Shown: one piece after another, positions 1-59,509 of the stretch | How positions within the stretch are numbered: the first letter of the stretch is position 1 | Layout: every line of letters begins with the position of its first letter | DNA from: Pseudomonadota bacterium | GTDB taxonomy: Bacteria > Pseudomonadota > Gammaproteobacteria > JAKBBU01 | Direction: 5' to 3' | DNA: 59,509 nt | Assembly: GCA_021808365.1 (NCBI GenBank) | Contig: JAKBBU010000005.1 | Coordinates: forward strand, 1 to 59,509 | Translations under genes and position numbers: made by a program | The notes under the pieces: model-generated | The model's input: only the letters and a program-made list of their open reading frames with translations | The model's database searches: none | Told to the model about the DNA's origin: nothing

Positions 1-56
1 CTATAGGAAATTTTTCTAAGAGGGTGTTATGATTGAAAAATACGTAAATTTTTATT

Positions 57-164
57 TTTATAGCATTTGTCATATTTATTAAATACAGAGAAAGCTGCGC
101 CAATACGTGTTGTGGTATTGGCGCAGCTTTCTCTGTATTTAATAAATATGACAAATGCTATAAA
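57..164. repeat. Perfect inverted repeat, 50-bp arms with 8-nt loop GTGTTGTG
   Basis: 57-106 is the exact reverse complement of 115-164; homologous to 11518-11605. Confidence 0.95.
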
Positions 165-201
165 CTGTTTAAAAAGTTTAGCCCTTACAGCAATGACGAT
201 G

Positions 202-2043
202 CTATCCCAACTCCTCACACAAACGTAACCATTGTGCCTCAATGGTTTCTTGTTTTATACGGCTTTCTTTTTGGTCAGCTAAGATCATTTCCACCTGTTT
301 AGGATCAGCGCCATTCTGGTATAACAGCGGATCAGCCAATTGATGTTCCAATTGTTTCAAGTGTTCATTGATTTGTGCTAATTGTATCTCGAGTTTTTTT
401 AATTGGTCCAGAGACGATTTTTTAATTGATGCAGGAGTATCGGAGGATTTCGTAAGTTCTTTTGGTAAATCTCTGCGAAATTCTTGAACCCAACGCTCAT
501 AATCGGCCAAGTCGCCATCAAAGGGTGTTACTTTTCCATGTGCAACCAATAAAAATTCATCTGCAGTTGTTCGCAATAAATGACGATCATGCGATACTAA
601 GACAACTGCCCCTTCATATTCTTGTAAGGCCAAGCTTAAGGCTGCCCGGATGTCGATATCGAGATGATTCGTGGGTTCATCGAGCAAGAGAAGATTGGGC
701 CGTTGGTAAATGATCATGGACAGGGCCAAGCGTGCTTTTTCACCGCCCGATAACGATCCGACGAGCTGAAACGCTTTATTATGATCAAAGGCAAACCGGC
801 CCAAATAGGTTCGAATTTGTTGTTCAGACAATTTAGGATCTAATCGATGTAAATGTAAAAAAGGTGTTGCAGCTAAATCAAGGTATTCAAGTTGATGCTG
901 CGCAAAATAACCAATTTCCAATTTTGGATGGGCCACAGATGATCCGCCGAGTGCAGGTAATTGGCCTGCAAGAAAAGTCATCAAGGTTGACTTTCCTGCG
1001 CCATTGACGCCGAGCAGGCCCAGTCGTGTGCCGGGGTTTAAACTAAAACTCACTTTATTTAAAATGATATTGCCATCGTAGCCCAGATCAATACGATCCA
1101 AAGCTAACAAGGGATTGCCACTTGCTTTGGGCGGATAAAATTCAATATGAAATTCTGATCGTGATTGAATCGCACTCAATTGAGGTAATTTTTCAAGGGC
1201 TTTCATGCGGCTTTGTGCTTGTTTTGCTTTTGAGGCTTTTGCTTTAAAGCGATCAATGAATGATTGCATATGTGCACGCGCACGTTCTTGTTTTTCATAA
1301 GCACTTTGTTGCAGTGCTAATTTTGAATCACGTTGTTCTTCAAAGCGGTCATAATTGCCTTTGTAAAAATTGAGCTGCTGATTTTCAACATGAATGATGT
1401 GATCAATCGTTTGATTTAAAAAATCACGATCATGCGAAATCAATAATAAAGTACCGGTATACGCATTCAACCATTTTTCAAGCCAAATGACGGCATCCAG
1501 ATCCAGGTGATTTGTGGGTTCATCCAGCAGTAATAATTGAGAACGGCACATGAGGGCGCGGGCGATGTTTAATCGAACACACCATCCGCCTGAAAAAGCG
1601 GAGACAGGTTTATTCATATCAACGACATGAAACCCAAGTCCATGCAACATGCCGGCTGCGCGTGAATGAGCGGTGTAACCGTCAATGGTCGCGATTTTTT
1701 CATGGATGTTTGCGATTTTCATGCCGTCATTATCTTCGAGGGCTTGTTCAAGGGCCTTTTCGAGTTCGGCGAGTTCGCGATCGCCCTGGATCACATAATC
1801 AACGGCAGACGTTGAAACGCGAGGTGTTTCTTGTTCCACATGCGCAATTGTCCAATGGTTGGGGATCTCAAGTTCACCCGCATCCACAGGGCCTCGATCG
1901 CAGAGCAAGCGAAAAAAGCTGGTTTTTCCACAGCCATTGGGGCCAATGATCCCAATTTTGTGGCGATCGTGAATATCGAGGCTGACGTCTTTGAGCAAGA
2001 GTTGCGTACTGCGACGTAGGGAAAGGTTTTTTAATCTAATCAT
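202..2043 (-). CDS. ABC-F family ATPase (YheS-like)
   Basis: Two ABC domains (GPNGCGKT, FSGGW, LLLLDEPTNHLD; GVNGAGKS, LSGGEK), no TM segments, C-terminal coiled coil; start chosen at MIRLKNL. Confidence 0.9.
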   Translation of the reverse strand: MIRLKNLSLRRSTQLLLKDVSLDIHDRHKIGIIGPNGCGKTSFFRLLCDRGPVDAGELEIPNHWTIAHVEQETPRVSTSAVDYVIQGDRELAELEKALEQALEDNDGMKIANIHEKIATIDGYTAHSRAAGMLHGLGFHVVDMNKPVSAFSGGWCVRLNIARALMCRSQLLLLDEPTNHLDLDAVIWLEKWLNAYTGTLLLISHDRDFLNQTIDHIIHVENQQLNFYKGNYDRFEEQRDSKLALQQSAYEKQERARAHMQSFIDRFKAKASKAKQAQSRMKALEKLPQLSAIQSRSEFHIEFYPPKASGNPLLALDRIDLGYDGNIILNKVSFSLNPGTRLGLLGVNGAGKSTLMTFLAGQLPALGGSSVAHPKLEIGYFAQHQLEYLDLAATPFLHLHRLDPKLSEQQIRTYLGRFAFDHNKAFQLVGSLSGGEKARLALSMIIYQRPNLLLLDEPTNHLDIDIRAALSLALQEYEGAVVLVSHDRHLLRTTADEFLLVAHGKVTPFDGDLADYERWVQEFRRDLPKELTKSSDTPASIKKSSLDQLKKLEIQLAQINEHLKQLEHQLADPLLYQNGADPKQVEMILADQKESRIKQETIEAQWLRLCEELG

Positions 2044-2092
2044 TCGTGCATTATCCCAGATTGGGTTTATTATTGCCATTTATTCTGCATGA

Positions 2093-3259
2093 TTAAATCT
2101 CCCCCGACAAAATACCCGGTAAATCCCAGAGTGCATCTCGCAGAGGAATGACTTGAACCGTATCAAAATAATATCGGCGATCACCACCATAAATCAAAAA
2201 GAGTTTGGCTTCAGGATAATCTTTTTGAAATGAAAGTAACCCTTTTATATCGTACGAAGAAATATTTTTAGAACGCTTGATTTCAAAGGCAAGTAATCCT
2301 TGAGGGCCATGAATGACAAAATCAACTTCAATTCCTGTTGTGGTTCGCCAATAATAAAGTTGGTACTCAAGATCATAATAATCATTGATAGCTCGTAATG
2401 ATTGGAAAAAGAGTGTTTCTAGTGCAGCGCCCTCAATTTCAGCCTGCGTATCTGAAAAACCTTTCGGGCGTAAGGTTTGATAAACGCCGACATCAAAGTA
2501 ATAAAATTTAGGATGTTGCACAACTTGCCGTTTAGCTCTTTTGCTAAAAATAGGTAATCGAAAACCGAGAAGTAAATCATCCAAAATATCAAAATAATTA
2601 CTGACATTTTTTTGACTGGTATTGGTTTCTCTTGCAATAGCAGACATGTTGAGGATCTGCCCTTGTGAAAAGCTAGCCACTTCCAAAAATCGAGTAAATG
2701 TTGCTAAATTCCGCGTCAATCCTTCCTGCATAACTTCTTCACGCAAATAAGTGATCACATAAGCTTTTAGATAGGCTTTTGGATCGGGTTCTGAAAGCAA
2801 GGCAGGGAGCAAACCATGATTGAGGATGCGTGTCAGATCAAAACTTTTTCCTATTTCTTGTACGACCAGGGGATACATGTGGTACATGAGCGCTCTGCCG
2901 GCCAGCAAGTTAACACCTTGTTTGCGTAAGCTTCTTGCGCTTGAGCCTGTGAGAACAAAGGCATGGTGCTCTTTTTCAATGAGTCGATGAACTTCATTGA
3001 GCAGTTCAGGGATCCGTTGTACTTCGTCAAGTACAATCCAGTTTTTGTAGTTTTTAGGGATGAGATTTTCTAAGCCGCGCGGATGAGCCAGAAGTTGGGT
3101 ATAAACATCTGAGTCCAGTAGATCAAGGTAGAGCGCATCGCTTAAGTTTTCCTTGATCCAATAAGTTTTGCCTGTGCCTCTAGGTCCTAGGAGAAAAAAG
3201 CTTTTTTTATAGCTCAGTGGTTTTTTAAGGATTCTCGAAACCATTTTTCTATTTTCCAT
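2093..3259 (-). CDS. AAA+ ATPase, AAA_14/DUF4143 type
   Basis: GPRGTGKT, LDEVQ, TGSS, KFYYFDVG and C-terminal EVDF...EIK nuclease-like motif. Confidence 0.85.
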   Translation of the reverse strand: MENRKMVSRILKKPLSYKKSFFLLGPRGTGKTYWIKENLSDALYLDLLDSDVYTQLLAHPRGLENLIPKNYKNWIVLDEVQRIPELLNEVHRLIEKEHHAFVLTGSSARSLRKQGVNLLAGRALMYHMYPLVVQEIGKSFDLTRILNHGLLPALLSEPDPKAYLKAYVITYLREEVMQEGLTRNLATFTRFLEVASFSQGQILNMSAIARETNTSQKNVSNYFDILDDLLLGFRLPIFSKRAKRQVVQHPKFYYFDVGVYQTLRPKGFSDTQAEIEGAALETLFFQSLRAINDYYDLEYQLYYWRTTTGIEVDFVIHGPQGLLAFEIKRSKNISSYDIKGLLSFQKDYPEAKLFLIYGGDRRYYFDTVQVIPLRDALWDLPGILSGEI

Positions 3260-3408
3260 GGTTTTTTAGAAAAAGCGATTCTAAAAAAGAGTCTAGGGTG
3301 TTTTTTGGGAGATGTCAAATTAACTGAATGGACATAATCTGGATTCGCCCCACATCTAGCGTTCTCCATCAAATTTTGTTAGCCTAATCCTCCTGCAAAG
3401 GAGGAAAC

Positions 3409-4398
3409 ATGGAAAAAACGCTAGAGCGGACATCGACCAGCCGACCGCTGATTTTGAAACTTAAGGAACATTTACAGCAACGGATCCTCGGCCAAGAGCG
3501 GCTTGTTGATCGACTTCTTATTACTCTCCTATCGGATGGCCATCTTCTGGTCGAGGGTGCGCCAGGACTGGCAAAAACGAAAGCAATCAAAGAGTTAAGT
3601 GCTGGGATCGAAGCAGATTTTCATCGGATTCAATTCACGCCCGATCTCTTGCCTGCTGATCTGACGGGCACTGAAATTTATCGTCCGCAAGATGGATCCT
3701 TTCGTTTTGAACAAGGGCCTATTTTTCACCACTTTATTCTAGCTGACGAAATCAACCGTGCACCCGCCAAGGTTCAATCGGCATTGCTCGAAGCCATGGC
3801 TGAACGGCAAGTGACGATTGGTCATACAACCTATGGCTTACCAGATCTTTTTCTTGTGATGGCCACACAAAATCCTATTGAACAAGAAGGGACTTACCCA
3901 CTGCCTGAAGCACAATTGGATCGTTTTCTTATGTATGTGCGTGTGGATTATCCCAATGTCGCAACAGAACGCGCGATCCTGCATTTAGCTCGAGAAGAAG
4001 CTTTACGTGGACATGCTCAAATGCCGTCAATGCCCTTTGTTGATGAATTAGCGATTCACCAAGCGCGGCGGGAAATTTTAAATTTACACATGGTGCAATC
4101 TCTCGAAGAATACATCGTGCAACTCGTGATGGCGACGCGTGATTTGAGTGTATATGGCAGCGATTTAGCATCCCATTTGCGTTACGGTGCAAGCCCACGT
4201 GCAACACTCGCGCTTGATCGTTGTTCGCGAGCCCATGCTTGGCTGCGTGGTCGCGATTATGTTTCACCCGATGATATTCTTGCGATTGTGCATGATGTGT
4301 TACGCCATCGTCTCGTACTCAGTTATGAAGCGCGAGCAGAAGGTATCGATACGGATCGCGTGATCACCGAAATTTTAAATCGCGTCGCGATACCTTAA
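3409..4398 (+). CDS. moxR: MoxR family AAA+ ATPase
   Basis: EGAPGLAKT, RIQFTPDLLPAD, DEINRAPAKVQSALLEAM, ATQNPIEQEGTYPLPEAQLDRF. Confidence 0.95.
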   Translation: MEKTLERTSTSRPLILKLKEHLQQRILGQERLVDRLLITLLSDGHLLVEGAPGLAKTKAIKELSAGIEADFHRIQFTPDLLPADLTGTEIYRPQDGSFRFEQGPIFHHFILADEINRAPAKVQSALLEAMAERQVTIGHTTYGLPDLFLVMATQNPIEQEGTYPLPEAQLDRFLMYVRVDYPNVATERAILHLAREEALRGHAQMPSMPFVDELAIHQARREILNLHMVQSLEEYIVQLVMATRDLSVYGSDLASHLRYGASPRATLALDRCSRAHAWLRGRDYVSPDDILAIVHDVLRHRLVLSYEARAEGIDTDRVITEILNRVAIP

Positions 4399-4409
4399 AC
4401 GGACTTGTT

Positions 4410-5297
4410 ATGCTCAAAGGAACGACAGTCGATTTACAACAATTATTGAAACTTCGCTCTTATGCACAAGGGATTGATTTATTGCGCGGCAAACAAGTTG
4501 CCAGCCAACGTCATGGGATTGACGTGTCAGGATTTCGGGGGCGCGGGATGGATTTTGACGAAGTTCGGGTCTATCAACCTGGCGACGAAATGCGCCATGT
4601 GCATTGGCGTGTCACAGCAAAAACTGGCGTGCCACATACTAAACTCTACCGAGAAGAACGCGAACGGCCCTTAATGGTCATTGTCGACTATAGTGCTACG
4701 ATGCGGTTTGCAACACGAGTTGCTTATAAATCGGTGATTGCCGCTGAAGCTGCAAGCTTGATCGCTTGGGCCGGTGTTGCACAAGGTTATCGTACAGGTG
4801 GGCTTGTGTTTAATGGCGAACAACAATGGGAATCTCCACTGTGTTCACGTGAACAAGGAGCTGTGTCTATTTTAAAATTACTTGCGCAATCGTCAGGCAA
4901 ACTCCAAATAGGTGGATTATCATCCGCCTTGAAAACAGTGCAACGTTCTGTGCGTCCGGGCACAGTGATTTTTATATTAAGCGATTTTCAGCACATCGAT
5001 CATGAAATAGAGCAATCTTTTTCACAATTGGCCGATCATCACGAATTAGTGGTGGGTTTTATTTACGATCCCATCGAACAAGAACTTCCACCGGCTGATC
5101 AATATGGTTTTGCAAAGAATGACATGATTCTTAGCATTGACACAGGTAACGGCCGATTACGATCAGAATATCGCGCGCAATTTGATGCACATAGAGATGC
5201 TTTAAAAAAAATGTGTGCTAAATGCGGTATTTCTTTTTTAGAATTACCCACAGACCAAGAGGTTCGAAAAAAGTTACAACAGCGAGGGCAAGGATGA
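4410..5297 (+). CDS. DUF58 family protein
   Basis: GRGMDFDEVRVYQPGDEMRHVHWRVTA motif; follows moxR. Confidence 0.9.
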   Translation: MLKGTTVDLQQLLKLRSYAQGIDLLRGKQVASQRHGIDVSGFRGRGMDFDEVRVYQPGDEMRHVHWRVTAKTGVPHTKLYREERERPLMVIVDYSATMRFATRVAYKSVIAAEAASLIAWAGVAQGYRTGGLVFNGEQQWESPLCSREQGAVSILKLLAQSSGKLQIGGLSSALKTVQRSVRPGTVIFILSDFQHIDHEIEQSFSQLADHHELVVGFIYDPIEQELPPADQYGFAKNDMILSIDTGNGRLRSEYRAQFDAHRDALKKMCAKCGISFLELPTDQEVRKKLQQRGQG

Positions 5298-5767
5298 ATA
5301 ATACTGATCCATTAAGCACACTCAAAGATCTTCACTTACCCGCCTCAATTGGCTTTTGGTACCCAGCTTGGGGATGGTGGGTTTTAGCCGCGCTCATCTT
5401 GCTGATTGCTGCCTATGTCGGTGGACGATTTTATATAAAATGGCAGCATAATTGGGAGCGCCGTGGCGCATTGCGGGAGCTTGAAGAATTACGGAAATGC
5501 TATCTGGAAAGTCGAAACCTGCATTATGTAAGCCAAGCCGCGATTCTATTAAAGCGTGTCAGTTTGCATTATTTTCCAGCTGAAGAAGTTGCAGGATTGT
5601 CGAGCGGTGAATGGCTTAAATTTCTTAATCGCACAGCGAAGACGGATATTTTTTCAGGAGAAGTGGGCGAATTATTGTTGACAGTTCCTTATCAAGCAAT
5701 TTCTGAGTGGGATGCGACGGCCGTCTTTAATGCGGTGGAGGTTTGGATTCGGGAGAGCGAATGTTAA
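5294..5767 (+). CDS. DUF4381 family membrane protein
   Basis: LKDLHLP...WYPAWGWW plus TM helix; ATGA overlap with DUF58 gene. Confidence 0.8.
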   Translation: MNNTDPLSTLKDLHLPASIGFWYPAWGWWVLAALILLIAAYVGGRFYIKWQHNWERRGALRELEELRKCYLESRNLHYVSQAAILLKRVSLHYFPAEEVAGLSSGEWLKFLNRTAKTDIFSGEVGELLLTVPYQAISEWDATAVFNAVEVWIRESEC

Positions 5768-6861
5768 GCCTTGCATATCCTTGGGTTCTCTTATTATTAC
5801 CATTGGCCTGGTTGGTACGTAGGTTTATTCCTCCAGCACCGCCTCGTTTGCAAACAGCCTTATCCGTGCCTTTTTTTAATCGAATTGCAGCTTTATCAAA
5901 AGTCGGCCTATCGTCGCCACAAGTAAAAAAATACAAGCTTATTTTGGTTTATGTGATTTGGATCTTATTGGTGTTTGCAGCCAGTGGCCCGCAATGGGTA
6001 GGTGCGCCGGTTCATTTACCAAAAAGTGGCCGTAATATCATGCTGATCGTCGATTTATCTGGTAGCATGCAGGTCCCTGATCTAACCTTGCAGGGGACAC
6101 CTTCAACGCGTTTGGATGTTGTAAAATCAGTTGCAGAACAATTTATTCACGATCGCGTGGGTGATCGACTTGGCCTGGTTTTATTTGGCGCACGAGCTTA
6201 CCTTCAAACACCACTGACATTTGATCGTCAAACCGTCAGTGACATGCTCAATGATGCAACATTGGGCTTGGCGGGAGATCAAACTGCCATTGGTGATGCT
6301 GTGGGATTAGCCGTAAAATCACTATTACAAGTGCCTAAAAGCAGCCGGGTGATTGTGTTATTAACCGATGGGGGCAATAATGCCGGTACCTTATTACCAC
6401 TACAAGCAGCAAGGTTAGCTACACAAGCAGGCATTAAAATTTATACAATTGGTATCGGTGCCGATAGCCTCGTTGTTCAAAGTACATTGGGACCAAAAGT
6501 GATCAATCCTTCATCGGATTTAGATCAAAATACCTTAAAGCAAATGGCGGATATGACAGGCGGGCTTTTTTTTCGCGCAAAAGATACAAGTCAATTAAAG
6601 GCAGCATACGCAACATTGGATCGGGTTGAACCTGTTGCAAGCGGCGCGGGTATTTTTCGGCCGACTAAAACATTCTTCCAATGGCCATTGAGTATGGCCT
6701 TTTTGTTAGCACTGAGTTTATGGGCTTCTAAATTGTCGATTTTTGCACAATTTCTGCCTCGCATGTCATTTTCTATGGCTCGAACGATATTTACTTTGAA
6801 TGTGCGCAAAATTTTTGGTTTGGAAAAAAAATTAATTGAGAAAAAAAGAGGTGCCCTATGA
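5761..6861 (+). CDS. vWA-domain protein, BatA-like
   Basis: N-terminal TM, DLSGSM MIDAS motif, TAIGDA, LLTDG. Confidence 0.9.
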   Translation: MLSLAYPWVLLLLPLAWLVRRFIPPAPPRLQTALSVPFFNRIAALSKVGLSSPQVKKYKLILVYVIWILLVFAASGPQWVGAPVHLPKSGRNIMLIVDLSGSMQVPDLTLQGTPSTRLDVVKSVAEQFIHDRVGDRLGLVLFGARAYLQTPLTFDRQTVSDMLNDATLGLAGDQTAIGDAVGLAVKSLLQVPKSSRVIVLLTDGGNNAGTLLPLQAARLATQAGIKIYTIGIGADSLVVQSTLGPKVINPSSDLDQNTLKQMADMTGGLFFRAKDTSQLKAAYATLDRVEPVASGAGIFRPTKTFFQWPLSMAFLLALSLWASKLSIFAQFLPRMSFSMARTIFTLNVRKIFGLEKKLIEKKRGAL

Positions 6862-7850
6862 TCAGCACCCTGCATTTTTTAAGACCTTGGTGGTTTTTGG
6901 CGCTCTTGCCATTTTTCTATCTTTTTTTCTGTCATTGTCGCGAACGTCATCGAGCAGGGGCTTGGGAAAAAGCCTGTGATCCTGAACTATTATCACATTT
7001 AGTGGTCAACCCAAAACAAGCTAAACATCAATGGTCATTGGTCTTCATTGTGTTAACTGGATTATTCACAATTCTTGCGCTCTGCGGACCGAGTGTGAAA
7101 TCGATTCCTGCACCGGTGTATAGCATCAACGATGCGCGTGTGATTGCGCTTGATTTATCGCCGACACTCAATGCAACGGATCTCGTCCCTTCACGTTTAG
7201 TGCGTGCACGCTATAAGGTTTTGGATCTGTTAAAACAGGCCGAAGGTCAAACAGGATTGGTAGCGTTTACCAGTGAAGCATATACCGTTTCACCATTAAC
7301 GCGTGATACGAATACGATGGCAGCGATGGTGAATGATTTAAGTCCTGAGATCATGCCCGTGACGGGCGAAAGTATTCAAGCGGCATTGGTACAAGCCAAA
7401 AGCTTATTTCAACAAAGCGGGCAGTCCCGTGGCTCAGTCATTTTAGTCACAGATGCTGATCCCACTTCGGATGATTTAGCCATGGCGAAGCAAATGAATC
7501 AGGATGGATTTAAAATTTCAGTGCTGGGTGTGGGGACGCCAAAAGGTTCTGCAATTCCAACCTCAAATGGTTATTTAAAAAATGATGATGATCAATTGGC
7601 CTGGAGTACGTTAAATGAAACGGCATTGAGTACACTTGCCGCAGCAGGTGGAGGGGTTTATAGAACGATCACTGATAATGATGCGGATGTTCGTGCTTTA
7701 TTAAACACGAATCATTCTCAAACGGAGACAAAAAAAACGAATGAAAGTGCCGATATTTTTATTGATGCTGGGATTTGGTTCGTTTTTTTATTATTGCCCT
7801 TGATGTTATTAGTTTTGAGACGAGGTTGGTTAGAGGAGTTAATCAGGTGA
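6858..7850 (+). CDS. vWA-domain protein, BatB-like
   Basis: HFLRPWW, DLSPT, PSRL, VSPLT, LVTD; ATGA overlap. Confidence 0.85.
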   Translation: MISTLHFLRPWWFLALLPFFYLFFCHCRERHRAGAWEKACDPELLSHLVVNPKQAKHQWSLVFIVLTGLFTILALCGPSVKSIPAPVYSINDARVIALDLSPTLNATDLVPSRLVRARYKVLDLLKQAEGQTGLVAFTSEAYTVSPLTRDTNTMAAMVNDLSPEIMPVTGESIQAALVQAKSLFQQSGQSRGSVILVTDADPTSDDLAMAKQMNQDGFKISVLGVGTPKGSAIPTSNGYLKNDDDQLAWSTLNETALSTLAAAGGGVYRTITDNDADVRALLNTNHSQTETKKTNESADIFIDAGIWFVFLLLPLMLLVLRRGWLEELIR

Positions 7851-8689
7851 TTGCTTCTAAGTTTATTTTTTTTACAATACTTGTTTTTTTTCCTTTGCTA
7901 TCACAAGCATCACCTTGGACTAATCTTTGGTTGCGGCCTGATCAACAAGCAGCCCGTTTGTTGAGTCACAACCAACCCCAGGAAGCAGCTCAAAAATTTG
8001 AGGATCCCGCGTGGCGGGCGGTGGCGGAATATCGGGCTGGTGATTATGATGCGGCATTAAAGGATTTTTCGCGATTGGATACAACGGATTCTAATTATAA
8101 TCGGGGCAATACGTTGGCACAGTTGGGGCGGTATCAAGATGCCCTAGCGGCCTATGATCAAAGTTTAAAGCAAGATCCTAAGAACAAGGATGCGCAATAT
8201 AATCGAGCCATCGTTGAGAAATTATTGCAACAGCCTCATCAGCAAGATCAACCTTCTCAGAATGATTCTTCGAAAAATAAAGATTCAAGTCAAAAGTCCG
8301 ATAAAAATGGATCTCAAAAACCTTCATCGCCGAATCAAAAAAATCCTCCTGATCCGTCGCAACAACATTCTCCGCCCGATCAACCGCCTCAGCCATCTCA
8401 AAATAATCAGTCATCGTCTGATCAAGGCAATCAAAAGCAAGATCAAAATCAAACGAATCCTTCACAGAATAAGGCTCAGAATGAGGTGCAAAATCAGGTC
8501 CAGCAAAACGATCAACAAGAGGGGCAGTCAGAAGCGGCTAAACAAACATCAGCATCTGCGTTGCAAAATCCTCAGCAAGAGCAGGCCATGCAGCAATGGT
8601 TACAAAGTATTCCCGATGATCCAGGTGGTTTATTACGCCAGAAATTTTTGAGGGACCATCAACAAAAGATGACACAATCTGGGGTTTAA
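7847..8689 (+). CDS. TPR protein, BatC-like, with Q/N-rich linker
   Basis: YNRGNTLAQLGRYQDA TPR and C-terminal WLQSIPDDPGGLLRQKF; GTGA overlap. Confidence 0.85.
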   Translation: MIASKFIFFTILVFFPLLSQASPWTNLWLRPDQQAARLLSHNQPQEAAQKFEDPAWRAVAEYRAGDYDAALKDFSRLDTTDSNYNRGNTLAQLGRYQDALAAYDQSLKQDPKNKDAQYNRAIVEKLLQQPHQQDQPSQNDSSKNKDSSQKSDKNGSQKPSSPNQKNPPDPSQQHSPPDQPPQPSQNNQSSSDQGNQKQDQNQTNPSQNKAQNEVQNQVQQNDQQEGQSEAAKQTSASALQNPQQEQAMQQWLQSIPDDPGGLLRQKFLRDHQQKMTQSGV

Positions 8690-8691
8690 TA

Positions 8692-9213
8692 GTGAATTAC
8701 ACACAAAAAATTAGATCAATTCATGAAGAACTAGGTATCCCTCAACATTATGCAAAAGAACGAGGATTAACACTTCAGGTTGAAGCAGAAACACTGGAGT
8801 TAGTTGAAACACGAGAAGGCCGAGAATTTCATTTAATTCCTGAAGCAGCACAGTCTTGGGTTAAGCTGAAAACAGCTGCAGAACGCGAACAGATTATTTT
8901 GCAAGTAGGTTCTGCATTTCGCAGTGTGGATCGTCAAGTTCAATTGGTGCGAGGAAAGTTAGAGCGCGGCCTGGCCCTCGATGAAATTCTTCGTGCCCTG
9001 GCAGCGCCCGGTTACAGTGAACATCACACAGGTCGCGCTGTGGATGTGATCACAGTTGATTCCGCACCTTTTTTAGAAGAATTTGAAAAAAGCGAGGCAT
9101 TTGCTTGGTTACAAGCAAATGCACAACGCTATCATTTTTTCTTGTCGTTTCCTCGCAATAACACCCATGGGATCATGTATGAACCTTGGCATTGGTGTTA
9201 CGCTTTGGAGTAA
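8692..9213 (+). CDS. M15B D-Ala-D-Ala carboxypeptidase (VanY-like)
   Basis: SAFRS, APGYSEHHTGRAVD and YEPWHW zinc motifs. Confidence 0.9.
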   Translation: MNYTQKIRSIHEELGIPQHYAKERGLTLQVEAETLELVETREGREFHLIPEAAQSWVKLKTAAEREQIILQVGSAFRSVDRQVQLVRGKLERGLALDEILRALAAPGYSEHHTGRAVDVITVDSAPFLEEFEKSEAFAWLQANAQRYHFFLSFPRNNTHGIMYEPWHWCYALE

Positions 9214-9240
9214 TACGGTCTGCATTCTTAAATGCGGACA

Positions 9241-11376
9241 CTATATAATTGAACCGAATGAGTATTTAGGCATAGCTGAGAAATTTTCCTTTAAAAAAAT
9301 AGAATTTGAATAAGCATTGTTTAATTGCTGGAAATAAGCTGATTTTACAATTTCTTTAAATTCTGGAAATTCTTTTAGATTTTTTGATTGACGAGTGTTG
9401 TGTAAAATATTTTTAATTTTAGTAACAGGATGTTCTTCTCTGAAAAGATTGGGAGAGTACCTAACTTCGTACAGTTTAAGTTCGTCTATAAAATCATTAT
9501 AAGTTAGCCTATCAAGAAGAAGTATTTTTGAAAACAAATCTAAAAGTTTAAAATCATCACCTTTTTCAGTGCTTACTAATAATTTAACAGCCTCAACTTT
9601 ATTGTTTTCTATCGCAACTGCAAGAGGTGTTTTTTCTTGAAAATCTTTTTTGTGAATGTCGGCTCCTTTTGCAATCAAGTATCTGGCAAGCTCAAGATGC
9701 CCTTGTCGAACAGCAAGTAATAAGGGTGTTTCCCCATTTTTATTTTGTTTGTCAATAAGGCTAATATCTTGTTCAATGAAGTATTGAGCAATATGCAGTT
9801 GTCCACTTTGTGAGGCGACAAAAAGAGGTGTTGATTGCTCATCATTTAACGCATTGAGAGATGCACCTTGCTCAATCAAATATTTAACAACATTTAAATG
9901 ACCTTTTTCTATCGCAGAATAAAGAGGTGTTTTTCCATCAACAGCAATGTTTATAAGAGCTCCTTTTTGAACAAGGTACTTTAAAAGCTCTAAGTGACCA
10001 GAGGCTGCGGCGGACCAGAGTGGTGTTACGTTACCTGCTGTAAGAGCATTAAATATCGCTCCCTTTTCAACAAGATATTTGACAATATCGAAGTGACCAT
10101 TTTGTGCTGCCAAATGAAGAGCTGTCCAACCTCTATTGTCTTGTTCGTTTATTGAGGCACCTTGCCCAATCAGATGAATTACTTCATTGAAGTGGCCAAA
10201 CATTGCGGCAATAAGGAGTTGTGTTGCACCAAAAGTATCTTTTTGGTTAGCATGACGATCACTATCTTTTTGAATTTCATCGATGGTTGACTTCCAATCA
10301 GTCATAAAATTATTTACAAGTTCTTTCGAATCATGAAAACATGAAATGGTTGTTGAGAACGAAATAAATCCGTTCGATCCAAAGGATTCTAAAATAGCCG
10401 CTGCAATATTGTCGATTCCTCTTGTTAACGCATGAATTTTGTGACTATTAAAAAGATACAAGTCATTTGAACACGGGTCATACCAAACTAAAACGGCATG
10501 ATTGATGTTTCTTAATTTAAGGCAGATAATTTGATCTTTATTGATGGACTTATTATGGGTGTTGAGTTTATTAAGTTCATTAAGAACTTTACTAAAGTCG
10601 TTTGGGTCATTATTTGAATCATCGGAGTTATCCAATAGATCATCAGAGTCATCAAACGGATCATCAGAGTCATCAAATGGATCATCGGAATTACCAAATG
10701 GATCATCGGAATTCTCAGACAGCTCATTAGGGTTGTCAGATGGATCATTGGGATCCTCAATCACACAAAATGAATCAAGTAAATTGGGTATGGCGGACTG
10801 GGCTAGCTGTTTATTTTTTATGTTTTTTTCAATACTTTCTTGAAAAGAAGAAAGATATTTTTTTAAATTTCCCTCGGTATAAAGACCCGAAAAAGAATAG
10901 TCCAAATCAACAGGAGGATTTTCTTCTAGTTGTTTAGGCAGGGTCAATCTTGCAGCTTGGATAGGATCTTGGGGCGCAACATTTGTCTCAATAAGGAATT
11001 GAACCGCATCGGTTGATTGGTATATTTTTACAGCATTAAAAAATGCGGGAAGTTCTGAAGCAATAAAAATAAAACATTCTTCAAGATTTAAAGGTTCTTG
11101 AGATTTAAATTTTTCTAAAATCTCATCAATTCTAGTTTTTTGAGTTAAAGGGTTTTTTTTGTAAACCTTATCAAAATAGGGCAGAATGATTTCTGGTAAA
11201 TTGCTGATTAAAAAATTAATTCTAAAAAGAAATAAATGCGGTTCAAAGCAAAAGATTGCTTTTTCTAAAATATTGGTGAGTGCTTCACAAATTCCAACTT
11301 TCGCTTCATTGCTGAGAATATTCAGAGCAATACCATGGTTAACAACTAGATCATGAGCTTTTACGGGATTAGTCAT
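9241..11376 (-). CDS. Ankyrin-repeat protein, candidate secreted effector
   Basis: About 7 ankyrin repeats (GWTALHLAAQNGH, TPLWSAAASGH, GETPLLLAVRQGH); AT-rich; start at MTNPVK is a guess. Confidence 0.85.
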   Translation of the reverse strand: MTNPVKAHDLVVNHGIALNILSNEAKVGICEALTNILEKAIFCFEPHLFLFRINFLISNLPEIILPYFDKVYKKNPLTQKTRIDEILEKFKSQEPLNLEECFIFIASELPAFFNAVKIYQSTDAVQFLIETNVAPQDPIQAARLTLPKQLEENPPVDLDYSFSGLYTEGNLKKYLSSFQESIEKNIKNKQLAQSAIPNLLDSFCVIEDPNDPSDNPNELSENSDDPFGNSDDPFDDSDDPFDDSDDLLDNSDDSNNDPNDFSKVLNELNKLNTHNKSINKDQIICLKLRNINHAVLVWYDPCSNDLYLFNSHKIHALTRGIDNIAAAILESFGSNGFISFSTTISCFHDSKELVNNFMTDWKSTIDEIQKDSDRHANQKDTFGATQLLIAAMFGHFNEVIHLIGQGASINEQDNRGWTALHLAAQNGHFDIVKYLVEKGAIFNALTAGNVTPLWSAAASGHLELLKYLVQKGALINIAVDGKTPLYSAIEKGHLNVVKYLIEQGASLNALNDEQSTPLFVASQSGQLHIAQYFIEQDISLIDKQNKNGETPLLLAVRQGHLELARYLIAKGADIHKKDFQEKTPLAVAIENNKVEAVKLLVSTEKGDDFKLLDLFSKILLLDRLTYNDFIDELKLYEVRYSPNLFREEHPVTKIKNILHNTRQSKNLKEFPEFKEIVKSAYFQQLNNAYSNSIFLKENFSAMPKYSFGSII
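10596..10760. repeat. Degenerate 21-nt tandem repeat encoding acidic heptads (SDDPFDD)
   Basis: About 8 degenerate units such as GATCATCAGAGTCATCAAACG. Confidence 0.85.
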
Positions 11377-11435
11377 TTTTTTCTTCTCTAATTGAATTAA
11401 TGTTTTTATTTGAAATTGTTCAAAGAACAAGGAAC

Positions 11436-11468
11436 ATCATACCATCCAAACATTAAGAAGACATTAAG
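11436..11468 (-). promoter_or_regulatory. PmrA-like box and -10 element upstream of the ankyrin gene
   Basis: Minus strand reads CTTAA-TGTCTT-CTTAA-N11-TATGAT. Confidence 0.6.
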
Positions 11469-11517
11469 AATTGATCATTTTTTGCTTCTTATTGAATTTG
11501 TAAATAATTTTTTATCG

Positions 11518-11605
11518 CATTTCTCACATTCATCAAACAGTAAAGGATTGCCAATGCATGTTGTGGCATTGGCAATCCTTTACTGTTTGATGAATGTGAG
11601 AAATG
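11518..11605. repeat. Perfect inverted repeat, 40-bp arms with 8-nt loop ATGTTGTG
   Basis: 11518-11557 is the exact reverse complement of 11566-11605. Confidence 0.95.
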
Positions 11606-11617
11606 GAATAACATGAT

Positions 11618-11645
11618 CCACAACACCCTTTTCAGGGTGTTGTGG
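11618..11645 (-). terminator. 12-bp stem-loop after ORF 11681-12604, possible terminator
   Basis: CCACAACACCCT-TTTC-AGGGTGTTGTGG; no clear U-tract. Confidence 0.45.
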
Positions 11646-11680
11646 GTTGGATGAATTGTTTCTTTTGAAAGGCAAGAATT

Positions 11681-12604
11681 TTACCCGCCTGCCTGTGAGA
11701 AACCTCTAAGTTTGTCAGCAGAGATTTCAGCGCGAGTGTTATCAACTTGGGTGGCCTGATTAAATAAACTTATGCCTTTTTGCATCAATGCGGTACTGGC
11801 AATACTCAAAGGTGTAGATACAACTGTCCCTATAATCGTGCCAACTCCTCCGGTGGGTATCGTTGATACAAGGCCAGCTAGCCCAATGATCCCACTCAGA
11901 ACAACACCTGCAAGGCCAACTAATGCTATTGTTCCACCAAGTAATTTTTCAAAAGATGGACCGTGTAGCGCATTAACGGATGCTATGTAAGCTGTTTTTG
12001 CCTCTTCGCTTTTTTCACGAACCAAGGTTTCAGTGACATTTAAATGTGCGACAACGTCATTTTTTTTATTTGGCGAATCTTTCACTAATTTTTGTGCTGT
12101 GTCTATGACTTTAACAGACTGTTCGATCATGGTTAAGCCGCTTGCACCGTTGCCTGCTTCTTGGAAAGATGTTCTTAGCAATCTATATTGTGCCTCGATT
12201 AGAGGGTCTATTTTTTGCTTTTTAATTTCAGCAATAGCACCTTGGACATAAATTTCTAATAAGGGTTGAGTATCCATATGGCCCGCAACCAGGGCTGTTT
12301 GAGTAAAGTACTGAGTCAATTCATTTTGGCTAAGATCGCGATTGCTCAAAAGTGCATCAAGTAAAAGATTAATTACCCCTTCCTGATGAGAGGCGATCTT
12401 AGAAAGATCCCGATCAATTTGTTCGCTATTCTGTTCAGCAACTGCTGATCTTAAGTTAGTGTCTGCCTCGAACCAGTGTTTCACTTTGTCGTCAGAATAA
12501 CGATTTTTTTTAAGTTCTTTCTCAATTTGTTTAAGTTGTTCCGGGCTGCGTGGCGTGGAAAATTTAGCTTTTAAATTTTGAATATTGTCTTGAAATGTTG
12601 GCAT
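11681..12604 (-). CDS. Hypothetical protein, coiled coil plus C-terminal Gly-rich hydrophobic segment; candidate effector
   Basis: 307-aa ORF with good RBS (AGAGG); no recognised family. Confidence 0.7.
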   Translation of the reverse strand: MPTFQDNIQNLKAKFSTPRSPEQLKQIEKELKKNRYSDDKVKHWFEADTNLRSAVAEQNSEQIDRDLSKIASHQEGVINLLLDALLSNRDLSQNELTQYFTQTALVAGHMDTQPLLEIYVQGAIAEIKKQKIDPLIEAQYRLLRTSFQEAGNGASGLTMIEQSVKVIDTAQKLVKDSPNKKNDVVAHLNVTETLVREKSEEAKTAYIASVNALHGPSFEKLLGGTIALVGLAGVVLSGIIGLAGLVSTIPTGGVGTIIGTVVSTPLSIASTALMQKGISLFNQATQVDNTRAEISADKLRGFSQAGG

Positions 12605-12675
12605 GATAACCTCTCTCTTTGTTAGACCGCCTTGCGGTTAGTGTTGTTCTTGGTAACTTTTGTTACTATGGGGAT

Positions 12676-12708
12676 ATCATACCTGGGCCGCCTTAAGATA
12701 ATATGAAA
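12676..12708 (-). promoter_or_regulatory. Partial PmrA-like box and -10 element
   Basis: Minus strand reads TTTCA-TATTAT-CTTAA-N11-TATGAT, the same geometry as 11436-11468. Confidence 0.4.
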
Positions 12709-12722
12709 ACATAGGATCCCTC

Positions 12723-12751
12723 TTGACAGCCTCTCATTCTCTCGCGACAAT
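12723..12751 (+). promoter_or_regulatory. Sigma70 promoter of tRNA-Gln/prs
   Basis: TTGACA-17-GACAAT followed by a GC-rich discriminator. Confidence 0.65.
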
Positions 12752-12764
12752 AGCGCCTCTTCCT

Positions 12765-12839
12765 TGGGGTGTCGCCAAGCGGTAAGGCACGGGGTTTTGA
12801 TCCCCGCATACCTAGGTTCGAATCCTAGCACCCCAGCCA
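12765..12839 (+). tRNA. tRNA-Gln (TTG)
   Basis: TGGGGTG...CACCCCA acceptor stem, CGGGG-TTTTGAT-CCCCG anticodon arm, GGTTCGAATCC, encoded CCA. Confidence 0.98.
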
Positions 12840-12988
12840 TACTCTTTGCGCTTGAATGCGGGGCGTTGCTGAAAGCTCGTTCGTCTTTGGTCATGTATGT
12901 TTATACGCTCCCTTGACTTACTCGCTTTCGCCTAGCCCAACATCCAATTGCTGTGAGTATAACTCACCATAAATTAAGGGTTTTTCCT

Positions 12989-13936
12989 GTGACCATGATG
13001 CTATTTTGCGGCAATGCCGTTCCCATTCTTGCAGAAAAAATTGCCCACTACTTAGGTCTCGAACTTGGAAAAGCCACCGTCAGTCGCTTCAGCGACGGCG
13101 AAATCATGGTTGAAATCCTTGAAAACGTTCGCGGCCGCGAAGTCTTTATCATCCAATCCACCTGTGCGCCTGCTAATGATAACCTCATGGAATTGATCAT
13201 CATGGCCGATGCACTTCGCCGAGCTTCTGCTAAGCGGATCACCGCCGTCATGCCCTACTTTGGGTATGCCCGTCAAGATCGTCGCGTTCGCTCCGCACGT
13301 GTGCCTATTACGGCAAAAGTTGTGGCCGACATGATGACCAAGGTCGGTGTTTCCCGATTACTCACGGTTGACTTACACGCCGATCAAATCCAAGGCTTTT
13401 TCTATATTCCCGTGGACAATGTCTACGCCACACCGGTTATGCTCAAAGATATTCTTTCTCGTCAATATCCAAACCCGATGGTCGTTTCACCCGATGTGGG
13501 CGGGGTAGTTCGGGCTCGCGCCATGGCAAAACGATTGAACGACTCTGATCTCGCCATTATCGACAAACGTCGCTTGAAGCCTAATCAATCTGAAGTGATG
13601 CACTTGATTGGTGATGTTACCGGTCGCAATTGCCTCCTTATCGACGATATGATCGACACAGCAGGGACATTGTGCATTGCGGCCGATGTCTTAAAGAAAA
13701 ATGGTGCAGCGACGGTTTCTGCTTATTGTACGCATCCCATCCTTTCTGGCCAGGCAGTTCAGCGGATCCAAGATTCAATGGTCGATGAACTGGTGGTTAC
13801 CGATACGATCCCTCTTTCTGATGCTGCACAGGCTTGCCCGAAAATTCGTTTACTGAGTTTAGCGCCCATGTTGGCGGAAACCATTCAGCGGATTGATGAT
13901 GAAGAATCGGTCAGTTCGATGTTCGTTGAGGATTGA
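12989..13936 (+). CDS. prs: Ribose-phosphate pyrophosphokinase
   Basis: [36 protein letters not shown]. Confidence 0.97.
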
Positions 13937-14081
13937 AGGCTTCTTCATTTCCACGTATACTCTCGCGCTTAGCCCTGCGGGTCGCACGCAAGGGTCTGTT
14001 TACGTTTGCTTACCTGAAGCGAATTTTGCAGCCAGGAGAGCAAACGTAAACAGACCCTGGGCCATTCCTTTGGAGAAAATT
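13933..14081 (+). promoter_or_regulatory. rplY promoter and structured leader (L25-leader-like GGTCGC hairpin plus a 20-bp perfect stem)
   Basis: TTGAAG-17-TATACT; CCTGCGGGTCGCACGCAAGG; arms 13991-14010 and 14039-14058. Confidence 0.55.
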
Positions 14082-14768
14082 ATGTCAGTTGTTAGTTTCG
14101 AAATTAAAGCCGAACCTCGGCAGGTCGTAGGGAAGGGTGCGAGCCGCCGCCTTCGCCGCCTGGATAATCAAGTTCCGGCCATCCTTTATGGTGCGGGCAA
14201 GGAACCCGTCATGCTCATGCTTAATCACTTTGAGGTGAGCAAAGCCCTAAGCCATGAAGCATTTTATTCTCACATTTTGACGCTGCATATCGGTGGGGCA
14301 TCAGAAAAAGTGGTGTTAAAAGCGCTGCAACGTCATCCTTTCAAACCTCGCATTATGCACATGGATTTCATGCGCGTAGATGCACAAACCAAACTTCGCC
14401 GACAAGTTCCCCTGCATTTTGTAGGCCAAGAACAAGCGCCAGGCGTGGTTGCAGACCATGGTGTGATTACGCATTATATCAGTGATATTGAAATTAGCTG
14501 CCTACCTGCGGATCTGCCTGAGTTCATCACCGTTGATCTATCAACCTTAGAACTCAATGATGTTGTTCATCTCTCGGGATTAAAATTACCTAAGGGTGTT
14601 GAGCTACCTTCGGCACCCAAGGCAGGCTCCGATCAAGATCATCCTGTGGCAAGTCTTCATTTGCCAAAGGTTGTGGTTGAGGAAGAAATTCCAACAGCTG
14701 CACCAGTTGCGGCTGAAGTTCCAACGATTTCTACAACTGAAGCAGAAGCTGAGGATAAGAAACCGTAA
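14082..14768 (+). CDS. rplY: 50S ribosomal protein L25/Ctc
   Basis: GKGASRRLRR, PAILYG, QRHPFKPRIMHMDF; RBS GGAG. Confidence 0.97.
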   Translation: MSVVSFEIKAEPRQVVGKGASRRLRRLDNQVPAILYGAGKEPVMLMLNHFEVSKALSHEAFYSHILTLHIGGASEKVVLKALQRHPFKPRIMHMDFMRVDAQTKLRRQVPLHFVGQEQAPGVVADHGVITHYISDIEISCLPADLPEFITVDLSTLELNDVVHLSGLKLPKGVELPSAPKAGSDQDHPVASLHLPKVVVEEEIPTAAPVAAEVPTISTTEAEAEDKKP

Positions 14769-14770
14769 AA

Positions 14771-14837
14771 GATGGTTAAGTTAAGAGAACGTTCAAGGTT
14801 GGCAAACAGCGCGAATGCGCGTTGGACGTTCCTTTAA
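14771..14837. repeat. Small imperfect hairpin element, with a second partial copy at 58620-58665
   Basis: 25/26 identity between 14771-14796 and 58620-58645; both followed by GTTGGACG. Confidence 0.7.
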
Positions 14838-14857
14838 AAAGGCGAAATGGTGACGAG

Positions 14858-15436
14858 ATGATCGAGTTAGTGGTTGGTCTCGCTAATCCGATACCTGAAT
14901 ACGAAAAAACGCGACACAATGCAGGCGCTTGGTTTGTCCAAGCGCTAGCCGAACAATGTAGAAGTACATTGACCCTGGAAAAACGATTCCATGGTCTGTG
15001 TGCACAGGCCAAGATCGGTGATCATCTGGTTCGCCTTCTTATTCCAAACACGTACATGAATTTAAGTGGACGGGCCGTCAAAGCCGTTTCCCATTTTTAT
15101 CGTATTCCAACAGAATCTATTTTAATCGTCCACGATGAATTGGATCTACCCCCTGGCATTGTGCGTTTAAAACAAGGTGGTGGCACGGGTGGGCACAATG
15201 GTTTGAAAGATACGCAAGCGTGTTTGGGCACTGCTAATTTCACTCGTTTACGCATTGGGATTGGGCATCCAGGTCAGGCTTCGGATGTGGTTAATTATGT
15301 CCTTCATCCACCAAGCCGCGATGATCGCGAAAAAATTGACGCGGCGATCGCGCAAGCTATTGCTGTTTTACCAACTCTTATCCAGGGTGATATGAGTAGG
15401 GCAATGCAGGATCTACATTCATGTAGGTTGGGGTAG
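14858..15436 (+). CDS. pth: Peptidyl-tRNA hydrolase
   Basis: TRHNAG, TYMNLSG, HDELDL, GGHNGL, RLRIGIGHP. Confidence 0.97.
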   Translation: MIELVVGLANPIPEYEKTRHNAGAWFVQALAEQCRSTLTLEKRFHGLCAQAKIGDHLVRLLIPNTYMNLSGRAVKAVSHFYRIPTESILIVHDELDLPPGIVRLKQGGGTGGHNGLKDTQACLGTANFTRLRIGIGHPGQASDVVNYVLHPPSRDDREKIDAAIAQAIAVLPTLIQGDMSRAMQDLHSCRLG

Positions 15437-15470
15437 TTGGGTTACGCGAGTACGCTAATCCAACCTACAT
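15421..15470. repeat. GTAG-type REP-like element overlapping the pth stop
   Basis: Minus strand GTAGGTTGGATTAGCGTACTCGCGTAACCCAAC; family members at 26112 and 32107. Confidence 0.75.
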
Positions 15471-15503
15471 TAACCTACACAATTTATAAATGAAGGAAAA
15501 AAC

Positions 15504-16598
15504 ATGGGTTTTAATTGCGGCATCGTCGGGTTACCTAATGTCGGTAAATCAACACTCTTTAATGCACTTATGCGTGAACAAGCGGCAGCAGCCGCGAATT
15601 ATCCTTTTTGTACCATCGACCCCAATGTCGGTATTGTGCCTATGCCTGATCCCCGCCTTGAGGCAATTGCTGCGCTCGTTCATCCTGAACGCATTCTTCC
15701 CACGACCATGGAATTTGTCGACATTGCGGGTCTTGTGGCTGGAGCCGCGAGTGGTGAAGGGCTGGGCAATAAATTTTTATCGCATATTCGTGAAACTCAT
15801 GCGATTGCACAAGTGGTTCGTTGTTTTGAAAACTCAGATATTATCCATGTTGCTGGCAATGTAAATCCTCTTAGGGACATTGAAACCATTGGAACAGAAT
15901 TAGCCTTGGCGGATTTGGATACACTGGAAAAAGCCTTATTACGCGCACAAAAAGCGAGTAGGGCGGGCGATAAAGCGGCAATTAAAGAAAAAGAATTATT
16001 GGAACGAGTGAAGGTGACGCTCGATGCTGCCAAGCCCATTCGCAGTATGAATTTAAGTGAAGAAGAAATTAATCTCTTAAAACCCTACTGTTTTTTAACA
16101 CTCAAACCTACTTTATATATTGCCAATGTCGACGAACAGGGTTTTGAAAATAATCCTTTCTTGACGCAAGTTGAAGAAATTGCAGTCGCTGAAGGTGCCA
16201 TTGTTGTCCCAGTGTGTGCGGCCATTGAATCAGAAATTGTTCAATTAGCGGAGGAGGAACGTGCTGAGTTTCTCAAAGAATTAGGGTTAACGGAATCTGG
16301 TTTGGATCGAGTGATCCATGCGGGTTATCGTCTTTTGGGATTACAGACGTATTTTACAGCTGGTGTGAAGGAAGTCAGGGCCTGGACAATTCCCATCGGT
16401 GCAAAGGCACCACAGGCTGCCGGTGTGATTCATACGGATTTTGAAAAAGGGTTTATTCGTGCTGAAGTCATTAGCTATGATGATTTTATTCAGTTTAAAG
16501 GGGAACAAGGCGCCAAGGATGCGGGAAAATGGCGCCTGGAAGGAAAAGATTATGTGATGCACGATGGGGACGTCGTGCATTTTCGGTTTAATGTGTAG
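15504..16598 (+). CDS. ychF: Redox-regulated ATPase YchF
   Basis: [42 protein letters not shown]. Confidence 0.98.
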
Positions 16599-16620
16599 TG
16601 CTTCCCTATAAAGATCGAAA

Positions 16621-18873
16621 TTAAATACTTTGTGAAGAGATCTTACTTGGTTCTTTGATCGCATTAAGGGCTACCTGCAAATTTTTTCTAGATTCTTTAT
16701 AGGTTGGATGATCTATAAATTCTTTTAGCCATCCTTGAAGGGTTGTGCTTGCAATAAGGTTTTTATTGATCCTGAACCATTTTCCAAAATCTTGGTTCTC
16801 GAGTATTTCTTCTGCTACTTCTATGAGAGAAAAAGCATCAATTTTTTCATTCAGTGAATGTAAGAGTTTTTCTTGTTCTTGGATAAAGGCGTCGAAAAAT
16901 TGTAATATATTATAGCAAAGATGCATACCTGATGTTATCAACTCTTCTTTTCTTCTTGAAGCAGATTGGATGGTTGTTCTAAGAAAATGTTGGCTTGCTT
17001 CTAGAAGTGCTTCATTTTGGCGATGGTTTGAGATCTCGGAAATAGGATGATAGAAGAGAGAGGGCTGTTGGAATGGAGACGTTGCTATACTAGACTTTAA
17101 TTGAATAAGTCCTTTCTTTTCCTTATCTTCTTCATCGCTACTGTAATCTGAGCTGGAACCACCTTGAGTAGTTAATGTTTCATCATCAGAGTCTGATTTT
17201 TTAGTTTCTGTTATAATAAATGGTCTAGTAAATAATGATTGTTGTTGTGATTGGATTGCTGGAACAATGGAAGGGACATATTCTGGGATAGAACCTATTT
17301 GTTTTTTAGGAAATTCATGTTCAATAGGTGTGGTTTTTTTTAATCGAAGGGTGGTTTCTTTCAACATTGTTGGTGTAACCTGAACAACAGGGGGGTGTTG
17401 TGCAATGATTATTGCTGAAATAGGTGGTTTTTTAGAAGGGAGCACATTTAAATCAGAAATATCCACACATATATTAGTATCGTGTTGAATTTCTCGATAA
17501 TGTTCATCAACAGTTTTTCTTTCCCCTATTGATTCAATGACGTTACTACCAATAGGGCTCATTAATTCAAGTAATTTTTGAATGCTTTTAACAATATTAG
17601 AGGATTCTATTTTTTTATAGACAACTCTACTATGTTCAGAACAGCTCTGGAGGTGTTCTTTGACTGTGGTGTTATTCAAAAAAACTAAGGTTATAGGATT
17701 TTCAACACCGACCAACCCAATTTGGCTGAGCTGAAAACTGGCGAGAGTCTGGGCAAGGTTAGTTCCTAAGGTTTTAATGGTATTTAAAAATAAGGCAATT
17801 AATGGCACAGGGATACGTTTTGGATCCAGAGGAGTAAGTTGAAAAAAAGTTGGATGATCTAAAATGAGAGCAATTTGTTGAAGGGTGTTCTCAAGTTCAT
17901 CGATATCCATCAATGGAGATGAAATTTTTATTTCTTTTCTTAAGTTTTTTAGGTCTTGAATTATATTGTTTAGAGGCTCTTTAAGTTTTAGCAACGGTTC
18001 TAATTCCAGAGCAGTTGCAAGAGTAGCCATTAAATTGGCTTCAGTGTGTTGCATTTTGTCTAGCAATTGATTAAAGAGGTTTTTAATCTGTTCATCCGAC
18101 ATTAAGTTTTTCAATGATTTTTTTTCGTTTTCTAAAAAATCCTGGTAATCTAATAATAATTTTTTTTGATCAGCGGTAATCTCGCATGCATTAAGAATAT
18201 TACTTTTTAATTGCTCGCTAATTTGATAATCATCGAAAAAGTAAATGTTTTTTTGGTTGATGGGGGTTAATCTTTTATTTATACGTTGAAGATCGGAAGA
18301 GAAAAACTCAACAAGAGGGCGTTTGTTTTGTGATTGTTTTATAAGGTTCTTTGATAGATTATTGATGATGTTAATAAGTTTGTTTTTTTCAGTCTCGAAA
18401 TCTTTCGGTGAAAAATGGATGTCTTTAAAATAGAAAATAGAAGAAATGTTTTTTATTGAAATAACATTGGTTTGCTGTTTGTTAAATTCGATAGCTCCCA
18501 TGAACGTTAAGAGGAGCCCTCTTTGAAGTTGATCAGTGATTTTCTGGGTAATTTCTTGGATGTAGGGTTCAGATTCTTTTGGAAAGGGGGTATGGATATC
18601 GATATGTTTTGCTTTTAAAATTCTTTCCAGATTTTGAATTTTTTCTGAAAAAAAAGTATTGGTTGATAACCAATTGATACCTTGCCGGGCCTTATCAAAA
18701 AAATCAGGATAGTCTTTGCAAAATTTTATATATTCTTGAGTTTGTTTTTCATATCCAGAAAAAGGGACTTCAGAAAGCCAGCGTGGAAGTTGAAAGTGAA
18801 TAAGTAATTGAAATTCTGTTTTTGGTTCGGAATCAAGGGAATAAACTTCTAACATAATTTTTTCTCCACTCAT
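16621..18873 (-). CDS. Hypothetical AT-rich coiled-coil protein, candidate effector
   Basis: 750-aa ORF with an acidic/Ser low-complexity patch; no recognised domain. Confidence 0.7.
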   Translation of the reverse strand: MSGEKIMLEVYSLDSEPKTEFQLLIHFQLPRWLSEVPFSGYEKQTQEYIKFCKDYPDFFDKARQGINWLSTNTFFSEKIQNLERILKAKHIDIHTPFPKESEPYIQEITQKITDQLQRGLLLTFMGAIEFNKQQTNVISIKNISSIFYFKDIHFSPKDFETEKNKLINIINNLSKNLIKQSQNKRPLVEFFSSDLQRINKRLTPINQKNIYFFDDYQISEQLKSNILNACEITADQKKLLLDYQDFLENEKKSLKNLMSDEQIKNLFNQLLDKMQHTEANLMATLATALELEPLLKLKEPLNNIIQDLKNLRKEIKISSPLMDIDELENTLQQIALILDHPTFFQLTPLDPKRIPVPLIALFLNTIKTLGTNLAQTLASFQLSQIGLVGVENPITLVFLNNTTVKEHLQSCSEHSRVVYKKIESSNIVKSIQKLLELMSPIGSNVIESIGERKTVDEHYREIQHDTNICVDISDLNVLPSKKPPISAIIIAQHPPVVQVTPTMLKETTLRLKKTTPIEHEFPKKQIGSIPEYVPSIVPAIQSQQQSLFTRPFIITETKKSDSDDETLTTQGGSSSDYSSDEEDKEKKGLIQLKSSIATSPFQQPSLFYHPISEISNHRQNEALLEASQHFLRTTIQSASRRKEELITSGMHLCYNILQFFDAFIQEQEKLLHSLNEKIDAFSLIEVAEEILENQDFGKWFRINKNLIASTTLQGWLKEFIDHPTYKESRKNLQVALNAIKEPSKISSQSI

Positions 18874-19041
18874 TATTCATTTAAGATCGCCAAGACACAT
18901 AAATTCATTTATGATCGTTGGTAAATTTAAAAATTAAGATGGCATTTAAACTATGATTCTCGTTCCTCTTTGAGGAACAGTAGGGATTCTAACTCAAAAC
19001 ATCAGGTTTTTCAAGTAAAGTTTTTTTAAATTAATTTGAAT

Positions 19042-20505
19042 TCAGATTGATCCAAAAAAAGAATTAATGGCGTTGATTGTATTCACAATTTGTTCACCAT
19101 AAAAAATTAGAGTCAATGCTGATCGCATTTCATCTTGTTCAAGTTCAACAGAGATTTTTTTTGTTTGCTCTGAAAAATCAGAATTGATCTCCATTTTTAA
19201 TTTTGTTTTCAATGTCGTTAACAAAGAGTTTGAATTATCAGGGGAAACGTCAAAATTAAGTGCCCAAATCATGGCGCCACCTAAATGATTTTCATTGATG
19301 TAATCTGCTTTTGTCGCAATGGTTTGCTGATTATCGTAGACCACCATTTGCTTGGTCTTGGGGTTATAGGCCCAAACTGCATTCGCTTTATTATCATGAT
19401 AAGTGACATGTTCTTTAAAGCCTGCACTCAATAATTCTTGTACACGTTGGTAACTCAATATACCCGGTTTAGTATTGGGGGCTAATTTTGGTTTTTTTGA
19501 TGGATCAAAAGGTTGGAACAGCCCATTATTTTTTGCAGGAACACTCCCATAGGAGAAAGCGTAAAATGGCACGCCCATGATAATTTTATTGGTGGGAACG
19601 CCCTGTGTATTTAAATATTGAATAGACTCATCGCAATTAGCGTGATAATACCCTTTTGTATTAGGTTCTTGGTTGTTGGGGAAAAGATTGCTCATAAATC
19701 CTGTGTAATGCAATTTAGCAAAGGGCGTATGAAAGTCATAACACATATCTGAAACAATGTTCACATTTTTTGCGATCGTTTCCCAATTTTTTGCACCAAT
19801 GCTATGAATTGCGCCTTGATCAAAAGCTGTGGTCATTGAGATCCACGCTTTGTTACCAAGTTTTGCTCGCAATTTTTCGATGAGTTGAGTGTATTGTTTT
19901 GCTTGTGTTGGAGAGAATGTATCTGATACTTCAAAATCGAGATCGACCCCGGATAAATGGTAATGATTCACGAGAGTTTGAACAGAATTTAAAAAAGCAG
20001 CGGGATGAGCAATCGCATGTTCAAATGAAGCTTGATCAGCCCCGCCACCAATGGAGATGATTTTTTTTAAAGAGTTTGATTTATTTTGTAAATGTGAGAA
20101 AGCATGAAAATTGTCGAGTTTGACATTGTCATTATTGCTACCTGCTTTGCAGATCCCTTTATTTTGCTCACAGAAAGGTTTATCGTCGGTGCCTAAATCG
20201 ACATAAGAGTCTTCGAAATGGATTTCGCCTTTTTTATTGACGGGGAAAAAAGCATAGGCGATAACATCGAGATCATTAAGTTTAGATGAGAAATCTTTAT
20301 TGTCTTGGACATGACCTTGAACATCGTAACTGCCGGGCAGTGGGTAGATCAGGGGTGACCCTTGTGTTTGAGTTGTGGAGACATTGTCATCATTGTACCA
20401 CCAATAACTCATGATGATTTTCTGCGTGGGTTCTGCAGCCATCGATGAGAGAGGGAGTAGAATGAAGGTCAGGCACATGGAAAAAATGATTATTATTTTT
20501 TTCAT
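19042..20505 (-). CDS. Secreted GH18 chitinase-like glycoside hydrolase
   Basis: Signal peptide, SIGG, GVDLDFE (DxDxE), MCYDF, LGGAMIW. Confidence 0.92.
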   Translation of the reverse strand: MKKIIIIFSMCLTFILLPLSSMAAEPTQKIIMSYWWYNDDNVSTTQTQGSPLIYPLPGSYDVQGHVQDNKDFSSKLNDLDVIAYAFFPVNKKGEIHFEDSYVDLGTDDKPFCEQNKGICKAGSNNDNVKLDNFHAFSHLQNKSNSLKKIISIGGGADQASFEHAIAHPAAFLNSVQTLVNHYHLSGVDLDFEVSDTFSPTQAKQYTQLIEKLRAKLGNKAWISMTTAFDQGAIHSIGAKNWETIAKNVNIVSDMCYDFHTPFAKLHYTGFMSNLFPNNQEPNTKGYYHANCDESIQYLNTQGVPTNKIIMGVPFYAFSYGSVPAKNNGLFQPFDPSKKPKLAPNTKPGILSYQRVQELLSAGFKEHVTYHDNKANAVWAYNPKTKQMVVYDNQQTIATKADYINENHLGGAMIWALNFDVSPDNSNSLLTTLKTKLKMEINSDFSEQTKKISVELEQDEMRSALTLIFYGEQIVNTINAINSFFGSI

Positions 20506-20525
20506 TTGTCCTCCTATATTGGAAG

Positions 20526-20645
20526 TGTCTCAATGGTGTTGATTGTTTTTCAGAATTTGATTTTACAAACCAATCGCCAGCATGGATGTATTAACGGCGT
20601 GTTTGTAAAATCAAATTCTGAAAAACAATCAACACCATTGAGACA
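20526..20645. repeat. Perfect inverted repeat, 45-bp arms with 30-nt loop
   Basis: 20526-20570 is the exact reverse complement of 20601-20645. Confidence 0.95.
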
Positions 20646-20763
20646 GGGTTCCTTTGTTATTGGTTGTTGAAAGAGGGCAACATCGTACCATACGAATGCT
20701 CAATAATCAACCTTTTTTATTCTATAATACATTTTTTTATAATTATTTTTATAAATATCAAAG

Positions 20764-22086
20764 CTATTCTCTCAAAATAGCTTTAAAATCAATAGCCATT
20801 TTCTGCAAATCAATTTGATCCATGAACAAAGAAAAATTCATCCAAGAGCTTAATGAGGCGAGATCACTGAACTGTGGGGGAAGATATTTTGCAGGTTTGA
20901 TAAGGCCTTCCTCAACCAGATCAGCCAATAATGGCAAGTCTTCTAAGGTAGTTTTACCCAAGAATAAGAGGGGAATATAATGTAAAACTCCTTTTTGAAT
21001 TGCAAGGCAAATATAATTATAAATTAAAATAAATCCACGGCTGTAGACGAGATCTTTTGTAAAGGGCGCGCCACCATGGGGCGTGCTTCCCCGAAAAACA
21101 CGCACAGCAAGACCATAACTTTCTTCATCACCATGGCCTTGTTCACGATAAAAATTAAAGACTTCGATGAAGTTAGCGCCCGCTTCAACCATCGCAATGG
21201 CACGAACGCGATTCACTAATCGTTGTAAACGAGCAGGGTACATACTAAAGGTGAATATTTCGGTAATGATCGCCAAGCCTTCTTGCGTCATGGTGGATGA
21301 AGGAGGGCCCTTACTGAGGAAGGTACAAATCGGTTGGCGTAAGCCATTAAGCGTGGTGCCCACATGCACCCAACCTTCATGCACTTCTAAAATTTTTAAA
21401 TCACGTTCTGTAAATTGTGCATCTTCACGAATTTTAACGGATTCTGCACCAGCGGCAGCATCAGCAATAATACTATCGCTGATTTCAACGCGGATCGATT
21501 CAGCGGGATCATTAAAATAAGTGCTTAATCGTTCTTTAAGAATATCGACGGTTTGTTGGCTGCTATAACGTTTTTCATCTTTTTCATTTTGAGTTTGGAG
21601 TTTTAAGGTGGGTAATGTGCGGGAAAGCGATTCGGCAAAGTCTTGATTGGTGGGGCCGCCTTGATAGAAGGCATCTTGATCGCTGCCATAGAGGGCTTTT
21701 GAAATTTCTGAAAATTGGGGTGTGCCTCGCGCTTCAATCATTCGAATAACGTCTCGGTATTCACGGCTCATACGTTGAAGTAATAAACTCAGTCCGCTGA
21801 TTTTGCCGAGGTGTTTTTGGACGTTCAGTTCAAATTCGAGAAATTCTTGTGTTTTTTTCTCGGGGTCGTAGTTGAGTGGAACTTGTTTGTAAAAATCAAC
21901 GTCGATGGCGGGTAATTCTTGGCATCCTTGATCGAAAAAACGTTTTTGAGTAGAAGCTGGCCATTTGATGGCATCTAAAATGCGGATTGGTTTTTGAATA
22001 TTAACTAATTGTTCAGAGAGTTCACGAATTTTAGTTTGTTCAGGGCTGAGGTTGCTCACAGGGGCTCCAGATTTAGAGGTCTTCAT
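20764..22086 (-). CDS. QEGLA-motif / DUF1704 (MATCAP-like) metallopeptidase
   Basis: HEGWVH (HExxxH), TQEGLA, RVFRG, FTKDLVY; start uncertain (22086 or 22092). Confidence 0.85.
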   Translation of the reverse strand: MKTSKSGAPVSNLSPEQTKIRELSEQLVNIQKPIRILDAIKWPASTQKRFFDQGCQELPAIDVDFYKQVPLNYDPEKKTQEFLEFELNVQKHLGKISGLSLLLQRMSREYRDVIRMIEARGTPQFSEISKALYGSDQDAFYQGGPTNQDFAESLSRTLPTLKLQTQNEKDEKRYSSQQTVDILKERLSTYFNDPAESIRVEISDSIIADAAAGAESVKIREDAQFTERDLKILEVHEGWVHVGTTLNGLRQPICTFLSKGPPSSTMTQEGLAIITEIFTFSMYPARLQRLVNRVRAIAMVEAGANFIEVFNFYREQGHGDEESYGLAVRVFRGSTPHGGAPFTKDLVYSRGFILIYNYICLAIQKGVLHYIPLLFLGKTTLEDLPLLADLVEEGLIKPAKYLPPQFSDLASLSSWMNFSLFMDQIDLQKMAIDFKAILRE

Positions 22087-22348
22087 AAACATCTTTACGA
22101 TGTTTAATCGCGATAATAATGACAGTATTTGTTTCAGCTTCGATACGATAGACAATACGATAATCACTGACTCGTAGCCGCCGATGACTTTTTAGGCTAT
22201 AACGCAAGGGCTTACCAAACCCGATCGGATCAACCATCAACCGTTCTTCAATTGCACGTTTGATCAATGTTTTTGCACTGGATGAAAGGCTTGGGATGTG
22301 TTTTCGTATAACCTCTTCTTGATAACGGATATTATACTTTAATCCCAT
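22073..22348 (-). CDS. RelE/ParE family toxin
   Basis: GKPLRYSL..RRLRVSDYRIVY...IKHRKDVY. Confidence 0.88.
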   Translation of the reverse strand: MGLKYNIRYQEEVIRKHIPSLSSSAKTLIKRAIEERLMVDPIGFGKPLRYSLKSHRRLRVSDYRIVYRIEAETNTVIIIAIKHRKDVYEDL

Positions 22349-22560
22349 GCTTCATTGTGGCTATAAGTTTCCACCCCCGGTTGATCGAGTTTTTGGGCAA
22401 TCCGAGAGAGATATAAATCTTCTCGCATTTCCAATGCTTCAAGGGCCAACTCTCGAACTAAACCTGCAATGGACTTATGTTCGTGGTCCGCTAAATCTGT
22501 AAGGAGTGCTACTGTGGGTGCTTCAAAGGTAACATTGATTCTTGGATTTTTAGTTGACAT
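22339..22560 (-). CDS. Ribbon-helix-helix antitoxin
   Basis: KNPRINVT N-terminus, EDLYL...SHNEAW; overlaps toxin start. Confidence 0.8.
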   Translation of the reverse strand: MSTKNPRINVTFEAPTVALLTDLADHEHKSIAGLVRELALEALEMREDLYLSRIAQKLDQPGVETYSHNEAWD

Positions 22561-22634
22561 ATTAACTCCTGATTCAGTTAAACTAGGCTTGTAATCAAGA
22601 GTAACACTTTTACATCATTTTGTCAAGGAGACAT

Positions 22635-23729
22635 ATGGATATCTATCTCGTAGGCGGCGCTGTGCGTGATGAATTGTTGGGCCGTCCCGTGGTTGAACGG
22701 GATTGGGTCGTCGTGGGCGCAACGCCCGAAGATATGGTTGCCAAGGGCTTTAAGCCAGTAGGGCGTGATTTCCCTGTTTTTCTTCATCCTAAAACGTATG
22801 AAGAATATGCACTTGCACGGACTGAACGAAAAGTGGGGCGTGGTTATCGTGGATTTCAAATCTTTGCTGATCCGAGTGTGACCTTAGAAGACGATTTAGA
22901 ACGGCGAGATTTAACGATCAATGCGATTGCACGTACTGAAAAGGGGCAAGTGATTGATCCCTTTAATGGGCAACGTGATTTATACGATCGTAAACTGCGC
23001 CATGTTTCAGAAGCCTTTATTGAAGATCCTGTGCGCATTTTACGCGTGGCCCGATTTACCGCGCGTTATGCACATCTTGGGTTTACGGTTGCCGATGAAA
23101 CCATGCACTTAATGCAAAGAATGGTGGAATTGGGTGAAGTTGATGCCTTAGTGGCTGAACGGGTTTGGCAGGAATGGCACAGTGCTCTGGGTGAAGAACA
23201 TCCAGGTTTATTTTTTGATGTGCTAAAAAGTGCTCATGCCTTTGAACGTTTATTCCCAGAATTAGTGACTGATTACGATGAGCGGTTGCAAGTTTTACAG
23301 CAAGCCTGTGTGTTAACCCCTGATCCACGAGTTCGTTTTGCAGCGCAGATCCAAGAAGCGGCAGAACATCTTGATCAACGCTATCGTCTTCCCCGAGAAT
23401 TTCGCGATTTGGCCTTATTAGTGGGGCGATTAAAAACAATGAGTCATTGTGCTCTTCAATATCCTGCACAAGATATTTTAACTATTCTCGAAAAAACGGA
23501 TGCTTATCGCAGACCTGAACGACTGAATGATTTTTTATTGGCCTGTGCTGCAGATTATTGCGCAGGCCATCACGAAATTGTTTATCCACAGGCAAAACAT
23601 ATTGAAAAAATCTTTGAGATTGCAAAATCTGTATCAATTCGTGATTGTATTGATGCCGGATTAACGGGACCATTTTTAAAAGAAGAATTACATCGACGAA
23701 GGGTATTGGCGGTAGCTAAATTAGATTAG
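22635..23729 (+). CDS. cca: CCA-adding tRNA nucleotidyltransferase (short, no HD motif)
   Basis: VGGAVRD, ERDWVV, EEYALARTE, RRDLTINA, EDPVRILR. Confidence 0.93.
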   Translation: MDIYLVGGAVRDELLGRPVVERDWVVVGATPEDMVAKGFKPVGRDFPVFLHPKTYEEYALARTERKVGRGYRGFQIFADPSVTLEDDLERRDLTINAIARTEKGQVIDPFNGQRDLYDRKLRHVSEAFIEDPVRILRVARFTARYAHLGFTVADETMHLMQRMVELGEVDALVAERVWQEWHSALGEEHPGLFFDVLKSAHAFERLFPELVTDYDERLQVLQQACVLTPDPRVRFAAQIQEAAEHLDQRYRLPREFRDLALLVGRLKTMSHCALQYPAQDILTILEKTDAYRRPERLNDFLLACAADYCAGHHEIVYPQAKHIEKIFEIAKSVSIRDCIDAGLTGPFLKEELHRRRVLAVAKLD

Positions 23730-23735
23730 TCTATA

Positions 23736-23917
23736 ATCCTAAATTCGGCAGTTGTAATCTACTGCAGAGGGCTAATGCATTGAACCTAGACATTTTTTTA
23801 GTATTTTTTAGCTTCACCGTAGGGGTGTCTACTGTCTTGCTAAAAAATACTAAAAAAGCTGCCTATCTTCAGCGCCTTAGCCCTCTTCGCTACGATTCCA
23901 ACTGCCGAATTTAGGAT
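23736..23917. mobile_element. MITE-like imperfect palindrome of about 180 bp between convergent cca and dsbB
   Basis: 19-bp perfect terminal IR ATCCTAAATTCGGCAGTTG, plus internal IRs AGAGGGCTAA and TTTTTTAGTATTTTTTAGC. Confidence 0.7.
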
Positions 23918-23938
23918 AATGCAAAAAACTTGCCCGAA

Positions 23939-24457
23939 TTATAAGTCTTTCTTTGTATTGCAGGCAGCATACAAATAAGCGATCGCAAGACCTATGAAGA
24001 TTATGAGCATCCACGCGGCCATGCTTAATCCCAAAAAACGCCAAGGGACTTCAGCACAATTGCCACTGCCTTCCAAAAGTAATTTGAGTGTTTGGTTAAA
24101 AGCAAAGTGTGAGAGCATATAAGAAAGGCTTGCACCGCAGGCGGAGGTTTGTGTGTGCAGATGAGCGGTAAATTGTAACCAGGTTTGGCGTCCAGCAACA
24201 CCAGCACCGAGGAAGGAAATGATCAGCCCAATCACACTGTAAATTCGCAAGCCGTAAAGAGGTGGTCGATGAAGAAAGGCGATCAGTGAGAGGAGTGCAA
24301 GCAAAAAAACAGCAATTCGTTGTAAGATACAAAGAGGGCAGGGCACAAGATGTTCAATGAATTGAAAATAAAGAGAGGCACATAATAAAAAGGAGCAGAA
24401 TAAAAAAGCTGCACCATGAATTCGACGGGAAGAAAAGAATATTAAAAAGTTGATCAT
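23939..24457 (-). CDS. dsbB: Disulfide bond formation protein B
   Basis: PCPLCILQR, second Cys pair (ACG...GNC), 4 TM helices. Confidence 0.93.
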   Translation of the reverse strand: MINFLIFFSSRRIHGAAFLFCSFLLCASLYFQFIEHLVPCPLCILQRIAVFLLALLSLIAFLHRPPLYGLRIYSVIGLIISFLGAGVAGRQTWLQFTAHLHTQTSACGASLSYMLSHFAFNQTLKLLLEGSGNCAEVPWRFLGLSMAAWMLIIFIGLAIAYLYAACNTKKDL

Positions 24458-24596
24458 GCGATTCCTGTACTCAAAGCAAACGATTTTAGAGGTATCATTT
24501 TTTATTAATCATAATTCTTCTTTCCTTTATTTGCAAAAAATAACAAATACGTTTAAAATTCGGCCAGCTTTCTTTTTAAAGTGGGGGCAGAAAAAA

Positions 24597-25124
24597 ATGA
24601 TTAAAAAAATAGCAATGGTTTCTACGTTAACACTGATCGTATTCAGTAACACGGCGTTTGCATCAGCAAATGGATTCTACGGTGGCGGTGAATTGGGATA
24701 TAGCGATATTGATGATACAGCGGGCCACGTGATCCCCTTCACTTCTGGAATTTCAACCGATGGTTTGGGAGGGCGTGTTTTTGGTGGTTATCAATTTAAC
24801 CGATTCATTGCTGCGGAAGGTGGCTTTGGATTTGATCAAGATAGTCTATTCAAGGCGACCAACCAAATTAACGTTGATCTTGAAGCCAAGGGCATGTTAC
24901 CCATCACTCAATGTTTCAATGTCTTTGGTAAATTGGGTGGCACCTATGTTGATCAAAATCAAGGTGGATCGGGCAGTGCGATCCGGCCTCTGTATGGTCT
25001 AGGGTTGGGTTATGACATCAATCGCAAGGTGAATACCACCTTGGAATGGACACGGATCATCGGCGAAGGTTCGCTGAATGATAGCAATTCTTTGTTGCTG
25101 GGGCTGGCATATCATTTAGGGTAA
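24597..25124 (+). CDS. OmpA-like outer-membrane beta-barrel protein
   Basis: Signal peptide, GFYGG, GRVFGGYQFN, terminal LGLAYH. Confidence 0.8.
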   Translation: MIKKIAMVSTLTLIVFSNTAFASANGFYGGGELGYSDIDDTAGHVIPFTSGISTDGLGGRVFGGYQFNRFIAAEGGFGFDQDSLFKATNQINVDLEAKGMLPITQCFNVFGKLGGTYVDQNQGGSGSAIRPLYGLGLGYDINRKVNTTLEWTRIIGEGSLNDSNSLLLGLAYHLG

Positions 25125-25217
25125 AAGGAGCTATTGTATCTTTGCTTCAGGTCGAGTATCATTGCGCGCCTAGTAGATCGTTACCGGTGGAAAACCGCCG
25201 GTCCTTGGAGTAACTCA

Positions 25218-25652
25218 ATGAAAACAATCAGTGCAAATGCACAGACCGTTGCCCGTCAGTGGTTTGTTGTCGACGCTGCCGACAAGGTATTGGGCCGTTT
25301 AGCAACGGAAATCGCCCGGCGCCTGCGCGGTAAACACAAGGTCGTTTATACGCCACATGCGGATACAGGGGACTATATCATTGTCCTCAATGCTGAAAAA
25401 ATCCGTGTCACGGGGAACAAAGCGAAAGACAAGATTTATCACAATCATTCAAATTTTATTGGCGGTATGAAGTCCGTTCCGTTTGAAACGATGATGGAAA
25501 AAAAACCTGAACATGTACTCGAGCGGGCTGTTAAAGGTATGTTACCCAAGGGGCCGTTAGGACGTCAGATGTTTCGTAAGCTGAAAGTCTACGTGGGCCC
25601 TCTGCATCCGCATGAAGCCCAAGCGCCACTTCCTTTGGATATACAAGAGTAA
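25218..25652 (+). CDS. rplM: 50S ribosomal protein L13
   Basis: [33 protein letters not shown]. Confidence 0.98.
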
Positions 25653-25658
25653 ACTAAT

Positions 25659-26084
25659 ATGGCAGAACACCAATACTACGGAACAGGTCGCCGCAAAAGT
25701 TCGACCGCACGCGTTTTTCTAAAAGCCGGTCAGGGCACGGTGACCGTGAATTCACGCACACTTGAAAATTATTTTGGTGGACGTGAAACGTCGCGCATGA
25801 TCATTCGTCAACCGCTTGAAGCGGTAGGTATGATGGGCAAGTTTGATCTCTACATCACTGTCAAGGGCGGCGGGCTTTCTGGTCAAGCAGGTGCGATTCG
25901 TCATGGGATCACCCGTGCCTTAATGCACTACGATGAGTCAACGGGAAGTGATGGAACGGGCGAGCGCGCTTTTCGTCGTATTTTACGTGAGCGTGGTTAT
26001 GTGACGCGTGATGCGAGAGAAGTTGAACGTAAAAAAGTGGGTCGTCATAAGGCCCGTAAGAGACCTCAATATTCCAAGCGTTAA
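25659..26084 (+). CDS. rpsI: 30S ribosomal protein S9
   Basis: [29 protein letters not shown]. Confidence 0.98.
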
Positions 26085-26111
26085 TTTCTGGCTTTTGTCA
26101 TATAAAATTGT

Positions 26112-26165
26112 GTAGGTTGGGTTAGCACAGCAGCTGTCAGGCGTTTAGGCTGAGCGTAACCCAAC
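26112..26165 (+). repeat. GTAG-type REP-like element
   Basis: GTAGGTTGGGTTAG...GCGTAACCCAAC. Confidence 0.75.
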
Positions 26166-26196
26166 AATACAGGCGCGAAGCGGAAGTTATTATCGC

Positions 26197-26240
26197 GGAT
26201 TTAGTGGTTCTTAGCGAGCTTGCTAGCTTAGAACTGCTTA
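26197..26240. repeat. Degenerate copy of the 42118/57908 palindrome family
   Basis: GGATTTAGTGGTTCTTAGCGAG matches the reverse complement of part of 42118-42183. Confidence 0.55.
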
Positions 26241-26445
26241 GGCTTTTACCCATGCCTCGGATCCAGAAAATAAAAAATGCTTTTTTCCCACTCCAATTGC
26301 TCACCCCTCGACCAATTTCTTACTAAATCAATCAGCTTTTCACTGAATTTAAAAAAGTTTATCCAAAAAAGTTTGCATTTGTTAAGTAACCGCTTTAGTG
26401 TTTCACCTTGAATTTTGAAAACTTTCTGAACTGCTGAGGTGATTT

Positions 26446-28170
26446 ATGGGAAAGGATCTGCTAGAGAATCAAAAGAATACAACTACTGAACAAACCCTCG
26501 AATCCTTGCAGGCGGCAAAGCGGGAAGCTGAACGTATCGCAGCAGCGAATCAAATCCAAACTGAATTTATCGCAAACATCAGCCATGATCTTCGCACACC
26601 GCTTAATGGCATTATTGGCATGGCGGAGCGTTTAAGACGAATTAATGTTGATCCTGAATGCACAGAAACGATCGAATGTATCGTTCAAGGCGGGCATATG
26701 TTGCTTAGTCTTGTTGAAGATATTCTAAATGTTGCAAAATTGGGGGCAGGTAAGCTTGAAATCAATCATGCACCCTTTGATCTGAGAGACCTCATCGAAG
26801 GGGCAATGGCCAGCGTGACCTTCACAGCCCAAGAAAAGAATGTCGCCTTGGTCATCGAATATGAGAATGATGTTCCTCATCACCTTATTGGTGATCATAA
26901 TCGGATCAAACGAGTGATCATGAACTTGTTGGGTAATGGGGTTAAATTTACGGATCGTGGACATGTGAAGGTTCATGTTAAGGAGCTCAACCGCGAAGGC
27001 GATCAAATCAAACTTCAAATTACAATCGAAGACACAGGGGTAGGGATCCCCAAGGCAGTACAATCAAAGATTTTTGAGCGTTTTGAAACAGTTGACCAGG
27101 CCTCGTATAAAACAAATAAGACAGGTGCGGGCCTTGGGTTGACCATTACAAAAGCATTTGTTGAAGAATTAGGGGGAAAAATTTGGGTTGAGAGCGAAGA
27201 AAATGTGGGGACTCAATTTATTTTTGAGATCACCTTGAGAGTGCAACCTGCAAAAATAGCGCCGACGCGTTGGGAGTCGGAGCATCCTGAAATTAAAATT
27301 CTCTTAGTCAGCGATAACCCTCAATTAACTGAAAAAATAGTGCACGAATTAGGGGCTGAACAAGTTGTGACGATGATGGCTGATCAAGCAGTCCAGTTAT
27401 TAGGGGAAAATCGAGCACAAGCTATTTTTCAAATGATCCTTTTTGATGAGGCGATCAACGAAGGAAAAGTATTTGAGTTTTGTCAACGGTTCAACCAAAA
27501 CCACCGTTTTTTACACACCTTAAAAATTCAAATTGGCGCGAAAAGTCAGACAGCCGTTCAAGCCGAATTTTCAACAGGTCATGGTTTTTTTGCATCAATT
27601 AATACCCAAGGTGAGAATGGTACATTTCAAGATCATTTGTTTGAAATGTTTAGTAAATGGACGGCGCATCAGGAAAAGCAACGTGGTTTTTTGCAACGTT
27701 TGAATGCCAAAGTTTTGTTGGTTGAAGATAATTTATTAAATCAAAAAGTGGTCTCTATTTTGCTTAAGGATTTCGGGTGTAACGTTCGAACAGCAAGTCA
27801 AGGGGCACAAGCCATTGAGATGGTGAAAGAAGCTCATTACGATTTGTTATTTTTGGATCTCGGCTTACCGGATATGGACGGCATCAGCGTGGCTAAAAAA
27901 ATCCGAGCGTTGGAAAAGAAAATGCCTGAACCCCAAACGGGTTTAAAGCGAAGTTTTCGATTTGGTCGTTCCAAGATCCGACAACGGGAACAGCCTCTAC
28001 CCATCATTGCCTTGACAGGACATGTCACACAAGAAGATAAAGAAGCTTGTCTAGCTGCAGGGATGGATTGGTTTTTAACGAAGCCGATTTCCGCAGATGT
28101 TTTAACAGTGTGTTTAACTCGTTTCTTGCTAAAAGACGAACAGAGGTATAAAATATCCCTGTCGACATGA
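26446..28170 (+). CDS. Cytoplasmic hybrid histidine kinase/response regulator
   Basis: ANISHDLRTPLNG, NGVKFT, DTGVG, GAGLGL; REC domain LVEDN...FLDLGLPDMDG...KP. Confidence 0.93.
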   Translation: MGKDLLENQKNTTTEQTLESLQAAKREAERIAAANQIQTEFIANISHDLRTPLNGIIGMAERLRRINVDPECTETIECIVQGGHMLLSLVEDILNVAKLGAGKLEINHAPFDLRDLIEGAMASVTFTAQEKNVALVIEYENDVPHHLIGDHNRIKRVIMNLLGNGVKFTDRGHVKVHVKELNREGDQIKLQITIEDTGVGIPKAVQSKIFERFETVDQASYKTNKTGAGLGLTITKAFVEELGGKIWVESEENVGTQFIFEITLRVQPAKIAPTRWESEHPEIKILLVSDNPQLTEKIVHELGAEQVVTMMADQAVQLLGENRAQAIFQMILFDEAINEGKVFEFCQRFNQNHRFLHTLKIQIGAKSQTAVQAEFSTGHGFFASINTQGENGTFQDHLFEMFSKWTAHQEKQRGFLQRLNAKVLLVEDNLLNQKVVSILLKDFGCNVRTASQGAQAIEMVKEAHYDLLFLDLGLPDMDGISVAKKIRALEKKMPEPQTGLKRSFRFGRSKIRQREQPLPIIALTGHVTQEDKEACLAAGMDWFLTKPISADVLTVCLTRFLLKDEQRYKISLST

Positions 28171-28181
28171 AAATAAAATAA

Positions 28182-29108
<927 letters not shown>

Positions 29109-29228
29109 AAATTATAATCAAATTTATCCCAGGAAAAACCCTAACTCATTAAAATGAGCTTGCTTTAAACAACAATTTGTTGTATATTCCCAATCCAGTC
29201 CTAAGATAAAAACTAAAAAGGGGTGGGT

Positions 29229-31373
29229 ATGCCAAATGATGCTAATACTAACGTGGTTTATGTTCAACCGTCTCCATATATTCCATTTGTACGCAAGACA
29301 AGCCTGCTTGAGGACGCCGATCGTAGAGACGCTCGTATGTATGAAATACAAATCAATCTAGACAATCTTATTGCCAATGCTCCTCAGAGCATGTTTGATC
29401 CACTCAATCCCTTAGGGGCAAGGTTACGACATTTAAGAGATTGCCCTTTTAGCGCCGGCCTTCAGGAAAGTGAAACGCGAAAATTTCATGTTGCGGTTAA
29501 ACTTGCTTCCCTTGCAGCAGGTGCCGTAGGTGCCTTTATTTTCTTTGAAAGTGCACCGGGTGCCACGCAGGTGTTAATCGATTATTTTTCTGATATTTCC
29601 ACATTTGCGGCCGGTGTTGTGGACTATTTTGGTGGAAGTTGGCAGGCCAGCGTTGATCTAGATGCGTTTAATATACTGTTCAACGCAGAGGGAGGGTTTT
29701 TTCCTGCCCTTTTTAATGGGGCGATTAGTTTAGAGAGTCTTTCGTTCGCATCGAGTATGGCTATCACTGTGACTATTTGCGGAGCTCTGGGTGCGATTTT
29801 GGCAAACACCGTGCTCAATTATACATTTGTTGAGATGCAAATTAGAAATTGCATTAGTTTTTTTAGAGCAGAGCACCAAGACTGGAAGTACGCCCTTTCT
29901 GTGGGCCTTGTATCGGTTGGTTCACAGCTCATGTTTTCGATACCTGGAATCGGAAAGTATACCCCTACAGAGCATGCTCTAAATGTCGCATCTTTTGGTG
30001 TGGGCACACTTTTGATGGTCAATGGTACAGAGACAGTTTGGGAGAGGATCAAGATTGGTTACAGAAATATGCTTGCGGCTCATAAAGGACTCAAGGAAGG
30101 CTATCGACAAGAAGTTTTGAATTTTTCTATGGGAGAACTTCCCATCAATAAATTATCCGATAGAGCCTTATCTATTCTTAAGGGAGAATTCAAAGAAGCG
30201 CTCGATCAGGCTTTTATTCGAGTGATTAGCGCGCCTCCAGAGGGCGTTGATCTAAAAAATATGTCTAGAAGCCAGAGGGATGCGGCGCAGATCCAAGTCG
30301 TTGTAGAGAGAATTAATTTCATCGCGGATTGTGACATCCTATCTGATTCGCTTCGTAAACTAAGGGAGGGGGATAACCTAAGTGGAGAAGAAAAGGCTTT
30401 ATTTTGGGCACGTTTATTAAAGGTTGGGAGCAAATTACCTCCCATGGAAGTTGAGCAGGTTGGAAAAACAAGTTTAGCGGCTTCTATGATAGCGATTGCT
30501 GGCCAATCAGGTTTTCTTCTCTCTTCCGCAGGATGGATATGGGAGACTGGAAATGCTCATTTTCCGCTCCCTGTAACTATCTTAGGTCTCTGTCTTTTGA
30601 TCGTGGGTGCTATTCCTTTAACGATGTTAAGTCGTATGTCGGGTGAAAAGTTTGCGAAGACATTTTGGGGGACAAAAGCAGGGCAAAAGACTGCCGCCGG
30701 GGTTGTCCTACCCAGTTGGCTTTTTAATGTCACATTTATTATTTTCTTAATCATTGCAGCCTGGTCATTTCCAGGCACTATTCACTCACAGGGTAAGGTC
30801 GTTGCTCAGATAAAATCATGGGTTCCAGGTGATAATTTGTTTGTTCTATTCATCTCAATTGTGCTTCAAACCCTCTACTATGGTGTCGCTGGTTTTGGGG
30901 GTGCAATGCTGTTCAATGGAATGCTTTCTATACTGGGAATATTTGCAGCGGTTGCCCAACTTTACTATTCCTTCTCTTGTAACGCTGATAAAACGGGTGC
31001 AAGGATCCTAGAGTTTGAAGATATCTTAAAAGAACGCCTGGTAGAATTGCAGAAGGGTTCAAGAGAAAAATTTGAGGAACTCTGGGAAGAAAATGAAGAA
31101 AATGAAGAAAATAAAGCACTTCGTAGAACTTATGGAGAATGGCGGCGTACGACTAGAGAAGAGCCATTGTCGATTCGTAGGATACGTAGTAGCGAGGAGA
31201 GTAGTGATGGCAGTGACGACAACATAAACATATTTAATGAAGTAACTCCATTATTACAGAGGAACAACTTGAGTGCACCAAGAAGAGGCTTATTTGAACG
31301 ATGCTGGGGGTGGTGCGGAGGAGGGGATAAAGAAGACAACAACACCTTTCAGCGAGTGACTTATGAATTATAA
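29229..31373 (+). CDS. Hypothetical multi-pass membrane protein, candidate effector
   Basis: About 715 aa with many hydrophobic segments and a charged C-terminal tail. Confidence 0.7.
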   Translation: MPNDANTNVVYVQPSPYIPFVRKTSLLEDADRRDARMYEIQINLDNLIANAPQSMFDPLNPLGARLRHLRDCPFSAGLQESETRKFHVAVKLASLAAGAVGAFIFFESAPGATQVLIDYFSDISTFAAGVVDYFGGSWQASVDLDAFNILFNAEGGFFPALFNGAISLESLSFASSMAITVTICGALGAILANTVLNYTFVEMQIRNCISFFRAEHQDWKYALSVGLVSVGSQLMFSIPGIGKYTPTEHALNVASFGVGTLLMVNGTETVWERIKIGYRNMLAAHKGLKEGYRQEVLNFSMGELPINKLSDRALSILKGEFKEALDQAFIRVISAPPEGVDLKNMSRSQRDAAQIQVVVERINFIADCDILSDSLRKLREGDNLSGEEKALFWARLLKVGSKLPPMEVEQVGKTSLAASMIAIAGQSGFLLSSAGWIWETGNAHFPLPVTILGLCLLIVGAIPLTMLSRMSGEKFAKTFWGTKAGQKTAAGVVLPSWLFNVTFIIFLIIAAWSFPGTIHSQGKVVAQIKSWVPGDNLFVLFISIVLQTLYYGVAGFGGAMLFNGMLSILGIFAAVAQLYYSFSCNADKTGARILEFEDILKERLVELQKGSREKFEELWEENEENEENKALRRTYGEWRRTTREEPLSIRRIRSSEESSDGSDDNINIFNEVTPLLQRNNLSAPRRGLFERCWGWCGGGDKEDNNTFQRVTYEL

Positions 31374-31375
31374 CC

Positions 31376-32017
31376 CTAGCCCCCAAGGCTGATTTGGGAA
31401 AGGATCCCATTGGTCATCTGTAATTGTAAGGGAGGGCCATAGGGATTGGTATAGATCCAGGTTTCTAGGGTGGTAGTGTAAGGATTGACTACGGAACCTG
31501 TGGATTGGTTCGAAAGAGGTTGACCACAACGATTTAAGACGGTCTGCGTGGTGACACCTACTCTGGGTGACCAATTGCCGCACTGATGAGGATTTCCAGT
31601 GACGGCACTGACCAGGCCAGCATGGAACGTGATTTGAAAAGTTGGTGCATTGTAAGGATTCGAGTTTGTATTGTTATTCCCAAAAGGGCTGGGATTCAAC
31701 CCATTACGCAGAGGATTGTTGGGAGAGCTGTAATACAAGCCCGTATTGACTTGAGTCATCGGATTGGTAACGGCCGCGTAAGTCCAGATTTGATCAGTGT
31801 TGTTGTTGTTGGTTGTAGTGGCGGCGTTGGGCTGGTTTTTTTCAATACGGCTGGGTGCACCGCAAGCGGTTTGAACTTTTGATGCATTGTCACCGAGATT
31901 GATGTATTGATGACCGGCGCTACAGAAATAGGTTGAGAGCCCCGCAAAACTGGGGGTTGCCCAGAGCAGGGCAGTTAGGATGATTGGACAGTACCAAGGT
32001 TGATAGAGATAAGGCAC
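31376..32017 (-). CDS. Secreted DUF2845-like protein (two repeats)
   Basis: Signal peptide; GD....V...CGAP...WTY and V...CGQP...WIY modules. Confidence 0.7.
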   Translation of the reverse strand: MPYLYQPWYCPIILTALLWATPSFAGLSTYFCSAGHQYINLGDNASKVQTACGAPSRIEKNQPNAATTTNNNNTDQIWTYAAVTNPMTQVNTGLYYSSPNNPLRNGLNPSPFGNNNTNSNPYNAPTFQITFHAGLVSAVTGNPHQCGNWSPRVGVTTQTVLNRCGQPLSNQSTGSVVNPYTTTLETWIYTNPYGPPLQLQMTNGILSQISLGG

Positions 32018-32106
32018 AAGATTCTCCTATTCAACCAGAGGATAGCTGACTTTGCTAAAAAAGCAAGGTATTGTAGTGGGTGCTGTAGAGTAGGTTAGTA
32101 AGACCT

Positions 32107-32216
32107 GTAGGTTGGGTTAGAACAGCCGTAGGCTGGGCGTAACCCAACAAACATTCTGCAAAAAGCAGAAATGTTGGGCTACGCATCGTCCCTTGGGCTG
32201 TGCTAACCCCATCTAC
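32107..32216. repeat. Inverted pair of GTAG-type REP-like elements (REPIN-like)
   Basis: GTAGGTTGGGTTAG...CGTAACCCAAC followed by inverted GTTGGGCTACGC...CTAACCCCATCTAC. Confidence 0.75.
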
Positions 32217-32289
32217 TCTAGACGAAAACAAGAAACGATAAAACCCTTGCCAAGCAAGGGTTCGATAAAAAAGAAAAGAGGATGTAATC

Positions 32290-35200
32290 ATGTTTAGAAA
32301 AGACAAGCTCATTTTATTAAAAGCACATCTAAAAGTACTTGAAAGTTTAAGAAAGCATATTTTTTCTCGTAAAGCCATTGATAATGACAATAATATCAAG
32401 AATAACCTTCAACAATTAAGTGCTTCTTATCCCATATACCTTGCTTCTAAACAAAATATTATGGCGAATGATTTTAGGGGTGTTGTTCTACAAAATCCAC
32501 ATTTTATTGATCTCAGATCAGCAAGCCAAGATCAAAAATGGGTGTTAGAAAATTCAGTAGAAGTATTCAACAGAACTTTAGAATTTGTGGATGAAAACCA
32601 ACAATATCTTCGAACAGATAAAGGGACTTTTCTTCGCCTTACTGTAGGTGGTATGGCTGATAGTCTGCTTGATTGGCAACAATTAAAAGACTTATTTACT
32701 TGGTTTCAAAGTGTTCTCTTAAAAGCAAACCCACCTTCACTTATTTTTATTGATAATCTCAAGAGTCAAAGTATAGCTCTAGCACTTGCAAGTTTGTGTG
32801 ATCTCGAGGAGAAGGGTTATTTAGGGCTGAATCTCGAAGAACATATTCGGCTACTGCAGACGAAATTTAATCAGATGGATGAAAATAATCCAGACATCTT
32901 GAAGCAAGCGGTTACAATTTATGTATTGCTTAATCGACTCAGGCTTTTTGGTGAGTTGTCTGCCGAAATTGATAGTATGTCAAATAATCCTCAATTATTT
33001 ATTAACACAGCCGATTTTGAAAAGATAGGCGAGCCTGGGAGAATTGATTGGTTTTCGATTAAAAATCGTCTTAAATTAAAACAATTATTGGCCTATGATT
33101 TGAGTGAAAAAACAGAAGAAAATAAAATCTTATTTGATTATTTAAAAGAATTAGAAAAATGTTTAAATTTATTTGAGCAAGATCGGTTGATTCCTGAATG
33201 TCACTTGCTTGAAATTAGTTTTAATCAGGATTACTTATTAAATGTGCTTAATAGAATAAATCAAAACATAATCCCTGAAACTTTTTCTGATCTGCTTGTT
33301 GCGCCAATAATGGCGCTTAGCGAAATAGATGAAGCTTCTCAGAATGGTCATGAATTAATAAAACACGCCGTCTTCGGTGATGGCAGACTCGAAGATATTT
33401 CATGGTTGCTAGAATGCTTGGATCGTGAAGATCCAAATATAAATGCTATTGAGGCTATACTTTACAAGAGAGGTGGTATTGCAGGTTACCAGCTTGAAGG
33501 GCCAGTCAATGGAATATGGATTTTTGAAGTTTCAAATAATAAACCTGATGATCAATATGCTCCGGAAAATCGTCAGCCTTTTTATATTTCACAAGATAAT
33601 ATTTTAAATAAATTAATCAATGGATTTCGTAATAAACTTGGAGTTAGTGATGAAGAAGCGCGAGATCGAATTTTATTAAATATTCAAGGTCCCTGTAGCT
33701 TAGTGCATAGATTGGGTGGCGCTTTTTCGAATCTTTTTGTAGTGGATGGTCGTCCACTGAAAGAATTCAACCATAAATTGGAATGGGTTGGTCGTGAATT
33801 AGTTTATCGTTTCAGCTATGGTGTAAATTCATCGATACCTGGTGTTAGTTTCGAATATCATTGCGAACCAATTGAGTGTCAAGTAAGAAATGGATTACGA
33901 CCTCTGTCGTTAAATGTGACGTTTAATTTAGACGCTCGTGATAAGGATCAAGCGCATTTAATTCAACAAGTTCAAGAAAAATGTCGAGCGTTGGGATGTC
34001 CTGTTTCTTTTGAAGATTCTTCTCATAACACGCTTAAATTTTTTGGAGAAAAATCTTCTAAATCTTCTCCTAATGGAACGGTTCATCATGATACCTTCAT
34101 TGCGGGTAACAAAGGATTTAAAGTACCTTATGGGGTTGGATATTCATCATCGATGATCTTTATGCCCAAGGAAAAAAAATCGGTACCAGGGCTGAAAATT
34201 GTTGATGAACAAAAAAAGTTTGAAGCGTTAAAACTATCAATTAAACTAGGGAATAAAGAAGCGGAAAAGAAAGTTCAAAGTATTTCTAATAAAAATCAAT
34301 CTTCCCTTCTTAAAAAATTAACCAAGGCATCAGAAAATTTAAAAACAGAAGAAGCGAAGCAGGCATTAATCAAATTTTGTGATTTTGGAATAGCCAGTAG
34401 CAAAAAATGCCCAAAGTTCAATCCTCAAAATGCCATGGCTTCCTGGGAGGCGATTAAGAACTATATTCATGATTTGATTCATGCTTTTCCCTATGATGAT
34501 GTCTCATACCCTAGTATAGAAAAAACTTGTGAATCTCGTTTGTATCATTGCATCTTAAAAGTATTTAAAAGCCTTGAGGTTGATGCAAGCAATCTTAAAA
34601 ATGGAATAATAAGAGACTTTTTTAATATTTATGAGAATGTTTGTCAAACCTTAATAGCTACAGATCCAGAAGCAATCGAAGGAAACATAAATTGGTTGAT
34701 TGGTGAGTACAAGGCGGAAGATGAACAAGAGTCGGTTACGCTCAGAGATAAATTCAGGACTTGGAATGCACCAATAGGTTATGGATGGACAATTGAGCAA
34801 AAAGAACGCAGCTTTAACGAGCTCTCAAACTATTTGAAAGGTTGGATGATCTGTCACTTTGAGCGTTTAATTTATAAAAACTTAGTGGATCTTAAAATAC
34901 CTGATTTATTAAATGATGCACCTCATGCAGCCAAAGAATTTATTGCATCGGTTTATCGTCTTCAAAATTCACGGAAATTTCAGACGGGTAGTTTAAATGA
35001 AGTCCGCGAAAGTTTATTAACGCTCATTCGCCAATTTCCATTAGAGAGTATTGACGAAGAGCTCCATAATTATTGTGCTAAAATTTTGCGTGAAACACTG
35101 CACTCCGCATTTAAAATTTATTATCGATTAGATGAAGATTCAACGGAGATTCATGAAGCTATTTCCGTATTTTTAACTGATTTTGAAAATGAACAGAAAG

Positions 35201-38200
35201 CAGGCCGGTGGAGTAATTGTGATAAGTGTTGCAATGTATTCAAAGAAAAAATTTCTTCTGTTTTTTCGGAAATTACTGAAGCTGTTTTTTTAGAACGGTG
35301 TAGAGATGAATTTATTGCTGGGAATTATCAATTCTTTGCTCGATCTTTTGCGCAAAGCGGATCGTTTTCATCCGTGGCTTTTCTAGAGCTCTTCATAGCT
35401 TTAAGTCGCATTAGTCAACGAGTTGATTTACAAGATCAATATAAAAATATAATTAATTTGTCATTTTTTCCTGTTAAATCAAAAATTCCTCATCGTTTAG
35501 ATGAAATTCATACAACGGAACAGTTTGTTCTTGTTAGTCGATTGATTGAAGAAAGCCGCTGTCTGCCTGAAACGTTTAATACGCTTCTTGCTAGTTTTAT
35601 TGAAGAAGCTTCTGATAACGATAAATTAAAAATAGTTTGGCTGAATAAAATGTGTGATCATGTTTTTGATCAAGGTTTTGACTCAGAAGAAGCACTCAAA
35701 TTTGCGATAAAATTTTTTGATGATGTGCTCCTCTATTTTAGGGGTAATCGTGTTAGTAGAAAAGAAATTTTTCTTGATGAAGAAGAATCTGATTTTTTAA
35801 GAAGATTATTTGCTTTGTCGGAATTATATTATAATTCAAGTGGCATTATAGATAGGTCTAATCTAGACTTAAAAGTCTCAAAAGATGAATTGATTAAAAG
35901 ACTCGATCTCAAAGTCTTAGATGTATTACTGTATCACTGCCCAACTCAAGTTGAGTTAAACACATACTTTGAACTTCTTGGAAAATTTAATGAAGTTGTT
36001 AAATTAGCTGAGCCTGGTAGAAAAGAGGACTTTTATCCTACTAATTTCGGATTCAAAAAGCAGATACTTCACGAGGAAAAATACAGTCAACTTTATTATC
36101 TTTTTGCGTTTGAATTAGCCCTTAATTGTTTAAAAAAATCGAAAATAGGAGAAGAGCTTTCCCTTAATAAGGACGATTTGAAAAAAATCAATCAACTGAT
36201 TAATAGAGCATGTAACGAGGAATATGGATTAAAGGCCGCTTTTCTTCTTCGTGCATTGGTTGCTTATGTAACCTGCGATCCACTAACTGTTGACGATATT
36301 AAAATAATAGTATTTAATTTAAATATTTTTTTAACTCGAAAAGGGCCTGCTTATGATAATTCCTGGCTAAATTCTTTTTCTCAAACTGCTATTAATCAAA
36401 TGATCGATGATCCCCGCTCGTGTGGCGTTGTTGTAGCGGGGCGCGATGGTAACTTATTTGAACTTCAAGTTCCCGATCATGTTGAAAATTTATTTTTGCG
36501 TAAAGAAGAAGAAAAGGAAATAAAAAACAAACAATTCTCCCAACTCAAATCCTCCATTTTCTTAGCTTACCATTACCTTTTCCAAACCGATTTATGGAAA
36601 GCGCTCAAAGATTTAAATTATCTCCCTGAAGGTTGGGTAAAAAAGAGTCTACCTGCGAGCCATTTTTTGGAGGGGCCTGTGCCAGGGGCTCAGCAGAAAT
36701 GGGTGGCGTTGTTAAATCATATCGACACTCTTCAGGACCAAGATGTTGGCGATGATGAACTTGATGAGATTAAACAACGCTTAAAAGAAATGGCTAGTGA
36801 AAAAATACATTATCCTCTTCTGAACAGCAGTAGGGAAGTTTTCCTCCAAAATGATTCTTCGCGATCAATGATCGATGCTATTTTAAACCATGTATTTCAT
36901 GATCGAATAGACCATGAAAATGGCGTATTTCACTCGGAAGCAGATCTAGAATTTATCAAAGTGGCTTCTGGTTTTAATTGCAATAGTGATTTTTACTGGA
37001 ATGAGTTTTCTAAGCCTCAGAAAATTTCTAGAATTTCTTCTCCACCAAAAAAGGATGAGCGGGCAGATAAGATTCAACATGCTGTATTGAGTGAAATTCA
37101 GGGGGCCGCATCGATCGGACATTCAGCGAAAAATAGGGGTTATTTGAATTATATTGGAAATCTCAGTGAAAGAGGCAACAATCAAGAGAGGAAGGATATT
37201 ATCCTCGAACAATTTAATGTAGGAAATCAAAACTTTGTATTTGCAAGAGATAAATTGCTCCCCTATTTAACAGGACAAAGGAAATTATTACCCCAAGATC
37301 TTAATTCTAGCATAAGTGATTATTGGTGTGGCGTTCAATCCTTGCAAATGGCTTGCAACGCAGGCGTTAAAGAAGCTCTCTATCTTCGAGCGGTATTATC
37401 GTTCTGGGAAGAAGGTCATACGAAAGATCTACTCGGTCGATATAAAAACCTAGGTTTGAAATGGCCACAGCCTATAAAAGGTAATTACGACAAGTTAGGT
37501 CACCCGGATTGCTGGACATTCAAGACTAAGCGTTTCGAAGCTTATTACTATTACATGGAGTATCTCATTCAGCCTTCAGTCAATGCGGGAGTTGGCTTAG
37601 ATCCTGTGACTCAGTTGGATGGAGAATTTGTCAGGTCACTCGAGCAAGTAAAAATCAATAAAGCGCCAGTGGGAGAAGCTTTAAATACTTTCTTTGTCAA
37701 AGAAGGTTATGAACTAGTTAAAGAATATTTTCCCCAAGTGGTTGCAGCGCCCAAGCAAAAAAGTTCGCCTAACGAAAGACGAGAAAATTGGGCAGAGCTT
37801 CAGCTTGAGAATTATATCAAACGACTTCTTCTTGCATTTGAACACTACAATCGAACGCCGACGAAGGGTACAAGCTCCAATCTGTTAGGCATTCCTACAC
37901 GAGAAGGTAGTGCCACTTGGATGAATTTCATTAAGAAACTTCATGAGATCTATGCAAAACCTGGATTAAATGCTCAACAGAAGATGATTAATATTGAATC
38001 CTTTACTAAAAAACAAGGATCAAATATTTCTGGGATCAAGGGCGGGCAACACGCGCGATTCTTAAAAGAATTAGAGACTGAATTTTGGCCTCGAGAAGGG
38101 AGGCAACCCTCTGTTGACTTTGCAACTCTTAAAGCGCTTGCAAATGTCTCTGACTTTAATCTTGTGATGAATCGTTCAAAATGTTATAGCTTATTAGCTG

Positions 38201-40263
38201 ATCTGAAAGCGATCGAATTAGATAATCTTAAACTATTAAAAAAGAAACGACTTTCTCCGCTTGATCAAATGGCCCTGCATCACCTCTATAGCAATATTCG
38301 ATCTTTAGCGGCTAATTCTGAAAAGCTTGAAGTTATTGTCGATATTGATCGGGTATTGCGATCACGTGTGCGCCAATTTGTTTATTATGGTCATCCGGAT
38401 ATTGTGCGGGATAAAGACTATCAATCGAAGATTGATACCGTATTGGTAAAATCTTTGCAAGAGAAGGGATGGCTTTCTTATTCTGACGTTAAATATAAGA
38501 GTAAAGTAGGTGCACTGAGTGGGATTCTTGCTGGGATTGCACGAGACAAATACTTTATTGATCCTGATCGCGATCCAGCCCGAGATCGGTTTTCTTATAA
38601 ATTAGGCCGAAAAGTAGTGGCCTTGATTGAACAAGGATGGAGTGAAGATGATGCGGTTAAACGAGCGCAGATCAAAGCTGGATCCTGGGAGGTTTCACCC
38701 GATGAAATTCGTGCGGGTAGTGGAGATGCTCATAGCCTTGCCATGTCGTATCTTGATCCAATCAATGCTGACGAATATAATAATGGGCGACCCGTAGGTC
38801 CTACTGTTAAAATTATAACAGTTGAAGTTGAAGAAAAGCGATTTGATCGATCGCGTGGCATGATTGTAAATAAGATTATAAAACATCGAATTGATCCAGA
38901 ACAGAATGATGAAGGAGTAGACCTAGAGGTAATGACCTTCGTCCAAAGTTGCTTAAAGGATATTAAGCATTTATTAAGTCAAAATAAATTACATGGACTT
39001 CTCCATTGGGGTCTGTCTAGATTGGTGCCAGAACTCGATAAGCTGCAAAATAAAATGCTTGCCGATAAAACTTTAGGCATAAAGGATTTCAGAGACTTAA
39101 TCACACAGCATTTATTTTTTCTTGCTGAAGATAGAAATCATGGGAAATTGCTGCAAACGTTTAAAGAAAAGGAATTTCAATCTATACCGGGAATAATGCA
39201 ATATACTTATACATTTGGAAGTTTGTTAAACATTTTTCCTGGACAATCCCTTGGTGTTGATTTTAATGATCATAATCCCAGGAATTTTGTGCAAAAATAT
39301 ATTCTTCGCTATCTTTCTCGTTGTACATTGGATGGAGGGACTCTGCCATTAATGCAACGTTTTGTTCTTGATTTAGGATTGCTATTGATGAAGGAAGATC
39401 AAGATAAAGCTCTAACACCTCAGAGACTCAAAGAGCTTTTCATTCAAGCGATGCCTGCAGGATTTACGATAAAGGGTTGGTTACAAAAATGTGAGCAGGA
39501 TGAAACGAAAAGACAAGCATTGCGCAAAAACAACCAATATTTATATGTGCTGATTGATGACGGTCAGGATCAATTATTTAAAGCCTTGAGAAAATCAATA
39601 AATCTTGCAAATCAACAGAATATTTCTTTCTCCAAACAATCTACCTTGGCCATCGTCGAAAGTGTGATTGTAAAAGATCCTGGCGATCCGAAAAATCAAG
39701 GAATATTCTGCGAAGTCAGTACATTGTTCTCTTCGCCACAGGCTTCATTAGCGCCTGTGTTGCGAAAGAGTCTTCAGCTACTAGCGGCAAGGCTAGAAAA
39801 AATAGATGAGAATGATTATGAAGTTGATGATGTCAAAAACTTAGTCAGCCAATATCTATTTTTCTTAAACGATTCGACCTTTAAGGGTTATGTCCCTGAT
39901 GCCATACGCACGATGCAAACCTCGTTGGGTGATAAACCTGTGCTGGCCATTGATATTTTACAGAAACTTAATCCAATCAGGCATTATTTGAAGATTGTGA
40001 TGGAGCGTGAGCGATGGGAAAGTACGTCGACGGCAAAAATTCATTTTGCTCTTGAATTGGGTAGACTCTTGATGAAGGAAGCGCAAGAGGGGCAGAAAAC
40101 AATTGGGCCCGATCGTCTCGATCAACTGAGATGCAAGGCACTCAAGTGCAGTGGTTTGGAACAGAAAAGGTTGTATGAGGGTGCTTGCGGTAGAACAATT
40201 GGTGCGATGCTTGAGGATGCGGAGCAAAAAGCACCGCTGAACTGCCTAGGTGCTGGTGCTTAG
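32290..40263 (+). CDS. Giant hypothetical protein (2657 aa), candidate effector
   Basis: 8-kb uninterrupted AT-rich ORF, RBS AGAGGA, no signal peptide, internal C-terminal duplication. Confidence 0.8.
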   Translation: MFRKDKLILLKAHLKVLESLRKHIFSRKAIDNDNNIKNNLQQLSASYPIYLASKQNIMANDFRGVVLQNPHFIDLRSASQDQKWVLENSVEVFNRTLEFVDENQQYLRTDKGTFLRLTVGGMADSLLDWQQLKDLFTWFQSVLLKANPPSLIFIDNLKSQSIALALASLCDLEEKGYLGLNLEEHIRLLQTKFNQMDENNPDILKQAVTIYVLLNRLRLFGELSAEIDSMSNNPQLFINTADFEKIGEPGRIDWFSIKNRLKLKQLLAYDLSEKTEENKILFDYLKELEKCLNLFEQDRLIPECHLLEISFNQDYLLNVLNRINQNIIPETFSDLLVAPIMALSEIDEASQNGHELIKHAVFGDGRLEDISWLLECLDREDPNINAIEAILYKRGGIAGYQLEGPVNGIWIFEVSNNKPDDQYAPENRQPFYISQDNILNKLINGFRNKLGVSDEEARDRILLNIQGPCSLVHRLGGAFSNLFVVDGRPLKEFNHKLEWVGRELVYRFSYGVNSSIPGVSFEYHCEPIECQVRNGLRPLSLNVTFNLDARDKDQAHLIQQVQEKCRALGCPVSFEDSSHNTLKFFGEKSSKSSPNGTVHHDTFIAGNKGFKVPYGVGYSSSMIFMPKEKKSVPGLKIVDEQKKFEALKLSIKLGNKEAEKKVQSISNKNQSSLLKKLTKASENLKTEEAKQALIKFCDFGIASSKKCPKFNPQNAMASWEAIKNYIHDLIHAFPYDDVSYPSIEKTCESRLYHCILKVFKSLEVDASNLKNGIIRDFFNIYENVCQTLIATDPEAIEGNINWLIGEYKAEDEQESVTLRDKFRTWNAPIGYGWTIEQKERSFNELSNYLKGWMICHFERLIYKNLVDLKIPDLLNDAPHAAKEFIASVYRLQNSRKFQTGSLNEVRESLLTLIRQFPLESIDEELHNYCAKILRETLHSAFKIYYRLDEDSTEIHEAISVFLTDFENEQKAGRWSNCDKCCNVFKEKISSVFSEITEAVFLERCRDEFIAGNYQFFARSFAQSGSFSSVAFLELFIALSRISQRVDLQDQYKNIINLSFFPVKSKIPHRLDEIHTTEQFVLVSRLIEESRCLPETFNTLLASFIEEASDNDKLKIVWLNKMCDHVFDQGFDSEEALKFAIKFFDDVLLYFRGNRVSRKEIFLDEEESDFLRRLFALSELYYNSSGIIDRSNLDLKVSKDELIKRLDLKVLDVLLYHCPTQVELNTYFELLGKFNEVVKLAEPGRKEDFYPTNFGFKKQILHEEKYSQLYYLFAFELALNCLKKSKIGEELSLNKDDLKKINQLINRACNEEYGLKAAFLLRALVAYVTCDPLTVDDIKIIVFNLNIFLTRKGPAYDNSWLNSFSQTAINQMIDDPRSCGVVVAGRDGNLFELQVPDHVENLFLRKEEEKEIKNKQFSQLKSSIFLAYHYLFQTDLWKALKDLNYLPEGWVKKSLPASHFLEGPVPGAQQKWVALLNHIDTLQDQDVGDDELDEIKQRLKEMASEKIHYPLLNSSREVFLQNDSSRSMIDAILNHVFHDRIDHENGVFHSEADLEFIKVASGFNCNSDFYWNEFSKPQKISRISSPPKKDERADKIQHAVLSEIQGAASIGHSAKNRGYLNYIGNLSERGNNQERKDIILEQFNVGNQNFVFARDKLLPYLTGQRKLLPQDLNSSISDYWCGVQSLQMACNAGVKEALYLRAVLSFWEEGHTKDLLGRYKNLGLKWPQPIKGNYDKLGHPDCWTFKTKRFEAYYYYMEYLIQPSVNAGVGLDPVTQLDGEFVRSLEQVKINKAPVGEALNTFFVKEGYELVKEYFPQVVAAPKQKSSPNERRENWAELQLENYIKRLLLAFEHYNRTPTKGTSSNLLGIPTREGSATWMNFIKKLHEIYAKPGLNAQQKMINIESFTKKQGSNISGIKGGQHARFLKELETEFWPREGRQPSVDFATLKALANVSDFNLVMNRSKCYSLLADLKAIELDNLKLLKKKRLSPLDQMALHHLYSNIRSLAANSEKLEVIVDIDRVLRSRVRQFVYYGHPDIVRDKDYQSKIDTVLVKSLQEKGWLSYSDVKYKSKVGALSGILAGIARDKYFIDPDRDPARDRFSYKLGRKVVALIEQGWSEDDAVKRAQIKAGSWEVSPDEIRAGSGDAHSLAMSYLDPINADEYNNGRPVGPTVKIITVEVEEKRFDRSRGMIVNKIIKHRIDPEQNDEGVDLEVMTFVQSCLKDIKHLLSQNKLHGLLHWGLSRLVPELDKLQNKMLADKTLGIKDFRDLITQHLFFLAEDRNHGKLLQTFKEKEFQSIPGIMQYTYTFGSLLNIFPGQSLGVDFNDHNPRNFVQKYILRYLSRCTLDGGTLPLMQRFVLDLGLLLMKEDQDKALTPQRLKELFIQAMPAGFTIKGWLQKCEQDETKRQALRKNNQYLYVLIDDGQDQLFKALRKSINLANQQNISFSKQSTLAIVESVIVKDPGDPKNQGIFCEVSTLFSSPQASLAPVLRKSLQLLAARLEKIDENDYEVDDVKNLVSQYLFFLNDSTFKGYVPDAIRTMQTSLGDKPVLAIDILQKLNPIRHYLKIVMERERWESTSTAKIHFALELGRLLMKEAQEGQKTIGPDRLDQLRCKALKCSGLEQKRLYEGACGRTIGAMLEDAEQKAPLNCLGAGA

Positions 40264-40332
40264 CGTGGCGTGCATTGCAGATTGCTGCAACTTCAAGTAG
40301 GATCCTCACTTTAATTGATGCGGGGATCCTCC

Positions 40333-42114
40333 ATGTCCATGCGTGATCACCATTGTGGTGAAATCAGGGCCACTCATCTTGGCCAAGTTGTTAAATTGGC
40401 CGGCTGGGTGCATCGTCGCCGCGACCATGGTGGCGTGATCTTTGTTGATCTACGTGATGGTGGCGAACTGGCTCAAATTGTGTTTGAACCGGGTTCACCT
40501 GTTTTTCGCCAAGCGGAAGACCTGCGCAATGAATGGGTGATTGCCATAACAGGCACGGTGCGTGCTCGTCCAGAGGGCACCGTCAATCCCAATATGCCTA
40601 CGGGCGAAGTTGAAGTGGTTGTCTGCGAATTAAATGTGCTGAATCGTGCACAGGTCCTGCCGTTTAACATCGATGGGCATCAATCAGTTGGCGAAGAAAC
40701 ACGTTTAAAATACCGCTACTTAGATTTGCGCCGCCCTGAAATGTTAGCATGCTTTAAATTGCGTCATGCCGTTACCCGATGCTTGCGCAATTATTTGGAT
40801 CAGCATCAATTCATCGACGTTGAAACGCCGATTTTGACAAAAACAACGCCCGAAGGCGCGCGTGATTACCTCGTGCCAAGCCGTGTTCACCCCGGTGAAT
40901 TTTACGCGCTACCTCAATCCCCTCAAATTTTTAAACAATTACTGATGATGGCAGGGTTTGATCGCTATTATCAAATTGTGCGTTGTTTTCGTGATGAAGA
41001 TTTGCGAGCGGATCGCCAACCGGAATTCACACAGCTCGACATTGAAACATCCTTCATGGATGAGCAAGCCATTCAAGATTTGATCGAAGCGATGATCCGC
41101 GAATTATTTAAAACCACAATCAATGTGGATTTACCTGTTTTTCTTCGTATGACGTATTCAGAAGCGATGTCGCGTTTTGGGGTGGATAAACCCGATCTGC
41201 GTATTCCACTGGAGATGGTGACGATCTGTGATTTAGTAAGAACGGTTGATTTTAAAGTGTTTTCAGAACCGGCGAATGATAAACAGTCAAAAGTTGCGGC
41301 ACTGAAATTACCCAAGGGCTGTGCACTATTAACGCGCAAACAATTAGATGATTACGCTAGTTTTGTTGAGCAATTTGGTGCAAAGGGTCTTGCTTACATT
41401 AAGGTGAATGATCGCACTACAGGCCTTGCAGGACTGCAATCACCCATTTTGAAATTTTTACCTGAATCTGTGATTGAAGCGATTCTAAATAAATTAGAAG
41501 CTCAAACGGGTGATCTTATTTTCTTCGGCGCAGGCCAAAAACAAGTCGTGAATGCGAGCCTCGGTGCCTTACGCGTGAAACTTGGCCATGATCTCAACTT
41601 AGTGGAAGCCGGTTGGAAGCCGCTATGGGTTGTCGATTTTCCGATGTTTGAACGAGATGCCACACATGGCAATTGGACACCGCTCCATCATCCCTTTACA
41701 GCACCTAAAGTAGTTTCAATCGATGAATTACATGCAGATCCAGAGTCAACTTTGTCGCGTGCCTATGATTTTGTTCTCAATGGGGTTGAAGTTGGCGGTG
41801 GTTCCATTCGGATTGCAGATTCAGATTTGCAAATGGCGATTTTTGAGTTGATTGGCATTGATGCTGCATCGGCGCATCAAAAATTCGATCATTTATTGAC
41901 GGCTTTAAAATTGGGTTGTCCTCCTCATGGTGGTATTGCTTTTGGTATTGATCGTCTTGTGATGTTGATGTCAGGTTCAAGCTCAATTCGCGATGTGATT
42001 GCGTTTCCAAAAACACAGAGCGCGAGTTGTCCTTTGACGAATGCGCCGAGCGAGGTGGATGATCAGCAATTACGTGAATTAATTGCGATGGGATTTAGGT
42101 TTGTGAAAGTATAG
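40333..42114 (+). CDS. aspS: Aspartate-tRNA(Asp/Asn) ligase, non-discriminating type
   Basis: HRRRDHGG and RPEG signatures, [36 protein letters not shown]. Confidence 0.97.
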
Positions 42115-42117
42115 CGT

Positions 42118-42183
42118 TGTCATCCCGGAATTTAGTGGCTCTTCGCGCGTACTCGCTAAGAACCGCTAAATCCCGGGATGACA
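42118..42183. repeat. TGTCATCCCGG...CCGGGATGACA palindromic repeat
   Basis: 66-bp imperfect hairpin; related copy at 57908-57977. Confidence 0.85.
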
Positions 42184-42230
42184 GTACCAGGGTAGGGAAG
42201 TACTCAAAAAAGACAGAGGTAAAATCAGGT

Positions 42231-42947
42231 ATGGCAGGACACAGCAAATGGGCCAACATCCAACACCGCAAAAATGCCCAAGATGCAAAACGCGGGAAAT
42301 TATTCACCAAGCTGATCCGTGAGATCACCGTCGCTGCACGTCTGGGTGATCCTGATCCTGCTTCCAATCCACGTTTGCGAACAGCCGTCGACAAAGCACT
42401 TACTGCCAATATGACACGTGATACCATTGATCGTGCGATCAAACGAGGTTCAGGCAGCAATGATGATCGCGAGGTCATTGAAATTCGCTATGAAGGTTAT
42501 GGTCCGAATGGCGTTGCCATCCTCGTTGAATGTATGACCGATAATCGCAATCGCACTGTGGCTGAAGTTCGCCACGCTTTTTCAAAATGCGGTGGCAATT
42601 TGGGCACAGAGGGTTCAGTATCCTATTTATTTACAAAACAAGGGCAGATTACCTTCCCACCTGGCAGCGATGAAGAAAAAATCATGGAAGTTGCGATTGA
42701 AGCGGGTGCAGAAGATGTACGCACTTACGATGATGCGAGTTTGGATGTGATCACGACACCGGAATCGTTCCATGCCGTACAAGACGCCCTTATGCGCGCG
42801 GGCTTTAAACCGGCCGCTGCTGAAATGGTCATGGCGGCTGCACTATCTGTGCCTTTGGATGAAGAGACGGCTGAAAAAGTGACGCGTTTACAAGACATGT
42901 TGGAAGATTTGGATGATGTCCAAGAGGTTTATACGAATGCGGAGTAG
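42231..42947 (+). CDS. yebC: YebC/PmpR family protein
   Basis: [30 protein letters not shown]. Confidence 0.96.
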
Positions 42948-42955
42948 AATGCATC

Positions 42956-44302
42956 ATGTTTAATACACTTTCCGAGCGTCTAAGTAAAACCCTCAGTCAT
43001 TTAACCGACCGCGGACGTTTGACCGAAGACAATATAAAAAAAACACTGGCTGAAATCCGAAATTCCTTACTTGACGCGGATGTCAGCATTGGCATTGTCA
43101 AAGAATTTACAGGCCATATTCGAAATCGTGCCATTGGCCATGAGGTGTCAAAAAGTTTAAATCCAGGCCAGGCTCTCATTAAAATTGTTCAAAGCGAATT
43201 AACCTCATTGATGGGTGAAGAATGCGCTGGGCTTGATCTTAAACAAACACCCGCCGTGATTTTAATGGCAGGTTTACAAGGTTCAGGTAAAACCACCACC
43301 GTTGCAAAATTAGCACGACGCTTAAAAGAAAATGATAAAAAATCAGTACTCGTCGTGAGTACCGATATTTATCGTCCCGCTGCTATTGATCAATTGCAAA
43401 CGTTGGCCACCGAAGTTGACGTTGATTTTTTTCCGAGTCATTTGGGGCAAGATCCCGTTGAAATTGCCAAAAATGCAGTGGCTCACGCTAAGATCCAATT
43501 TAAAGATGTCGTGATTGTCGATACCGCCGGTCGGCTTCACATTGATGCAGACATGATGAAGGAAATTCAGCGGATCCATGCCGCTATTTCACCGATCGAA
43601 ACTTTATTTGTGGTCGACAGCATGACAGGCCAAGATGCTGCAAAATCAGCACAAGCCTTCCATGAAGCATTGCCTTTAACAGGTGTCATTTTGACAAAAA
43701 CTGATGGTGATGCGCGAGGTGGTGCGGCATTATCTATCCGAATGATCACGGGCAAACCGATTAAATTTATTGGCGTGGGTGAAAAAACCGAAGCCTTGGA
43801 ACCCTTCTATCCAGACCGCATTGCGGCGCGTATTTTAGGTATGGGTGATATGCTCAGCCTTGTTGAAGAAGTTGAGCGTAAAATTGATAAGGATAAAGCC
43901 AAGAAATTAGCGAAGAAGCTTGAAAAAGGTAAGGGGTTTGATCTGGAAGATTTTCGTGAACAAATTGGGCAAGTTTCCAAAATGGGTGGGCTTGGAAAAA
44001 TGCTAGAAAAGCTTCCCATTGGAGGTGGGTTACCCAATCAAGCGATGGAGCAATTAGAAGGTAATCAAATGTTTAAACAATTTGAAGCCTTAATTAATTC
44101 GATGACTTTGTTTGAACGCCGGAATCCTGATTTAATCAACGGCTCACGAAAGCGCCGTATTGCAAAGGGTGCAGGTGCGCAAATTCAAGATTTGAATCGA
44201 TTGCTTAAACAGTTTGGACGTATGCAACAAATGATGAAAAAAATGTCAAAACCAGGCAAACTTAAAAATATGATGCGAAATATGCCTGGGATGATGACAT
44301 GA
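42956..44302 (+). CDS. ffh: Signal recognition particle protein
   Basis: GLQGSGKTT, DTAGR, DGDARGGAA, Met-rich M domain. Confidence 0.97.
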   Translation: MFNTLSERLSKTLSHLTDRGRLTEDNIKKTLAEIRNSLLDADVSIGIVKEFTGHIRNRAIGHEVSKSLNPGQALIKIVQSELTSLMGEECAGLDLKQTPAVILMAGLQGSGKTTTVAKLARRLKENDKKSVLVVSTDIYRPAAIDQLQTLATEVDVDFFPSHLGQDPVEIAKNAVAHAKIQFKDVVIVDTAGRLHIDADMMKEIQRIHAAISPIETLFVVDSMTGQDAAKSAQAFHEALPLTGVILTKTDGDARGGAALSIRMITGKPIKFIGVGEKTEALEPFYPDRIAARILGMGDMLSLVEEVERKIDKDKAKKLAKKLEKGKGFDLEDFREQIGQVSKMGGLGKMLEKLPIGGGLPNQAMEQLEGNQMFKQFEALINSMTLFERRNPDLINGSRKRRIAKGAGAQIQDLNRLLKQFGRMQQMMKKMSKPGKLKNMMRNMPGMMT

Positions 44303-45297
44303 AAAAGTTCGGTTTCCTTTTGTTGGTTATGATGAGTACAGCTTCTTTTGCTCAAACCGCCGTTAAAGCAACTGGTCAGCCGACAAGTTCCACGTCAAAT
44401 CCAACGTCGAAAACGCAAGCATCATCTGATTCAGAGCAAGATGCGGATCAAAATACAGAGGTGGTAACTACACCCTCTTCAACCACAACGTCTAAAACCG
44501 CAGCATCGACAACGACCGCATCGACTGCTGGAACAACACAATCAGCTGAGATGTCTTCAGCAGCTTTGGTCAGTAAGGCGACGAATCCGTTGGCGCCATT
44601 AAGCGTTTTTGTTTTACAGAATTTTGTACAAACCGGTTTGGGTGCGGGCAATAGCGTGGGTGATGAAGTACTTGCCCGTTATGTGCAGCATATTCCTGCC
44701 AATAAGATTATTCCTGTTCAGCAATTAATTCGGGTTCAAGTCCCTTTTAACGCGGTTCCCTCGCTTAATGGCCAGAGTGTACAAGCGGGTTTAAGCGGAG
44801 CATCTCTCTTTGATGCATTTCTTTTTAAATTAGATAAAAGCTTTGAGATTGGGATAGGGCCCTCATTTACTTTACCGACCTCAACCTTTACAACGCCATT
44901 CACAGGGCCGAATGTCACACAAGGAGGCGCTTCCTTGGTGACGGTCTATCGTAAGCCAAGGCTGACTATCTCGACATCTACGCAGGTTGAATCAGCATTT
45001 AAGTGGCAAAATGGTCAGCCGAATATTGCGACCATCTCGTTTGAGCCGAGCATTTTGTATACGATTTATGGAACGTGGTATATACGTTCAACAGCAACAT
45101 GGACGTTCAGTTATCAGCCCGGTGGCAATAATCAGTATAATATTCCTATTGGATTAGGCTTGGGAAAGGTTTGGAAAACAAAGGGACTTATTTATAATTT
45201 CTACATTGAACCGCAGCCAACCGTCGCTAAAGGTGGTATACAAAGCCAAAATTTTCAATTGTTAGCGGGTATGAATATTTTATTTAATAAGGGGTAG
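44299..45297 (+). CDS. Secreted/outer-membrane hypothetical protein with Ser/Thr-rich N-terminus
   Basis: Signal peptide, ATNPLA motif, amphipathic strands, PIGLGLGKV. Confidence 0.65.
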   Translation: MKKFGFLLLVMMSTASFAQTAVKATGQPTSSTSNPTSKTQASSDSEQDADQNTEVVTTPSSTTTSKTAASTTTASTAGTTQSAEMSSAALVSKATNPLAPLSVFVLQNFVQTGLGAGNSVGDEVLARYVQHIPANKIIPVQQLIRVQVPFNAVPSLNGQSVQAGLSGASLFDAFLFKLDKSFEIGIGPSFTLPTSTFTTPFTGPNVTQGGASLVTVYRKPRLTISTSTQVESAFKWQNGQPNIATISFEPSILYTIYGTWYIRSTATWTFSYQPGGNNQYNIPIGLGLGKVWKTKGLIYNFYIEPQPTVAKGGIQSQNFQLLAGMNILFNKG

Positions 45298-45340
45298 GGC
45301 TACGTGTAACCGTTCACGGTATACTGGTCGAAGAGGCCGC

Positions 45341-45481
45341 ATTTTTCGCCGAGGGGAAGAGGTTGTTTTGCGTAAACCACCTAAAAATTTAGCTCATGCA
45401 TTTACGTTGTTGATCGACTTGCCTGATGATTTTATGGCAGATGGCAGGCAAGACACGCCCCCACAAGAACGAGAATTTTAA
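45341..45481 (+). pseudogene. vapB: VapB (AbrB-type antitoxin) C-terminal fragment
   Basis: IFRRGEEVVLRKPPKNL...LPDDFMADGRQDTPPQEREF*; N-terminus and start absent. Confidence 0.75.
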
Positions 45482-45483
45482 TC

Positions 45484-45879
45484 GTGTCATTTCAGTATTT
45501 ATTAGATACTAATATTTGCGCCAAAACTAAACCTTTAAGTGTTTCGCAACGCTTTGAATCGTTGGCGACAGGTACAGTCGGTATGTCTTTTATTACGCAT
45601 GGGGAATTATCTTTTGGCGCTCAAAAAAGCTAACATCAGGAAATAGCACTCGCAAAAATAAATGAACTGGTTGATTATATTCCTGTTCTCATGTCAGATG
45701 AGTCGGTTGGTGTACATTATGGCAAAATTCGTTTTTTACTTGAGCATGCGGGTACGCCGATTGGTAATAACGATCTATGGATAGCAGCCCATGCACTTTC
45801 TTTAGGTTTGATTTTAGTCACGAATAATGAGCGCGAATTTAAGCGTATACCTGGGCTGAGAATGGAAAATTGGGTATAG
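45484..45879 (+). pseudogene. vapC: VapC PIN-domain toxin with in-frame stop
   Basis: YLLDTNIC...GEL..GA, TAA at 45631-45633, then GTPIGNNDLWIAAHA...LVTNNEREFKRIPGL. Confidence 0.88.
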
Positions 45880-45906
45880 GAGAGCGGTTACAGCTACGTT
45901 TTGTCA

Positions 45907-46551
45907 TCACAATCCCATCATGAATGCCTTCTCTTCTTCAAGTAAGTCTGCAAAATAAGGGCCTGCCATATGATGCCTGATATAATATTCTAAATTAGGA
46001 AAGCGTTTTTGATCAATTTCATGTTCAGCTGCGTAAAGATTGACGAATTGTGAAACAATACTAATATCTGCGATCGAAAAGTGATCATTAAAAATTGTTT
46101 CACCACCAATCTGAGTTTCCAAATAAGCACATAAAGGCGGTAAATCTTCCATCAACGCCTTGCGAATGGCTTGCTCATCGGCAGGCCTGCCCATTAATGC
46201 GGGCGCAATCATTTGAGGGATAAAAATTCGACCTGTAATAACGGTTGAAACTGCTGTATCGGTGTATTCCTCCAACCAGAGTGCCTTCGCATAATCAGCG
46301 GGTATTTGCGGATAAAGCGCCGGTGTTGGGTATTTTTTTTCAAGGTAGGCACAGATCACAGAAGAGTCGGGAATATCAATGCCATCGATCCGTAATGCTG
46401 GAATTTTTCCAAGTGGGCTAATTTTTTTATAATCATCGCTGACTTGAAAGGGGATCACCAATTCAAGATCATAGGGAATTTTTTTGAGTGCGAGAGCAAC
46501 ACGCGTTTTTCGAACGAAGGGGGAGCCAGGAACGCCGTAAAGTTTTGCCAT
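45907..46551 (-). CDS. Glutathione S-transferase family protein
   Basis: SPFVRK, SPLGKIPAL, DSSVICAYLE, FSIADI. Confidence 0.92.
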   Translation of the reverse strand: MAKLYGVPGSPFVRKTRVALALKKIPYDLELVIPFQVSDDYKKISPLGKIPALRIDGIDIPDSSVICAYLEKKYPTPALYPQIPADYAKALWLEEYTDTAVSTVITGRIFIPQMIAPALMGRPADEQAIRKALMEDLPPLCAYLETQIGGETIFNDHFSIADISIVSQFVNLYAAEHEIDQKRFPNLEYYIRHHMAGPYFADLLEEEKAFMMGL

Positions 46552-46552
46552 T

Positions 46553-47155
46553 TTAATCTTCCAAAAGTATGCGATCTGCAAACGCATGGGCCAATGTGCC
46601 ACCATCTACAAATTCTAATTCACCACCCAAGGGAACACCATGGGCAATTCGCGTGGTTTTGATGCCACGTTGGCGGGCTAGGCTGGAAATATAATGTGCG
46701 GTCACCTGACCTTCAACGGTAGGGTTCGTTGCGAGAATAAGTTCAAGTATTTCGCCCTGATCCAAGCGTGAGATAAGCTCTTTAATACCGATTTGATCTG
46801 GCCCAACGCCATCAAGCGGAGACAAATGCCCCATCAACACGAAATAAAGGCCTGAAAAATGCGCAGCTTGTTCGATCGCAAGGACATCAGCAGGGGTTTC
46901 AACAATACAAAGGAGGGCTCGGTTTCTGCGTGGATCAGCGCACAACAGGCAAAATTGATCCTCACAAAAACTTCGACAAGATTCACAATGTTTGATACGA
47001 AGCGTTGCCTCTTCCAATACAGCAGCAAGACGCTGACCGCCTTGGCGGTCGCGCTCGAGAAGATGCAAGGCCATCCGTTGTGCTGATTTTTTCCCGACAC
47101 CGGGCAGACAAACGAGGGCCTCGATCAGTTGATTGACGAGTGGGCTAAATGCCAT
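46553..47155 (-). CDS. recR: Recombination mediator RecR
   Basis: [12 protein letters not shown]4 zinc finger, ATNPTVEG Toprim. Confidence 0.97.
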
Positions 47156-47169
47156 ATAGCAACACCAAA

Positions 47170-47541
47170 CTAAGCAGCCGTTGCAGCACCACCTTCACCA
47201 CCACCCAGTAAATCCTTTGGAATACCGAGGGTCTTAGTGAATGCTTCCATTTCTTCTTTCGCACCACCTTCAGCTTTTTTGAATGCTGCATTGCAGGCGG
47301 CTACAATAAGGCTCTCTAGGACGGTTTTCTCATCGGGGTGGAGCAGTTCAGCATCACAAATCTCTACTTTTTTAACTTCCATTTTGCAATTCATGGTGAC
47401 TTTAACGGAGCCACCGCCAGCCTCACCGACAACGAGCAATCCCTCAAGCTTCTTTTGAATATCAAGCATACCTTCTTGCATTTTTTTGGCTTGTTTCATC
47501 ATATCATCAAGGTTGCCCTTCATTGCATCTTCAAAACTCAT
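47170..47541 (-). CDS. ybaB: YbaB/EbfC nucleoid-associated protein
   Basis: [21 protein letters not shown]; upstream of recR. Confidence 0.93.
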
Positions 47542-47628
47542 GGTTAAATCCTCTTGGATGGAAAAAAATAGAAAGAAGCGTTCCGCAAACTACCGGATCC
47601 GTTCTTTTTAAAACAGGGGAAGAATTTA

Positions 47629-47658
47629 ATTATACACCCCGAAAAGGGGCCAAGTCAA
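47629..47658 (-). promoter_or_regulatory. Putative sigma70 promoter for ybaB-recR-GST
   Basis: TTGACT-18-TATAAT on the minus strand. Confidence 0.5.
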
Positions 47659-47669
47659 TGGTACCGCCT

Positions 47670-48479
47670 TTACCAAGCCGGCAGTGCCTGGCCTTGAAAA
47701 ATGGTATTCGCCGCATCCAAAACAGCCTGTGAGTGTAGGGTTGTCATCAATTTTTGGAAACGTGGATCATCTTTATCGGCAATTCTTACCACAACAAAAT
47801 TAGCATAGGGCGAATTAGTCGGGCTTTCACGGTAAAGAGCATCACGACTGGGTAGAAGCCCCGCGGGCACGGCGTAGTTAGTGTTGATAGCTGCTAAATC
47901 AACATCCTGCAAAACACGAGGAAGCTGTGCTGCATCGAGGGTGGTAATCTTAAGTCCAAGAGGATTTTCAGCAATATCGAGCAGTGTAGTTTGTGCACCT
48001 GAGCCCGGTTTCAATGAAATTAATTTTGCCGATTGCAATAAGAGTAGGGCGCGAGCTTGATTGCTGGGATCATCCGGAATTGCAATTTTTGCACCTTTTG
48101 GAATTTGAGAGAGGGATTTATATCGTTGCGAATAAATGCCCATGGGGTAAATAAATGTTTTTCCAATGGGAACAATTTGGTAATGCTTCGCTTTAATCGC
48201 AGCATCAAGATAGGGCAAGGTTTGAAACATATTCGCATTGAGGCTGCCATCGTTTAATGCTTCATTAGGCATATTGTAATCAGAGAATGTGACAATCTTT
48301 ATTTTAAGTCCCTGCGTTTTTGCCTGTTCTTGCGCAACTTGCATCAATTGAGTTTCAGGACCTGCAATGGTGCCGATAATGACTTCATTAGCAGGTATTT
48401 TGGACCGTTCACAGCCTGTAGAGAGCAAGACAAAACTTGCAAGAGCAACAAATAAGATTTTTTTAAATTTCACGAACAT
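47670..48479 (-). CDS. metQ: Methionine ABC transporter lipoprotein
   Basis: Lipobox STGC, FSDYNMPN, IPDDPSNQARAL, INTNYA. Confidence 0.93.
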   Translation of the reverse strand: MFVKFKKILFVALASFVLLSTGCERSKIPANEVIIGTIAGPETQLMQVAQEQAKTQGLKIKIVTFSDYNMPNEALNDGSLNANMFQTLPYLDAAIKAKHYQIVPIGKTFIYPMGIYSQRYKSLSQIPKGAKIAIPDDPSNQARALLLLQSAKLISLKPGSGAQTTLLDIAENPLGLKITTLDAAQLPRVLQDVDLAAINTNYAVPAGLLPSRDALYRESPTNSPYANFVVVRIADKDDPRFQKLMTTLHSQAVLDAANTIFQGQALPAW

Positions 48480-48484
48480 TCTCC

Positions 48485-49138
48485 TCAATTATGCTTAAAT
48501 TTAGCCGACAAATGATCACCGCCCCATTGAAAAAGTTGTACTAATCCAACCAAGATTACGACAGTCAATAACATGATTTGTGCATTAAATTGCTCATAAC
48601 CATAGCTGATTGCCAAATAACCCAGGCCGCCTGCGCCCACCGCACCAGCCATGGCAGAATAACCCACAAGGGTAATCAATGTTAATGTGATGCCATTGAT
48701 CAAGGCAGGCAACGCTTCAGGGAGCAAAATGCGAACAATAATCTGCATTGGATTTGCCCCCATTGTTTTACCAGCTTCAATTAAACCACTTGAAATTTCA
48801 GATAGGGCATTTTCAGTGATTCTTGCAATAAAAGGAATAGCGCCCAGTGTTAAAGGAACAATTGCAGCGTTATTTCCAATCGAAGTTCCTACCAATAAGC
48901 GTGTTAAAGGAATGATAGCAACGACTAAAATAATAAAAGGGATCGACCGAATGATATTGACAATGCCACTGAGCGTGCGATAAAGCAATGAATGTTCGAT
49001 CAAGCCACCTTGTTTTGATGTAGATAATAAAATGCCAAGTGGTATTCCAAAAAAAGCGGATAATAATGCTGAAAATCCAACCATATAAAGGGTTTGTAAG
49101 GTTGCATTCAGTAAAATAAAAAATAAATTATTCGACAT
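48485..49138 (-). CDS. metI: Methionine ABC transporter permease
   Basis: RSIPFIIL, GTSIG, YSAMAGAVGAGGLG. Confidence 0.95.
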   Translation of the reverse strand: MSNNLFFILLNATLQTLYMVGFSALLSAFFGIPLGILLSTSKQGGLIEHSLLYRTLSGIVNIIRSIPFIILVVAIIPLTRLLVGTSIGNNAAIVPLTLGAIPFIARITENALSEISSGLIEAGKTMGANPMQIIVRILLPEALPALINGITLTLITLVGYSAMAGAVGAGGLGYLAISYGYEQFNAQIMLLTVVILVGLVQLFQWGGDHLSAKFKHN

Positions 49139-50162
49139 AACCAATGATCTCCACAGCAATATGTTGTTGTCTTAAAAAATCGAGTGTCTTTTCAACACCC
49201 TGAGGTGCTTCTTCGACCTTGATGACCATAAAGCCGAGAGCCTCTTCGCAAATATATTCCATGTTTGCTTGAAGAATATTGACGTGAATGCCTTGTTCGC
49301 GAACTAATTCTGAAATTAAGGGTTGCGTTGCTGTTTTTCCTGAAAAAATTAATCGCAAAACAGGATAAAATCCTTCATGGGGTACAGGGTGAAGTTGCTG
49401 TTTTAAACTGTTAGGGAGGGCTTGTTTTAAACAGCCACTGACCAATTCTTTGGCCTCAGGTGTTTGGGGATTTTTGAAAAAATCAAGAACATCAGATTGC
49501 TCAATAATTTTGCCTTGTTCAAGAAGAGCAACTCGCGTGCAAATGGATTTAATGACGTCCATTTCGTGCGTAATGAGAATGATCGTCAAGCCCAATCGTT
49601 GATTAATATCAGAGAGTAAATTTAAAATTGTTTGCGTTGTTTGAGGATCAAGTGCCGAAGTTGCTTCATCACATAATAAAACATCAGGATGATTTGCTAG
49701 CGCACGCGCGATGGCAACACGTTGTTTTTGTCCACCGCTTAAGGCAGCAGGGTATACTGTTTTTTTATCACCAAGCCCTGTGAGTTCCAATAACTCTTCA
49801 ACGCGTGTGCGAATGTGTTCAGCAGAATAACCCGCAAATTTCAGAGGCAGCGCAACATTGTCATAAACGGTTTGTGAGGACAAAAGATTAAAATGCTGGA
49901 AGATCATGCCCATTCGACGACGGGCTTGACGTAATTCTTTGTTGTTCAAGGCATTGAGCTCAAGGTCGCCTAGAACGACAGAGCCCTGTGTTGGTTTTTC
50001 AAGCAGATTGAGACAGCGGATCAGTGTGCTTTTACCTGCGCCGCTTTTACCGACAATGCCAAAAATGTCGCCGGGTTTAACATCAAAGTCGAGAGGCCAG
50101 AGGGCACGCAATTCGCCTGCGGGCGTCGCATAGATTTTTTCGAGGTGTTTGACTGTAATCAT
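49128..50162 (-). CDS. metN: Methionine ABC transporter ATPase
   Basis: GKSGAGKS, LSGGQKQRV, CDEATSALDP, C-terminal NIL domain. Confidence 0.95.
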   Translation of the reverse strand: MITVKHLEKIYATPAGELRALWPLDFDVKPGDIFGIVGKSGAGKSTLIRCLNLLEKPTQGSVVLGDLELNALNNKELRQARRRMGMIFQHFNLLSSQTVYDNVALPLKFAGYSAEHIRTRVEELLELTGLGDKKTVYPAALSGGQKQRVAIARALANHPDVLLCDEATSALDPQTTQTILNLLSDINQRLGLTIILITHEMDVIKSICTRVALLEQGKIIEQSDVLDFFKNPQTPEAKELVSGCLKQALPNSLKQQLHPVPHEGFYPVLRLIFSGKTATQPLISELVREQGIHVNILQANMEYICEEALGFMVIKVEEAPQGVEKTLDFLRQQHIAVEIIGYVE

Positions 50163-50213
50163 GTAGAGACCCTAAAAACGCAGAAGCAGATGTTAAAGGC
50201 GGTTTTTAGAGCC

Positions 50214-50268
50214 ACGCTTTAGCTGAATTTATAAAGCGCCCTGCAAGCTGCGGTTCAAATCGGCGCGA
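50214..50268 (-). ncRNA. SAM-II riboswitch
   Basis: Minus strand UCGCGCCGAUUUGAACCGCAGCUUGCAGGGCGCUUUAUAAAUUCAGCUAAAGCG fits the SAM-II pseudoknot pattern (GCGC..GAUUU...GCGC..AUAAAU..GCUAAA); upstream of metN. Confidence 0.85.
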
Positions 50269-50402
50269 AATCTAATTTATAATTGTATGTTATGCTGGGG
50301 TTAGGTGTCAAGGGGATTGTAGTGTCGGGATTGACAGACACAGATGTAAAATCCACCAATCAGTATTATCATGCAACAAACAAACGATCATAAGAAGGCC
50401 CT

Positions 50403-51116
50403 ATGACCAATTTATCCATACCCGCCCTACGTCAAACCTGTGCGAATTGCAGCCTTGCCAATCTGTGTTTGCCTGTTGGGCTGGATCAAGAAGATTTAAA
50501 ATTGCTCGATAATCTTGTTGCCAAGAGAAGAGTACTTAACAAGGGGGAGCATGTCTTCGATGTGGGGCATCCATTTGATCGCTTGTTTACAGTTCGTTCA
50601 GGGGCATTTAAAACGACGGTACTTAATGCAGATGGTAAGCAGGATATTGTTGGGTTTTATTTGCCCGGGGAATTATTTGGGTTTGATGGCATTTCTGAGC
50701 GAAAACATCAAGTGACAGCCCAAGCCATTAAAACAAGTTCAATCTGTGAAATTCCATTTGAACCCCTCCTTCGGGCAACAGGAAGGATTCCTGATTTGCT
50801 ACGGCAATTGTTTTCACTCATTAGTGAGCAGACCTTACCCGAGGCCGCAATTCGCTTGAATCACACGGCACAACAGCGGTTAGCTGCTTTTTTGCTCAGC
50901 TTGTCGAAACGCTTTAAACAATGTGGTTACTCAGAAACTGAGTTTAATTTGCCCATGTCACGGGAAGAGATTGCCAATTATCTCGGGCTTGCGCCAGAAA
51001 CCATTAGCCGATTACTGACACACCTATATGCGGAAGGAATACTCAGCATTAATCGTCGACATATCATCCTAAATGACTTAGAGCAACTACAGACAATTCA
51101 CTGTTCTGGTCATTAA
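50403..51116 (+). CDS. fnr: FNR/Anr oxygen-sensing regulator
   Basis: CANCSLANLC plus central Cys (SICE); HTH YLGLAPETISR. Confidence 0.92.
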   Translation: MTNLSIPALRQTCANCSLANLCLPVGLDQEDLKLLDNLVAKRRVLNKGEHVFDVGHPFDRLFTVRSGAFKTTVLNADGKQDIVGFYLPGELFGFDGISERKHQVTAQAIKTSSICEIPFEPLLRATGRIPDLLRQLFSLISEQTLPEAAIRLNHTAQQRLAAFLLSLSKRFKQCGYSETEFNLPMSREEIANYLGLAPETISRLLTHLYAEGILSINRRHIILNDLEQLQTIHCSGH

Positions 51117-51127
51117 TAAGCGGCTTT

Positions 51128-51168
51128 CTGATCTAGATCAAGAAGAATTTTTAGTTTTTAGGTATATT
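51128..51168 (+). promoter_or_regulatory. FNR box and -10 element of cydA
   Basis: CTGAT-CTAG-ATCAA (consensus TTGAT-N4-ATCAA) with TATATT at class II spacing. Confidence 0.7.
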
Positions 51169-51197
51169 TGAACGAATAGACTACTTTTGGAGAACCC

Positions 51198-52751
51198 ATG
51201 CTTCCTTCAATTTTTTCCGTAGATATGGCGCGTTGGCAATTTGCCATTTCAGCATCCTATCATTTTCTCTTTGTTCCACTGACCTTGGGTCTCACATGGA
51301 TGATTTTCACCATGGAATCCGCCTATGTGATGACAGGCAAGAGCGTCTACAAGGATATGACAAAGTTTTGGGGAAAATTATTAGGGATTAATTTTGCGCT
51401 CGGTGTGTTAACTGGCCTGACCATGGAATTTCAATTTGGTACAAATTGGGCATATTATTCTCAATTTGTGGGCGATATTTTCGGGACCCCACTGGCCATT
51501 GAGGGGCTTGTGGCCTTCATGTTGGAATCAACCTTTTTTGGATTATTTTTCTTCGGCTGGGATAAATTAACAAAAAAACAACACCTGTTTGCTACATTTT
51601 GTTTGGCCATTGGTTCCAGTTTATCGGCATTATTGATTTTAGTTGCCAATGGGTTCATGCAAAATCCCGTGGGTGCGCATTTTGATGTGGAAACCATGCG
51701 CATGCAGACCAGCAGTTTGTTGGATCTGTTCATGAATACGTTTGCACAGATTGGTTTTGTCCATACGATTGCAGCAGGGTACACCACAGGGTCAGTGTTT
51801 GTTCTTGGGATCAGTAGTTATTATTTACTCAAGGGCAGAGATGTTGAATTTGCAAAACGTTCTTTTGCAATTGCCTCGGGTTTTGGTTTGGTCGCCGTTT
51901 TGCTGGTTGTTTTTATGGGGGATCAAAGTGGTTTGATGGTGTATAAACACCAACCCTTGAAATTGGCGATTCTTGAAGGTGAATGGGATACACAAAAAGC
52001 GCCTGCTAATTTTAATTTGATTGCGTTCCCCGACCAAGCAAAGCAAAAAAATGATTTTGCAATTCAAATTCCTGATGTTTTAGGGTTGATTGTTACGCAC
52101 AATTGGAATCAGCAAATCACGGGCATCAAAGATCTCGTGAAAGATAATGAAGCGCGAATTACACAAGGGAAGATCGCTTACACAGACTTACTCAAAGTGC
52201 GCAAAGGTGATACGTCGCCAGCAACGATGGCCGAATTTAATCGCTACAAAAATGATCTGGGTTTTGGTATGTTGTTGATGCAGTATACGCCGGATATTAG
52301 TAAAGCAACGTCTGCACAAGTCAATCAAGCAGCGAACGCAACCCTCCCTGATGTGGCGGGTATTTTTTGGTCATTTCGTATCATGGTTGGGTTGGGCTTT
52401 TTAATGGCTTTGATGTTTGTGATGGGCATTATAAAATCCTTCCGAAGTAAGTGGACACAACCTTGGTTTTACCGTTGGGCGCTGATCAGCGTTCCTTTTC
52501 CAATCATCGCGAGTATTTGTGGTTGGTTTGTCACCGAGCATGGACGACAACCATGGACCGTTTATAATATGTTACCCACACCGATCAGCTCATCCAGCAT
52601 TGCTGGAGGTGATGTGGTTGCCAGTCTCATTCTCTTCACGACATTTTATACGGCATTATTCATCGTTGAAATGTATTTGATGTTTAAATTCGCGAAAATA
52701 GGGCCGAGTGCATTACACCTAGGCCGTTATCATTTTGAGATGGAGAAATAG
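51198..52751 (+). CDS. cydA: Cytochrome bd oxidase subunit I
   Basis: HFLFVPLTLG, EFQFGTNW, long Q-loop, EHGRQPW. Confidence 0.97.
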   Translation: MLPSIFSVDMARWQFAISASYHFLFVPLTLGLTWMIFTMESAYVMTGKSVYKDMTKFWGKLLGINFALGVLTGLTMEFQFGTNWAYYSQFVGDIFGTPLAIEGLVAFMLESTFFGLFFFGWDKLTKKQHLFATFCLAIGSSLSALLILVANGFMQNPVGAHFDVETMRMQTSSLLDLFMNTFAQIGFVHTIAAGYTTGSVFVLGISSYYLLKGRDVEFAKRSFAIASGFGLVAVLLVVFMGDQSGLMVYKHQPLKLAILEGEWDTQKAPANFNLIAFPDQAKQKNDFAIQIPDVLGLIVTHNWNQQITGIKDLVKDNEARITQGKIAYTDLLKVRKGDTSPATMAEFNRYKNDLGFGMLLMQYTPDISKATSAQVNQAANATLPDVAGIFWSFRIMVGLGFLMALMFVMGIIKSFRSKWTQPWFYRWALISVPFPIIASICGWFVTEHGRQPWTVYNMLPTPISSSSIAGGDVVASLILFTTFYTALFIVEMYLMFKFAKIGPSALHLGRYHFEMEK

Positions 52752-53921
52752 ATGGATACCTATGCAATTTTACAATTACTGGGATGGGTCACCGTTGCGG
52801 CAGTCTTCTTTCTTTTTGCAGCGACCTGCGGGTTTGATTTTGGTGCGGGTATGCTAGCGCCGTTTATCGGTAAAAATGATACACAGCGACGCGTAGTGAT
52901 CAATACCGTTGGACCCACTTGGGACGGTAATCAAGTGTGGTTGATCACCGCCGGTGGAGCAATTTTTGCAATTTGGCCTCGTGTTTATGCGGCTTCTTTT
53001 TCTGGGCTTTATTTCGCCATTTTACTCGTGCTATGGTCTTTATTTCTGCGACCAGTTTCCTTTGAATATCGTTCAAAAATTCAAACTGAAAATTGGCGAA
53101 CGTTTTGGGATTGGGCGCTGTGTCTCGGTAGTTTCTTACCTGTTTTATTATTGGGTGTGGCTGTTGGTAATTTATTTCTCGGACTCCCTTTCCAATTTAG
53201 TCCCATCGACTTGCGTTTTTTCTATGGCCCTAGCATGGAAAGTGCTTCGGCATTTACCGATATCTTTGGGTTGTTGCGTCCCTTTGGACTCTATGTTGGT
53301 GTTTTCTGTGTGGTGATGATGTTGATGCAAGGAGCAGCTTATTTAGCATTTCGTACGCAAGGTGTGATCCATGACCGGAGTCGAAAAATCCTGATGGTCA
53401 CCAGTGTATTATTTATTATTCTGTTTGCACTAGCGGGTGTTTGGATCAAAAACATGATGGGTTATCATTACACCGCTTCATTAAACCCCATCTTGCATCC
53501 TTTAAACACAAATGTGACGACGAGCGTAGGTGGATGGCTTTCTAATTACACGACTTACCCTTGGATGATGTTGGCGCCGATTCTTGGTTTCTTGGGGGCT
53601 TTTTGCGCCTTTGTATTCGCGATCAGTCGCAAACACTTCGCAGCGTTTTGCGCGACAACATTAGCTATTTTTGGAACATTAGCAACTTGGGGACTGAGCA
53701 TGTATCCCTTCCTCATGCCTTCTTCGGTTAAGCCAATGCAGAGTTTGACCGTGTTTAATGCAACGAGTTCGCAGCTTTCATTGATCGGTATTTTGATCAC
53801 GGCCTTAGTGATGGTTCCTATTATTTTTATTTACACGGGTTTTGTTTATCGAAAAATTTGGGGGCGTGATCTTAAAATGTCTGAAGAAATTATTTCTGAT
53901 CAGAAAAATGTATTGTATTAA
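52752..53921 (+). CDS. cydB: Cytochrome bd oxidase subunit II
   Basis: GFDFG, PTWDGNQVWL, LRPVSFEYRSK. Confidence 0.97.
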   Translation: MDTYAILQLLGWVTVAAVFFLFAATCGFDFGAGMLAPFIGKNDTQRRVVINTVGPTWDGNQVWLITAGGAIFAIWPRVYAASFSGLYFAILLVLWSLFLRPVSFEYRSKIQTENWRTFWDWALCLGSFLPVLLLGVAVGNLFLGLPFQFSPIDLRFFYGPSMESASAFTDIFGLLRPFGLYVGVFCVVMMLMQGAAYLAFRTQGVIHDRSRKILMVTSVLFIILFALAGVWIKNMMGYHYTASLNPILHPLNTNVTTSVGGWLSNYTTYPWMMLAPILGFLGAFCAFVFAISRKHFAAFCATTLAIFGTLATWGLSMYPFLMPSSVKPMQSLTVFNATSSQLSLIGILITALVMVPIIFIYTGFVYRKIWGRDLKMSEEIISDQKNVLY

Positions 53922-53968
53922 CTTGGGGTGTCATTGCTCGCAATGGCAATACTTAATTAGAGGTTATT

Positions 53969-54058
53969 ATGTTTTATCTTGTCTGGCTCGTCAGCGCCTT
54001 TGTCGCTGTTGGAATTGGATTATTTGTCGTCACACGCCTTGATCGAAAAAGCGAGTAG
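53969..54058 (+). CDS. cydX: Small single-TM subunit, CydX-like (29 aa)
   Basis: MFYLVWLVSAFVAVGIGLFVVTRLDRKSE, RBS GAGG, directly after cydB; absent from the ORF track. Confidence 0.75.
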   Translation: MFYLVWLVSAFVAVGIGLFVVTRLDRKSE

Positions 54059-54063
54059 TTTGT

Positions 54064-55812
54064 TTGAATACTGTGCAAAAACCACTGCACTTTCTAAAAT
54101 CGCAGGTGCTGCCAGCAAAGCCCTGGATCAATCTAAAAATTTTCCTCAGCGTACTGAGTACCCTTGCACTCATCCTACAAGCGTACAGTCTTGCAAGCCT
54201 TGTTGATCATGTCTATATTCAACACCAATCATTCAACGTTGTTACGAATTTACTCTTGATCATTATTGTCTGCATTATAGTGCGATCAATCCTTGCATGC
54301 TTCAAAGAAAAATGCGGCTTCTATGCCGCCAATGCTGTAAAAATAATTCTACGCAAACGCTGCTTCAATCACCTCCTTGAACAAGGATCTGCCGTTCAAC
54401 AACACTATAAACCAGCGGAGCTCAGCGCTGTGCTGGTCGACCAGATTGAAGCCACAACAGAATTTTATGCGAATTACCTCCCGCAAATGATGATCGTGGG
54501 TTTAATACCCATCCTCATTTTGATCGCAATCTATCCCTTCAATTGGGTTGCTGGAACATTACTGTTTATGACTGCGCCCTTGATCCCACTTTTCATGGCT
54601 TTGATTGGGTGGGGCGCAAAATCAGCGCACGAAAAAAATTTTAAAGCCCTCACACGCTTGGGCAATCAATGTTTAGATTTATTAAAAGGCATGGAAACGC
54701 TCAAAATTTATAATCAAACGAGACAAAAAGCGCGTGAACTTGAACAATCAACCACCGATTTTCGAAAAAAAACAATGGAAGTGTTGCGTATCGCTTTTTT
54801 ATCATCAGCCATTTTGGAGTTTTTCAGTGCAATATCAATTGCGCTCTTGGCAACTTATTTAGGTTTGAGCTTTTTAGGGCATTTGAATATTGGTTATTAC
54901 CATCATCAACCCTCTCTCAAAGTCGCGCTGTTTATTTTATTACTAGCACCTGAATTTTATTTACCTCTAAGACAGCTTGGAAGTTTCTATCACGCCAAGC
55001 AACAGGCTGAGTCTGTGGGTGAAAATTTGATAAAGTTTTTATCATTAAAAAATAAAACAGAAATCAATATGAACTCAAAGGTTCAACCTTTATTTTCAAA
55101 GATTCAACTTGAGAATATTACTTTTTGTTACCCTGAAAATGAATATAACAGTTTAGACACACTTAATCTCACGATTCATCGTGGTGAACACATTGCCATT
55201 CTTGGCGAAAGTGGATCGGGGAAAACGACGTTGATTAATCTATTTCTCGGGTTTATACAACCGAATTCGGGAAAAATTTTAATTGATGATCAAAATTTTG
55301 AAAATATAGACCTTGATGTTTGGCGCGCACAATTATCGTGGCTTGGACAAGATCCACAATTATTCCCAGGAACGCTTGCAGAAAATCTTCGCTTGGCCGA
55401 CCCAAGGGCCAGTGACATACAATTATTAGAAGCCTGCCATTTAGTTCAGCTTGGCGATTTTATTTTAAGCCACCCTTTGGGGTTAGATCTTCTCTTGGGT
55501 GATCGTAATGGTGGATTATCAGGTGGTCAAGCTCAACGCCTTGCCTTGGCTCGAATGTTTTTAAAGCCCGCTCCAATTTTCATTCTTGATGAACCCAGTG
55601 CGAATTTAGATGAAGAGAATGCTGAACTACTTCATCAATCATTGCGTGCAATGATCGGCAATAAGACCGTAATTATGACCACGCATAAAAAAGAAACGCT
55701 TGATTTAGCAACTCGGGTTATTTTGATGAGTGAAGGTAAGATCATCGCTGATGGGCCTACGAATGAGATCATGAAGCATCCCCAGCTTAAGCATTGGCAG
55801 GAGCAATCATGA
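54064..55812 (+). CDS. cydD: CydDC ABC exporter subunit CydD
   Basis: TAPLIPLFMALIG, LRIAFLSS, APEFYLPLRQLG, ABC motifs. Confidence 0.95.
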   Translation: MNTVQKPLHFLKSQVLPAKPWINLKIFLSVLSTLALILQAYSLASLVDHVYIQHQSFNVVTNLLLIIIVCIIVRSILACFKEKCGFYAANAVKIILRKRCFNHLLEQGSAVQQHYKPAELSAVLVDQIEATTEFYANYLPQMMIVGLIPILILIAIYPFNWVAGTLLFMTAPLIPLFMALIGWGAKSAHEKNFKALTRLGNQCLDLLKGMETLKIYNQTRQKARELEQSTTDFRKKTMEVLRIAFLSSAILEFFSAISIALLATYLGLSFLGHLNIGYYHHQPSLKVALFILLLAPEFYLPLRQLGSFYHAKQQAESVGENLIKFLSLKNKTEINMNSKVQPLFSKIQLENITFCYPENEYNSLDTLNLTIHRGEHIAILGESGSGKTTLINLFLGFIQPNSGKILIDDQNFENIDLDVWRAQLSWLGQDPQLFPGTLAENLRLADPRASDIQLLEACHLVQLGDFILSHPLGLDLLLGDRNGGLSGGQAQRLALARMFLKPAPIFILDEPSANLDEENAELLHQSLRAMIGNKTVIMTTHKKETLDLATRVILMSEGKIIADGPTNEIMKHPQLKHWQEQS

Positions 55813-57476
55813 TCACGATATTCAAGCCCTATTTAAAGCAAATGTTCCAGCATCGCTTTTTGCTGATGCTTGGCTTTTTTCTTTTTGTGTTAGCAGGGTT
55901 ATCGGGACTTGCTTTATTAGGTTTGTCAGGTTGGTTTATTTCTGCAGCAGCCTTTGCAGGAATAAGCGCAGTGACGGCGGTACAATTTAATTATTTATTA
56001 CCCAGTGCTGCTGTTCGGTTGTTTTCTTATTTGCGCATTGTTTCACGTTATGGTGAGCGACTTATCAATCATGAAGTTGTTTTTCGGTTGATTGCTGATA
56101 TTCGATTAAGCTTGTTTCATCATTTGACACAATTGTCACCCCAACAATGGGTGTTTGTTAAAAATTCTGATCTTCTTAATCGATTTATGAATGATGTAGG
56201 GATATTGGATAATCTGTTTTTAAGGATTATCTCGCCTTGTTTGAGCGTTGTGGTACTTTTAGTTTTTTTATTTGTTTTTCTATCCTTTGTGAGTTTTTCA
56301 GTGGCGCTGGTCAGTTTTTTAGGTTTGTTGCTCTTGATGTTTTTATTAGCAATATTATTAAAACCTAATCAGCAAACAATAGACCAATATCAATATGCTC
56401 TTAATGAATTGCGCAGCTTGGCGACACAAACCATGGATGCTTTACGTGAAATTAGCTTATTTGGTGCAAAACAGGGGCAACTTAAATTATTTGAGCATCA
56501 ATTAAGTGAATTATCAAAGGTTCAAACACAACTTAATAAGAAAAACAATCAAGCCCAAAGTGTATTGATCCTAGGTATTGGATGCTTGATGGTCATCGCC
56601 TTGCTCATGATGATCAAGAGCGTTGGAGTAGGGCATTTGAATGGCGCAAATATTGCTCTTGTTGTGTTGATATTGCTTGCTTTTGGTGAAGAATTAAATG
56701 GGATGGTCAGTGCATTTTTATTAGTGGGCCAAACGAAGGAAGCTGCGGTTAATGTGAATGCCGTGATGGCGATTAAACCTTGGTTTGAGTGGCCAAAAGA
56801 AGCAAATTTCATACTTAAGCAAGGTGCTCCAAGACTCAGTATTAAAAATCTTTGTTTTTATTATCCCAATCAAAATGCACCTATTTTTGATCAATTGAAT
56901 ATAACTTTTTCAGGGCAGAGTGTGATCACAGGACCCTCAGGTGTTGGAAAGTCAACCTTGATTAGTCTTATTGCGCGTTTTATGAAGCCCCAATCGGGCG
57001 AAATTCTGATTAATGATCATGATCTGTTTTCACTCACGGATAAGCAATGGCAATCGGTATTTTGCATTGTTCCACAAAAAGCTTATTTATTTGATACAAC
57101 CTTGAGAGAAAATTTGCTTCTGGCAAATCCTAATGCGACAACAGAACAATGTTGGGAGGCTCTGGAGATTTGCCAAATGAAATCATTCGTAGCATCTTTA
57201 CCAAATGGCTTAGAGACTTATATTGGCCAAAACGGTGAACGTTTATCCGGTGGCCAGGCACGGCGTATTGGATTAGCGCGTGCCATTTTGAAAAATGCGC
57301 CCATCACGATTTTAGACGAACCCACAGAAGGCTTGGATCAGCCTACCGAAATTGCCTTGATAAAATCTTGTCAGGATTATTTTAAGGATAAAACTTTGTT
57401 GGTTGTGAGTCATCGTAAAGCGGTGACAGATTTGTTTCCGTCGAAGAATTTGCTAAAGAAGTATGATTTATGCTAA
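55809..57476 (+). CDS. cydC: CydDC ABC exporter subunit CydC
   Basis: LSGWFI, PSAAVR, RYGERL, LSGGQARR, LDEPTEGLD. Confidence 0.95.
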   Translation: MITIFKPYLKQMFQHRFLLMLGFFLFVLAGLSGLALLGLSGWFISAAAFAGISAVTAVQFNYLLPSAAVRLFSYLRIVSRYGERLINHEVVFRLIADIRLSLFHHLTQLSPQQWVFVKNSDLLNRFMNDVGILDNLFLRIISPCLSVVVLLVFLFVFLSFVSFSVALVSFLGLLLLMFLLAILLKPNQQTIDQYQYALNELRSLATQTMDALREISLFGAKQGQLKLFEHQLSELSKVQTQLNKKNNQAQSVLILGIGCLMVIALLMMIKSVGVGHLNGANIALVVLILLAFGEELNGMVSAFLLVGQTKEAAVNVNAVMAIKPWFEWPKEANFILKQGAPRLSIKNLCFYYPNQNAPIFDQLNITFSGQSVITGPSGVGKSTLISLIARFMKPQSGEILINDHDLFSLTDKQWQSVFCIVPQKAYLFDTTLRENLLLANPNATTEQCWEALEICQMKSFVASLPNGLETYIGQNGERLSGGQARRIGLARAILKNAPITILDEPTEGLDQPTEIALIKSCQDYFKDKTLLVVSHRKAVTDLFPSKNLLKKYDLC

Positions 57477-57485
57477 AATATTTTT

Positions 57486-57863
57486 ATGATTAAAACATTC
57501 ATATCTACGTCAGTTTTAGCTTTGGCAATTCTTGCCCCAGCGTTGGTGTTCTCATCAGCATCATGGGCAAACATTCCTAATTTAGCTGAGCCAAGCTCCC
57601 AGAATTTGCAACAAAGCTTGCAAAATGAGCAGCTCAATACGCTGAACATGCAAAATCAGTTGAACACCGTTCAGGCAGAAGCTCGAGCCTCTCGGGTGCC
57701 TGGTATGGTGGGATCGGTACAACAAAATCAACAGTTACTTAACACAATTCAATCACAAGCCCGTCAAAACCCGCTTTCTGCTTCGGGGCTCTCTATGGCT
57801 CAAATGCCGATCCAGCAGCAACAAATGGCATTGAATAACCCGGCTCTTACGCGGCGGTGGTAG
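57486..57863 (+). CDS. Secreted Q/N-rich hypothetical protein
   Basis: Signal peptide followed by low-complexity sequence. Confidence 0.6.
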   Translation: MIKTFISTSVLALAILAPALVFSSASWANIPNLAEPSSQNLQQSLQNEQLNTLNMQNQLNTVQAEARASRVPGMVGSVQQNQQLLNTIQSQARQNPLSASGLSMAQMPIQQQQMALNNPALTRRW

Positions 57864-57871
57864 AGTAGAGT

Positions 57872-58032
57872 CAGGGCTATTGGGTTAAAAGTTAATCATT
57901 TTTGGTCTCGTCATCCCGGATATTAAGTCGTTCTAAGCGTGAGTACACGCAAGAACGACTAAATTCCGGGATGACGAAGCCCAAAAATGTCATCTTTTCG
58001 AAAAATGATTAACTTTTAACCCGATAGCCCTG
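57872..58032. mobile_element. MITE with CAGGG ends (ISAs1-like) and a nested palindrome
   Basis: 32-bp TIRs with 1 mismatch; 10-bp direct repeat AGAGTAGAGT at 57862-57871 and 58033-58042. Confidence 0.85.
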
Positions 58033-58112
58033 AGAGTAGAGTTTAGTTGCAGTTCTTAATAAAATAGTATATACTACAAATGTAGCGTTTTACTACTTTT
58101 GAGAGAAAAATC

Positions 58113-58337
58113 ATGGGTGTTCCTATTCGAATCAGCGAGGTCGTTTATGAAGATGCCAGGCGGGTTGCTTCTTCCGAGTGTCGCTCCATTCCTCATCAAA
58201 TTGAATTTTGGGCGCGGATAGGTAAATGTGCCCTAGATAATCCTGAACTTCCAATAGAGTTCGTTCGGGATGTTTTGATTTCAAAAAATCAAGATCGTGT
58301 TCTAGCTGAACCATTTGAGTTCGACGATGATCATTGA
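58113..58337 (+). CDS. ParD-like family antitoxin
   Basis: RSIPHQIEFWARIGK...DNPELP; operator-like CTACA-AA-TGTAG at 58074-58085. Confidence 0.85.
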   Translation: MGVPIRISEVVYEDARRVASSECRSIPHQIEFWARIGKCALDNPELPIEFVRDVLISKNQDRVLAEPFEFDDDH

Positions 58338-58593
58338 TCAAATGCCTCTATTCAAGAAAGCTTATAAAAAGCTTCATCGTGTTCAGAAGAAAAAAGTCGG
58401 CGATGCTATTCGTTTGATTATTGAGTATCCTGAGAAAGGCCAAGAAAAAAAAGGCGATTTGGCAGGTGTCCGTGTCCATAAGTTCAAGATCAATACGCAA
58501 GAGTTTTTATTGGCTTATGAATATTCTGCAGAGCGGATTTTACTTCTTGCTATAGGATCGCATGAGAATTTTTATCGTGATTTAAAAAGATAA
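58315..58593 (+). CDS. RelE/ParE family toxin
   Basis: FKKAYKKL, KKGDLAGVRVHKF, IGSHENFYRDL; start may be 58327. Confidence 0.88.
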   Translation: MSSTMIIDQMPLFKKAYKKLHRVQKKKVGDAIRLIIEYPEKGQEKKGDLAGVRVHKFKINTQEFLLAYEYSAERILLLAIGSHENFYRDLKR

Positions 58594-58700
58594 AAGATTT
58601 TTCGTAATAGCTCAGTCGGGATGGTGAAGTTAAGAGAACGTTCAATTTTGAGCTCAGGTTGGACGAAAAATTATGGTTTTAATACCACGAACCCCTCTTC

Positions 58701-58787
58701 TATGCTCAACATGACTATTATTGTATAATGAGCATAAAAATAAGTCAATAATTTATGCTCAAAACGGAATAAAAGCGATAATGAGCA
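58701..58787. promoter_or_regulatory. Tandem operator-like sites overlapping an orphan minus-strand promoter
   Basis: Two copies of TATGCTCAA-N15-ATAATGAGCA, 53 bp apart; TTGACT-17-TACAAT on the minus strand. Confidence 0.55.
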
Positions 58788-58804
58788 GTAACCTTTCTAT
58801 AGCC

Positions 58805-59416
58805 TTAAGGAGTTGCAATCGTCGAGGCTAATTCAACGTTGGCGGTCAACGTTACTTTTTGGCTCACACTTGTGTTCTGAGCTTGAGCAGCAGGTGTTGC
58901 CACTGTCATCATGTTCATCTTCATCATCGGTTGTGGGGCAACACCATCAGGCATGAAATTAACTTTGTGAACATAAAACATTTGAGGCGCAAAGGTCTTA
59001 TTCAATGAAGCCATTTCAGCCTGAACTTTCGCATAAAGATCGGCACGCAACGCTGCTTGAGCATTTTGAATTTCAGCCTGGGTGGGTGTGTATTCAATAC
59101 TGGCAATTTGATATTTCAAGCCTGGCTTGGTCAATGCTTCGGTTTTCCCTCGGATATTAACTACATCCGCTGGGCTTAATCGACTTTCAGCTAACACTTC
59201 AACTCTTTCAAGTCCTGATTGATCTTGCGTGCGTGAAAAATTAGTAATTTGCCAATTGACATTGGCCAGCGATTTTAAACTTGCAGTCAATTCTGGATCC
59301 AAATCATTAAGGCCTTTCTGATTTAAACTCGCATCAATTTGTATCGTGACTTTTGCTGTTTGTGTGACGATCCATTTTTCATCTGAGATTTGATAGTGAA
59401 TGGTATTTAGTGCCTG
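58805..59416 (-). pseudogene. SIMPL-like periplasmic protein lacking its 5' end, probably interrupted
   Basis: Frame stays open upstream of the listed start (LNTIHYQISDEKWIVTQTAKVTIQIDA) but has no ATG or signal peptide before a stop at 59474-59476. Confidence 0.55.
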
Positions 59417-59417
59417 A

Positions 59418-59509
59418 CAGGAAACCCGAATTAAGTCGAAAATACCGCTAAATTTTGAAGTTTTCAGCTTTTTTCAAAGGTCGAAGATGTTGCTGAAAAT
59501 AGCCATTTT
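59418..59509. mobile_element. Possible insertion-sequence end at the window edge
   Basis: CAGGAAACCCGAATTAAG begins where the protein-like sequence stops; the partner end is not visible. Confidence 0.35.

Follow-up and report, generated by a model that had tools for sequence, protein, structure and literature searches.

Arm symmetry in a family of long palindromic, MITE-like hairpins that diverge between copies in a bacterial draft genome

How can two related hairpins differ from each other along their arms when each remains perfectly paired within itself? The window analysed here (the whole stretch of 59,509 nt) holds two such hairpins, each with an asymmetric 8-nt loop. A sequence-only reading had described them as perfect and homologous and had offered two explanations: selection for a long double-stranded RNA or cruciform, or regeneration of one arm from the other. 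Both hairpins were recovered, as 2 of 79 copies genome-wide, and the family as a whole allows the explanations to be weighed.

Two hairpins and their genomic family

The following features of the window enter the argument.

57–164, plus strand: hairpin copy 1, perfect 50-nt arms (57–106 and 115–164) around the loop GTGTTGTG at 107–114
107–114, plus strand: the conserved asymmetric 8-nt loop GTGTTGTG
61–160: the element proper of copy 1 under the TA-duplication reading, with TA at 59–60 and 161–162
202–2079, minus strand: open reading frame with its stop 38 nt from copy 1, which lies on its 3′ side
9241–11430, minus strand: ankyrin-repeat protein gene (Pfam Ank_2, 2.5e-65) downstream of copy 2; context only
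11512–11611, plus strand: hairpin copy 2, perfect 40-nt arms (11518–11557 and 11566–11605) around the loop ATGTTGTG at 11558–11565
11513–11514 and 11609–11610: putative TA duplication of copy 2
11681–12604, minus strand: 307-aa open reading frame next to copy 2 on its upstream side, without a Pfam match; given for context
20526–20645, no strand assigned: one copy of an unrelated second hairpin family, with perfect arms of 45 nt and a 30-nt core

The TA reading at copies 1 and 2 is carried over from nested insertions elsewhere in the genome, described below. In a repeat search of the window, the 50-nt arms of copy 1 were 100% complementary around the 8-nt loop, and the full arms of copy 2 (11512–11557 and 11566–11611) were 46 nt long and 96% complementary, with two mismatches at the hairpin base, outside the perfect 40-nt-arm portion at 11518–11605. 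Folded as single-stranded DNA, copy 1 reaches −55.6 kcal/mol (z = −19.1) and copy 2 −47.9 kcal/mol (z = −17.5), and none of 200 shuffled controls folds as well. In two further samples of the same study, independent Logan contigs (assembled sequence rather than raw reads) agree with 11518–11605 at every letter, with no single piece spanning the whole hairpin: those from runs X2 and X3 cover 11058–11547, 11528–11595 and 11576–12500 with no other letters. Runs X2–X4 carry no variant in copy 2, and run X5, from another study, covers only 11705–12317 at low depth and so misses the hairpins.

The gene downstream of copy 2 does encode an ankyrin-repeat protein, as the sequence-only reading had it, and the hairpin ends 88 nt upstream of its listed TTG start. 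The only Rfam match in the window is a tRNA at 12765–12836. The shared orientation of the two hairpins and their position 3′ of a minus-strand gene hold for this pair and fail as properties of the family, in which 40 copies lie on the plus strand and 39 on the minus strand. Of the two stretches seen upstream of both hairpins, GTAAAT is not conserved family-wide, and TTTTATmG is just the element's own end.

The family comprises 79 copies, spread over many contigs of a 1.85-Mb draft genome, and around five that have decayed; the core motif proposed from the two hairpins has 70 occurrences genome-wide when up to three mismatches are allowed, and a reversed control pattern has none. Copies span about 60–116 nt, made up of two arms of 25–54 bp and the 8-nt loop, and carry no transposase gene. 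The loop GTGTTGTG, common to all 79 copies with some variants, was exact in 61 of the 67 copies of a first census. Nothing in the family is better conserved than this loop and the inner 7–9 bp of the stem (invariant columns 24–26, 30, 32–36 and 39–41 of alignment A1); outside this invariant asymmetric tip and conserved inner stem lie a variable middle and moderately conserved ends (TARCATTTCTC...). The ends TTATARCATTTCTC and GAGAAATGYTATAA were found independently on both arms in 27 of the 79 copies, 2 of these 27 rows being mis-registered. They are AT-rich (TTATAGCATTT), and the stem base has no conserved GTAG or CGTC tag; an internal GTAG occurs only in copies with the variant GTGTAGC, the others having GTGCAGC. 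We saw no growth of the palindromes into their flanks, pairing past the consensus end running for just 0–3 nt, which is the chance level. The tip resembles a lox-like site, with inverted 7–9-bp arms around an 8-bp asymmetric spacer. The only insertion found within a family copy is another small MITE.

The majority of copies occupy intergenic DNA close to gene ends, in either orientation, with 4 of the 64 classified copies in convergent intergenic regions against about 11 expected from summed intergenic length. Nine of the 79 lie less than 200 nt from a contig end, and several contigs stop within a hairpin.

The family had not been recognised from the two hairpins, and it matched neither Rfam at the gathering score nor anything outside this genome. 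In public collections from which records of the genome itself were possibly left out, a 22-nt core had no match among genome contigs, and a 20-nt core had four matches among metagenome contigs, none of them a long hairpin or matching this genome, which we read as chance. The only other genome of the same taxonomic family and order (G001) had nothing resembling the family, whether searched by pattern, with BLAST or with model R1 at E values up to 1. Against a sample of 150 other genomes of the class, which may or may not include Coxiella, model R1 gave one 38-bit match (G118), a single terminator-like hairpin sharing ...TTGTGGTATTGG, also read as chance. The hairpins are a palindromic MITE/REP-like repeat, an already known category.

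Pairing within copies and divergence between them

The claim that the arms diverge between copies and stay paired within each, made from two hairpins, extends to the whole family: across the 79 copies, 2,965 positions are paired, 54 are mismatched and 12 are gaps. The arms match throughout in 44 copies and keep mismatches in 35, with 0, 1, 2, 3, 4 and 9 mismatches or gaps in 44, 21, 7, 2, 4 and 1 copies, respectively. Several lines of evidence bear on how this pairing is kept.

First, each arm resembles its own partner more than it resembles other copies. In a comparison of a fixed 25 nt per arm, picked regardless of pairing in 78 copies, arms differ at a mean of 1.17 positions within a copy, 8.65 between copies and 3.92 to the nearest copy. 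Within-copy differences are zero in 49 of these 78 copies, and the partner is strictly the closest arm genome-wide in 63, with 9 ties. Over whole arms of 70 copies, the median pairwise divergence is 30.6% and the nearest-neighbour divergence 15%, against a mean within-copy mismatch of 2.4%. Isolated copies, at 19–33% divergence from their nearest neighbour, are still perfect across 36–49 bp.

Second, the arms covary strongly. In an analysis of 35 copies out of 79, pairing holds in 97.4% of 924 cells compared with 77.1% in shuffles, a value that none of 500 shuffles reaches; 204 of the 924 cells are changed on both sides and only about nine are wobble cells. Compensated departures number 424, including 151 transversions, and uncompensated ones 91. 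Indels are mirrored across the arms as well, up to about 10 nt, as in the copy at C22:57116, which lacks about 10 nt in each arm and is still perfect. Transversions, multi-base indels and the rarity of wobbles would be hard to reach by stepwise selection, and the mirrored transversions and indels argue for DNA-level copying of one arm rather than selection on an RNA structure.

Third, the remaining arm/arm mismatches cluster at the hairpin base, within the final 6 nt of the arms, as would follow from switch-and-return copying, which has no flanking pairing there. Correction is not universal, given that one old copy (C62:3697) has three mismatches in its inner 30 bp.

Fourth, the second hairpin family, which serves as a control for a process at the level of the host, shows the same behaviour. 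Genome-wide, its 10 paired copies all have zero arm/arm differences in the 18 distal nt, and between copies a mean of 8.2 of these 18 nt differ (45%). The SbcC Walker-B model has no match in this 99.76%-complete genome (12 of 14 control genomes match), nor does the SbcD_C model, so that, judged by two Pfam models in a draft genome, SbcCD appears to be absent. The ExoI C-terminal domain likewise has no match, by a weak model that matches only E. coli among the 14 controls; ExoVII is present. The second perfect-arm family and the failure to detect SbcCD favour a host-level template-switch process.

We therefore think it somewhat probable that the family is a lineage-specific, non-coding, roughly 100-bp palindromic MITE-like element, inserted at TA, with arms mirrored by DNA-level copying in place. 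Most likely, the symmetry is kept while copies drift by one arm being recopied from the other during DNA replication. The likely route is quasi-palindrome correction, with the replication fork switching templates intramolecularly, or an equivalent repair acting on the hairpin once folded, by which a new substitution or indel in one arm would be either erased or mirrored; copies would then drift apart at a roughly neutral rate and stay perfect. A genome apparently without the hairpin nuclease SbcCD could tolerate such long perfect palindromes, and the invariant tip and ends are probably needed by a putative mobilising enzyme. The data require no host function for the hairpins. There is precedent for the process: in the available parts of two papers, template switching perfects quasi-palindromes in E. 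coli (Klaric, Perr & Lovett 2020, PMC7202029) and can create and maintain hairpin stems (Monttinen & Loytynoja 2022, PMC8794818). Of the two original alternatives, arm regeneration by template switching is thus the better supported. The copies of this one genome do not separate copying in place from regeneration at each transposition.

Mobility and rival explanations

Six copies (on contigs C21, C51, C14, C62, C20 and C22) diverge by only 0–2% and have unrelated flanks, near-identity at different loci that indicates recent mobility. One young copy lies within the arm of an older copy, whose arm resumes past a duplicated TA, and a GTAG REP holds another, with the TA arranged in the same way. 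These two nested insertions, the only such cases, suggest duplication of a TA target, and insertion is probably at the TA within a TTAA site. Correia and RUP elements duplicate TA. Direct repeats of at least 3 nt were absent from the 24 copies checked, some of which are mis-registered; TA being itself a palindrome, its duplication would be hidden within the arms. Five of the 79 copies are in frame, deep inside open reading frames with Pfam domains on both sides: mutL, a recB/addA-like gene, mnmE, nlpC/P60 and a GH94 glucan-synthase-like gene. The mnmE orthologue of a sister genus lacks the hairpin segment.

No enzyme could be assigned to this mobility. The sequence-only reading had proposed looking for a HUH or RAYT, reverse transcriptase or resolvase gene alongside the hairpins; none of the first three was found beside one. 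The single RAYT (NF047646, 194 bits, C67:24205–24741) was rejected as the cognate enzyme: a GTAG REP of 138 copies, with the core GTAGGTTGGGTTAGC, lies on either side of it, and its contig carries no GTGTTGTG hairpin. Two IS110-family transposases are present (C12 and C8), and no IS110-family gene or IS end lies beside or in a hairpin genome-wide. One group II intron reverse transcriptase and one unclassified reverse transcriptase were set aside, neither being near hairpins. Neither TnpB nor a cognate HUH enzyme was found in the genome, and DDE_3, for IS630/Tc1-type transposases, had no matches. In a search for a parent IS, conducted in a draft that lacks the interiors of multi-copy IS elements, no solo arm flanked a transposase gene and the IS ends at contig ends were unlike the hairpin ends. 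None of the genes between paired hairpins is a transposase; read by eye, their translations are housekeeping-like. The genome also has six tyrosine-recombinase matches.

A possible, if unlikely, account moves the arm copying from the resident element to its transposition. One arm and the tip would be heritable, and each jump would make the second arm from the first: a nick at or close to the asymmetric loop could prime fold-back synthesis, or an intermediate in the form of a single-stranded hairpin could undergo mismatch repair. Copies would be perfect at birth, then decay and be lost, and their symmetry would reflect the young age of copies within an old and diverse population of lineages. 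The defect counts per copy are over-dispersed relative to a Poisson distribution and fit a geometric one, which argues against a simple equilibrium of mutation and correction and is what perfection at birth, decay with age and turnover predict. Consistent with the same account, decayed copies and solo arms exist, every member of the very young subfamily is perfect, the invariance of the loop and inner stem hints that the tip is a recognition site, and the lack of a visible target duplication of at least 3 nt fits single-strand enzymes. By contrast, the nested insertions point to TA duplication, typical of double-strand cut-and-paste enzymes, and the candidates for a single-strand enzyme fall away with the missing HUH and TnpB and with a lone RAYT that has its own GTAG REP. 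The usual trace of single-strand transposition, an orientation bias relative to GC skew, is not seen (27/13 versus 28/11, p = 0.81). Furthermore, mismatches are not spread evenly but gather at the hairpin base, very isolated copies are perfect over their 36–49 bp, and the equal perfection of the unrelated second family, with a 52-nt core, would require the same special mechanism twice.

We give little credence to selection on structure, in which compensatory mutations would be selected to preserve a long RNA or DNA stem serving as an RNase III site, terminator, mRNA stabiliser or cruciform-binding site. The very strong covariation, the location of most copies near gene ends with few in convergent regions, and the poorer keeping of the terminal pairs, which matter least for stability, would all fit such selection, and compensatory changes are described for REPINs and bcr1 in the available parts of PMC3116915 and PMC3184786, respectively. 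Each mirrored indel, of up to about 10 nt, and each of the 151 mirrored transversions would, however, need two identical independent events, and the wobble intermediates are nearly absent. Nor is there the strand signature of an RNA: copies in tandem settings divide 20 versus 20 with respect to transcription, orientation shows no bias relative to gene strand (p = 0.39), and mismatches compatible with G:U are about as common on one strand (17, top) as on the other (22, bottom). Coding sequences harbour five of the copies, and copies adjoin unrelated genes, which by reading of their translations are housekeeping genes. The long double-stranded RNA put forward by the sequence-only reading accordingly finds no support in the even split of orientations or in the absence of gene-strand and GC-skew bias.

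A bolder form of regeneration, which we regard as a long shot, would make the family a new kind of replicator: only one arm and the tip are inherited, a putative tip-specific enzyme nicks the GTGTTGTG loop and fold-back rebuilds the second arm at each move, so that symmetry would be a form of transposition proofreading rather than a by-product of host replication, with the second family running on the same machinery.

It is very improbable that the hairpins are REPINs or REPs moved by the RAYT of this genome, or that they serve an IS1111/IS110 element as a target of the QMITE2 type. The RAYT and the two IS110-family transposases supply the enzymes that this idea needs. In the available parts of the respective papers, REPINs combine conserved parts with a variable hairpin-forming spacer and compensatory changes (PMC3116915), and the Coxiella repeat QMITE2 folds into a very stable hairpin and has a similar number of copies (PMC5896051). 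Against it, the RAYT is flanked by a different repeat (the 138-copy repeat with core GTAGGTTGGGTTAGC), the stems of the family lack a conserved GTAG or CGTC tag at their base, the hairpins are not adjoined by any IS110-family gene or IS end, and direct repeats of 7–11 nt were not found.

That an assembler or amplification step symmetrised or created the palindromes is scarcely credible: De Bruijn graphs at small k do collapse palindromic arms, and some copies lie at or near contig ends as noted above, but the same conserved tip recurs at 79 loci with unrelated flanks, the assembler left mismatches in 35 copies, five copies keep long reading frames open, and the independent Logan contigs from other samples match copy 2 exactly.

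Comparison with known systems

Our preferred reading, arm-to-arm copying in place, has a counterpart in the quasi-palindrome template switch (Ripley model; PMC7202029 and PMC8794818, in the parts available), which shares single-event rewriting of an arm, mirrored multi-base changes and perfect stems; its features present here are the mirrored indels, the 151 mirrored transversions and the rare wobble cells. Unlike the hairpin family, it is a mutational mechanism and not an element family; here it would recur on about 80 mobile hairpins of 25–54 bp. These amount to some 80 independent natural replicates, with arms of 25–54 bp and up to about 30% divergence, of an arm rewriting usually studied one reporter at a time. 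Strong covariation, usually taken as proof of a selected RNA structure, can evidently arise in DNA without the orientation or strand signature of an RNA, and covariation-based RNA discovery should take this as a warning. A genome that is rich in long perfect palindromes and apparently lacks SbcCD offers a testable link between a host's repair repertoire and the repeats it carries.

Among repeats, QMITE2 and small QMITE2 of Coxiella burnetii (Wachter et al. 2018, PMC5896051) are alike, in what the available part of the paper describes, in having about 50–78 copies that are non-coding, form very stable long hairpins, are mostly intergenic and sometimes overlap gene ends, and are restricted to a lineage, the small versions lacking discernible direct repeats. 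The same part associates QMITE2 with a GTAG REP, an insertion hot-spot for IS1111 and, in full-size copies, direct repeats of 7–11 nt, none of which was seen here. The two are set apart by the description of QMITE2 and not by sequence; the word 'compensatory' does not occur in the text of PMC5896051.

REPINs mobilised by RAYTs (Bertels & Rainey 2011, PMC3116915), as described in the part available, resemble the family in that a palindromic doublet forms one long hairpin present in tens to hundreds of copies. They differ in that the present family lacks REP sub-hairpins and a GTAG tag, the genome's one RAYT goes with another repeat, and conservation is highest at the tip. The TA-flanked MITEs, namely Correia, ERIC-type and RUP elements (PMC3184786, in part), are likewise small and non-coding, with terminal inverted repeats, TA at both ends and long stem-loops that are often 5′ of genes. 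Their arms, however, are imperfect and their termini best conserved, whereas here the whole element is a near-perfect palindrome with no parent IS visible.

For the copies in mutL, mnmE and other genes, the nearest parallels lie elsewhere. Rickettsia palindromic elements reportedly sit in frame in protein-coding genes, as do the 5 of 79 copies that are read through here; most copies of the present family are intergenic, in contrast, and the likeness is one of description and not of sequence. The in-frame copies would thus be a case of translated palindromic elements from outside Rickettsia. Coding palindromes of nematomorph (Nematomorpha) mitochondria are also long perfect inverted repeats kept in translated genes, although in another host and genome type and, as far as the available part of PMC6649704 goes, not as a dispersed mobile family. 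Set beside these systems, the hairpin family is an unusually clean natural case of a known kind of repeat.

The window hairpins and their genome-wide family

The draft genome G000, of which the window is contig C41 (C-numbers denote its contigs), comprises 1.85 Mb in 68 contigs, with 42% G+C and 99.76% completeness. An inverted-repeat search of the window delimits two related hairpins:

57-106/115-164: copy 1, 50-nt arms, 100% complementary, 8-nt loop
11512-11557/11566-11611: copy 2, 46-nt arms, 96% complementary, the inner 40 nt (11518-11605) perfect

Folded as single-stranded DNA, copies 1 and 2 reach −55.6 kcal/mol (z −19.1) and −47.9 kcal/mol (z −17.5), respectively, and 0 of 200 shuffles folded as well as either real copy. 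The sequence of copy 2 recurs, without one differing letter, in Logan contigs of two more samples from the same study (run X2, pieces 11058-11547, 11528-11595 and 11576-12500; run X3, pieces 10019-11547 and 11576-12197); this support comes from contigs and not raw reads, and no single piece crosses the whole hairpin, the pieces stopping within the arms because a k=31 graph must break at a palindrome.

The end of contig C23 (80440-80576) overlaps window positions 1-137 over 137 nt at 97% identity, and the sequences part only once inside copy 1's right arm; C23 and the window contig are probably neighbours in the genome, with the assembly broken in this hairpin. A tRNA gene (12765-12836; Rfam RF00005, 61.9 bits) lies just past the ORF upstream of copy 2, and three imperfect inverted repeats (27-34-nt arms, 76-93% complementary) are nested around 23794-23857, within 23733-23920.

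The core motif proposed by the sequence-only reading occurs genome-wide at 70 sites with up to three mismatches, compared with 0 for the reversed motif. Requiring the loop GTGTTGTG with at most one substitution and at least 9 of 12 adjacent pairs, we counted 79 copies, split 40 to 39 between the strands; a BLAST search using the arms as queries brings in about five more, which are decayed copies or solo arms. Arms range from 9 to 54 nt and are free of mismatches and gaps in 44 of the 79 copies; across the whole set, 2965 positions pair, 54 are mismatched and 12 are gapped. A contig end falls no more than 200 nt from nine of the copies, and in several cases a contig terminates within a hairpin, indicating that the hairpins break the assembly.

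Several lines of evidence bear out the original claim that copies diverge while each stays paired. First, for 78 copies we compared the 25 nt flanking the loop on each side, a fixed length chosen so that the stem was not defined by its pairing. The two arms of one copy differ at a mean of 1.17 positions (median 0; zero in 49 copies), whereas arms of different copies differ at 8.65 on average and at 3.92 from the nearest copy; the own partner is strictly the closest of all arms for 63 of the 78 copies, and in 9 more it ties for closest. Where an arm departs from the column majority, the partner mirrors the change in 424 cells (273 transitions and 151 transversions) and does not in 91. Second, when whole arms are compared in 70 copies, pairwise divergence has a median of 30.6% and nearest-neighbour divergence is 15%, against a mean within-copy mismatch of 2.4%. 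Third, in 35 of the 79 copies, a set given by the loci analysed and not picked for pairing, 97.4% of 924 cells are paired, compared with 77.1% in shuffles (0 of 500 as high) and 36-47% once the partner column is shifted; double-sided changes fill 204 of these cells and wobbles about 9. Finally, the copy at C22:57116 lacks around 10 nt of the consensus from both arms and still pairs perfectly, a mirrored indel.

Anatomy, mobility and placement

The element is most constant at its tip, where the loop and the innermost 7-9 bp are nearly invariant. Moving outwards, the next twelve or so base pairs are conserved and include co-varying positions; the mid-arm is highly variable, with at least two old subfamilies; and the outermost 14 nt, which read GAGAAATGYTATAA on the right arm, are shared between subfamilies. 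We infer that the invariant tip, together with the ends, is needed by the mobilising enzyme. Mismatches between arms cluster at the hairpin base, at 8.5% in the terminal 14 nt versus 3.7% in the interior (27 copies; per position 2,0,2,1,0,0,0,1,6,8,2,5,2,3); two of the 27 rows are mis-registered, which raises both rates, and without them our own arithmetic gives interior substitution of about 1% and a terminal rate of about 6.6%.

Six copies (C21:22637, C51:24502, C14:8103, C62:3781, C20:4479 and C22:6178) are 0-2% apart and flanked by unrelated sequence, showing that the family was mobile recently. At the ends of 24 copies, some of them mis-registered, no direct repeats of at least 3 nt were found. 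In C62, a younger copy is nested in the right arm of an older one, reading ...CTGATTA [young copy] TAATGT... where the partner arm predicts CTGATTAATGTG, which implies duplication of a TA within a TTAA; another young copy, C14:8103, has landed in the loop of a GTAG-tagged REP, again with T-TA-[element]-TA-A geometry. From these two nested cases, a TA target duplication is likely. TA at both ends is also typical of Correia and RUP MITEs. The same arrangement is described for ERIC-type bacterial MITEs in an excerpt of PMC3184786. We found no IS630-type transposase and no IS ends like those of the hairpin in the draft, from which multi-copy IS interiors are absent, contigs ending in shared 127-nt IS ends. 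A separate MITE, around 280 bp long and bounded by the terminal inverted repeats AACCTGAGTTATGGATAAG, occurs at C65:23044-23320, C12:28020-28350 and the starts of C58, C38 and C61; one of its copies is inserted in a young GTGTTGTG hairpin, of which the last 20 nt remain at C58:126-148.

On a crude ORF-based gene map, 40 copies lie between tandem genes, 20 between divergent genes, 4 between convergent genes, 10 at contig edges and 5 deep inside ORFs. Given summed intergenic lengths of 91.7 kb (tandem), 56.7 kb (divergent) and 30.1 kb (convergent), convergent regions are under-used, with 4 copies against about 11 expected. Loop orientation is split 20 to 20 in tandem settings and has no relation to GC skew (27/13 versus 28/11, p = 0.81) or to local gene strand (p = 0.39). 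The five intragenic copies read in frame, with Pfam domains on both sides:

C55:9582-9688: mutL, in the inter-domain linker of this mismatch-repair gene
C35:11259-11355: UvrD/PD-(D/E)XK recB/addA-like gene
C34:12931-13027: mnmE
C44:7920-7984: nlpC/P60 gene
C12 near 5398: 2855-aa GH94 glucan-synthase-like gene

The sense strand of all five carries CACAACAC; three are read in one frame (...GC[IT]N[AT]TTRI[DG]...) and the other two in another. The mnmE ortholog of the sister-genus genome G001 is without the hairpin segment.

Relatives, candidate enzymes and a second family

The family, unrecognised in the sequence-only reading, remained so: Rfam gave no match, and the searches run found nothing related outside G000. 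A 22-nt core had 0 matches in public genome contigs, and G001 had none by pattern, BLAST or covariance model. Four matches to a 20-nt core in a metagenome collection and a single terminator-like match among 150 other genomes sampled from the class were judged to be chance.

The co-occurring RAYT or reverse transcriptase gene that the same reading had thought worth seeking did not emerge as a partner. The one RAYT (NF047646, 194 bits; 178 aa) is flanked on both sides by different, GTAG-tagged GTAGGTTGGGTTAGC-type REPs, the gene and its REPs together spanning C67:24092-24900 (locus L041 1340-2150); the REP core has 138 copies on 44 contigs, some forming perfect 33-45-nt doublet hairpins. The RAYT was rejected on the ground of these flanking REPs. 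A group II intron reverse transcriptase and a second reverse transcriptase are located away from the hairpins, the two IS110-family genes show no association with them, and TnpB was not found in G000. At C12:28470-31727 (locus L042), a 422-aa IS110-family transposase gene lies between 253-aa and 178-aa opposite-strand fragments that look like pieces of a single, interrupted transposase gene from a different IS. Another repeat, with core GTCATCCCGG(A/G)ATTTAG, occurs at window positions 42118-42183 and 57871-58033 and on many other contigs; its perfect inverted repeats of 20-29 nt enclose a loop of 17-19 nt.

A second, unrelated hairpin family has copies at:

20526-20645: window copy
C22:76602, C45:32566, C67:30049, C11:25096, C65:1148, C68:32460, C9:5976, C11:1832, C15:3254, C61:8263: copies on other contigs

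These elements, of around 140 bp, have a conserved inner arm TTTTTCAGAATTTGATTTT, hypervariable distal arms and a core of 30-73 nt with its own small palindrome; 11 further matches to the motif are unpaired. Over 18 distal nucleotides, the arms show 0 differences in 10 of 10 paired copies, and the same positions differ between copies at a mean of 8.2. Equal symmetry in an unrelated family suggests a property of the host and not of one element. SbcC (Walker-B model, positive in 12 of 14 control genomes) and SbcD_C have no match in the 99.76%-complete genome, a lack that would let long perfect palindromes persist. The genome has the ExoVII large subunit; no match was obtained for the ExoI C-terminal domain, but among the controls that model detects E. 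coli only.

Origin of the symmetry and comparison with known repeats

Of the two alternatives raised by the sequence-only reading, a selected dsRNA found no support, no strand being marked as RNA, and copying of one arm from the other is the better supported: mirrored indels and 151 mirrored transversions call for copying at the DNA level. Intramolecular template switching at the replication fork would rewrite one arm from the other in place. Excerpts of PMC7202029 and PMC8794818 report, respectively, that template switching makes quasi-palindromes perfect in E. coli and that it can create and maintain stems. We favour such in-place switching over a model in which every transposition rebuilds the second arm and old copies turn over, because the symmetry of the second family points to the host, surviving mismatches lie mainly at the hairpin base, where switch-and-return lacks flanking homology, very isolated copies are still perfect, and the orientation bias left by single-strand transposition is absent. 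Regeneration, less favoured, would agree with the geometric-looking distribution of defects (0, 1, 2, 3, 4 and 9 in 44, 21, 7, 2, 4 and 1 copies), which is over-dispersed for a simple equilibrium, and with clearly decaying copies such as C62:3697 and C2:2961; no copying event could be polarised, orthologous copies lacking in the genomes compared. That the family is a fold-back replicator, which alone would make it a new kind of system, seems to us improbable. Stepwise compensatory evolution under selection for structure does not fit, since every mirrored indel and transversion would have to arise twice over in identical form, hardly any wobble intermediates are seen and no feature singles out one strand as a functional RNA.

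In kind, the family belongs with palindromic MITE/REP-like repeats. Among described systems, it comes closest to Coxiella QMITE2 (likened by description), to REPINs and TA-flanked MITEs, and, for the in-frame copies, to the RPEs of Rickettsia (likewise by description). Compensatory changes are already in print for REPIN hairpins (an excerpt of PMC3116915) and bcr1 hairpins (an excerpt of PMC3184786); within the limited collection searched, we found no paper linking bacterial MITEs to homogenisation of arms by template switching. What is noteworthy is how clean the arm symmetry is and on what scale it occurs, together with its recurrence in a second family and the in-frame copies.
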